Assembly (NCBI GenBank): GCA_048941285.1
Contig: JBHLNS010000031.1
Location: 1 to 40,686 of the forward strand
Direction: 5' to 3'
Source of the DNA: Promethearchaeota archaeon
GTDB lineage: Archaea > Asgardarchaeota > Lokiarchaeia > Sigyniarchaeales > SOKP01
Length of the DNA stretch: 40,686 bases
Below, piece after piece: positions 1 through 40,686 of the stretch (positions within the stretch are counted from its first letter, which is position 1; each line of letters begins with the position of its first letter). The notes beneath the pieces are model-generated. The model was not told the DNA's origin, made no database searches, and saw nothing but the letters and a program-made list of their open reading frames with translations. The position numbers were made by a program, and so were the translations under genes.

Positions 1-3000
1 GAACTATATAATACCCACCATTATATGGTTTACACAGATATCCTTTTGGAAAAAATCCTGGAGAATACATAGCTCCACTGCACAATGGTTTTTCAGGATG
101 AATTATTAGTTTTTCAGGATGAGGTAATTGAAATGAGCCTACTCCATGACATTTAAGGCAAGCTGCAGAATAATTGGTAGAAATGAAATGTCTTGGTTTT
201 GCAAGAGGGAATTCAAGATTACAATTTCTGCAATACCATTTTTCTTTCCGCTCCATAATTTGGTTACATTTAGGACAATAATTGTCTCCTATATATGAAA
301 ATATATTAGCTAAATGAAGGGATATGTCAGTAATTCGTCCTATATTATTTCGAACGTTGAAAAACCATCCTTGAATAATTTTTTCTGGGATAATTATTGC
401 TGTAACACCTAAACCTTGAATATTTTCAACTAGAGTTTCATTATTTTCTTTTGTACTTTGTCTTTCATACATAGATAATGTTTCTAAATATCTTCGTCTT
501 GCTTCTGCCTCAAGAGTATCCATAATCAAACTGGATTTACCTGATCCAGAAACTCCAGTGATTATTGTCAGTTTCTTTTTAGGTATCTTAACATTTATAT
601 TCTTTAAATTATGAATATGAGCATTTTGAATGACGATTTCTTCTGAACTCACTTTTTTTTTCTGCTCTTTATCAATAAATGGTAGAATCTTATCTTCACA
701 TTTTAAGGCTTGTGCTGTAAAAGATTCTTTTACCTCCACAAATTTATCTAGCGGACCTTGATATATTATATCTCCACCATTAGGCCCAGATCCTGGACCA
801 AGATCTATAATCCAGTCAGCAGATCTAATTATATCGATATTATGTTCCACTATAACAATTGTTGCTCCATTTTGAATTAAATTATCTAAGATTTTTAATA
901 ACCCTGCTAAATCTTTTGGATGTAATCCTGTTGATGGTTCGTCTAAAATAATTAATTGTTCTTTTAAAGTCTTTTGTCCAAGGTACTTTGATAATTTAAT
1001 TCGTTGAGCCTCACCCCCCGATAATGTTGGAGAGGGTTGACCTAGAGATAAATATCCCAAACCAATATCGCTAAGAGCTTTTAGCATCTGCTTTGCAGAA
1101 TCTAAATCTCCAATAGATAATCGCTTGTCTTTATCTAAAATCCTCAAAACCTCTGAAATAGGAAGTTCATAGAACTCTGCGATAGAATATTCCTTGTCTA
1201 CAAAATTAACCTTTTTAGCAAGAATCTCTTCTGAAAATCGGTCACCATTACAATCTGGACAAGTAACCCAATTAGAAGGTAAATATTTCAATTTAATCTC
1301 AAGAGCTCCCATTCCATTACATGTTGGACATTGCCCTTCTGGAGTATTGAATGAAAAATAGGTAGCTTTAAATTTAGTAGCTTTTGCGAAAATTTTTCTA
1401 ATAAGATCAGCTATATTTGTATAGGTAGCAGGATTAGATCTGGGATTATTCCCAATAGGTCCTTGATCTACAATTATAGGTTTCATTTTTGGGCCTAAAA
1501 TTCCATTACAACCGATTGGTTCCTTCTCTTTTAGTGTAGGATATAATACCTCTTCTACCAAAGTACTTTTCCCTGAACCAGATACGCCTGTGATTACTGT
1601 TAGCCGGTTTAGAGGGAACTTACAATAAATATTCTTTAAATTATGCTTATAAGCAGCCTCTAATGTTAAGAATAATTGAGGTTTAGATCTATGTTTAGGT
1701 ATTTTCACCTTTTCTCTTGAACTAAAAAATTTACCAGTGGGAGTATCTACTTTCCATAATTCAGCAGGACTCCCTGTAAATATGATCTCACCCCCATTTC
1801 TTCCAGCACCGGGACCCATATCAATAACATTATCAGCAGATACTGCAGCTTGTTTATCATGTTCAATATAAATTATAGAACCCCCTAGATTCTGTAATAT
1901 AGGCATTAATCTCGCGATGTCGGCGGGATGTTGACCAATTGTTGGTTCATCAAGTATATGAGTGATATCTTCTAATCCACTTAATAATGCAATGGCTAGC
2001 CGAACTCTTTGAGATTCACCCCTAGATAAAGATGGGGAAACACGATCTAAAGTTAAATAATTTAATCCTACAGAATTGAGTGCAAGCAAACGCTTTTTAA
2101 TTTCTTGTAGTAATCTAGATGTAATCATTAATTCCTTTTTAGAAAAAAGAGTAACTAAATCTCCTACTGATTTTGTTAATATCTCTGAAAATAATAATCC
2201 TTCCCATGTAACATTAGACGCTAATGGGTGATATCCTGTTTCATTACATTCATTACACCCTTTTGCATTACAATAAGGACAATTTTTGTTAAAGTGGGTA
2301 GGTTCAAGCTCCATAAACCAAGTGCCACATTCAAAACATACGGGAGATCTAGAAATGAATAATTTTACTGTTTCTCCTTCAATAATTAATGAATTTGCCC
2401 CTAATGAGGAAATAGTTTGAATAATATTTCGAATCTCATTAATACTGCTGGTTTGGGTCACTTGACCGATTTGAATTTGAATGTCATGAGAATCTTTTGG
2501 ATTTATTTTTGTTTTCATAGGTTTTCCATCAACTATAACTGCTTCAGAACCAAATTCCTTCTTTAGAAGTGCTATTAATGTTTGATGGCTCCCTTTTACT
2601 TTCCTTACCAAAAGAGCTGAAATTTTCAATGACTCTAGATTTCTCAACCCATCAATCTTTGCGACTATCTCATCTTCTCCTAAAATTATTAATGTATTAC
2701 CACATATATGGCACTTTCTATCCCCAAATCTAGCATACAGAATCTTTAAAAGCGGAATAAGTCCAATTGCAGATGCTAGGATGGAATTTGGATTTCGATT
2801 AAGAATATTCTGACCAAGTGCTATAGTAGGTCCTAATCCAGTTATAGATTTTACTTTTGCGGGAGTAAGTTTCATCTCATCTTTATTGATAGAAAATGCT
2901 TCTAAAAATCTACGGCGAGCTTCTTTATATAAAATGTCAAAAATTAGTGAAGTTTTTCCAGACCCAGAAACACCAGTTACAACTGTAAGCCCGTCTTTAA

Positions 3001-3058
3001 TCTCTACATCAATATCTTTTAAATTATGTTCTTGTGCTCCTCGAATCTTGATTTCCAT
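1..3058 (-). CDS. uvrA: Internally duplicated (double) UvrA-like ABC ATPase; partial, >1019 aa, runs off the left edge
   Basis: Not in the ORF track because there is no stop in the window. Hand translation from ATG 3058 gives MEIKIRGAQEHNLKDIDVEIKDGLTVVTGVSGSGKTSL. It then has LSRGESQR, HILDEPT, a second GVSGSGKST (~1570), LSGGEAQR (~1015) and LDEPSTGLH. A third UvrA start follows in the same frame (IQNAHIHNLKNINVKIPKKKLTIITGVSGSGKSSL, ~530-630). Several CxxC pairs are present. Confidence 0.9.
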   Translation of the reverse strand, partial: MEIKIRGAQEHNLKDIDVEIKDGLTVVTGVSGSGKTSLIFDILYKEARRRFLEAFSINKDEMKLTPAKVKSITGLGPTIALGQNILNRNPNSILASAIGLIPLLKILYARFGDRKCHICGNTLIILGEDEIVAKIDGLRNLESLKISALLVRKVKGSHQTLIALLKKEFGSEAVIVDGKPMKTKINPKDSHDIQIQIGQVTQTSSINEIRNIIQTISSLGANSLIIEGETVKLFISRSPVCFECGTWFMELEPTHFNKNCPYCNAKGCNECNETGYHPLASNVTWEGLLFSEILTKSVGDLVTLFSKKELMITSRLLQEIKKRLLALNSVGLNYLTLDRVSPSLSRGESQRVRLAIALLSGLEDITHILDEPTIGQHPADIARLMPILQNLGGSIIYIEHDKQAAVSADNVIDMGPGAGRNGGEIIFTGSPAELWKVDTPTGKFFSSREKVKIPKHRSKPQLFLTLEAAYKHNLKNIYCKFPLNRLTVITGVSGSGKSTLVEEVLYPTLKEKEPIGCNGILGPKMKPIIVDQGPIGNNPRSNPATYTNIADLIRKIFAKATKFKATYFSFNTPEGQCPTCNGMGALEIKLKYLPSNWVTCPDCNGDRFSEEILAKKVNFVDKEYSIAEFYELPISEVLRILDKDKRLSIGDLDSAKQMLKALSDIGLGYLSLGQPSPTLSGGEAQRIKLSKYLGQKTLKEQLIILDEPSTGLHPKDLAGLLKILDNLIQNGATIVIVEHNIDIIRSADWIIDLGPGSGPNGGDIIYQGPLDKFVEVKESFTAQALKCEDKILPFIDKEQKKKVSSEEIVIQNAHIHNLKNINVKIPKKKLTIITGVSGSGKSSLIMDTLEAEARRRYLETLSMYERQSTKENNETLVENIQGLGVTAIIIPEKIIQGWFFNVRNNIGRITDISLHLANIFSYIGDNYCPKCNQIMERKEKWYCRNCNLEFPLAKPRHFISTNYSAACLKCHGVGSFQLPHPEKLIIHPEKPLCSGAMYSPGFFPKGYLCKPYNGGYYIV

Positions 3059-3076
3059 GGTACTTTTAGTTTCTAT

Positions 3077-5584
3077 TTAATTAAGATAAGGTCCAGTTTT
3101 GGATTTTTTGTTTAATATAATTTTTTTTGGACTTCCCTTTGCAATAATTTCTCCTCCTTTAGGTCCGCCCTCAGGTCCTAACTCTATAAGATAATCACAA
3201 TATGAAAGAATCTCAGGATCATGTTCAATAATAAGAACAGAATTTCCTTCCTGAACTAATTTCTCGAGTAAATCCATTAATTTTACTGAATCATAAAAAG
3301 ACAATCCAACTGTAGGCTCATCCAAAATATAAAGTGATTTATCCTTTCTCACTTTTCCTAATTCTTTTGCCAATTTAACTCGTTGTGCTTCCCCTCCACT
3401 TAATGTGGGCGCGGGCTGTCCAAGCTCAATATACCCCATGCCTATCTCATCTAATATCTTTAACACATTCGAGATGCTTAGCTGAGATTTAAACAATTCT
3501 GCTGCCTCATTTACAGTCATTTCAAGTACATCTACAATTGATTTACCCTTATACTTAACTTCCAAAATCTCAGGGATATATCGTAATCCTTTACATTCTT
3601 TACAGGGAATCGTAAAACTGGTGAGAAACGATACTTGAAGATCTTGTACTCCCTGACCTTTGCATGAGGGACAACGTCCGCGATCAGAATTATAGGAAAA
3701 ATGGCCTGCAGTATATTTTCGCTTTCTTGCTTCGGTAGTTTTAGCAAATTCATTACGAATTTTATCCCAGATACCAATAAACGAGCAAGGAGTAGAAGTT
3801 CGGGTACGAGAGATTGGTTTTTGATTAACAACTACAACCTCATTAATATTTTGCCAGCCCTCTACCTGTCCGGAATATTCCAGTAAATCTTCTCCATTCT
3901 CTTCTTCTTCCTCATTGCTATTCTCATCCGTCTTGTTTTGTTGCTTTTGAGCACCTCGTTTGAAATGTGGCTTTAATAATGGAACTAAAGTGTCTAGGAT
4001 GAGAGAGCTTTTTCCAGAACCAGATACACCTGCAATACCTACCATTAAACCTAAAGGTATCTTTACAGTAATACCCTTTAAATTATTAGTACTTGCTCCC
4101 TTAATAGTCAAATATTTGGTTGATTTATCAATGATTCTCTGTAACTTGGATTCTTTTTTAGGTAATTCGATATTTCCCGCAAGAAACTGTCCTGTATATG
4201 ACTCCTCGACTTTTTTGATACCTTCTAAGGAACCTTGATATACTATTTTACCACCATGAACTCCTGCTCCTGGTCCGATATCAATTATCTCATCAGCAAT
4301 TTCAATGAACCGTTTATCATGTTCGACTATAATGATTGTATTTCCTAAATCTTTTAATTGTTGCAATAAATTAACCAATGAATCCTTTTCGCATTCATGT
4401 AAACTCATGCTAGGTTCGTCCAAAATATAAATTAATGAATCTAATCCCCCCTCTAGGTGTGTCATAAGGGATAATCTCTGTAGTTCTCCACCGCTTAGAG
4501 AGGGTAAAGATCGATTTAAGTGTAGATAAGATAGTCCTACATTAACCATTCGTTTTAATCCTAACTTTATGTTTTCCATCATCGCTCTACCTTGAGGGCT
4601 TTTTATATCCTCATCAGTTAATCTATCAAAATATTCCTGTAATTCGTCAATCGTCATCATTGCCAATTCTCCAATATGTTTCTCTCCAATTTTGATACTT
4701 CGGGCCTGTTCGTTAATTCGATAGCCCTCACATTCACCACATTTTAACTTTGACATATAATTTTTATTAATTTTATTTCGTCTATAGGTACTTTTACTTT
4801 CAGAGAGTGCTCTCTCAATATGCGGAATGATACCCTCAAATACGCTTTCTAATTCACCAGTGAATCTTTTTGATTCCCATTGAAATTTAAGCTTTTTACC
4901 GCTACCATATAGAAAAATTTTTTTAATCTCGTCAGACAGGTCTTTATATGGTGTTTTAATATCAAAATCATAAATATTCCCTAATTGTTCAACGAATCGT
5001 AGTTGATCTGCAAAGACTGCTGAACCTGCTTTTGTTATTTGTATTAAATTTTTATTATAATCTTTAACAATCATCTCTTCAGTGAGATGCATCGCATATC
5101 CTCGACCCTTGCATTCCAAGCACATTCCTGAAGGTTCATTAAAGGAGAAATGCTTTATCTGAAGCCTATCAACTAACATCCCACATAGGCCACATTCAAG
5201 AGTGGATTGGTTCACAGGTTCTTTACATATTGGACAAAGTAAGATACCTTCAGTAGCATATAGCATTCTAATTAAACCATAAATACCCGTTTTAGTTCCC
5301 ACAGTTGAACGAGGATTAAAAACACGGGTAGTTCTTTGCTCAACAGCAACTGTCGGACTCAAACCTTCAATCATATCGAAGGGTTTATCATCCTCGAACT
5401 TTGGAGGGAATCCAATTGATTGTAAGTATCGATTCATTCCCTCGTCAAATATAATGTCAAAAGCAAGGCTCGATTTTCCTGAACCCGAAACTCCTGTAAT
5501 CAGTATCATTTTCTTTTTAGGTATATTCACATTAATATCCTTTAGGTTATGAATCCTTGCCCCTAAAATTTTTATCTCATCCAT
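3077..5584 (-). CDS. uvrA: UvrA-family ATPase, class II-like (UvrA2/DrrC/Ecm16 type)
   Basis: Two GVSGSGKSS Walker A motifs, two LSGGE signatures, LDEP Walker B motifs and CxxC zinc modules. CPICKEPVNQSTLECGLCG leaves no room for the UvrB-binding domain. Confidence 0.9.
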   Translation of the reverse strand: MDEIKILGARIHNLKDINVNIPKKKMILITGVSGSGKSSLAFDIIFDEGMNRYLQSIGFPPKFEDDKPFDMIEGLSPTVAVEQRTTRVFNPRSTVGTKTGIYGLIRMLYATEGILLCPICKEPVNQSTLECGLCGMLVDRLQIKHFSFNEPSGMCLECKGRGYAMHLTEEMIVKDYNKNLIQITKAGSAVFADQLRFVEQLGNIYDFDIKTPYKDLSDEIKKIFLYGSGKKLKFQWESKRFTGELESVFEGIIPHIERALSESKSTYRRNKINKNYMSKLKCGECEGYRINEQARSIKIGEKHIGELAMMTIDELQEYFDRLTDEDIKSPQGRAMMENIKLGLKRMVNVGLSYLHLNRSLPSLSGGELQRLSLMTHLEGGLDSLIYILDEPSMSLHECEKDSLVNLLQQLKDLGNTIIIVEHDKRFIEIADEIIDIGPGAGVHGGKIVYQGSLEGIKKVEESYTGQFLAGNIELPKKESKLQRIIDKSTKYLTIKGASTNNLKGITVKIPLGLMVGIAGVSGSGKSSLILDTLVPLLKPHFKRGAQKQQNKTDENSNEEEEENGEDLLEYSGQVEGWQNINEVVVVNQKPISRTRTSTPCSFIGIWDKIRNEFAKTTEARKRKYTAGHFSYNSDRGRCPSCKGQGVQDLQVSFLTSFTIPCKECKGLRYIPEILEVKYKGKSIVDVLEMTVNEAAELFKSQLSISNVLKILDEIGMGYIELGQPAPTLSGGEAQRVKLAKELGKVRKDKSLYILDEPTVGLSFYDSVKLMDLLEKLVQEGNSVLIIEHDPEILSYCDYLIELGPEGGPKGGEIIAKGSPKKIILNKKSKTGPYLN

Positions 5585-5606
5585 ACTTTAACTCATCACT
5601 ACTCTA

Positions 5607-6281
5607 TTATATTTTCTGATAAATATAAAATCCACAATCAAATTCTTTAGGGTTTTTTTTAAGCATAACTATGTCCTTTTCATATCCCTCTAATTCCATA
5701 AGTTCCTTAGATCCTTTATATTTAATACGTAATTCATTAATCTTATTCTCCAATGGGGAATAAAACTCTGTCCACCAAGCTTTCTCTGGTAATAAGAACT
5801 TATCTAGAAGTTTAAAACCAAGTTTAGGAAAGATTTCTAAATTATTTTTCACCCATTTAATAGTTTCAAAAGAGACAAGGAAACCTTTTTTCTTTAAAAT
5901 CCGATTACATTCTTTTAGAGCTTTCTTAATATTAAGGATATGTATTACACCTTCTTCCCAAATTAGGTCAAATCTTCCATTGGGGAATTTGGTATTATAT
6001 ACTGAACGATTGAATGTTTTAATACGATTTGATAGCCCTTTTTTTTCAATTTTTACATTGAATTTATTTAAAGCTGACTGGTCGATATCTAATCCTATAA
6101 TCTCTCCATCACTTAGTTTTGCGAGTTCAAGAGTAGGTATGCCTGAGCCACATCCAATATCTAATATTTGTGGATTCTCCATTTTAGGAAGCATTTCAAA
6201 AGCCATTCTTGTGTATTTAAGGAACACTTTTCGCATTTCATCAGCATTTAACTCTTTTAGAATATCTTTCAACATTTTCAC
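5607..6281 (-). CDS. Class I SAM-dependent methyltransferase
   Basis: ILDIGCGSG motif I, GLDID, FDLIWEEG. The GTG start overlaps the upstream TGA; ATG at 6275 is an alternative start. Confidence 0.85.
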   Translation of the reverse strand: MKMLKDILKELNADEMRKVFLKYTRMAFEMLPKMENPQILDIGCGSGIPTLELAKLSDGEIIGLDIDQSALNKFNVKIEKKGLSNRIKTFNRSVYNTKFPNGRFDLIWEEGVIHILNIKKALKECNRILKKKGFLVSFETIKWVKNNLEIFPKLGFKLLDKFLLPEKAWWTEFYSPLENKINELRIKYKGSKELMELEGYEKDIVMLKKNPKEFDCGFYIYQKI

Positions 6282-6715
6282 ACCTTTTTTTTTTTATTTG
6301 GATTAATATTAATACCGCAATCATAGCATTCTTCATCATGAATGCAAATCTCGCCACCACAATCAGGGCATGTATAGAGCTCTTCTTGCTCTTGAAGCCA
6401 CGTCTCATCTCCAATTTCTTCAATTCTCTTTAAATTTTCTATAAGGCTTAGAGAATATCTTTCTCTGTAGAGTTTATCGATTTTTTTTAAGTTCTGACAA
6501 GGAATGTTATCGCATTGATAACAATAATCTATTTCATTTTTTCTTAGTTTGGGACAATTTCTTCTAATAAATGCACAATTTTTATTCCTTATCCGACATC
6601 CCTTACAACCAATTTTAAAGCCTCTTTCCTCCAACATTTCTTTTTTCAATAAAAGATATTGACGACAAGCGCCGCAATATATGCCACAGGGAGCTGCTAA
6701 ATTATTATCTACCAT
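6278..6715 (-). CDS. Cys-rich DUF3795-like metal/Fe-S-binding protein
   Basis: APCGIYCGAC...CKGC...C...C...YCYQC...PC pattern plus a C-terminal CPDCGG..C....CYDC. Confidence 0.75.
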   Translation of the reverse strand: MVDNNLAAPCGIYCGACRQYLLLKKEMLEERGFKIGCKGCRIRNKNCAFIRRNCPKLRKNEIDYCYQCDNIPCQNLKKIDKLYRERYSLSLIENLKRIEEIGDETWLQEQEELYTCPDCGGEICIHDEECYDCGININPNKKKKV

Positions 6716-6725
6716 TTTTTAGCAC

Positions 6726-7862
6726 CTAGTTTTTTATTTTAGATAATTTTGTGAATAATTCTTCTTCTCTTGAAATGATAAATAGAGCTATATTATACAA
6801 TTCACCAAGATCTACATGGTTCAGACAATCGCTTTTGTATTCATCTGCGGCATTTTTCAAAATATCTGCGATAAGAGTCCAATTTTGAGCAGAATCACTA
6901 ATAATCGGGATGCACTCCTCGAGAATCCTGAATTCATTAGAATTCCATGCTCTAGGACCTACTTTAAGCTCAGGATGTATTAGTAATTCTTCTAAGAACT
7001 CTTTATAGAGCTTTCGGAATGACCCACCTCCCGTTCCCCATGTTTCAATATAACCATGGGTAAGCTCAAACATTAATCGCGCTAGTGAAATTTCTTTTCC
7101 TTTTGAGTTTGTAATTGTTTTTTTTAGTTTTTCTCCCCATGTAAGCAAAGAATTCGCAAATTGTTTTAATCCTTGAAGGCCATTACTATTCATTGAGGGA
7201 CGTAGCATATTATTTACCACTTTTTGAATTGCTAACTTAACACCCCCAGCTAAAGGGGGGCGCTTATCATCAGCTCGGCGTGTCATGGAGAATTGGGTAT
7301 TTTTAGGATGCATAAACTTCGGGCCATAAGTGGAACTCCTCGCTGTCTTAAGAATTTCAATAGAAACCTCTTGAAAATCCTCAAATTCTGTATCACCTAT
7401 ATAAACTATACCTTTCTCCTCATCATAGCCACCTAATACAATCGTATGCCCTCCAAAATGAGCTTCTTCCATTTCATCATCAAAACCTTCATAAGGCATA
7501 TAAACAATATCCACTCTTAATAAAAGCGGAATATCTTGGGCTAACATAATCTTAGATTCTTCCCAAGCTTTATCAGCATTTGTGAATGATTGTTTTCTAA
7601 GAGTAATACCTAATAGTCGGCATGCTAGACTGCTTGGTTCAATTGTTCCCTGTTTACCACCTAAGAAAAATGGGATATCAGATTTAGGGATAAAGGAAGT
7701 CTGACCGGTGGTATCAAAAAATCCAAAACCCATTGTAGCATCCAATCCAAATGCCATCGGTTCAGACATGGGAAATCCGTAATACTCAAATAAATCTCTC
7801 ATTGAAGAAGATTCGCAATGATGACCAATTCGATGTATAAAATTTTTAACTATATGTTTCAT
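6726..7862 (-). CDS. BtrH N-terminal / DUF4872-like protein (papain-like fold)
   Basis: N-terminal HCESS..RDL..YYG..MSEPMAFGL and HFGGHTIVLGGYD....VYIGD; candidate Cys/His/Asp triad. Confidence 0.75.
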   Translation of the reverse strand: MKHIVKNFIHRIGHHCESSSMRDLFEYYGFPMSEPMAFGLDATMGFGFFDTTGQTSFIPKSDIPFFLGGKQGTIEPSSLACRLLGITLRKQSFTNADKAWEESKIMLAQDIPLLLRVDIVYMPYEGFDDEMEEAHFGGHTIVLGGYDEEKGIVYIGDTEFEDFQEVSIEILKTARSSTYGPKFMHPKNTQFSMTRRADDKRPPLAGGVKLAIQKVVNNMLRPSMNSNGLQGLKQFANSLLTWGEKLKKTITNSKGKEISLARLMFELTHGYIETWGTGGGSFRKLYKEFLEELLIHPELKVGPRAWNSNEFRILEECIPIISDSAQNWTLIADILKNAADEYKSDCLNHVDLGELYNIALFIISREEELFTKLSKIKN

Positions 7863-7883
7863 TTTATAACTGCCTCATTAAAT

Positions 7884-8492
7884 TTAGTTATAATCATCAG
7901 GGCTAAAGTTCCCCTCAACTTTGATGATTTCTTCCAAAACCATTTCAAAAAAATCTTCATCTGTTTCGAGAATTTTAATAGGGTGTATAAAGAGTCCTGT
8001 TACGTTGATTGGGATTCTTGAAAAATTTAATAGCATAGCGTCTAACATTTGTTTTAACTCCTTTCTATGTAATTTTATAATTTGCAAAGCATGACTAAAA
8101 GCTTCAATCTGCTCTTCAAGACTTAGAATTGGAAACATTGAAAAAGCAACATAAAAGTCTTCATCCATTTTCCCAATATAATTATATAATACATCGTAAA
8201 CCTTTTTTTTTAATATATCATAGCCAAATTCAGTTATCTTATAATTTTTTCTTATCCTATTATCAATTTCTTCTTCAAAACTCTCTACTAATTCATCATT
8301 CTCTAATCTATCTAAGGTTCTATATATAGTGGAAAAGGAAAAATCCACACCTATGTTTGTCCAATCTCTCATTCCTCGTTCTTCAATTCTTTTGTTAATA
8401 TCATAAGCATGGCATCCACCTTCATGCATTTTCTCATTAATTAAGCCTAAAATGACAAACGCTCGATGTTTTAACGTATAATTTTCATTCAA
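7884..8492 (-). CDS. PadR-family transcriptional regulator
   Basis: ILGLI...HAYDINKRI...STIYRTLDRLENDELV...RKNYKITEFG winged helix; TTG start. Confidence 0.85.
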   Translation of the reverse strand: MNENYTLKHRAFVILGLINEKMHEGGCHAYDINKRIEERGMRDWTNIGVDFSFSTIYRTLDRLENDELVESFEEEIDNRIRKNYKITEFGYDILKKKVYDVLYNYIGKMDEDFYVAFSMFPILSLEEQIEAFSHALQIIKLHRKELKQMLDAMLLNFSRIPINVTGLFIHPIKILETDEDFFEMVLEEIIKVEGNFSPDDYN

Positions 8493-8537
8493 TGTAAATC
8501 ATTATTATTAGCATTTTTAAATAATTGAGATTATCTC

Positions 8538-8569
8538 TATATATGCAAATTAAGAAAAATGCATATATA
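8538..8569. promoter_or_regulatory. Perfect 10-12-10 inverted repeat, candidate operator overlapping a minus-strand TATA box
   Basis: TATATATGCA (8538-8547) and TGCATATATA (8560-8569). TTTATATA on the minus strand at 8571-8564 lies upstream of padR. Confidence 0.5.
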
Positions 8570-8729
8570 AATGTTTGCAAAAAATGAAAAATGACAATAT
8601 AACAAAAGTAGACCAGAATTCTAAAAAAAATCAAAAATGTAGATAATGAGTTGGAGAAAAATAAATTTATCTTTTTTTGCTCTTTTTTTCAAAATAAAAT
8701 AAGTAATAATTAAAATAAGTGAGAAATTT

Positions 8730-9062
8730 ATGGACATGAAAGAAATTATAAAACTATGTAAATTGACTGAGGAAGAAATGACAGAATATTTAAAATTAAC
8801 TAAAAATATTGACCATAAGGAAGATCATAAACGAGCATACAGAACGATGATGAATCAAACTAGAAGAGAATTGTTAAAATTCATTGGGATTAACGTAAAA
8901 ACTTTTAAAGAATTAAAAGATAATTTTAAAGAAGTAAGTGATACTTTAAATTATCACTTATCAATGTTAGAACAACTATTTTATGTCGCAAATACAAAAT
9001 CCGGTTGGAAAGCTACTCCAAGAGGCATAGGATTTTTGTACAATGCAATAATGGAAGATTAA
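8730..9062 (+). CDS. ArsR-like winged-helix protein
   Basis: NQTRRELLKFI...TFKELK...LNYHLSMLE...WKATPRG. Confidence 0.75.
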   Translation: MDMKEIIKLCKLTEEEMTEYLKLTKNIDHKEDHKRAYRTMMNQTRRELLKFIGINVKTFKELKDNFKEVSDTLNYHLSMLEQLFYVANTKSGWKATPRGIGFLYNAIMED

Positions 9063-9098
9063 AATTCTAGATCTTAATAACGGAATTATTGGATAATT

Positions 9099-9108
9099 AA
9101 AAAAAAAA
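9099..9108 (-). terminator. Oligo-T (T10 on minus strand), candidate archaeal terminator
   Basis: A10 run between convergent genes, about 20 nt past the stop of 9131..9598. Confidence 0.35.
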
Positions 9109-9130
9109 CAATTTAAATAATCTCATAGCT

Positions 9131-9598
9131 TTACAATGTAAAAGAGATTGTATCTTCGAGTTTTCCAAAAATACCTATTGTAATGATTTTATCTGGTTTA
9201 ATAAATATTCTAGTAGATTTTTCTAAACCTTCAGCAGTTAATTTCTTGTAGATTTTTTTTGTTACCATTCCATGATATGACAAAAATTCATCAAGAGATT
9301 CTTGTGTTAGTATACTCAATTCAGCTTTACCTTTAATATAAATTGCCTTAGGAATCTTGAATGAACCTGTTGCATCAAAGGTTAACCATACTTTATTATT
9401 TTGCTGAAGATTACTAATCTTTTTTCTTGTGTTTTTTGCCAAAATAATACAGGTTAAATCGGTTGTTATTGAAGGCTGAACTATGGTTGTATGTGGTTCT
9501 CCATTAGAGCAAGTACTTAGGGCACAAAAAGTTATTCCTCTTAGGACTTTCCGGATTTTTTCCTGGTGTTCTTCATCTATTTTTTTTTCCAACTTCAT
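9131..9598 (-). CDS. Pyridoxamine 5'-phosphate oxidase-like (flavin/F420 split-barrel) protein
   Basis: CALSTCSNGEPH...RKKISNLQQNNKVWLTFD...IYIKGKAE...IFIKPDKI. Confidence 0.7.
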   Translation of the reverse strand: MKLEKKIDEEHQEKIRKVLRGITFCALSTCSNGEPHTTIVQPSITTDLTCIILAKNTRKKISNLQQNNKVWLTFDATGSFKIPKAIYIKGKAELSILTQESLDEFLSYHGMVTKKIYKKLTAEGLEKSTRIFIKPDKIITIGIFGKLEDTISFTL

Positions 9599-9788
9599 TC
9601 ACTTCAGAATAAATAATAATATTCAATCGTAATTTTTTATAATCTATAGATATGAAGTTAGAAATATTCTATAAAAGATTTTAATAGACCATTTTTTTGT
9701 ATAAGAAATTCTTAATATTGTGATATTACCTCCTTTTTAAATGAAAACTCTAATATATATCACAATTGCTTATATCGTCATTTCTATA

Positions 9789-10481
9789 ATGCTAAATCAA
9801 ATTGGAACCTTAAATGAAACTACCCTTCATAAAGACTTAAAATGGTTATATAGCGAATCTAATGATCAAATTGAAAGGAAAGTCGGGAAATACATAGTAG
9901 ATATAGTTAGAGATGACCTTCTGATTGAAATACAAACAACAAATTTCTCGAAGATTAGAAATAAACTTGGAATTCTCTTAGAAAATTATAAAGTCAAGTT
10001 AGTCCATCCAATTATTCAGGACAATTGGATCATCAATTTAGATACCCAATTGAATAAGAATATTCGAAGAAGATTATCTCCAGTGCATTGTTCTTATATA
10101 GACATATTCGAGGAATTAGTTAGAATTCCTAAAATGATCTCTCATCCTAATTTCACTATTGAAATTATTTTGGTTCAAATTGAAGAAATTCGTGAAAAAA
10201 GTGACAGAGAAAGTTGGAGAAGAAAAAGTTGGAGGATTTATGATAAGAAATTATTAAAAGTAATAGAAAGTAAAAAATTCAATAATCCAATTGACTTCTT
10301 GTATTTTATTCCAAAGAATATAGATATCCCTTTTACAAACAATGAATTAGCAAAATTAATAAAGAGACCTTTAAGTTTAGCTCAAAAGTTAAGTTATTGC
10401 CTTAGAAAAATGGAAGTGCTTAAAACCATTGGTAAAAATGGAAATACTCTTATATTTGATTTTAATAATGATAAAATGTAA
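9789..10481 (+). CDS. PD-(D/E)xK nuclease-like conserved protein with C-terminal HTH-like region
   Basis: ETTLHKDLK...ERKVGKYIVDI...LIEIQT fits an E..D..ExQ restriction-fold core. ATG 9789 (MLNQIGTLNE) is preferred over 9741. Confidence 0.6.
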   Translation: MLNQIGTLNETTLHKDLKWLYSESNDQIERKVGKYIVDIVRDDLLIEIQTTNFSKIRNKLGILLENYKVKLVHPIIQDNWIINLDTQLNKNIRRRLSPVHCSYIDIFEELVRIPKMISHPNFTIEIILVQIEEIREKSDRESWRRKSWRIYDKKLLKVIESKKFNNPIDFLYFIPKNIDIPFTNNELAKLIKRPLSLAQKLSYCLRKMEVLKTIGKNGNTLIFDFNNDKM

Positions 10482-10505
10482 AAAAAAAATATTTTTAATT
10501 AAATA

Positions 10506-11306
10506 TTATCCTCGAAATCGTCTTTCTAAAGTTTTTCCATGTAGCATAAATGCTAAGAATAGAAAACCAAAACCAAAAGCTATTAAGATTCCAATATCAA
10601 AAAATACTCCTAATTGTCCAAATACACTAATACTTCCAAGACCAACATTCACAATGTCAATGAAATATGTTAATGGAGAGATGAAAACAATTGGAGATAA
10701 AGTGATCGGCATGAATAAGGGGCTTATGAAAATTAATGGAAATTTAATGAGAATTGTAAACACCATTGTATTCCCAGGGGTATCTGTAGAAGGAACTGAA
10801 AGTATAAGACTAAAACACGCAAAAGCTAAACCAGCGATGATCATTCCACTTATGATAAAGAAAATATTTATTGTCAATTCAGTTGATAAGAAAATCATTC
10901 CAATTATTAAAGGAATTGAAGAAAAGATAATTCCATATATAAAAGTACTCCAAACACTACCAACTAATATAGTTTTTATTGATATTGGGCAAGTTATTAA
11001 TCTTTCAAATGTTCTCCTCATAGTCTCCCAAGGGAACACAATAGGACCTATTGATGTTGATGTTAAAAATGTAATCATAGCCATTAAACCAGAGATTAAA
11101 TAGATTGGTTGCACAATCCTTCCGAGAGTTAGAGCTATGAAAAGTATTATCGGAAAAAGTATCCCCTGAATTAAAACAGGCGGTTTATTATAGTATATTT
11201 TTAGATCTTTTTTTGTTATTACAAATGATCTTTTTATCTGGCTGATAAAAATCTTCATCCTATTTTGTTCTTTGATAATTTCACTCATTTTTAACACCTC
11301 GTTCAA
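10506..11306 (-). CDS. ABC-2 type exporter permease
   Basis: About 6 hydrophobic segments, E...TFERLITCPIS, FISPLFMP, SPLTY; directly downstream of the ABC ATPase. Confidence 0.88.
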   Translation of the reverse strand: MNEVLKMSEIIKEQNRMKIFISQIKRSFVITKKDLKIYYNKPPVLIQGILFPIILFIALTLGRIVQPIYLISGLMAMITFLTSTSIGPIVFPWETMRRTFERLITCPISIKTILVGSVWSTFIYGIIFSSIPLIIGMIFLSTELTINIFFIISGMIIAGLAFACFSLILSVPSTDTPGNTMVFTILIKFPLIFISPLFMPITLSPIVFISPLTYFIDIVNVGLGSISVFGQLGVFFDIGILIAFGFGFLFLAFMLHGKTLERRFRG

Positions 11307-12273
11307 TGATTTTTAAAAAAGCTTCCTCTAATTTTGGCTGATGCGTACTAAGATGCTTAATCTTCATATTTTGAGATTTGATGTAATCTATTATTTCAAG
11401 GATCGAATTGTGGATGTCTTCAACAATAATATGTAAACCTTCTTGAGTTTTTTGAACTTCACTCACACTATTGAGATTTTTAATTTCTCCTATATCTACT
11501 CCAATGTCAAAATTTAAATCTATTGCTAGATAATCCTGTGTTAATTTCCTTAGATTCTCCGGTGTATCTAAACTTATTATCCTTCCATGATTGATTATCG
11601 CAATTCTATCACATAACTCATTAGCAACTTCCATATCATGAGTCGTCAAGAATATCGTCATACCTTGTTCATTGTAGTCTCTTATTAATTGTTTTATAAT
11701 TTTAGCAGATTGAACATCAAGCCCAGAGGTAGGCTCATCAAGAAACAGAATTTTTGGATTAGTCATTAAAGCCATACATAATAACAGTCGCTGCTTCATC
11801 CCTTTTGAATATTTTTTAGATTTAAGAGTTCGTTTCTCATACAAATCGAATTTTTTCAGTAAATCCTTTGCCTTAATCACCCGTTCTTTCTTAGGAATAC
11901 CATATATTTCTCCAATAAACATTAGATTTTCCCATCCTGAAAATGAGAAGTATACATTTGCCATTTCAGGAACATTTCCAGCAACTTGTTTAACAGTGAT
12001 TTGATTTTCCCATGCATTTAAGCCAAGGATTTTTATTTCACCTAGAGTTGGTTTTAAAACTCCGGTCATCATCCGAATTGTAGTTGTTTTACCAGCACCA
12101 TTTGGACCTAAAAATCCAAAAATTTCTCCATCTTTTACTTCAAAACTAATATGATCTACTGCATTTATAGTACCTATTGCTTCTTGGGAATCATTTGGCC
12201 CCAATTTTCCATGTTTTGCCCTTTTAGGTGGATTAAAATGCTTAACTAGATTATTAGCAACAATAACGTTCAA
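11281..12273 (-). CDS. ABC-2 exporter ATP-binding subunit (DrrA-like)
   Basis: GPNGAGKTT, YSKGMKQR, LFLDEPTSGLD, TTHDM; TTG start preceded by AGGAGGTG. Confidence 0.92.
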   Translation of the reverse strand: MNVIVANNLVKHFNPPKRAKHGKLGPNDSQEAIGTINAVDHISFEVKDGEIFGFLGPNGAGKTTTIRMMTGVLKPTLGEIKILGLNAWENQITVKQVAGNVPEMANVYFSFSGWENLMFIGEIYGIPKKERVIKAKDLLKKFDLYEKRTLKSKKYSKGMKQRLLLCMALMTNPKILFLDEPTSGLDVQSAKIIKQLIRDYNEQGMTIFLTTHDMEVANELCDRIAIINHGRIISLDTPENLRKLTQDYLAIDLNFDIGVDIGEIKNLNSVSEVQKTQEGLHIIVEDIHNSILEIIDYIKSQNMKIKHLSTHQPKLEEAFLKIIERGVKNE

Positions 12274-12278
12274 TATTA

Positions 12279-12286
12279 CACCTCCT
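12279..12286 (-). promoter_or_regulatory. Shine-Dalgarno site AGGAGGTG
   Basis: The minus strand reads AGGAGGTG-TAATA-TTG at the ABC ATPase start. Confidence 0.7.
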
Positions 12287-12288
12287 TG

Positions 12289-12459
12289 TTAAATATCGTC
12301 ATATTTATCTTCTTCTTTTAATTGAATGTGCTTTAAAAGCTCGTCAATAGGTTGATCTCCATGGCATTTGATAATTTGCTTTAATGTACATCCTTGAGGA
12401 TGCATATTTTTTATTTCTGGCTTATCGCAGGCGCATTCACCTATTTTTTGCAATTTCAT
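12289..12459 (-). CDS. Unannotated 56-aa Cys/His-rich small protein
   Basis: Hand translation: MKLQKIGECACDKPEIKNMHPQGCTLKQIIKCHGDQPIDELLKHIQLKEEDKYDDI*. Purine-rich GAAGGAAG lies upstream, and the stop abuts the SD of the ABC ATPase. Confidence 0.75.
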   Translation of the reverse strand: MKLQKIGECACDKPEIKNMHPQGCTLKQIIKCHGDQPIDELLKHIQLKEEDKYDDI

Positions 12460-12552
12460 TTTATTGACTTCCTTCGAATTTTTTTCTCAATTATACTTTA
12501 TCATCAAAACCCAAATTGAATTAATATAATAATTATCTCTATAATTATTTTA

Positions 12553-12579
12553 ATTGGTTAAATGATAGATTTAACTAAT
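12553..12579. promoter_or_regulatory. 11-5-11 inverted repeat (one mismatch), candidate ArsR-type operator
   Basis: ATTGGTTAAAT-gatag-ATTTAACTAAT in the middle of the divergent intergenic region. Confidence 0.45.
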
Positions 12580-12641
12580 CAAACCATATATTTAAATATT
12601 TCTAAAATCTTTAGATCATAAGAATTTGATGGTTTAAGTAT

Positions 12642-12989
12642 ATGACGAAAGAAATTGATCTTGAAAATATTGGTACGTATATAAAAGCACTCCATTGCCA
12701 AATTCGGTGGGTTTTAATAGATATTTTAAGAGATGGGCCAAAATCTTCTGATGAAATTTTTAATCATCTGAAAAATGTTAGTAAAAACATGAATGAGAAT
12801 AACCTGTGTCATGGTATGTGTGGTAAAGGAGATTTTAAGGATTTAAAGAAGCCATCATTGTATTATCATCTTAGAGAATTGGAAAGTGTAGGTATTATTA
12901 AGGCAGATTATAAACCAAGTGAAAGTAAAAGAGCTCCTGAAAAAGTATGGAAATTAAATATGGAAAGATTAACAATAAATTTGAAATAG
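12642..12989 (+). CDS. ArsR-like winged-helix regulator with Cys/His insert
   Basis: KALHCQIRWVLIDILRDGPKS...LYYHLRELESVGII; insert LCHGMCGKG. Confidence 0.8.
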   Translation: MTKEIDLENIGTYIKALHCQIRWVLIDILRDGPKSSDEIFNHLKNVSKNMNENNLCHGMCGKGDFKDLKKPSLYYHLRELESVGIIKADYKPSESKRAPEKVWKLNMERLTINLK

Positions 12990-13228
12990 ATTTCCTTTTT
13001 GTTTGAAATATCGTATTAGCTATTTCTAATATTAGTGAAAGATTTTCTGCCTTTAAGAAAAGATTTTATCTTAATGAGAATCAGAAATGTTTTAATTATT
13101 ATCCAAGCTCATAAGTATGCTCAAACCGAAGGATATAGAATATGAAAATATTGCAGGTTTTAGCCAATATATAGTTCAATAATGAACTCATTGTGCTTTT
13201 TTTAAAAATTTAAAATAGGAAATTGTTA

Positions 13229-14875
13229 TTAAATTCTCATTTTTATTTTAGGTCTACTTATGATAAAATCACATTTAGGACAAATTTTATAATAGCGATA
13301 TTCTTGCATAGTACTAAAAAAGCTTGAACCAAGGATACCCGCTGGTAAAATAAAAATTGATACTCCCAGAAATGCTAAAACTATAGTAAAAAAACGGCCA
13401 CCCGTAGTTACAGGATACACATCACCAAATCCAGTAGTCGTAAATGTGATAATTCCCATCCATAACGTAGTAAGTATATCTGGAAATTTAGCTGGTTGTG
13501 CACTTCTTTCTAAATAATAAATTAGAGTAGAACCAAATATAAGAAATATCCAGCAGAAAATGATTGTAGCAAGAAATTCACGTTTTGTTTCCTTAAAAAT
13601 TATTTTAGTAACTCTAAATACATCAACAAAGTGACCAATTTTAAATATAATTAACATCCTCAAAATTTGGAGATATAAAACTATAATAGGAACCAAATTG
13701 AAAACAAATATTAAACAAAGCGCGAGGAGGGTAATCATATCAATAATAGCTATAGGACTGAAGACATATTTTATCCTTCCTTTCACGGGATCTTTATATT
13801 TTTCTTTTTTTGTAGCAATTATGCACCACACTCGTAATATATATTCAATGGTAAAGACAATTATTGAAAATATTAATAAAGAATTTAATAAAACTCTAAA
13901 TTCTAATGACAAATTCGCATTTGTTTCTACCATTATTGCCAAAACATTTAAGGTTATAAGGCTTATAAAGAAAAAAAATACAATTCTCTGGCCTAATTTC
14001 GTCGGAAAATTAAACTGCATCAATTTAAATACTTTCTTCTTGAGGTTCCTCTTATCGTTAGATTTGATAGTATTTTTTCGTTCATTTTTTTTTTTTAATT
14101 CTGTTATAAATGCAGATTTTTGAATTGTTTCCTGACAATTAGGGCAAATCTCTGAAGACGGCTTTCTTTCTTCAATTTCATCAAGAAATCCTGATACAAT
14201 AACGCTAGCAGGTAATAAAAATAATGTTATTCCTGCTAATGATATGATTCCCGATATGATTTTTCCTATTGGTGTTAATGGTACAATCTCTCCATAACCT
14301 ATTGTAAAAAGGTTTATTGCTGTAAACCACATAGCGCTAAAAAGATTTGTGATTTCACTAGGTTGTGCTTCATGTTCAGCTATATATATGAAGATAGTCC
14401 CAAAAAACAACAAAATTAAACAAAGCATTAAAGTAATTAATAGTTCTTCTTTTTTGCGTCTAATTACTGCAAAAATAATTTTAAGTGACCCAGAATAGCG
14501 AGCAAATTTAAGAAATACAAAAAAACGGAATACTCGGGCAATCTCCATCATTTCATCAAAAAATATACCTATGAAAAAAAATATGAATGAAATAGCACTA
14601 AGTAAATCAATTATCCCTATAATACTTATAAGATAATCTTTTTGATTATATGTCCAAATGCGTAGAGCATATTCTAAGATAAATGTAAAACCTGTAATAC
14701 ACGAGAAGATACCAAAAACTAGATAAAAATTTTGCCAGAGATCAGTGTTACTTTCTAATATTGCGATAATGCCATATGCTAGAATTGAAAAAATCAACCA
14801 GATTGCTGTTAACCTAGCTGAGATGCTTCTTACTTTAGGAAAACCCAGTGTTTTAAGAATTTTTTCCTTAAACAT
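13229..14875 (-). CDS. Two-repeat (2x6TM) voltage-gated K+ channel-like protein
   Basis: Two complete S1-S6 units. Each has EY.LR.W (S2), IID (S3), an S4, AQP, a pore loop (TIGYGE at ~14288-14305; TTGFGD at ~13421-13438), LPA in S6 and a trailing ICPxC. Confidence 0.9.
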   Translation of the reverse strand: MFKEKILKTLGFPKVRSISARLTAIWLIFSILAYGIIAILESNTDLWQNFYLVFGIFSCITGFTFILEYALRIWTYNQKDYLISIIGIIDLLSAISFIFFFIGIFFDEMMEIARVFRFFVFLKFARYSGSLKIIFAVIRRKKEELLITLMLCLILLFFGTIFIYIAEHEAQPSEITNLFSAMWFTAINLFTIGYGEIVPLTPIGKIISGIISLAGITLFLLPASVIVSGFLDEIEERKPSSEICPNCQETIQKSAFITELKKKNERKNTIKSNDKRNLKKKVFKLMQFNFPTKLGQRIVFFFFISLITLNVLAIMVETNANLSLEFRVLLNSLLIFSIIVFTIEYILRVWCIIATKKEKYKDPVKGRIKYVFSPIAIIDMITLLALCLIFVFNLVPIIVLYLQILRMLIIFKIGHFVDVFRVTKIIFKETKREFLATIIFCWIFLIFGSTLIYYLERSAQPAKFPDILTTLWMGIITFTTTGFGDVYPVTTGGRFFTIVLAFLGVSIFILPAGILGSSFFSTMQEYRYYKICPKCDFIISRPKIKMRI

Positions 14876-15086
14876 ATGCTTTCAGTATCTCTATTTTGTT
14901 ACATGAAGATAACTTGAATTTTGAAATTTTTTAAAAATATTATCAAAATTCATGTTTTTATAGATGTTGATAGAAATAAGTCTAAGTTTGAAATTAATTC
15001 ATTCATTATGTAATCAAAAAAAAGAAAAAAGAGAAGAAACTATAATTTAAAGGAAATGGAAAAATAAAAAAAAAAAATAAAAATCA

Positions 15087-16508
15087 ATGATAGAAGATAC
15101 TGAAAAAATATTTGCATTGGTAGCTGAAAGAGCTCAATTAGCAGAGAATGTTGAAGGAGTTCGTTCGATTTTGTTATTTATGTATCGTTTTCCTTCTCTT
15201 AAGAATAAAAAACTATCACAAAAAACAGGTATTGCGATTCCTACTTTAGCTGCTGTCAGAAATGAGTTATTTAAAGCCGGTATTATTGAGAAAAATAATT
15301 TTCTTGGTGAAAAAGGGAGAGAATGGATAAAAACAAATCTAAATTTGAATTTTGAATATGATCCATTACCAGGCAATTTTGATAATAACATTAGAGAACT
15401 ACCTGATGAATTTGAATATTTAAATCAGATAAAAAGTCTTCTTAAGAATCGACCAACTCCAGAATTTGCACTTGATCAATCTCACGCAGATTTTACAACT
15501 GTATTAAAGAAGACACTTTATTTAGTAAAAAAAGGAGATATTGAAGGGAGAAAGATTATTTTTTTAGGAGATGATGATCTCATTTCTTTAGCCATAGGTT
15601 TAACCAACTTAGCAAAGGAAATTAAAGTAATAGATATTGACAATAGAATTTTAGATTTCATATCCAACTCCGTAGAGGAGCTCTCATTTCGTAATTTTAA
15701 TACTTTATTGCATGATTTAAAAAAACCATGCCCTAATGACATCATAAATAAATATGATATAGTTATAATGGACCCTCCTTATACTAATGAAGGTTTACGG
15801 CTATTTTTGAAGAGAGCTAGACAAGTTTTAAGATCAAATATCAATATTGAAGGTAGGAACTATCCAATTATTGGTAAAAAATGTCTTCTTAGTTTTGGAA
15901 ATAAACCTCCAGAAGAGGTGTTGAAATTACAATCATCAATATTGGATCACGGATTTATAATTAACGAAATGCTCCCTGACTTCAATCACTATGAAGGTGC
16001 GAGCATTATAGGAAAATTTAGTCACCTCTATTATTTACAATCTGTAATAAATCCAAATGCTAAATATAATCTTAGCTTTGCAACTCATCCCATCTATACT
16101 TCCGAAGTTAGATCCTTAATTAAATATCCATTTCGGCCAGTGGGTTATCATTTTGTGGGAGAAATGCATTTTGAAAAACAAGCTCAATTATTGGAAAATG
16201 AAAAAATTCAGAAGCTGTTTCTAGATTCTCTTATAAATGCAGATTTGACCATTATAGATGTATTTCATCATAATTATCATCCTTATGGATATAGTGCTAT
16301 TGCAATATTAAAAACAAGTCATGCAGCAATTCATACATGGCCAGAACATGGATATATTAGCATTGATATTTTTATATGTGAGGCATATGCTAAAGGTTTA
16401 GAGGTAATAAAATTCTTAAAAAAGCAATTAAAACCTCTAAAATCAAAATTTTTTTACGCTGAACGCGGTATAAAAACTACTATCAAATATGAACAGATTG
16501 ATCTATAA
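15087..16508 (+). CDS. BpsA/DUF43-type aminopropyltransferase fused to a C-terminal pyruvoyl S-adenosylmethionine decarboxylase domain
   Basis: N-terminal HTH-like region; DQ, IFLGDDDLISLA, DID, DPPYT.EG..LFL.R (BpsA family). The last ~120 aa contain G.H, PYGYSAIAILKTSHAAIHTWPEHGYISIDIFIC and ERG (SpeD/SpeH family). Confidence 0.85.
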   Translation: MIEDTEKIFALVAERAQLAENVEGVRSILLFMYRFPSLKNKKLSQKTGIAIPTLAAVRNELFKAGIIEKNNFLGEKGREWIKTNLNLNFEYDPLPGNFDNNIRELPDEFEYLNQIKSLLKNRPTPEFALDQSHADFTTVLKKTLYLVKKGDIEGRKIIFLGDDDLISLAIGLTNLAKEIKVIDIDNRILDFISNSVEELSFRNFNTLLHDLKKPCPNDIINKYDIVIMDPPYTNEGLRLFLKRARQVLRSNINIEGRNYPIIGKKCLLSFGNKPPEEVLKLQSSILDHGFIINEMLPDFNHYEGASIIGKFSHLYYLQSVINPNAKYNLSFATHPIYTSEVRSLIKYPFRPVGYHFVGEMHFEKQAQLLENEKIQKLFLDSLINADLTIIDVFHHNYHPYGYSAIAILKTSHAAIHTWPEHGYISIDIFICEAYAKGLEVIKFLKKQLKPLKSKFFYAERGIKTTIKYEQIDL

Positions 16509-16722
16509 TTTCTTATGTATTATAAGTTGATAATACTAATAGACGCATCTCTGACTCGCTGTAAAGAAATAGAAATAGTCTTTTTGTTTCAAATTTGATA
16601 TATTTAATTAATATATTCACTCTATTTTATCATAGTTACATTGGATTAAATTTATATAATACGGTTGTATCTTAATTTTTAAGCTTTAATTTATCATACA
16701 AAATAAAATGGTTGAATAAAAA

Positions 16723-17157
16723 ATGAGTGAAACAAAAAAGAAAGATTCAAATGAATTATTAAATTTCTTGATGATAATCATTGGCGGTCTTTTTATTTTT
16801 AAAGCTATTACAGAGTTCTTAGCATGGGCTGGAATATTAGCCCTCCCATCATGGTTGACTCTGGGGGACGAAGCACTATCTATGTTTGGAGGACAAGGTA
16901 TTATTTCAATACTTTTAGGTTTCTGGTGTCTTGTATCGGGTATAGGTATGTTTAGAGAAGAAGAGTATGCAATGGGAATAGGACTAGTAGTCCTAAGTAT
17001 AATGGCAGCGGTAGGAATTACTGCAATTATTGGATGGATAACTTCTCCTGGTTCATTTGATCCAGCGTATTGGCCAAATTATATCACAATTGCAGCAACA
17101 GCAATAGGAGTATTAGGTTTTATCTGGTTAATCTTTACATACAAGAGATATGACTAA
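16723..17157 (+). CDS. Hypothetical 4-TM membrane protein
   Basis: Four hydrophobic segments; GGTTGA upstream, oligo-T downstream. Confidence 0.75.
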   Translation: MSETKKKDSNELLNFLMIIIGGLFIFKAITEFLAWAGILALPSWLTLGDEALSMFGGQGIISILLGFWCLVSGIGMFREEEYAMGIGLVVLSIMAAVGITAIIGWITSPGSFDPAYWPNYITIAATAIGVLGFIWLIFTYKRYD

Positions 17158-17189
17158 AGCAAGTTTATTTTTAAAATTCTAACAATAAA

Positions 17190-17201
17190 TTTTTTTTTTT
17201 T
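17190..17201 (+). terminator. T12 tract, candidate terminator
   Basis: About 30 nt after the stop at 17157. Confidence 0.4.
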
Positions 17202-17307
17202 ATTATTTCATATCAAATTGATATTATGAATTAAATTCAAAAAGATAATAATTTATTATAACTAAATTGTATATAGAAATTCATAATTACTATATATAAT
17301 TGAAAAG

Positions 17308-17970
17308 TTGCAATTATCAGAATTTCTCAAAAAAATTGAATGGTTAGAAACCAGCCATCCTTATGGAAGTGCTTGTATAAGAATTAGCAGTGAAATCATC
17401 ATTTATTTTGATCCTGTTAACTTATCAGAAGAAAATTTTAAAATAAAGGCAGATTTCATCTTTTTAACTCATTCACATGATGATCACTTTTCTGTTGAGA
17501 CCTTAGAAAGACTTGTGAAACCCACCACCATTATCCTTTGTCCATTTGATTGTGAAGAGTCTCTTTTACAAGAAAATTTTGATTTTAATATTTTTATTGT
17601 AAAGCCAGGGGAAGTAATAAACTTAAACCGAATTAAAATCGAGGTGATCCATGCATACTCATCTTCTGCACATCCAGATTCTGCAGGTTGGTTGGGATAT
17701 ATTATTGAACTAAGTGGTTTTAGATTATATCACACTGGCGATTCAGGTTATATTCCAGAAATGAATAAACTGAAAAATATAGACGTAGCCTTGATAACAA
17801 CAAGAGAACCATATATGATGAGCCCTAAAGAAGTAATTCAAGCCATAAATGCCTTTAAACCAAAAGTCTTAATTCCTATACATTGGATTGAGGAAGAAAA
17901 GGAAAATATTAATTATATTATGGAAAGTTCTCCAAAATTCACAAATATAGTAATTCTTGAAAGGAAGTAA
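17308..17970 (+). CDS. Metallo-beta-lactamase-fold hydrolase (UlaG-like)
   Basis: THSHDDH, AH, LYHTGDS, LIPIHW; TTG start. Confidence 0.88.
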   Translation: MQLSEFLKKIEWLETSHPYGSACIRISSEIIIYFDPVNLSEENFKIKADFIFLTHSHDDHFSVETLERLVKPTTIILCPFDCEESLLQENFDFNIFIVKPGEVINLNRIKIEVIHAYSSSAHPDSAGWLGYIIELSGFRLYHTGDSGYIPEMNKLKNIDVALITTREPYMMSPKEVIQAINAFKPKVLIPIHWIEEEKENINYIMESSPKFTNIVILERK

Positions 17971-17992
17971 TAAATCGATTTTTAAATTTTTC

Positions 17993-18895
17993 TTAATCTT
18001 TACCATCAAGAGCTTCAAAAGTCCACATACTAAGAAATTTATCTCTTAATTCTTCAGCCAAACTAGGATCAATTACATTCATACAAGCAAAGATTTGATA
18101 TGGTTTTAATGGATTTTGTAATTTAAAAATAACTCTTTTTTTATCAAAGATATCAAAATAAGTTGTTGTTTTATGATTAATATATTTCATATTAAACTCA
18201 TGAATATTTGTTGATAATCCATATAATTCATCTTGAAGTTTTTTTAATTCTTGAAAGACTTCTGAATTTTCTTTTTTTTGCTCATTTGTTAGTGGACGAG
18301 TGTCGTATTCAAAACACCATAAATCTTTAACTATTACACCACGATCTACTGCATTTCTAAGGGGGGCATATATCAATTTTGCATGAGGTATAACTTTTAG
18401 AGTACCCTTATTTATAAACTCATTTAATATAATTTCTTCCTGAGCTTCATTAATATAAGTAGCATATGAAGCAAGGATTGATTTTGTACCATAAATTGTT
18501 GACCAAAAGATTTTCGATGGCTCTCTCCGGATTAATGCTTCAGAATCATATAATTCTGATTCTAAAATCTTAGCTCTGTCATATAAATACCCTATTTTAC
18601 GTTTACTTTCTTTAGCTTGAAAGCCGATTAAGTTGTTTAATGCTTTATTCAAGGATATAGCTTTATATTTTTTCGGGCGAGAATCAATGATTTCAATTAC
18701 TCCCTTTTTTTCTAAATCCTCTAATACTTCATATATCCTTCCACTTGGTACTCCCGATTCTAATGATATCTCTTTTGCGGTAGGAGGATTAATATTTGAA
18801 GAAGAAATTAATGTAATGTAAGCATTAATCTCATAAGTAGAAAAGTTTGCGTCATTCAATAATTCTCTAAGATCTTCCATCAAATCTTTAGACAT
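17993..18895 (-). CDS. TrmB-family transcriptional regulator
   Basis: STYEINAYITL...TAKEISLESGVPSGRIYEVLEDLEKKG...RPKKYKAI, plus a C-terminal effector domain. Confidence 0.9.
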   Translation of the reverse strand: MSKDLMEDLRELLNDANFSTYEINAYITLISSSNINPPTAKEISLESGVPSGRIYEVLEDLEKKGVIEIIDSRPKKYKAISLNKALNNLIGFQAKESKRKIGYLYDRAKILESELYDSEALIRREPSKIFWSTIYGTKSILASYATYINEAQEEIILNEFINKGTLKVIPHAKLIYAPLRNAVDRGVIVKDLWCFEYDTRPLTNEQKKENSEVFQELKKLQDELYGLSTNIHEFNMKYINHKTTTYFDIFDKKRVIFKLQNPLKPYQIFACMNVIDPSLAEELRDKFLSMWTFEALDGKD

Positions 18896-18980
18896 TATTA
18901 TTCATATATATTATTTTCAACTTAAAATTAGTTTTTTTTGATCGAAAAATATTATATTAAATTGAATTAATATCAAAATT

Positions 18981-19475
18981 ATGGAAATCAATGAATTAAA
19001 GGAGTTTCTAATTAAATCTTGGATGACACATGATGGAATGTGGTTTTTCCATTGTTTAAAGGAGTGTGGCATTGAAAAAACTAATAAAATCAATAAAGCA
19101 GCAGTAAAATCCATGGCAGAAATTGAAATTAAAAGAATTCAAAAAATTTTTGAAATTGGAACAATCGAAAAATTTGAAGATCTCCAAGATATTATGGATA
19201 GAGCTATGAAAGTATTTAAAGCTGATTTTATGGAATTTACATATACATATCCAGAAAATAATCATATCCTTTGTGAAATGAGTAAATGCTGGGCATATGA
19301 TGGAATATTACGTATGGGGGTAATAGATAAATATCAATGTGCTATCTTTTCAAGAATAGAGGGATGGTTTAAAGCTTTAGGTATAAATTTCAATGTAAAA
19401 CCACAATTAAATGGATGTTTAATGCATACTACTGGAAAATGCTCTAGGGATTACTTTTTCTTTCTTAAAGAGTAG
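18981..19475 (+). CDS. DUF6125 / V4R-related small ligand-binding-fold protein
   Basis: WMTHDGMWF...G.E....IN; C-terminal C..Y, C, C....G.C pattern. Confidence 0.6.
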   Translation: MEINELKEFLIKSWMTHDGMWFFHCLKECGIEKTNKINKAAVKSMAEIEIKRIQKIFEIGTIEKFEDLQDIMDRAMKVFKADFMEFTYTYPENNHILCEMSKCWAYDGILRMGVIDKYQCAIFSRIEGWFKALGINFNVKPQLNGCLMHTTGKCSRDYFFFLKE

Positions 19476-19481
19476 AGAGAG

Positions 19482-19922
19482 GTGAATTATTTGAAAGTAA
19501 GTGAAGAAATGAAGCTAAATATTAAAGAACATTTAGGTTATAATGACGAAGAATTAAAAACTTATCTTGAAAATCCAAGGAACATAGATATACTTTCCAA
19601 ATCTTTAAATCTAATGGGTAAAACTATTATTGCTGAGGTTATTGCATCTCACGGCTGCAACAGCCAACATAAAGTTGGACATAAGTTTTATTTTGATGGA
19701 GCGGGAAATCTTCTTACTAAGTTATCCCCTAAAAAAATTTGTATCTATGCTTTATCAGAGCTAGATAAATTAATTTTTACTGCTAATGAATTTTTATATG
19801 CTGGAGTCGATCCAAATGAAATCCGGTTTAAAAGAATAAGCTGTTTTGATGTTGGACTAAAATGTGGCGGATGGGGACAAATTGTTTTGGAAATTAAAAT
19901 AATAGATAGAAAAAAAATTTAA
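19482..19922 (+). CDS. Conserved hypothetical Cys protein (TIGR04076-like)
   Basis: AEVIASHGCNSQHKVGHKF, ICIYAL, SCFD...GQIVLEI; GTG start with GAGAGG upstream, ATG at 19509 is an alternative. Confidence 0.55.
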   Translation: MNYLKVSEEMKLNIKEHLGYNDEELKTYLENPRNIDILSKSLNLMGKTIIAEVIASHGCNSQHKVGHKFYFDGAGNLLTKLSPKKICIYALSELDKLIFTANEFLYAGVDPNEIRFKRISCFDVGLKCGGWGQIVLEIKIIDRKKI

Positions 19923-19929
19923 TAAATTC

Positions 19930-19940
19930 TTTTTTTTTTT
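19930..19940 (+). terminator. T11 tract, candidate terminator
   Basis: Immediately after the stop at 19922. Confidence 0.4.
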
Positions 19941-20092
19941 AAATTTTTAAATAATTCATTGAATTTTCTCATTTGAACAGCAAATTATCTAATTTACTTG
20001 ATGATTTAAGGCAATTTACTATCTAGTGAAAAATTTTTAGTTCTTAGAAAATTCTATTATAAATAATTTCAAACAACTAATAAATGTAAAAA

Positions 20093-21598
20093 ATGAACGA
20101 GTATAGTATCACCGAAATTCAAACTTTAATGGAAAAAGGGAAACTTTCAGCAATAAAATTATGTGAAATGTATCTAACTCGTATTAATGAAATTGATAAA
20201 AAAGGACCTAAATTAAACGCTATCATTGAAATAAATCCCGAGGCAATGAAAATTGCGGAAAAATTAGATGGGGAACGGAAAAATAAGAAAATTCGTGGAC
20301 CTCTGCACGGCATTCCAGTAATTATTAAAGATAATATCAATACTGCTGATAAAATGCAAACTACCGCAGGATCTCTGGCTTTTAAAGGCCATCATGCTTT
20401 AAAAGATGCATTTATTGTCAAGAAATTAAGAGATTCGGGAGCTATAATTCTGGCAAAAGCAAATTTAAGTGAATGGGCAAATTTCAGATCAACAAGGTCC
20501 ACAAGCGGGTGGAGTAGTCGTGGAGGTCAAACCTTTAACCCTTATGTTTTGAATAGAAACCCATGTGGTTCTAGCTCTGGATCTGCCGTAGCCGTAGCAG
20601 CAAACTTATGTTCTGTGGCTATAGGAACTGAAACTGATGGGTCGATAATATGCCCTTCACACTCCAATTCAATTATTGGTCTAAAACCTACTATTGGATT
20701 AATTAGTAGAACTGGAATAATTCCAATTTCACATAATCAAGACACTGCGGGACCTATGGCTAGAACGGTTCAAGATGCTGCAATTTTATTGAATGTAATG
20801 GTTGGATTGGATCCAGATGATTCTAGCACTAAAGTAATTCATCACAAATCTCCAGTAGATTATACACAGTTCTTAGACAATGATGGTTTAAGAGGATCTA
20901 AAATAGGTGTTGCACGTAATTATTTTGGTAATAGTGATCTAATTGATAAAATTATAGAAAAAGCAATTTTAAAAATAAAAGAACTCGGCGCTGAGATAAT
21001 AGATCCAGTTGAAATAAAAATTATTGATGATTTAAGAGAAGCAGAATTCCAAGTTCTCTTATATGATTTTAAAAATGATTTAAATGAGTATTTAGCTAAA
21101 TTTGGGCCAATTAATAGCTTAAAAAGCCTTACCGATATTATTAAATTTAATTACAAACATCAAAAAAAAGTAATGCCTTATTTTGGTCAAGAGTTATTTA
21201 CGATGGCAAATGAAAAAAGCTCAATAACTAGTGATGAATACAAAGAAGCATTAAAACAATGTCAAGTTTTAGCTCAAGCTGAAGGAATTGATGCAGTTTT
21301 ACAAGAACATCAATTAGATGCTATTATTGCGCCTAGTGGAGGAACAGCATGGCTAATCGATTATATTAATGGAGATCATTCTAGTGGCGGGAGTTCTTCT
21401 GCAGCTGCAGTCGCAGGATATCCTAATATAACGGTTCCAGCGGGTTATGTATATGGCTTGCCAGTGGGAATTTCATTTTTTGGTGGTCCTTTTGAGGAAC
21501 CAAAACTACTCAAAATTGCTTATGCCTTCGAACAAGCAACAAAAATACGCAAACAACCTAATTTTCTACCAAAAATAGAATTAAATGCATATCTATAA
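20093..21598 (+). CDS. Amidase-signature family amidase
   Basis: GPLHGIPVIIKDN, NPCGSSSGS and GTETDGSI supply the Lys-cisSer-Ser triad. Confidence 0.93.
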   Translation: MNEYSITEIQTLMEKGKLSAIKLCEMYLTRINEIDKKGPKLNAIIEINPEAMKIAEKLDGERKNKKIRGPLHGIPVIIKDNINTADKMQTTAGSLAFKGHHALKDAFIVKKLRDSGAIILAKANLSEWANFRSTRSTSGWSSRGGQTFNPYVLNRNPCGSSSGSAVAVAANLCSVAIGTETDGSIICPSHSNSIIGLKPTIGLISRTGIIPISHNQDTAGPMARTVQDAAILLNVMVGLDPDDSSTKVIHHKSPVDYTQFLDNDGLRGSKIGVARNYFGNSDLIDKIIEKAILKIKELGAEIIDPVEIKIIDDLREAEFQVLLYDFKNDLNEYLAKFGPINSLKSLTDIIKFNYKHQKKVMPYFGQELFTMANEKSSITSDEYKEALKQCQVLAQAEGIDAVLQEHQLDAIIAPSGGTAWLIDYINGDHSSGGSSSAAAVAGYPNITVPAGYVYGLPVGISFFGGPFEEPKLLKIAYAFEQATKIRKQPNFLPKIELNAYL

Positions 21599-21628
21599 AA
21601 GCTTTAAGACTTTTAAATGAGCTGATTT

Positions 21629-23251
21629 ATGATGGGGTTATTTCTAGGGTTAGATTGCTCAACTCAGAGTCTAACTAGTCTAATAATAGATTTCGAAAGA
21701 GGTAAAATAATTTCTCGAAATAGTATAAATTTTGATGAGGAATTACCGAATTATGAAACACAAAAAGGAATTATTATTTTAGACGATAATACAGTCATTC
21801 ATTCATATCCACTTATGTGGGTTGAGGCATTAGAACTATTATTCGAAAAACTCAAAAGGGATAAAATATCTTTACATGAAATTAAAGCAATTTCAGGATC
21901 TGGACAACAACATGGGACAGTTTATTTAAACGATACATTTGAAAATGCTCTTAAATCATTAGATTTACAAAAATCTATAGTAAATCAATTGCATTCTACA
22001 CTTTCTCGTCAAACAAGTCCTATTTGGATGGATTCAAGCACGAATCACCAATGTAAGGAAATTCGCGAGAAATTAGGTGGATTAAAATCAACAGTCAAAT
22101 TATTAGGATCAGATATAACTGAACGATTTTCTGGGCCTCAGATAAGAAAGTTCTATGAAGAAGAGCCTGACAAATTTAACCATACTTCAATTATTCATTT
22201 AGTAAGCTCATTTATGGCTTCAATTCTACTAGGTAAAAATGCTCCAATTGATCATGGAGATGGTGCTGGTATGAATTTAATGAATATAAAGACTAAAAGG
22301 TGGGATAATCGTGCATTAGATGCAACCGCCCCCAGCTTAGAAGAAAAATTACCTACTCTTGTAAAGCCTTCCACAATTATTGGAGGACTGTCTTCATATT
22401 TTGTAGAAAAATTTGGATTTAATAAGGATACTGATCTTATAGTATGGTCTGGTGATAACCCGAATAGCCTTATAGGTATTGGATTAACTGAAAAGGGAAA
22501 GATTGCTATAAGTTTGGGTACTAGTGATACTTATTTTGGTTACTTAAAAGAATTATGTTTTGACTTTAATGGGGAAGGTCATATTTTTGGAGCACCAACA
22601 GGAAATTATATGGGCTTAATTTGTTATAAAAACGGTTCTCTAGCAAGAGAACGAATAAAGGAGAAATATAATCTAAATTGGGACGAATTTTCTAAAATTT
22701 TGAATAATACTCCTCCGGGAAATAATGGAAAAATAATGATACCCTACTTTTTTCCTGAAATTGTTCCAAAGGTATTAAAACCAAAAGTTTATCGTTTTGG
22801 TTTTGATGAAAATGATATAGAAGGAAATATAAGGGGTATTATTGAAGCCCAGTTCTTGTCTATGAAGCTTCATTCAAAATGGATTACAGAAAAGCCTGAA
22901 GAAGTTTATGCTACTGGTGGCGCTTCAGTAAATAGAAACATACTTCAAATATTAGCAAATATTTTTAACACAAAGGTTCGTATGTTTGACTTTACAGACT
23001 CAGCAGCCTTGGGTGCAGCATTCAGGGCAGCAAAATCATATTTTGATTCTAAGGATGAGATAAAAAATTGGGATGAAATAGTAGGCAAATTTATAAATCT
23101 ACAAGAAAGTATAGTAATTGAACCAGATAATAAATGTAAAGAATTATATGATGATATGGTTGAACTTTTTGAGAAATATGAAGACTTTGTTGTTAGAAAT
23201 AGAGAAAATCCTGAATTAGCTCGCTTAGATTTTATTAAGAAACATTTTTAG
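21629..23251 (+). CDS. xylB: FGGY-family xylulokinase, eukaryote (XKS1/XYLB)-like subtype
   Basis: LGLDCSTQ, SGSGQQHG, PIWMDSST, ERFSGPQIRK, IHLVSSFMAS, GDNP, SLGTSDT, CYKNGSLARE, TGGASVN. Confidence 0.85.
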   Translation: MMGLFLGLDCSTQSLTSLIIDFERGKIISRNSINFDEELPNYETQKGIIILDDNTVIHSYPLMWVEALELLFEKLKRDKISLHEIKAISGSGQQHGTVYLNDTFENALKSLDLQKSIVNQLHSTLSRQTSPIWMDSSTNHQCKEIREKLGGLKSTVKLLGSDITERFSGPQIRKFYEEEPDKFNHTSIIHLVSSFMASILLGKNAPIDHGDGAGMNLMNIKTKRWDNRALDATAPSLEEKLPTLVKPSTIIGGLSSYFVEKFGFNKDTDLIVWSGDNPNSLIGIGLTEKGKIAISLGTSDTYFGYLKELCFDFNGEGHIFGAPTGNYMGLICYKNGSLARERIKEKYNLNWDEFSKILNNTPPGNNGKIMIPYFFPEIVPKVLKPKVYRFGFDENDIEGNIRGIIEAQFLSMKLHSKWITEKPEEVYATGGASVNRNILQILANIFNTKVRMFDFTDSAALGAAFRAAKSYFDSKDEIKNWDEIVGKFINLQESIVIEPDNKCKELYDDMVELFEKYEDFVVRNRENPELARLDFIKKHF

Positions 23252-23364
23252 AATGAAAAATTCTCAATATTACTTATAGGAATTAAAATAATTAAATTAT
23301 AATCGATTCAATAATAAATCTTCTATCATTACCATTAACAATTATTTCATAAATTGAAAAAACT

Positions 23365-23859
23365 ATGGCAATTAAAGCAGGCGATATAATAAAAGTGGAG
23401 TATGTTGGCTCTTTTGATGATGGAACAATATTCGATAGTACTGAAGTTAATGGAGGTGCTCCTTTAAAATTTGAGGTTGGAGCTGGACAAATTATTCCGG
23501 GGTTTGATACCTCTGTAGTTGGTAAATCAGTTGGAGACGAATATAATATTAGATTAGAACCTTCTGAAGCATATGGAGATTATAAGGAAGGAATGACACA
23601 ATCTATTTCAAAAGATCAATTTCCCCCAGAACAAGAACCAGAAGAGGGATTAATGATTTTATTAATAGGTCCACAAGGCCAACCAGTCCCCGCAACAATT
23701 AAAGAAGTTAATGATGATATAGTCACAATAGATTTAAATCATCCGATGGCAGGAAAAGTGTTAAACTTTAAAATTAAAATAATAGAAACCGGTTGTGAAC
23801 CTGATCTTCCTCAAGCATGCGGTTGTGGGCACGATCACGACCATAACCATGAGAACTAA
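23365..23859 (+). CDS. slyD: FKBP-type peptidyl-prolyl isomerase, SlyD-like
   Basis: GTIFDST, G.GQIIPGF, P.EAYG, DLNHPMAGKVLNF; tail CGCGHDHDHNHEN. Confidence 0.9.
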   Translation: MAIKAGDIIKVEYVGSFDDGTIFDSTEVNGGAPLKFEVGAGQIIPGFDTSVVGKSVGDEYNIRLEPSEAYGDYKEGMTQSISKDQFPPEQEPEEGLMILLIGPQGQPVPATIKEVNDDIVTIDLNHPMAGKVLNFKIKIIETGCEPDLPQACGCGHDHDHNHEN

Positions 23860-24060
23860 TATTTTAGAGATATAAATATTTTTAATCTGCATCTCAAATC
23901 CTTTTTCTTTTTATCCTCTATGTCAATATAAAAAGATAATCCTAGAAGTATTTTTTTATAATTTCGTATTAAAAGAACAGAAAAACACTTTCTCAATAAA
24001 TTAAAATTATAAAACTCATTTTACCAACCATCAAATAACTATAGAATATTTTGTTACAAA

Positions 24061-25482
24061 ATGGCTATAGGGACTAAAACAAAATCAATAAACTCCTATA
24101 ATAGGATATTTTGGCCCTTATATATTTTAAATGGACTCCAAAGCGTGGCATATGGTGCTATGATTGTCCTTGTAGTAGCCCTTGCTCTAATTATTTGGCC
24201 AAATGACCCTGCTGATATACATGCTTTAGAAATGGGGGCTCTATTAACAACTTTAGCCTGGAGTAGTTCTTTTGGAGGCCTACTTTTTGGTAGATTGATT
24301 GATAAATACTCCCGAAAAAAAATCATTATAATTATTTCACTATTCAGAGGCTTTTCAATGATAATCTTAGGTTTTGCGATTAAAGGAGGTGGATTTGATA
24401 CTTGGCTTTACTTTTTTGTTTTAATATCAATTTTTGGCTTTTTTGCCGGAGGTTCTTGGCCAGCCATCAACTCATTATCTAATGATGTTGTTCCTAGAGA
24501 TCATCGTTCTCGATTTTTTGGGGTCTATCAAATTGTCCTTAATACAACAAATATTATAGGGTGGTTAATAGCTACATTTTTAGTCCAAATTGGTCTATGG
24601 AGGATATTTTTCTGGGGTATAGGAGTATTTATTCTTCTTGGAGGTCTAATTTTTGCCATTCAGAATGAAGAACCAAAAAGGGGTTCACAACAAGAAGAAT
24701 TAATTCATGTGCTTCAAGATGATTCTATAGAATATGATTTTCAAATAAACTATAAAATGATGCGAAAAACTATGCTTAGTAGAACTAATTGTGTAGCTCT
24801 AATTGAAGGCATTTTTACTTGTATTCTTATGAGTAGTCTTAATTTTTTAATATTAAATTATGTTCAGAATCCTCCTTATAATATGGCACCATTCTCTATT
24901 GGTGTCTTTATGGTTGTTTTCGGCTTAACGGGGGGATTGGTTGGGCAAATAGCTTTATCAAGATTAAGTGATAAAATTGCGATAAGAAATCCGGTTAGGA
25001 GATTACCTATTATCGTCATCGCTATAATTGGGGGTTTAATAACTTTTGCTCTTTTCTTTTTTCTTCCTTGGGTCCCTTTAACACCTGAGCAAGGTATGAA
25101 TATCGCTTATATTATGACAATTCCAACAATGTGGCTTATGGGCGCACTATTTTTCAGCTCAAGAAGTATCTTTTCCCTTTATATTGTGAATCAAAGTCCT
25201 GTAATTCAACAGATCAACTTGCCCGAAGCACAAGGTCAAATTTTTTCTTGGAATCAATTTCTAGAACAATTTGGAAGAGGGATTGGATATTCATTATGTG
25301 GAGTTTTACTAGCTTTTACGCATACAAATTATCAAATAACGGTTTTAATAGTTTGTTCGTGTATTATTCCTGGAGTAATCCTATGGATTCTTGCTATGAA
25401 GTGGTTTCCCATGGATAGTGAAAATATAAAATCTATTTTGGCTGAACGAGCAGAGCTTCTGCACTCTAGAAAAAAGAATTAG
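24061..25482 (+). CDS. MFS transporter
   Basis: FGRLIDKYSRK motif A, repeated as SRLSDK; about 12 TM segments. Confidence 0.88.
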   Translation: MAIGTKTKSINSYNRIFWPLYILNGLQSVAYGAMIVLVVALALIIWPNDPADIHALEMGALLTTLAWSSSFGGLLFGRLIDKYSRKKIIIIISLFRGFSMIILGFAIKGGGFDTWLYFFVLISIFGFFAGGSWPAINSLSNDVVPRDHRSRFFGVYQIVLNTTNIIGWLIATFLVQIGLWRIFFWGIGVFILLGGLIFAIQNEEPKRGSQQEELIHVLQDDSIEYDFQINYKMMRKTMLSRTNCVALIEGIFTCILMSSLNFLILNYVQNPPYNMAPFSIGVFMVVFGLTGGLVGQIALSRLSDKIAIRNPVRRLPIIVIAIIGGLITFALFFFLPWVPLTPEQGMNIAYIMTIPTMWLMGALFFSSRSIFSLYIVNQSPVIQQINLPEAQGQIFSWNQFLEQFGRGIGYSLCGVLLAFTHTNYQITVLIVCSCIIPGVILWILAMKWFPMDSENIKSILAERAELLHSRKKN

Positions 25483-25494
25483 AACAAGAATATT

Positions 25495-25617
25495 TTATAT
25501 CCAATTTAAAATAAATGAAGCTAATGAATTAAAAATCATATTACTATTCACGTCGATATTAGGGAGCTCATTTTTGAAAGAAGATAACTTACATGGATTC
25601 ATAAATATGTTGCTCAT
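25495..25617 (-). CDS. Possible 40-aa small ORF
   Basis: MSNIFMNPCKLSSFKNELPNIDVNSNMIFNSLASFILNWI*. It fills the gap after the MFS gene and has a TATA-like run about 30 nt upstream. No recognisable motif. Confidence 0.25.
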   Translation of the reverse strand: MSNIFMNPCKLSSFKNELPNIDVNSNMIFNSLASFILNWI

Positions 25618-25780
25618 ATGTAATTTTATTCACGTTAATTAAATTTGTATATATATATTTCTATAGAGATACTAATTAATAATTACCAAAGTCTTAAAAA
25701 TCTTTAAATCAAATAGAACATAAAATTGTTTTAAAATTATTCAGAAATCATTTAAATCTATATTAAAAGAGCGAAAAAAA

Positions 25781-26557
25781 ATGATATCCTTTATTTTATT
25801 AGGAATTTTTGGTACATGGGTTTTAGTGAATAGATTTAGTAAAGAAGGTAAAGTCGCAGGACATCCCCTCGGAATGCCTCGTGGAACTGTTAGAGCATTA
25901 AGCACAATTATGATTGTTGCCTTTCCTTTTGGTTATATATTAGACGGTAAGGATATTCCTAGTCTTATAGTAAATGTCATCTTTGTCGTGGTTGCTTTTT
26001 ACTTTGAAGCAAGAAGAACTGAACGGGATAAAATAAGAGAAATTGTTAACGAGATGAAGAGTCCAGACATTATTCTTGAAGATTCTAGAAAGGAAAAAAA
26101 GCCTTTATACTTACCCAGATATTCTGTGAGAATTCTATTGTTACTCCTATTGGCAATAATATTAATCTCTAATTACTTTGGTCCACATGTTGCTTTTGAG
26201 GTAACTAATACAATATTTGATTTACTGATAATAGTCACTTTATTTATAATTGGTTCTTTTTTCAGATCTATCGTAAATTCTCGAGAAAGGAAAAGTCTAA
26301 AGGAAAAAATAGGGAATATGGATTCTTCTCTATCCGAAGTTGAAATTATTGAAAAGTTGATATTAGAAGAATCTAATTGGTGGAAAAGAAAAGGTAGGAA
26401 TATTCTTTCAGTAACGATGTTCGTAATAGTAGTATCAGCATTAATTTGTTTTACCTTCCGAATTGATTTAACCATAATTAATCTGATAGATTACGAATTG
26501 ACACTTGTTGGTTTTTTATTATTATTAATTAATGCCTATTATGGTTTTAGAGATTAA
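25781..26557 (+). CDS. Hypothetical membrane protein with internal duplication
   Basis: HPLGMPRGTVRA and KPLYLPRYSVRI each precede a TM hairpin. Confidence 0.75.
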   Translation: MISFILLGIFGTWVLVNRFSKEGKVAGHPLGMPRGTVRALSTIMIVAFPFGYILDGKDIPSLIVNVIFVVVAFYFEARRTERDKIREIVNEMKSPDIILEDSRKEKKPLYLPRYSVRILLLLLLAIILISNYFGPHVAFEVTNTIFDLLIIVTLFIIGSFFRSIVNSRERKSLKEKIGNMDSSLSEVEIIEKLILEESNWWKRKGRNILSVTMFVIVVSALICFTFRIDLTIINLIDYELTLVGFLLLLINAYYGFRD

Positions 26558-26567
26558 ATAATACCAA

Positions 26568-26578
26568 TTTTTTTTTTT
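26568..26578 (+). terminator. T11 tract, candidate terminator
   Basis: About 10 nt after the stop at 26557. Confidence 0.4.
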
Positions 26579-26691
26579 ATCTATTTTCTATAGTGAGGAA
26601 TTTCCTCTTTTTTAAAATACAGAAGAATTATAATGCATATTAAATATATAATAATAAACTTGTAAATTAAATAATATTAGGTAGACCAAAG

Positions 26692-27813
26692 ATGATAACT
26701 GAAGAGATTAGCAAAGATTCTGATATTTATAGAGCTTTACAAGAACATCTTGACCAAATGCCAATTGGTTTTCCTAAAGCAGATTCTGGATCAGATATTC
26801 GAGTTCTTAAGCACTTTTTTACACCTGAAGAAGCAGAAATAGCTACTTTTCTAAGATTTGGGTGGAATAGGGATCTTGAGCCAATAGAACAAATTTATAA
26901 AAGAATTAAACATACTGGAATTGCACTAAACGAATTAGAGGCAAAACTAGAGAATATGGTCAGAAAAGGATCTATTTTATCGAGAAGAAAAGGAGAAAAG
27001 AAATATTATGCTAATGCGATGCTAATTATAGGGATGTATGAATTCCAAGTTAATAAACTCACAATGGAATTCTTAAAAGATTTTGATGAATATCTAAATG
27101 AGATATGGGGTGCTGAAGCAAATAAAACGGATTACCATCAGCTCCGAACAATACCCGTTGAAAAAAGCATTGACCCTAAACTTAACGTTGCTCCTTATGA
27201 TAATATCCAAAAGATTATAGAAGAAAGTATTGGGCCCTTCGCAAAAATTAATTGCATTTGTCGTCAAGAGAGGGATTTGTATGGAAAACCATGTAAAATG
27301 ACGAAACATGAGGACAATTGCCTTGGTTTTGGAGGTATGATTCAAACATACATAGATCAAGGATGGGCTACCAAAATTACTAAGGAGGAAACACTAAAAA
27401 TTCTGCAAAAAAATCAAGAAGAAGGTTTAATACTCCGACCAAGTAATTCTCAAGATGTTGAATTTATTTGCAGTTGTTGTTATTGCTGTGACAGAGGGAT
27501 CGCAGTGTTATTAAAAGTTCCTGATCCTGTTAATTACGTAGTATCTAATTATTATTCAGAAGTAGATCCTGATTTATGTACTGGTTGTGGAACTTGTGTT
27601 GATCGCTGTCAAATAAAAGCTATTACACTTGTAGATGATCTCTCTTCAATTGATAGAATGAGATGTATTGGTTGTGGAAATTGTGTTACTACTTGCCCTT
27701 CTGAAGCAATTATGCTCCAAAAAAAAGAAGAACAATATGTCCCTCCTAAAAGGATGGATGATCTTTATGATTTGATTCTAAAAGAAAAATCTAACATAAA
27801 AGGAAAAGGATAA
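26692..27813 (+). CDS. Multi-Fe-S protein with C-terminal 2x[4Fe-4S] ferredoxin domain
   Basis: CICR, ICSCCYCC, CTGCGTCVDRC, CIGCGNCVTTCP. Confidence 0.85.
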   Translation: MITEEISKDSDIYRALQEHLDQMPIGFPKADSGSDIRVLKHFFTPEEAEIATFLRFGWNRDLEPIEQIYKRIKHTGIALNELEAKLENMVRKGSILSRRKGEKKYYANAMLIIGMYEFQVNKLTMEFLKDFDEYLNEIWGAEANKTDYHQLRTIPVEKSIDPKLNVAPYDNIQKIIEESIGPFAKINCICRQERDLYGKPCKMTKHEDNCLGFGGMIQTYIDQGWATKITKEETLKILQKNQEEGLILRPSNSQDVEFICSCCYCCDRGIAVLLKVPDPVNYVVSNYYSEVDPDLCTGCGTCVDRCQIKAITLVDDLSSIDRMRCIGCGNCVTTCPSEAIMLQKKEEQYVPPKRMDDLYDLILKEKSNIKGKG

Positions 27814-27821
27814 ATAATAGC

Positions 27822-28646
27822 TTACTTGTTCAAACGCATTGCTTTCCTTATAAATGGTTGCAAACTCTTACCTTTATTCCAATACCATTCAAACAATTCC
27901 TTAGTCCAATTTACAAAAGAATCATGATTATCAATTAAACTTTGACTATAATCAATCTCACCGTCTTTACTCAAGAAAAGTATCGCTCCTTTATCAGAAA
28001 CGATTAAAGATATTTTAATTTCTTCCAAAATTCGAATATTTTCTAACATTTCTTTGAAAAATACCTTTGGATCTTCAAATAATTTTGACCAACCATCTGG
28101 AATGTTATAAGACTTCAATAGGCTTTTATCGACTAATGCTCTTATCTTGATTGATTTTTTTCTCATTTTATTTTCTGCTTCTTTTAATAACGATTTTTGA
28201 TATTGATCTGTTATTGCATAAAGAAAATTTTCAGAATTTTTTACAAGATTTTCAAATATTTCCATATTTTCCATAGTCTTATTCCCAAACTCAACACCTT
28301 TTAATTTTCCTAATTTAAATATCAAGAACACAGGAATAGAGGTAATTTCATGACTATTAAAGAAATCTTTATGAACTAATGAAACCTCTAAAATATCCAT
28401 CATCCTGATGAAAATTTTACCAATATTAGTTATCTGATATTCATTATTTAAGTCTTTCATAACGAGACTTTTTTCACTCAAACGTTTTAAATGACGAGAG
28501 ATTTCAGAACCGGGGATTTTTAATTCCTGTTGAAGTTGGCTGTGTCTTTTTCCTTCATCATATAATTTTTTTAACACATTATACCTCTCTATGTGAGAAA
28601 ATTCAAATAATAGATCGTTTAAATTCAAAATAGTTCCCATTGACAA
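27822..28646 (-). CDS. Winged-helix transcriptional regulator with C-terminal DUF1724-like domain
   Basis: RYNVLKKL...EISRHLKRL...YQITNIG and C-terminal W..ELFEWYW; divergent from the acyl-CoA operon. Confidence 0.8.
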   Translation of the reverse strand: MSMGTILNLNDLLFEFSHIERYNVLKKLYDEGKRHSQLQQELKIPGSEISRHLKRLSEKSLVMKDLNNEYQITNIGKIFIRMMDILEVSLVHKDFFNSHEITSIPVFLIFKLGKLKGVEFGNKTMENMEIFENLVKNSENFLYAITDQYQKSLLKEAENKMRKKSIKIRALVDKSLLKSYNIPDGWSKLFEDPKVFFKEMLENIRILEEIKISLIVSDKGAILFLSKDGEIDYSQSLIDNHDSFVNWTKELFEWYWNKGKSLQPFIRKAMRLNK

Positions 28647-28685
28647 TTTTTTCTTTTTTATTATATCAAAAGATTTTTCAAATAA

Positions 28686-28737
28686 AAATTTAAATTGATT
28701 TAAATAATTTAGAAAAAATTAAACTCAATTTAAATTT
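28686..28737. promoter_or_regulatory. Perfect 13-bp inverted repeat with 26-nt spacer, candidate operator
   Basis: AAATTTAAATTGA (28686-28698) and TCAATTTAAATTT (28725-28737); low complexity. Confidence 0.3.
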
Positions 28738-28887
28738 CTTTAAAATAGTTATAGGGTTCATTTTTTAGCTTTTTAATGATATAAGACTAAAAAATATGTT
28801 TAAAACAGTAAAATGTTCAAAATTCAAATGAAATCTAATTTAAATAAAATTTTAAGACTTTAATTTAAAGAAAGTTGGTGAACAATT

Positions 28888-29187
28888 ATGTATGAAGAAT
28901 TAGAATTACGAGCGTTAAAATTATTGGCAAAAAATTTTGAATATAACCAAGCATTACATATGGAAGCTGATCTAATGGCAGAATTGCTTGGTGTTAAGAA
29001 GAAAGACATTCAACCAGTACTTAGAGCATTAAGTGATGCAAATCTTGCTAATCTCTATGTAGAAGGGGATAAAATCAAATTAGCAAAAATTTCATGGCAA
29101 GGATTAAATGAAATTGGTGAAGTAAATTTAAAGTTTGGCATGGGAAAGGATGCATACAAGAATTATAATGCGGAGGGGTATCGATAA
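28888..29187 (+). CDS. Small winged-helix-like protein abutting the acyl-CoA dehydrogenase
   Basis: MAELLGVKKKDIQPVLRALSDANL...AKISWQG helix-turn-helix-wing pattern; GGTGA SD; its TAA is followed directly by the next ATG. Confidence 0.7.
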   Translation: MYEELELRALKLLAKNFEYNQALHMEADLMAELLGVKKKDIQPVLRALSDANLANLYVEGDKIKLAKISWQGLNEIGEVNLKFGMGKDAYKNYNAEGYR

Positions 29188-30435
29188 ATGCCTTTTGATT
29201 ATATGCCTTGGTGGAATAAAGAAACTAAGGAATTTGCTGACGAAGTAGAAAATTTTTGTGATACAGAATTAGTACCCCGAACAACAAAACTATTAGAACA
29301 AAATAAAGATCCAATGGAAATTCAATGGAGTGCCTCTAAATTGTGTGTAGAACGTGGATTCCATCCATTAATGGTTTTAGCAGAAGAAGAATATGGAGGG
29401 CGTGATAAAGGATACGCAGGTTATACAATCTTAAACGAAGAAATAGGGCGATCAAATTTAAATGTAAATCCTTTATTAACTAGTGTTTTTGGAGCAGGAC
29501 CCGTCCATTTATTTGGGACAACGGCACAAAAAAAGAAATTTTTAGAACCTATAGTAAAAGGAGAAAAATGGGCATCTATTACTGTGACAGAACCTGATGT
29601 AGGCAATGACGCTGCCGGAATCCAGCTTCATGCTGAAGAAGATGGTGATGAATGGGTATTAAATGGATGGAAACGTTACATTACACTTGGTGCCCTCTCT
29701 GATTATCATATGCTCTATGCGAATACGGATCCCGAAATGAAGAGAATTCATAGACATCTTACTGCATTCTTAGTTCCAACTGATACTTCAGGTATAACAA
29801 TAGAAAAGATTAATCAACTTATTGGAGACGTTGAGATGGCTAATTCAGTTATAAGATACAGAGATGTGCGAGTACCTAAAGAAAATATGATCTTGGATCC
29901 TGGAGATGGTTGGACAGTAATGACGAGTGCGCTCAATATTGAACGATTAGGGATAGCGAGTGTTGTTGGCTCATCAAAGAATCTAATAGAGACTGCAAGG
30001 GCTTATGGCCGAAGAAGAGTCCAATTTGGAAGCCCTATTTCACGATATAATGGTGTTCAACTAAGAATGGCAAATATCTCAATGAAAATTCATCTGATAA
30101 GGGTTTACATCTATTATTTAGCACATTTACTTGACACTGGTGAAGCAGACATGTTTACTTTTGCACTAAAATCTTCTACAGCAAAGATTTTTGGAACTCA
30201 ATCATTAACAGAAATGGCTTTAGATGCACTTTATATAGTTGGTGGTGATGGCTATCTTCAAGAAACAGGTATTGGTGGAATTTTAAAAAATGCAGCTTTA
30301 ATGCAAATTGCGGGTGGCTCAAATGACATACTCAAATTATTTATAGGTAGACAAGAATTTAAGCAAGACGTAGATGAACGTATGTTAACTCCCTCAGTAA
30401 GAGGTCCAACAAAAGAGGAAGCAGATAAATTATAA
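29188..30435 (+). CDS. Acyl-CoA dehydrogenase
   Basis: EEYGG, TEPDVGND, LNGWKRYIT, LNIERL, RVQFG.PI, GGDGY, IAGGSNDI. Confidence 0.93.
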   Translation: MPFDYMPWWNKETKEFADEVENFCDTELVPRTTKLLEQNKDPMEIQWSASKLCVERGFHPLMVLAEEEYGGRDKGYAGYTILNEEIGRSNLNVNPLLTSVFGAGPVHLFGTTAQKKKFLEPIVKGEKWASITVTEPDVGNDAAGIQLHAEEDGDEWVLNGWKRYITLGALSDYHMLYANTDPEMKRIHRHLTAFLVPTDTSGITIEKINQLIGDVEMANSVIRYRDVRVPKENMILDPGDGWTVMTSALNIERLGIASVVGSSKNLIETARAYGRRRVQFGSPISRYNGVQLRMANISMKIHLIRVYIYYLAHLLDTGEADMFTFALKSSTAKIFGTQSLTEMALDALYIVGGDGYLQETGIGGILKNAALMQIAGGSNDILKLFIGRQEFKQDVDERMLTPSVRGPTKEEADKL

Positions 30436-30457
30436 TGAAATTAGGAGGTATATCTAA

Positions 30458-31258
30458 ATGGCAAAATATAAAGAAGTAAAGTTTGAAATAAAGGATGAGA
30501 TTGGTATAATTACCATAGACCGACCAGAAAGAAGAAACGCATTATGTAGGGATGTTTGGGCAAGTATCGGACAAATCCTATCAGATACTTGGGACGATAT
30601 AAATGTAAGAGTAATCATACTTACAGGAAATGATGAAGAATATAAAGGCGGACGTGCTTTCTCAGCAGGACTCGATATTAAAGAGATGTCTACTACAGGG
30701 TTTAAGAATCTTGGAGATTTTCTTGGTATATTACTTGATCCGTGTGAATTAATGGCACGTTATCCAAAACCTATAATTGCTGCAATAAATGGTTATGCTT
30801 ATGCGGGAGGGCTTGAACTTACATTGTGGTGTGATTGTGCAATTGCTGCTAATGATGCTGTAATGGGATTCTGGGAAAACCGACGAGGTTTAGCGAGTGG
30901 TGTTGCATTCTTATTATTACCTGAATTAATTGGAATGCGCTACACTAAAGAATTATTATTAACTGGTAAAATAATTTCTGCTGAGGAAGCTTACAGAATG
31001 GGCTTAGTTAATCACGTAGTTCCTCACAATGAATTAATAAATGCTGCAATGCAGATGGCAGGAGAAATGAAAAAAGTTGCCCCAATAAGCCATAAATGGA
31101 CAAAAAAATGGTTTCAACAAGGGTACCACTACACTAGAACTAGAGCAATTGGTAGTTTATGGGAACCATTCCAAGAATTATTTCATAGTGAGGATGTTAT
31201 AGAAGGTTTTACAGCTTTCATGGAAGGAAATAGAGAACCTAAGTGGAAGGGAAAATAA
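30458..31258 (+). CDS. Enoyl-CoA hydratase/isomerase
   Basis: RPERRNAL, FSAGLDI, KPIIAAING.A.AGGLEL, with a second Glu in FWE; AGGAGGT SD. Confidence 0.92.
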   Translation: MAKYKEVKFEIKDEIGIITIDRPERRNALCRDVWASIGQILSDTWDDINVRVIILTGNDEEYKGGRAFSAGLDIKEMSTTGFKNLGDFLGILLDPCELMARYPKPIIAAINGYAYAGGLELTLWCDCAIAANDAVMGFWENRRGLASGVAFLLLPELIGMRYTKELLLTGKIISAEEAYRMGLVNHVVPHNELINAAMQMAGEMKKVAPISHKWTKKWFQQGYHYTRTRAIGSLWEPFQELFHSEDVIEGFTAFMEGNREPKWKGK

Positions 31259-31298
31259 ATTTTTTTTTAATTAAAATTACAAAATTTGAGGTAAAAAA

Positions 31299-31628
31299 AT
31301 GGCAAATGAAGAATTAGTAGAAGGAATTAAGAAAATGGTAAGTAAATTAGATGACCCCGCATATGCCGAAAGATTCCAGAACTTTGATAAAAAACTACAA
31401 TTTAATTTTACTGACACTGACAACTATTATCTTGTATTCAAGGATGCGAAATGTGAAATTCGAGATGGAGATGTTGAAGAACCAGATATAACTATTACCA
31501 CAACCAGCGATGTAATCATTGATATAATGGATGGTGAACTTAGCCCTACAAAGGCATTTATGGGTGGTAAACTTAAAGCAAAGGGTCCAATGAAAGATAT
31601 GCTGAAAATGCAAATGTTAATGAAGTAA
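31299..31628 (+). CDS. SCP2 sterol/lipid-binding domain protein
   Basis: PDITIT...GELSPTKAFMGGKLKAKG.M. Confidence 0.9.
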   Translation: MANEELVEGIKKMVSKLDDPAYAERFQNFDKKLQFNFTDTDNYYLVFKDAKCEIRDGDVEEPDITITTTSDVIIDIMDGELSPTKAFMGGKLKAKGPMKDMLKMQMLMK

Positions 31629-31711
31629 TTATATCTAATTTTAAAATTTCAATTTTTTTTAATAATTTTTGAGGTAATAAAAATATAATAGAAGATTGAG
31701 GGACTTAAGAT

Positions 31712-32530
31712 ATGGAATTTAAATATCTCTTATATGAAGTAAAGAATAAAATAGTAATTATCACTTTCAATCGAGAATATAAATTAAATGCCATAAATGG
31801 CAAGATGTTTGATGAAATTTATGAAGCTTTAGAAGAAGCTTCCAATAATAAAGATATCCGTGCTATCATTATCACAGGAAAAGGCCGTGCTTTTTCAACT
31901 GGGGGAGACTTTGATCAAGCAAGCCAGGGGATGGCTGGAGATGTAGATACAGTAGAAGATGGAGGAAAAATGCAATCAGGAGAAATAGAGATTGATGTTT
32001 CTCAAAAAAGAACAGTATTAAAGTTGCAAAGAACCCCTAAACCTATTATAGCTGCTATAAATGGGCTAGCCTTAGGAGGAGGGTTAAATATTGCATTAAA
32101 TTGTGATTTAATTTATGCTGCTGATAATGCTGAACTTGGTACTTTCTTTATGAAGAGAGCAATTATCCCGGAAATGTCTTCTACCTATATTCTCCCCAGA
32201 ATAGTAGGGATACATAAAGCAAAGGAATTAATCTTTTTTGGTGATAGATTTAGTGCTCAAGAAGCTTTAAAGATGGGTTTGATCAATGGAGTATTTCCTG
32301 CCAATGTTTTTATGGATAGAATAATGGAAATTGCTGAAAGTTTAGCAAATGGACCTACTTACTCTATTGGACTAGCAAAATTAGCTATAAATAAAGTTCT
32401 TGAGGAAAGGACAACACAAGCACTTGAAAATGAAGCTGAAGCTTTGTTTAAGGCCTTCGATTCAGAAGATTTCACTGAAGGGTTATTAGCATTTTTCGAA
32501 AAAAGAGATCCAAAATTTTTGGGAAGATAA
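31712..32530 (+). CDS. Enoyl-CoA hydratase/isomerase (PaaG-like, first catalytic Glu absent)
   Basis: GRAFSTGGD, KPIIAAING.ALGGGLNIAL, IIPEM, FFEKRDPKF.GR. Confidence 0.9.
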   Translation: MEFKYLLYEVKNKIVIITFNREYKLNAINGKMFDEIYEALEEASNNKDIRAIIITGKGRAFSTGGDFDQASQGMAGDVDTVEDGGKMQSGEIEIDVSQKRTVLKLQRTPKPIIAAINGLALGGGLNIALNCDLIYAADNAELGTFFMKRAIIPEMSSTYILPRIVGIHKAKELIFFGDRFSAQEALKMGLINGVFPANVFMDRIMEIAESLANGPTYSIGLAKLAINKVLEERTTQALENEAEALFKAFDSEDFTEGLLAFFEKRDPKFLGR

Positions 32531-32552
32531 TAAAATTAGAAGTGATGAATAT

Positions 32553-32978
32553 ATGGATGGAATTAAGGCTAAAAGATTATTGAAAATATTTTCTTTCATT
32601 GGAGGTGTTTATGAAATAATTTTTGGGCTTTTAATGATATTCTTTATAATACCTTTATTGAATTTATTAGGAGCAAATATAACACAGTTAGAATTTCCGA
32701 TTTTTTCTCAAACAGGGGGTTTATTAGCGATAATTATTGGATTAATCTTAACTTTCTCTTCTTTCAATGTTGAAAAATATTTGATGAATATCATCTTGAT
32801 AACGATATTACGTTTTACAATTCAGATTGTCATCATTTTCAATATGGTAATAATTCCTGAAATTTCAATTGGTTTATTACTATTTGGCTTAATGGATATA
32901 ATATTTGGGATAATAACGATTTATCTAATGAGAATTTCAGAGTTTTCTTTAAATTTATTTAAAGTTCTTCATCAATAG
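32553..32978 (+). CDS. Hypothetical 4-TM membrane protein
   Basis: Four hydrophobic segments; lies inside the operon. Confidence 0.75.
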   Translation: MDGIKAKRLLKIFSFIGGVYEIIFGLLMIFFIIPLLNLLGANITQLEFPIFSQTGGLLAIIIGLILTFSSFNVEKYLMNIILITILRFTIQIVIIFNMVIIPEISIGLLLFGLMDIIFGIITIYLMRISEFSLNLFKVLHQ

Positions 32979-32979
32979 G

Positions 32980-33705
32980 GTGATCCTTTATATGATACAA
33001 TCAAATAAAATTATAAGTAGTGTATTAGCGGAAAACCGCAATTTTCTGATGGAACATGAAAGTAAAGATCTTATTTCCTATTATGGTATTCCGGTTGGAA
33101 AATATAAGATCGCCAGAACTAAAAGTGACGCAATAAAATTTGCAAATGAAATTGGTTATCCCGTTGTAGCCAAATTAATGAGCCCTGATATTATCCATAA
33201 AACAGATGCTAAAGTTATTAAATTAGATATTAAATCTGATTCTGAATTAAATCAAGCTTATGAAGAATTAATTATAAACGGGAAAAATTACAAGTCAGAT
33301 GCTAAAATAATTGGAATCAATATTCAACAAATGGCAAAAGACAGTGTTGCTGAAATTATCATAGGTGCCGTACGAGATAAAAATTTTGGACCGGTTCTCA
33401 TGTTTGGTTTTGGAGGAATATTTGTTGAAATCTTCAAAGATGTATCATACAGAGTCTGCCCTATTAGTAAGGAAGAAGCAAATAAAATGATTCGAAGTAT
33501 CAAAGCATTTCCATTATTAAATGGGTATCGTGGCCAAATCAAGGGTGATATCGAATATCTTACTGAAGTTATGATAAGATGTTGTAGACTCTTGTTAGAA
33601 AATCCACAAATTGTAGAACTTGATTTAAACCCCGTTATTGTATTTGAAGCTGGTAAAGGGATAATGGTTGTAGATGCTCGAATTATATTAAAGGAGGAAG
33701 ATTAA
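32980..33705 (+). CDS. acdB: ADP-forming acyl-CoA synthetase, beta (ATP-grasp) subunit
   Basis: IGYPVVAK..SPDIIHKTD, FGPVLMFGFGGIFVE, ELDLNP, DARI; ATG 32992 is an alternative start. Confidence 0.9.
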   Translation: MILYMIQSNKIISSVLAENRNFLMEHESKDLISYYGIPVGKYKIARTKSDAIKFANEIGYPVVAKLMSPDIIHKTDAKVIKLDIKSDSELNQAYEELIINGKNYKSDAKIIGINIQQMAKDSVAEIIIGAVRDKNFGPVLMFGFGGIFVEIFKDVSYRVCPISKEEANKMIRSIKAFPLLNGYRGQIKGDIEYLTEVMIRCCRLLLENPQIVELDLNPVIVFEAGKGIMVVDARIILKEED

Positions 33706-33706
33706 A

Positions 33707-35167
33707 ATTTCGAAACTGAAAGATTTTAATGGCTTTTTTTATCCAAAAACGGTAGCTTTTTACGGAGCCTCGAATATGATGCAAAAATTTGGTAGCATTC
33801 ATCTTATCAATTTATTATCTGCTGGATTTCAAGGAAAAGTCATTCCAATACATCCAAAAGAGGAAGAAGTTTTAGGATTTAAAGCTTATAAAAATATTAA
33901 TGATGTCCCTGAAAATGTTGATTTAGTAGTAATGGCAATAAATCCAAAATTGATTAACAATTTCTTAGAAGATTGTGGCCAAAAAGGAGTAAAGCATATC
34001 ATTATTTTATCAGGAGGCTTTTTAGAAGTAGGAAATAAAGAAGCACAAGAAAAAATGAAAGAGATTGCTGATAAATATAATATGAAAATCATGGGTCCAA
34101 ATTGTTCAGGTGAGGTAGTTACTCCTTCAATTAACATTACCCACGTACCTTGGCCTCCAAGAAAAGGAGGAGTTTCAATTGTATCACAATCAGGAACATA
34201 TGCTGTTCAACCCCTCATTGCCATAAGTTCAAAAATTGGGCTAGGTATTTCAAAGATAATTTCAGTTGGAAATGAAGTAAATACAGATTTAGTTGATTAT
34301 TTAGAGGCTTTTGAAGAAGATAATGAAACAACTACTATTGGTATTTATTTTGAAGCAGTTAGAAGAGGTAGAAAATTCATTGAAACAATTGATAGAATTA
34401 ACAGAAAAAAGCCGATAGTAATAATCCCAATTGGACAAACTGAAGCAGGAACAAGATCCGCGAAATCTCATACCGCTGCCATTACATCACCTGGTTATGT
34501 AATTGATTCGATATGTGAGCAAACTGGGGCTATAACAGTGAGAAGTAGTATAGATATGTTAAATTTACTTAATGCCTTTGATTCTCTACCTCTTCCTAAA
34601 GGAAATAAAGTGGCAGTTTTAACATTAGGAGGAGGACCAGGCACTTTAATGTCAGATCTACTTGAAAGTAATGGTATGAAAGTTCCAATGTTAAGTAAAG
34701 AATTGCAGGAGAAATTAAAACCTTGGATGCCTGAAACTGCTTCAACAGTTAATCCAATTGATTTAACATATTCGGATGATATGCAAAATTTTCTAAATGT
34801 TTTACCAGAAATATTATTAAAAAGTAATGAGATTGATTCCCTTATTTTTTATGGATTAATGGGTACTGAATATTTCAAAAACCTTGTTAATGTACCAGAT
34901 TATATGAAAGAACATGAGAGTATTCTTACAATGAAAAACTTTGGAGAAATGATGGAAGATTTTTTTATTGCTCTATTTGATGAAATAATAGAGTTTAAGA
35001 AAAAATATAAAAAACCTATAATTTTAACTTGTTATAATACAAGAGAAGAAAAATTTGTAGCATACTTACAAGATAATGGTATTCCTGTCTGTTATCCTGA
35101 GGAGGGAATCTGGACTTTAATAAGAATGTGGCAATATAGCAAATTTTTACAATCAAATAATGAATAA
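33707..35167 (+). CDS. acdA: ADP-forming acyl-CoA synthetase, alpha (CoA-binding) subunit; start probably non-canonical, upstream of ATG 33776
   Basis: GPNC, SQSG, SVGNE, SHT phospho-His, GGG.G, NPIDL. The conserved N-terminal FFYPKTVAFYGAS is in frame upstream of the first ATG. Confidence 0.85.
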   Translation: MSKLKDFNGFFYPKTVAFYGASNMMQKFGSIHLINLLSAGFQGKVIPIHPKEEEVLGFKAYKNINDVPENVDLVVMAINPKLINNFLEDCGQKGVKHIIILSGGFLEVGNKEAQEKMKEIADKYNMKIMGPNCSGEVVTPSINITHVPWPPRKGGVSIVSQSGTYAVQPLIAISSKIGLGISKIISVGNEVNTDLVDYLEAFEEDNETTTIGIYFEAVRRGRKFIETIDRINRKKPIVIIPIGQTEAGTRSAKSHTAAITSPGYVIDSICEQTGAITVRSSIDMLNLLNAFDSLPLPKGNKVAVLTLGGGPGTLMSDLLESNGMKVPMLSKELQEKLKPWMPETASTVNPIDLTYSDDMQNFLNVLPEILLKSNEIDSLIFYGLMGTEYFKNLVNVPDYMKEHESILTMKNFGEMMEDFFIALFDEIIEFKKKYKKPIILTCYNTREEKFVAYLQDNGIPVCYPEEGIWTLIRMWQYSKFLQSNNE

Positions 35168-35225
35168 ATTAAGATATTTTGTTTTTTTAATATCAAATAA
35201 CAATTAAAGTAATGGATATTAAAGC

Positions 35226-35357
35226 ATGCCCACTAAAGCATGTCACAAATGTGGAATGATTCGGTCTGTAAAAGATCTTGTACTGTTAGAAGATGGAAAA
35301 TATATTTGTTTCTCATGTTGGAATGATTACAATAGACAAAAACAAGAAAAAAAGTGA
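35226..35357 (+). CDS. Unannotated 43-aa C4 zinc-finger microprotein
   Basis: Hand translation: MPTKACHKCGMIRSVKDLVLLEDGKYICFSCWNDYNRQKQEKK* (CxxC-x18-CxxC). Confidence 0.75.
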   Translation: MPTKACHKCGMIRSVKDLVLLEDGKYICFSCWNDYNRQKQEKK

Positions 35358-35382
35358 ATTACAGTTAAATAAAGATACTTAT

Positions 35383-35598
35383 TTAATCATAAGATACCAG
35401 AAATGTATATTTTTCAAGATCAAACTTTTTTAACTTTATTTCCTCTTTATCACTTTTTCTTGGAACGAGAGGCATTTTGATTACTATTTTGTAATTTTGT
35501 AAATAAAAATTATTATAAAAAACATTCTTAAATTTATCCCAGTCAATAAACTTTTGAATTAAAATTTCATTATCTTCTATTACGGGAATTAGAGACAT
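35383..35598 (-). CDS. Hypothetical protein (71 aa)
   Basis: ATG-started ORF in an otherwise empty gap; no motif recognised. Confidence 0.5.
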   Translation of the reverse strand: MSLIPVIEDNEILIQKFIDWDKFKNVFYNNFYLQNYKIVIKMPLVPRKSDKEEIKLKKFDLEKYTFLVSYD

Positions 35599-35996
35599 GT
35601 TTTTATATCTAAATTCTTTATAATCTAATAAATTTCAAAAAGTGCTAAAAACTTTTTTTGTTAACCCTTTTAGCTGTATTGACTAATTCTAAAATAACAA
35701 ATAAATCGTTATTTCTGAATAATCGCTTAAATCTGGTACCATTATAATATAAGAGATTGAATATTTAAATGTTTCTTTGATGCTTTTTAAAGCAAAATTT
35801 ACTTTTTACATTTACTTTTTAACATATTATGAAAGAAATGTTCTAGTCTTCCTAACTCTTAAAAAAATAACGATTTAAAAATATTTATCATTTAAATATT
35901 GACAGAAAAGACAAGAAATTATAAATATTATTTAGTGATTAGATAAATTTTAAAGATCTAAGTTTATTTTATTTTAAAAGAAATCTCAATTTAAAT

Positions 35997-37961
35997 ATGG
36001 GAACTGGAATTTTTGGTAAAATCTTATGGATTAATCTTACTGAAGAGAAATTTAAAGAAGAAACCTTATCTGAAGAACTTTATCGTCAATACCTTGGAGG
36101 ATATGGATTAGGAGTTAAATTAATTTATGACAATATGCCTGCTAGAATTGATCCATTAAGTTCTGAATCCATTTTTGGTTTTTTTCCAGGGCTATTAACA
36201 GGAACTCCCGCACCATTTTCAGGTAGATATATGGTAGCTGGTAAATCTCCATTAACAACCACATGGGGAGATGCTAACAGTGGAGGATCATTTGGTCCAG
36301 AGATTAAGAAATGTGGATATGATGCAATAATTTTTAAAGGAGCTGCTAATGAGCCAAAATATATATCAATATTTGAAGGTAGAAAGGAAATTCTAGATGC
36401 ATCAGATATTTGGGGTTTAGATATAATTGATACAGAGCTAAAATTGAAACAGAGACATGGAAAATTTATTAAAACAGCAGGAATTGGGAGAGCTGGTGAA
36501 AAATTATCAAAAATTTCTGGAATTGCAAATGATAAAGGAAGAATTGCCGCTAGATCTGGATTAGGTGCAATAATGGGGGCAAAAAAATTAAAAGCACTTG
36601 TTTTAAAGGGAAATAGCAAAATTGATATTCATAATAGAGATGAGTTTTTAAAATTAGTAAAACAATATAATGAAAGTGGTACACATGAAGAACCGAATAA
36701 ATTTATTCGTTCAATTTTGAAAAATGTCCCTAATTTAGCAAAAACAATTCGTAGATTTAGAATAGGATTCACAGGACCACCCAAAATGATAAGAGAGATT
36801 TATAAATCATTTGGAACTAGCGTAGCTAATACAATTTCAACAGAAACTAATGATTCACCAATTAAAAATTGGAGTGGAATTGGGATGTATGATTTCCCAT
36901 TCAAAAAATCAAAAAATCTATCAGCAACAAACATTCAAAATTATAAAATTAGGGATTATGGATGTTTTAGTTGCCCAGTTCAATGTGGTGCAATTTTAAA
37001 AGTTCCAGAACTAAATTTAGAAGAAACTTATCTTCCAGAATATGAAACTTGCTGTTCATTTGGTGCCCTTTTACTTAATGATGATTTAATTTCAATTTTT
37101 GAGATTAATGAATTATGCAATCGAGCAGCTATAGATACAATATCTACAGGGGCAACTATTGCCTTCGCAATAGAATGCTTTGAAAATGGGATTTTAACTA
37201 AGGATGAGACGAATGGATTAGAGTTAACATGGGGTAATTCAAAAGCTATTGTTGAATTAGTAAAAATGATAATAAACCGTGAAGGAATTGGATATATTTT
37301 AGCTGATGGAAGTAAAATTGCTGCACATAAGATAGGAAAGGGATCCGAGAAATTTTCTATAACTTCTTTGGGATCTGAAATTGCTATGCATAATCCAAGG
37401 ATTTTTCCTTCATTAGCATTTACTTATAATTATGATCCAACGCCTGGAAGACATACTGCTGCAAGTATAGATTTTGTTGATATTGGTCCTATAAACCAAT
37501 TTCAGAAAGGGTTTAAATTGCCAAAAGGATGGAAAAAAAACGAGAAAAAGAAGCAAGAAGGTCAAAAATTAGTTTCTTCTTTCCATCAAGTCTTAAATAG
37601 TGTTGGTTTATGTTTATTCTCGACTTTATTTGGGCCTTATCCCTTAATCGATCTCATCAATAATTTTACTGGTTGGACTATAGCCGTTGATGAACTTATA
37701 ACTATTGGATTACGAATACAAAATTTACGTCAAGTATTCAATTTACGTGAAAAAATAGATATCGTTCATAATAAATTACCTGGGAGGGTTACCGGTCATC
37801 CTCCTGATAAAAGAGGCCCAACAAAAGGTATATCAGTTGAATATGAAGAATTTTATAAAGGTTTTTGTAGAGAAATGGGTTGGAATCCTAAAAATGGATA
37901 TCCTCTTAAAGAAACTCTTAAGGATCTAAATTTGGAGTTTGTTATAAAGGATTTATATTAA
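35997..37961 (+). CDS. aor: Tungsten-dependent aldehyde:ferredoxin oxidoreductase family protein
   Basis: YLGGYGLG, KSPLT...GDANSGG, AARSGLGAIMGAKKLKA, CFSCPVQC, EYET, DTISTG, GLCLF. Confidence 0.92.
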   Translation: MGTGIFGKILWINLTEEKFKEETLSEELYRQYLGGYGLGVKLIYDNMPARIDPLSSESIFGFFPGLLTGTPAPFSGRYMVAGKSPLTTTWGDANSGGSFGPEIKKCGYDAIIFKGAANEPKYISIFEGRKEILDASDIWGLDIIDTELKLKQRHGKFIKTAGIGRAGEKLSKISGIANDKGRIAARSGLGAIMGAKKLKALVLKGNSKIDIHNRDEFLKLVKQYNESGTHEEPNKFIRSILKNVPNLAKTIRRFRIGFTGPPKMIREIYKSFGTSVANTISTETNDSPIKNWSGIGMYDFPFKKSKNLSATNIQNYKIRDYGCFSCPVQCGAILKVPELNLEETYLPEYETCCSFGALLLNDDLISIFEINELCNRAAIDTISTGATIAFAIECFENGILTKDETNGLELTWGNSKAIVELVKMIINREGIGYILADGSKIAAHKIGKGSEKFSITSLGSEIAMHNPRIFPSLAFTYNYDPTPGRHTAASIDFVDIGPINQFQKGFKLPKGWKKNEKKKQEGQKLVSSFHQVLNSVGLCLFSTLFGPYPLIDLINNFTGWTIAVDELITIGLRIQNLRQVFNLREKIDIVHNKLPGRVTGHPPDKRGPTKGISVEYEEFYKGFCREMGWNPKNGYPLKETLKDLNLEFVIKDLY

Positions 37962-38030
37962 AGCTATATTTCTTTTATAATATATTCACAATGTTCTTAT
38001 TGAGAATTAAACAAAATAAATCCGAATAAA

Positions 38031-38501
38031 ATGAGTAAGATAAACTATACAAATTTAAAATTTTTTATTAAGCATGAAATTGTTAAAGGAATTAAAAAAA
38101 TAAGAGGAAAGCATGCTCCAATTTCTGAAGTTATCAACAATATTTCTCAGTCTTTAAAAGTAGAAGAGATATATGATTTACGCAAAAAAGAAAAATACTA
38201 TTTTTTCATAACTGTAAGAAATTCTTCTAAACAGCCTAAATTAAGATATTTCTTAGCCATTTCATTAGCAAATAATAGTTCTGATTTGCTAGTTCAATTT
38301 GCGCGAGATTTGGCAGTCAAAAGTGATTTAAAATTAATTCAATATTCGATTTTTCCTAAAACCTTGAGAATTCAACTTTTATTGTTAAAAGAAATAAAAA
38401 AAAACGAAGATTACTTTGAGTCTATTGAGAAATTAAAACATCATAGAAAGGAATTTCGCACTAAACTAGTAAAAATAAAGAATCTAGTAGAAAATGAATA
38501 G
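38031..38501 (+). CDS. Hypothetical protein
   Basis: 156-aa basic ORF, co-oriented between aor and pyk. Confidence 0.65.
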   Translation: MSKINYTNLKFFIKHEIVKGIKKIRGKHAPISEVINNISQSLKVEEIYDLRKKEKYYFFITVRNSSKQPKLRYFLAISLANNSSDLLVQFARDLAVKSDLKLIQYSIFPKTLRIQLLLLKEIKKNEDYFESIEKLKHHRKEFRTKLVKIKNLVENE

Positions 38502-38589
38502 TTAATAAGGAAAAATATAATAATAATATTAATTACAATTTTGATGTTAGGACCCTAATTACTTTAAAAATAAAAAATGGTTTATAAAA

Positions 38590-40062
38590 ATGTCATTCAG
38601 AGAAAATACTGTGAAAATTGTATCGACGTTAGGTCCAGCCTCGAGTTCAAAAGAAATGCTCGAGAAACTTATTAATGTTGGAGTTGATATTTTTAGGTTA
38701 AATTTCTCACATGGAACCCATGATGAGAAAAAAGAATTATTAGAACGAGTTAGAGAAGTAAGTGGAAAAACTAAATATACTGGAATTTTGGCTGATATTC
38801 AAGGACCAAAAATTCGCGTAGGCCATTTCAAAGAGGATAAAGCTTATAGTTTAGGGATTGGCCAGCAAGTAAAAGTCTTTGAAAAAGAAATAGAAGGTGA
38901 TCAAGCTCAATTTTCAATACCATTACCCGGTTTTCTTAAATCAATCAGAGTGGGAGATGTATTTTTTGTTAATGATGGAATTATTAAGATCAAAGTCATT
39001 AAGAAAGAACAAGATCATATCGTAGGAGAAGTTCTTGCAGGTGGAATGATTAGTAATAGAAAAGGAGTTAATATTCCTACTGGTGAATTATCTCAAAAAG
39101 TTCCTACTGAAAAAGACGTAGAAGACCTTCAATTTATTGCAAAATTAGATCCAGAATATGTAGCTATATCATTTGTAGCAGGAGAAGATGATGTTATACA
39201 TGTTAAAAGAATACTAGAAAATTATGGAAATTCTAACATTAAATTAATATCAAAGATTGAACGCCCTATAGCATTAAAGAATTTTGATCAAATATTAGAA
39301 GTTTCAGATGGGATCATGGTAGCCAGGGGAGACTTGGGTGTTGAGATAGATCCTGATAAAGTACCTTTATGGCAAAAAGAAATGATTTATAAGTGCAATC
39401 GGGAAGGAAAACCAGTTATAGTAGCGACTCAAATGCTTGAATCAATGGTCACAAACCCCATTCCTACAAGAGCAGAGGCTAATGATGTATATAACGCAGT
39501 AATGGATGGAACTGACGCAGTAATGCTCTCAGCAGAAACAGCTGTGGGTAATTACCCTATAAATGCTGTTCAATATATGAATCAAATAGCTAAAACTGCT
39601 ACTGAAAATATGCCTAATAGGTCTCCTGATGAATTTGATTCTGATAGGTTAACACACACTCAAACTTTAGGACATGCTATACATGCTTTGTCAAGAGAAA
39701 TGCAAGAATTAAATTTTAGAGGTAAAATTTTAGTAATTACTAGGAAAGGATATGGTGCTAGAATGATTGCAAAATATCGCCCTCCTTTACCAATAATTGC
39801 AATGACACCATTTAAAAGAACAGCAAGAGAGTTAAGCTTAGTTTGGGCAGTACAACCTGTTTATATTGAAAATATAGACTTCTTTAATATGGATGCTGAA
39901 CAGATAATAGAAGAATCGGTAAAACTTGCAGTTCAAAATAAATTATTGGATGAGAATGAGCATGTAATTATTCTTTTAGTTTCTAGAAAATTTGAGCGAA
40001 GGGGAAATCTAGTAGGACTTTATTATGTAGGTGAAATTCTTGAATCTCAATCAAATAAGTAA
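38590..40062 (+). CDS. pyk: Pyruvate kinase
   Basis: TLGPAS, RLNFSHG, DIQGPKIR, SKIE, IMVARGDLGVE, ATQMLESM, PTRAE, DAVMLSAETA. Confidence 0.97.
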   Translation: MSFRENTVKIVSTLGPASSSKEMLEKLINVGVDIFRLNFSHGTHDEKKELLERVREVSGKTKYTGILADIQGPKIRVGHFKEDKAYSLGIGQQVKVFEKEIEGDQAQFSIPLPGFLKSIRVGDVFFVNDGIIKIKVIKKEQDHIVGEVLAGGMISNRKGVNIPTGELSQKVPTEKDVEDLQFIAKLDPEYVAISFVAGEDDVIHVKRILENYGNSNIKLISKIERPIALKNFDQILEVSDGIMVARGDLGVEIDPDKVPLWQKEMIYKCNREGKPVIVATQMLESMVTNPIPTRAEANDVYNAVMDGTDAVMLSAETAVGNYPINAVQYMNQIAKTATENMPNRSPDEFDSDRLTHTQTLGHAIHALSREMQELNFRGKILVITRKGYGARMIAKYRPPLPIIAMTPFKRTARELSLVWAVQPVYIENIDFFNMDAEQIIEESVKLAVQNKLLDENEHVIILLVSRKFERRGNLVGLYYVGEILESQSNK

Positions 40063-40201
40063 ATTTACTTTTTTATTTTTTTGAAAAATAATCCAACTTA
40101 ATTTATTTAAAAAAACTGTAAATATAAATAAATTAAAAAATTTTTTATAAAACATAATACTATAAACATAATTTAAGAATGAAAGGTTTGAGGTTAAAAA
40201 T

Positions 40202-40624
40202 ATGAGTGAAGAAGTTAAAAAACCTGAAGAATGGAAACATGCATCTTGGGTATCATTTCTAGGAATGATTGCTTGGATTGTAGGAATAATTAGTGGAGCC
40301 ATAAGTATAATATGGGGATTTTTTACTTTACCCTTTTTAATAATTGGCTTAGGTTATCCTATATGGTATATAATAAGTGGAATTTTAGCAGTCGCCATAT
40401 CATTTTTTGTAATCCTACCTAAATTTTCGTTGAAATGTTCTAAAAAAGATTGGGATTCTTTATTGAATTGGGTGATACCTCTAGGAAATATCAGATTCCC
40501 ATGGATGCTAATATGGGGCATTATTATGGGCGTGTTAGGTTTAGGATATGGTGGAGCGTTAATAATAGTACCCGCACTTGTTTTATTATTTGCTGGACCA
40601 AAACCATATGAATGGAAAACTTAA
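40202..40624 (+). CDS. Hypothetical membrane protein
   Basis: Several hydrophobic segments; GAGGT SD upstream, T-tract downstream. Confidence 0.75.
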   Translation: MSEEVKKPEEWKHASWVSFLGMIAWIVGIISGAISIIWGFFTLPFLIIGLGYPIWYIISGILAVAISFFVILPKFSLKCSKKDWDSLLNWVIPLGNIRFPWMLIWGIIMGVLGLGYGGALIIVPALVLLFAGPKPYEWKT

Positions 40625-40686
40625 TAATATTTAATAATTTTTTTTTAATTTCTTTTATTTTCTAAAAAATTTTGAACCTATTGTTG

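Follow-up and report, generated by a model that had tools for sequence, protein, structure and literature searches.

Loki-type Asgard archaea possess a small conserved family of channel proteins in which two six-transmembrane (6TM) units are joined in one chain. The member studied here, a two-repeat (2 x 6TM) Kv-type channel of 548 aa, is encoded at positions 13229..14875 (minus strand) of the window, i.e., the whole 40,686-nucleotide stretch of DNA that was analyzed, and its assignment rests on the open reading frame (ORF), on Pfam matches and on orthologues. The gene is real and single, and the reading that we consider likely is that its product belongs to the voltage-gated K+ channel superfamily as a tandem two-repeat protein with 12 TM segments and two pore loops, working by the mechanism proposed below. 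In textbook accounts, the pseudo-tetrameric channels (the two-pore channels, TPC, and then Cav and Nav) derive from 6-TM subunits by two internal duplications, and the joined stages of this evolution are placed in eukaryotes. The Asgard family displays the first joining step in archaea, with a layout that is otherwise described for eukaryotic channels. It also keeps a graded series, from members whose repeats are alike (both filters GYG, both S4 segments charged) to members with a GFG second filter and a charge-poor sensor II, so that repeat specialization after joining can be tested in a small prokaryotic protein, which is expected to be easier to express than the eukaryotic channels. The importance of the family is limited by its patchy presence, in one order among the 400 genomes sampled, and by an origin that seems to be independent of the eukaryotic families.

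One uninterrupted gene encodes two joined channel units

The channel ORF starts with an ATG, has no internal stops and ends with the stop codon at 13229-13231 (minus strand). The Pfam search recovered Ion_trans (PF00520; E 3.9e-30, 105.3 bits against a cut-off of 25) in two stretches, which scored 62.5 and 55.5 bits when taken separately in the genome search, and Ion_trans_2 (E 2.9e-26, above the curated cut-off), also in two stretches. When the halves of the protein were compared, repeat I and repeat II shared 25% identity (66/265 residues) with an E value of 2e-30, hence the internal repeat is far beyond chance. An AQP motif after S5 and an LPAGIL motif in S6 are shared with the single-repeat relatives that have a CPHC tail. 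The earlier note, made from sequence alone, had claimed that one 548-aa ORF holds two full S1-S6 units, and this held for the ORF, for the duplicated Pfam matches and for the AlphaFold2 model described below.

In the source genome, which is 94% complete, PF00520 and PF07885 matched the channel gene only. The genes on both sides lie on the opposite strand, therefore the channel gene stands alone. The flanking wHTH and BpsA-AdoMetDC genes were common to the closest genome (L002) only, and the ABC ATPase gene to two others; no conserved neighbour or partner gene was found across the compared family loci.

A tandem frame in a metagenome-assembled genome could be an artefact, i.e., two adjacent genes merged by a sequencing or assembly error. 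Only the general risk that attaches to such genomes speaks for this explanation. Against it, the uninterrupted two-repeat frame was present in 16 other genomes of the phylum (37-82% identity) and in dozens of independent entries from NCBI, JGI, ENA and Logan, and the linker between the repeats varied in sequence with a stop codon in none of the aligned members. Of the 400 genomes of the phylum that were searched, 17 gave a match, and none of the 18 matched places contains an internal stop. The short entries P0041-P0043 extend past the linker into repeat II, which identifies them as truncated forms rather than single-repeat genes. The artefact is thus all but excluded, and orthologues split into two genes, which the earlier note had named as a refutation, were not encountered.

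A search for homologues yielded 43 distinct two-repeat proteins with both CxxC motifs, and all those with a taxon label were Asgard. The twelve labelled relatives at ≥44% identity (12/12) bore Promethearchaeota, Hodarchaeota, Hermodarchaeota or Thorarchaeota names, which supports the earlier assignment of the DNA to a probable Asgard archaeon. Within its genus the gene occurred in 7 of the 53 other genomes, and within its family in 15 of 134, and this patchy presence marks it as an accessory gene; among the 400 sampled genomes of the phylum the family was confined to one order. Residues invariant in the 28 aligned members (28/28) included G193, Y194, G195, G482, G484, C244, C247, C532 and C535, and also R72, D90, F341, R348, D379 and H415. 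The N-terminal Cys/His extension of P0024 and P0025 had no Pfam match at E 0.01 or better. The sequencing runs found for the source organisms amounted to 14 DNA entries, drawn from 8 studies of sediment, soil and marine-sediment metagenomes, and none of RNA; they were uninformative on expression.

Architecture of the repeats and predicted fold

In the AlphaFold2 model of the protein (mean pLDDT 80.6, pTM 0.71) there are 12 transmembrane and two pore helices, and each CxxC forms a short beta hairpin. Repeat I (residues 1-252; 14120..14875, minus strand), delimited by the model and by its structural match, comprises a pre-S1 helix, S1-S4, the S4-S5 linker, S5, the pore helix, S6 and a CPNC tail, with predicted helices at residues 18-41, 44-75, 85-103, 107-127, 129-140, 142-167, 178-189 and 202-237. 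Its S4 (residues 107-127; 14495..14557, minus strand) carries four R/K (R114, R117, K123 and R126) in the pattern R114..R117.....K123..R126, i.e., an every-third-residue spacing with one position uncharged. The pattern R..R....K..R had been read before; the residues held and the spacing was wrong, with five residues, not four, between R117 and K123. Sensor I keeps the charge-transfer residues F65/E68/D90. The pore-1 selectivity filter is TIGYG (residues 191-195, within NLFTIGYGE; 14291..14305, minus strand, coordinates checked), and its GYG was invariant in all 43 family members as well as in the 28-sequence alignment. The first CxxC, the invariant CPNC of ICPNC (Cys244 and Cys247; 14135..14146, minus strand), lies 15 residues after the S6-I glycine and was modelled as a beta hairpin (241-243 and 250-252; block pLDDT 63-64).

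The inter-repeat linker (residues 253-277; 14045..14119, minus strand) is lysine-rich, variable and predicted to be disordered, with pLDDT values below 50 for residues 259-275 and a mean pairwise identity of 0.22, the lowest of all regions across the family.

Repeat II (residues 278-548; 13232..14044, minus strand) was delimited by sequence and structure matches to KCNQ2, and comprises a pre-S1 helix, S1-S4, S5, the pore helix, S6 and a CPKC tail. According to the family alignment, its S4 (residues 396-415; 13631..13690, minus strand) is charge-poor, with R405 and K411, and ends in the invariant H415; the claim that only R, K and H occur in this segment thus held. The charge-transfer residues F341/E344/D379 are kept in sensor II. 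The pore-2 selectivity filter is TTGFG (residues 480-484, within TFTTTGFGD; 13424..13438, minus strand, coordinates checked), so that a K+ signature (TxGYG/TxGFG) is present in each pore loop, in canonical form in pore 1 and as a variant in pore 2. The second CxxC, the invariant CPKC of ICPKC (Cys532 and Cys535; 13271..13282, minus strand), is placed 16 residues after the S6-II glycine and was modelled as beta strands 528-531 and 538-540 (block pLDDT 58), and the chain terminates 28 residues beyond S6-II. Among its ordered parts, the model was least confident in the CxxC regions (block pLDDT 58-64). Both pore sequences, their GYG/GFG asymmetry and the ICPxC ending of each repeat had been noted earlier, and all of them were confirmed.

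Structural comparisons placed both repeats among Kv channels. Repeat I (model residues 2-238) aligned with the Kv1.2-2.1 chimera over 222 residues (VIA-align; Z 14.7, rmsd 2.6 Å), and repeat II with KCNQ2 over 254 residues (structural alignment; Z 17.0, rmsd 3.0 Å, 26% identity), the latter match being also recovered by sequence (E 6.7e-25, residues 296-528). The two repeats jointly aligned with Nav1.5 over 451 residues (Z 14.4, rmsd 7.2 Å), therefore they are placed in the model like adjacent repeats of a pseudo-tetramer. A two-copy structure prediction of residues 20-519 gave a score of 0.14 against a mark of 0.42 in the absence of controls, and it neither supports nor opposes a dimer.

Asymmetry of filters and sensors across the family

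The pore-2 filter of the 43 members was GFG in 31, GYG in 10 and GSG in two. Where pore 1 reads TIGYG (35 members), pore 2 was GFG in 31 and S4-II had 1-3 R/K. In the other 8 members, which are deep-branching, the second filter was GYG or GSG and S4-II had 2-4 R/K, the count of four being reached in P0040, P0121 and P0124. Deep-branching members thus combine GYG/GYG filters with a charged S4-II; in the studied protein, both the GFG filter and the paucity of charge in S4-II are derived states. A GFG filter stays K+-selective in EAG/hERG and K2P channels, and a GYG/GFG pair is typical of K2P channels; the GSG found in pore 2 of two members indicates that selectivity may vary within the family. 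The unequal voltage sensors proposed in the earlier note are borne out as far as S4 charge is concerned, and their role in gating is inferred only.

Proposed mechanism and the CxxC tails

A K+ pore requires four pore loops and the chain has two, hence we propose that two chains would form a dimer in which repeats I and II alternate around a pseudo-fourfold pore. By homology, this pore would pass K+, although its conductance is unmeasured, and sensor I would mainly drive gating. Sensor II would be a weak or silent module, because most of the gating charges were lost in the branch of the studied protein. The two CxxC knuckles, which lie equally far below S6-I and S6-II, would jointly bind a metal, most likely Zn, for which there are no binding data, and the metal-bound knuckles would clamp the adjacent S6 ends, as inferred from homology. 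The dimer, K+ selectivity, voltage dependence, the identity of the gating sensor and metal binding are all homology-based inferences without functional data, and together they make up the mechanism that we consider most likely.

Both CxxC motifs were present in all 43 two-repeat proteins, and the four cysteines were invariant in 28 of 28 aligned members. A C-terminal CxxC was also found in 73 of the 83 single-repeat relatives shorter than 320 aa. The dimeric, pseudo-tetrameric K+ channel and the Zn site built from two CxxC halves that had been suggested earlier remain inferences, whereas the invariance of the cysteines held. Zinc-ribbon families stayed below the cut-off in Pfam, both DUF7837 (E 0.026, 15 bits against 27.8) and a zf-LITAF-like family (E 0.61). 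Against a strict two-half metal site, CxxC is present in only one of the two genes of the Methanothrix pair described below. The CxxC tail is widespread in prokaryotic Kv channels, and the family brings attention to it; no paper that explains this tail was found in the open-access literature searched.

An alternative is a K+ channel that is not voltage-gated, in which the sensors are structural leftovers and the S6 gate is under the control of the eight cysteines of the dimer, acting as a redox or metal sensor. In its favour, most of the charges have disappeared from S4-II and one of the every-third positions of S4-I is uncharged; the four cysteines and H415 are invariant; and the sources are sediment and soil metagenomes, i.e., habitats of varying redox state. 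Furthermore, the best NCBIfam match, the hyperpolarization-activated K_channel_Meth model, reached 65.5 bits where 300 are required, and therefore no gating type can be assigned. Against non-voltage gating, S4-I has 3-5 R/K in 43/43 members and the F/E/D charge-transfer residues are kept in both sensors. Against a redox sensor, the same CxxC is carried by the large majority of the single-repeat relatives counted above, and single-repeat relatives occur in many bacterial phyla, also in aerobes such as Pseudoalteromonas and Tenacibaculum; therefore a structural metal site fits better than a specialized sensor. We consider this alternative unlikely and retain the voltage-gated-type channel with a putative structural metal site as the working model.

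Origin of the tandem layout

In the IQ-TREE analysis the repeat-II sequences formed a single clade (SH-aLRT 99), and the repeat-I sequences formed another with moderate support (86-88). The order of the sub-clades was mirrored between the two clades, in agreement with FastTree, which indicates a single joining of the two units at an early stage of the family. With both programs the repeat clades branched among the prokaryotic single-repeat Kv group ending in CPHC. This position, together with the CxxC found in most single-repeat relatives, upholds the earlier view that both repeats stem from the common prokaryotic AQP...CPxC Kv family. It is likely that the layout originated from one duplication or fusion of a single-repeat CPHC-tailed Kv gene early in the archaeal family; in this view, the two halves would have diverged after joining.

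A related possibility is the fusion of two neighbouring single-repeat genes that had already diverged as a heteromeric pair, which would leave the function unchanged and alter only the origin. The relation between the repeat-I and repeat-II clades was unresolved in the free IQ-TREE tree, i.e., they were not recovered as sisters. In the same tree P0186, a true single-repeat protein (266 aa, CPYC), adjoined the repeat-I clade. In one Methanothrix genome, two separate single-repeat Kv genes lie next to each other with a gap of about 50 bp, and the filter of one is degenerate, so unfused heteromeric pairs exist in archaea. In addition, 78 of the 80 proteins P0041-P0120 scored higher against repeat II than against repeat I. 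These observations speak for the fusion. Against it, a constrained tree that held all family repeats together was slightly better than the free-search tree, by 10.96 log-likelihood units (p-AU 0.706; the group for the AU test was chosen after the free tree had been seen), and FastTree united both clades at a node with a support of 89. Moreover, the deepest members P0040 and P0121 have more alike repeats, with a shared RVW...KY.DP.KGRL loop and with both S4 segments R-rich and ending in GH, and the Methanothrix pair, which falls in another part of the tree, is not ancestral. The fusion of diverged genes is thus possible, and the single early joining event, by either route, is the reading that we carry forward.

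Relation to eukaryotic tandem channels

In the earlier note, independent duplication was judged likelier than orthology with TPC. TPC1-3 are similar in that they are 12-TM chains that must dimerize and that have two non-equivalent voltage sensors, only one of which is voltage-active. TPC filters, however, are of the Na+/Ca2+ type, whereas both filters of the Asgard protein are canonical K+ signatures, and its linker is short, disordered and lysine-rich, without EF-hands. The hypothesis that the protein is an orthologue or direct ancestor of eukaryotic TPC, hence the 12-TM step toward four-repeat Cav/Nav, draws on the shared 2 x 6TM layout with unequal sensors, on the Asgard host and on the superposition of the two modelled repeats on neighbouring Nav1.5 repeats. 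It is opposed by the K+-type filters, by the position of the repeat clades among prokaryotic CPHC-tailed single-repeat channels, and by the occurrence of the family in only one order of the phylum. The repeats of the eukaryotic tandem protein P0254 and those of the four-repeat, non-K protein P0151 also branched apart from the Asgard clades; the two repeats of P0254 (eukprot) were sisters (support 100) outside them. The tree lacks TPC sequences, and P0254 is the sole protein in it that is known to be eukaryotic. The best solved-structure matches by sequence were KCNQ, Kv4, Kv2 and Kv1; TPC was absent from 60 of the 145 PDB sequence matches, from 50 Foldseek rows and from 50 VIA-align rows, an absence that is not evidence of unrelatedness. 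TPC orthology is thus very unlikely, and independent duplication is favoured, as the earlier note had it.

Tandem Kv-like channels have been described in the SAR lineages (oomycetes, dinoflagellates and chlorarachniophytes), with a 2 x 6TM layout and K+-type filters (Sci Rep 2020, PMC7576140). Their repeats are at most ~30% identical, one S4 is more charged than the other, and the repeats form repeat-wise clades with mirrored branching (PMC7576140). The Asgard family resembles them in its layout, low inter-repeat identity, unequal S4 charge and mirrored repeat clades, but its host is archaeal and its origin separate. The eukaryotic P0254 and the likely eukaryotic tandem P0138 are without CxxC tails. 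Taken together, it is likely that the tandem layout arose in the Asgard family independently of the eukaryotic two-pore and tandem Kv-like channels.

Covalent joining of voltage-gated channel units into a pseudo-tetramer has been regarded as an invention of eukaryotes (6TM to 12TM to 24TM). A bolder reading would be that it predates eukaryotes and already existed in the archaeal lineage from which they arose. If so, the Asgard family would be a surviving relative of the 12-TM stage behind TPC/Cav/Nav-type channels, and a K+ filter would be ancestral. We regard this as very improbable. A weaker form is more probable and may be correct, namely that the Asgard proteins are the first family of two-repeat voltage-gated-type channels with covalently linked units in prokaryotes, and an independent repeat of the same path (duplication, silencing of one sensor, filter asymmetry). 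The tandem K+ channel architecture has been stated as not found in prokaryotes (PNAS 2026, PMC13715775), and tandem archaeal channels were unmentioned in the relevant sections of PMC12749960, PMC8619664 and PMC7935092. In the open-access literature searched (subscription journals and TCDB were outside its scope), 2 x 6TM channels of prokaryotes were not described in any paper found, so that the second refutation named in the earlier note, many described homologues of this kind, was not met there. The Loki-type isolate MK-D1 has an uncharacterized 'eukaryotic-like' homologue of TC 1.A.1.31.1 (PMC7997004), which may belong to the Asgard two-repeat family.

Comparison with other K+ channels

The single-repeat CPHC-tailed prokaryotic Kv channels have the same S1-S6 unit, a TxGYGD-type filter, the AQP and LPAGIL motifs and a CxxC ~15 residues after S6; their identity with repeat II is 29-40%. 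These relatives are annotated as 'ion transporter' or 'voltage-gated potassium channel', with Pfam Ion_trans and Ion_trans_2. They have one repeat per chain (~260-330 aa) and are presumably homotetramers, whereas the Asgard protein joins two diverged units whose filters and sensors differ from each other.

KCNQ/Kv7 channels provided the closest solved structures to repeat II, with an aligned RVW..Y....GR.K loop after S2 and LPAGILGS.F in S6. The KCNQ C-terminal region is long, with calmodulin-binding helices; the Asgard protein, in contrast, has no long C-terminal region, with only 28 residues following S6-II. Repeat II resembles bacterial single-repeat channels no less than it does KCNQ, therefore the likeness to KCNQ belongs to the whole Kv group and reflects no special link.

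K2P channels, like the Asgard protein, have two pore loops in each chain and hence imply a dimer, and a GYG-then-GFG filter pair occurs in some of them. K2P subunits, however, are 4TM/2P without voltage sensors, and the Asgard protein is 12TM/2P with two sensors.

The Methanothrix pair (locus L030) consists of neighbouring, diverged Kv-type units that are 47% identical and likely form a heteromer; it differs from the Asgard family in being two genes, in its place in the tree and in carrying CxxC only in the second gene. When contigs were scanned for relatives, at least 80 loci were recovered, and all of them were single-repeat bacterial genes except this pair. Two basal tandem proteins, P0129 and P0131, were without CxxC, and P0129 had one close relative.

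A single gene encodes the two-repeat channel

The reading frame at 13229-14875 (minus strand) starts with ATG and was translated into 548 amino acids without an internal stop. Two Pfam models, Ion_trans (E 3.9e-30) and Ion_trans_2 (E 2.9e-26), scored above their curated cut-offs, and both matched the protein in two stretches. Aligning one half with the other gave 25% identity (E 2e-30). The motifs that an earlier note had quoted (NLFTIGYGE, TFTTTGFGD, ICPNC and ICPKC) were all present, with their coordinates verified by translation. Its drawing of the S4 segment of repeat I held only in part, because the actual segment (R114..R117.....K123..R126) has one extra spacer residue; it follows the usual every-third-residue pattern, in which one position is uncharged. 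In S4 of repeat II the charges are limited to R405 and K411, followed by H415. An AlphaFold2 model, built with an input alignment of 28 sequences (mean pLDDT 80.6, pTM 0.71), predicted 12 transmembrane helices and two pore helices, with a small beta hairpin at both CxxC motifs and a disordered stretch in the lysine-rich linker (residues 259-275).

According to the earlier note, orthologues present as two separate genes would refute this reading. This was not observed: the gene was matched in 17 of 400 genomes of its phylum (the source genome counted), all 18 matched places were free of internal stops, and the short entries P0041-P0043, P0010 and P0039 are truncated sequences that cross the linker, not single-repeat genes. 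The two-repeat channel is thus a real single gene. It is isolated, with both flanking genes on the opposite strand and conserved in the nearest genome only, and no other gene of the 94%-complete source genome matched PF00520 or PF07885. The neighbour at 15087-16508 (plus strand) encodes a 473-aa fusion of BpsA_C (branched-chain polyamine synthase, E 1.7e-45) and S-adenosylmethionine decarboxylase (E 1.7e-25).

The family is narrow and patchy in Asgard archaea

When 5.8 billion proteins were searched by a word index, the matches included about 40 full-length relatives (556-706 aa, 34-80% identity, coverage 91-100% except for P0036 at 88%), and all 12 of those with a taxon label bear Asgard phylum names. 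Profile searching against 1.84 billion cluster representatives brought in further distant members (P0121, P0122 and P0124-P0127). The resulting table lists 43 distinct proteins in which two full repeats and both CxxC motifs are present. In the 400-genome phylum search the gene was found in 7 of the 53 other genomes of its genus, in 15 of 134 from its family and in 1 of 14 from one further family of its order, and was absent from the remaining sampled families. We regard it as accessory in Loki-type Asgard archaea, with a patchy and narrow distribution, and not as a trait of the whole phylum.

Two observations concern individual members. The closest orthologue of the channel (82% identity) lies at a locus of a genome with a different genus code (L002, genome G258), which aligns with positions 12642-16508 and conserves both flanking genes at 78-84%, and the copies in genomes of the channel's own genus reach only 71-74%; transfer within the family, mis-binning of the contig, or uneven genus limits could each account for this. 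Furthermore, P0024, P0025, P0033 and P0036 carry an N-terminal extension (columns 1-35 of the 28-sequence alignment) with a conserved C-x2-C ... H-x5-H pattern (CPICGK..NP.S..HINS.FHQ.AL) that resembles a small C2H2 zinc finger; in the two members searched, P0024 and P0025, no Pfam model reached E 0.01.

NCBI and JGI label the family proteins solely as 'potassium channel family protein', 'ion transporter' or 'voltage-gated potassium channel', and the full-text literature searched contained no account of a two-repeat 6-TM channel in prokaryotes. According to a 2026 PNAS paper, no tandem K+ channel architecture has been found in prokaryotes (PMC13715775), and a 2020 survey described tandem Kv-like channels in SAR eukaryotes only (PMC7576140). 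Within this literature, the covalent two-repeat form of the voltage-gated K+ channel unit is new for prokaryotes. A 2021 census of Asgard transporters listed an uncharacterised 'eukaryotic-like' VIC homologue of strain MK-D1 (TC 1.A.1.31.1; PMC7997004), which may belong to this family.

Filter and sensor asymmetry arose after the repeats were joined

The family offers a readable history of divergence between its repeats. The filter of pore 1 is GYG in all 43 members, and that of pore 2 is GFG in 31, GYG in 10 and GSG in 2. In the 35 members with a TIGYG pore 1, this protein among them, S4 of repeat II has 1-3 R/K residues and pore 2 is mostly GFG. In eight deep-branching members (P0040, P0121, P0122, P0124-P0127 and P0265) the filter of pore 2 is GYG or GSG and that S4 contains 2-4 R/K residues, and in P0040 and P0121 the S4 is R-rich in both repeats. 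Because these deep branches have GYG or GSG and a more charged second S4, we conclude that GFG in pore 2 and weakness of the second sensor are derived traits, gained after the repeats joined, an asymmetry that matches the expectation of a division of tasks between the halves. The charge-transfer centre is kept in both sensors (F65/E68/D90 and F341/E344/D379): D90, F341 and D379 are invariant and E68 nearly so in the family alignment, and F65 and E344 are known from this protein's sequence alone. Mean pairwise identity was 0.61 and 0.58 in the pore domains, 0.36 and 0.45 in the sensors and 0.22 in the linker. P0127 and P0265, which have TLGSGD in pore 2 and retain both CxxC motifs, form a branch in which selectivity might be altered.

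A proposed dimeric channel

A K+ pore requires four pore loops. Since each chain supplies two, a dimer is expected to be the working unit, and, given how channels of this superfamily are known to be built, we infer that the repeats would alternate around one pore. K+ selectivity is predicted from the filters; sensor I (R114, R117, K123 and R126) would be the likely voltage sensor, and sensor II would probably respond weakly or not at all. The invariant cysteines form two pairs, one 15 residues below the S6 glycine of repeat I and the other 16 residues below that of repeat II. Each pair lies in a predicted hairpin, and this spacing would place two half-sites per chain at equivalent positions under neighbouring S6 helices. 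The simplest hypothesis is that four cysteines would bind zinc (a Cys4 site) and so link adjacent S6 ends, either inside one chain or across two. Model confidence is lowest at these CxxC regions (pLDDT 58-64).

Origin of the repeats

The earlier note assigned both repeats to the common prokaryotic CPxC-tailed Kv group, and this held. Single-repeat proteins of about 260-330 aa, ranking below the full-length matches, number thousands in the databases (33,865 profile matches of every length at E 0.001 or better). By hand count, 73 of 83 single-repeat relatives shorter than 320 aa have a C-terminal CxxC, mostly CPHC, about 15 residues after S6, and the single-repeat relatives are spread over many bacterial phyla (loci L017-L096). 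One limited literature search found no paper explaining this motif. Repeat I is the more diverged half, because repeat II outscored it against 78 of the 80 proteins P0041-P0120.

Trees were built from the separated repeats with FastTree (148 rows) and with IQ-TREE under LG+C20 PMSF (86 rows, after removal of 12 near-duplicates from the family, five further multi-repeat proteins and 24 rows of single-repeat proteins). All repeat-II sequences fell in one clade (SH-aLRT 99) and all repeat-I sequences in another (88), the order of sub-clades was mirrored between them, and P0129 and P0131, tandem proteins without CxxC, attached at the base of both. The sister relation of the two clades was unresolved in the free tree; a tree keeping them together was better by 10.96 log-likelihood units (p-AU 0.706), with the group picked post hoc, after the tree had been seen. 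These results indicate a single joining of the two units, which preceded the diversification of the family. Whether they arose by duplication within the gene or by fusion of two older paralogues is not proven, and we lean slightly towards duplication. Overall, the earlier note's finding is real and its reading is supported.

A separate case was seen in Methanothrix sp. (L030:3995-5681), where two adjacent single-repeat Kv-type genes (266 and 277 aa, 47% identical) lie about 50 bp apart. The first gene's filter is degenerate (TTVGDN) and its product lacks a CxxC, and the second has TVGYGD and CPHC; together they resemble an unfused heteromeric pair with an origin separate from that of the Asgard family.

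Relation to eukaryotic channels and solved structures

Among solved structures, repeat II was closest in sequence to KCNQ2, KCNQ5 and KCNQ4 (E about 1e-24), and repeat I to Kv4, Kv2 and Kv1 (E about 1e-22 to 1e-18). In structural alignments, repeat II matched KCNQ2 over 254 residues (Z 17.0, rmsd 3.0 Å), and repeat I matched the Kv1.2-2.1 chimera over 222 residues (Z 14.7, rmsd 2.6 Å). Both repeats were jointly superposed on Nav1.5 (451 residues, Z 14.4, rmsd 7.2 Å), so that the model predicts them to be placed like adjacent repeats of a pseudo-tetramer. No two-pore channel appeared among the top-ranked sequence and structure matches.

Other multi-repeat proteins were also retrieved by the profile search. 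The repeats of P0254, a two-repeat protein of eukaryote source (eukprot), were mutual sisters (support 100) placed apart from the Asgard clades in the IQ-TREE analysis. P0123 (1493 aa), with four complete 6-TM repeats and a TIGYG filter in each, and P0138, with two nearly identical repeats, formed a separate tight clade with FastTree, with relatives that include marine-eukaryote transcriptome sources (merc, mmetsp); P0123 and its relatives P0128 and P0138 are likely protist four-repeat and two-repeat K+ channels. The four-repeat non-K protein P0151 also branched apart from the Asgard repeats (FastTree). Judging by its K+ filters and its position in the trees, the Asgard family probably originated independently of the eukaryotic families, two-pore and Cav/Nav channels included, with the caveat that the tree contained no two-pore channel. 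The SAR tandem channels (PMC7576140) resemble the Asgard family in their low inter-repeat identity, unequal S4 charge and mirrored clades. In addition, P0246 (597 aa, from a JGI metagenome contig of unknown source) has two repeats without K+ filters, followed by CSEC and CSVC; its repeats grouped with those of P0151 (FastTree, support 98), and it could be a two-repeat relative of Cav/Nav-type channels.
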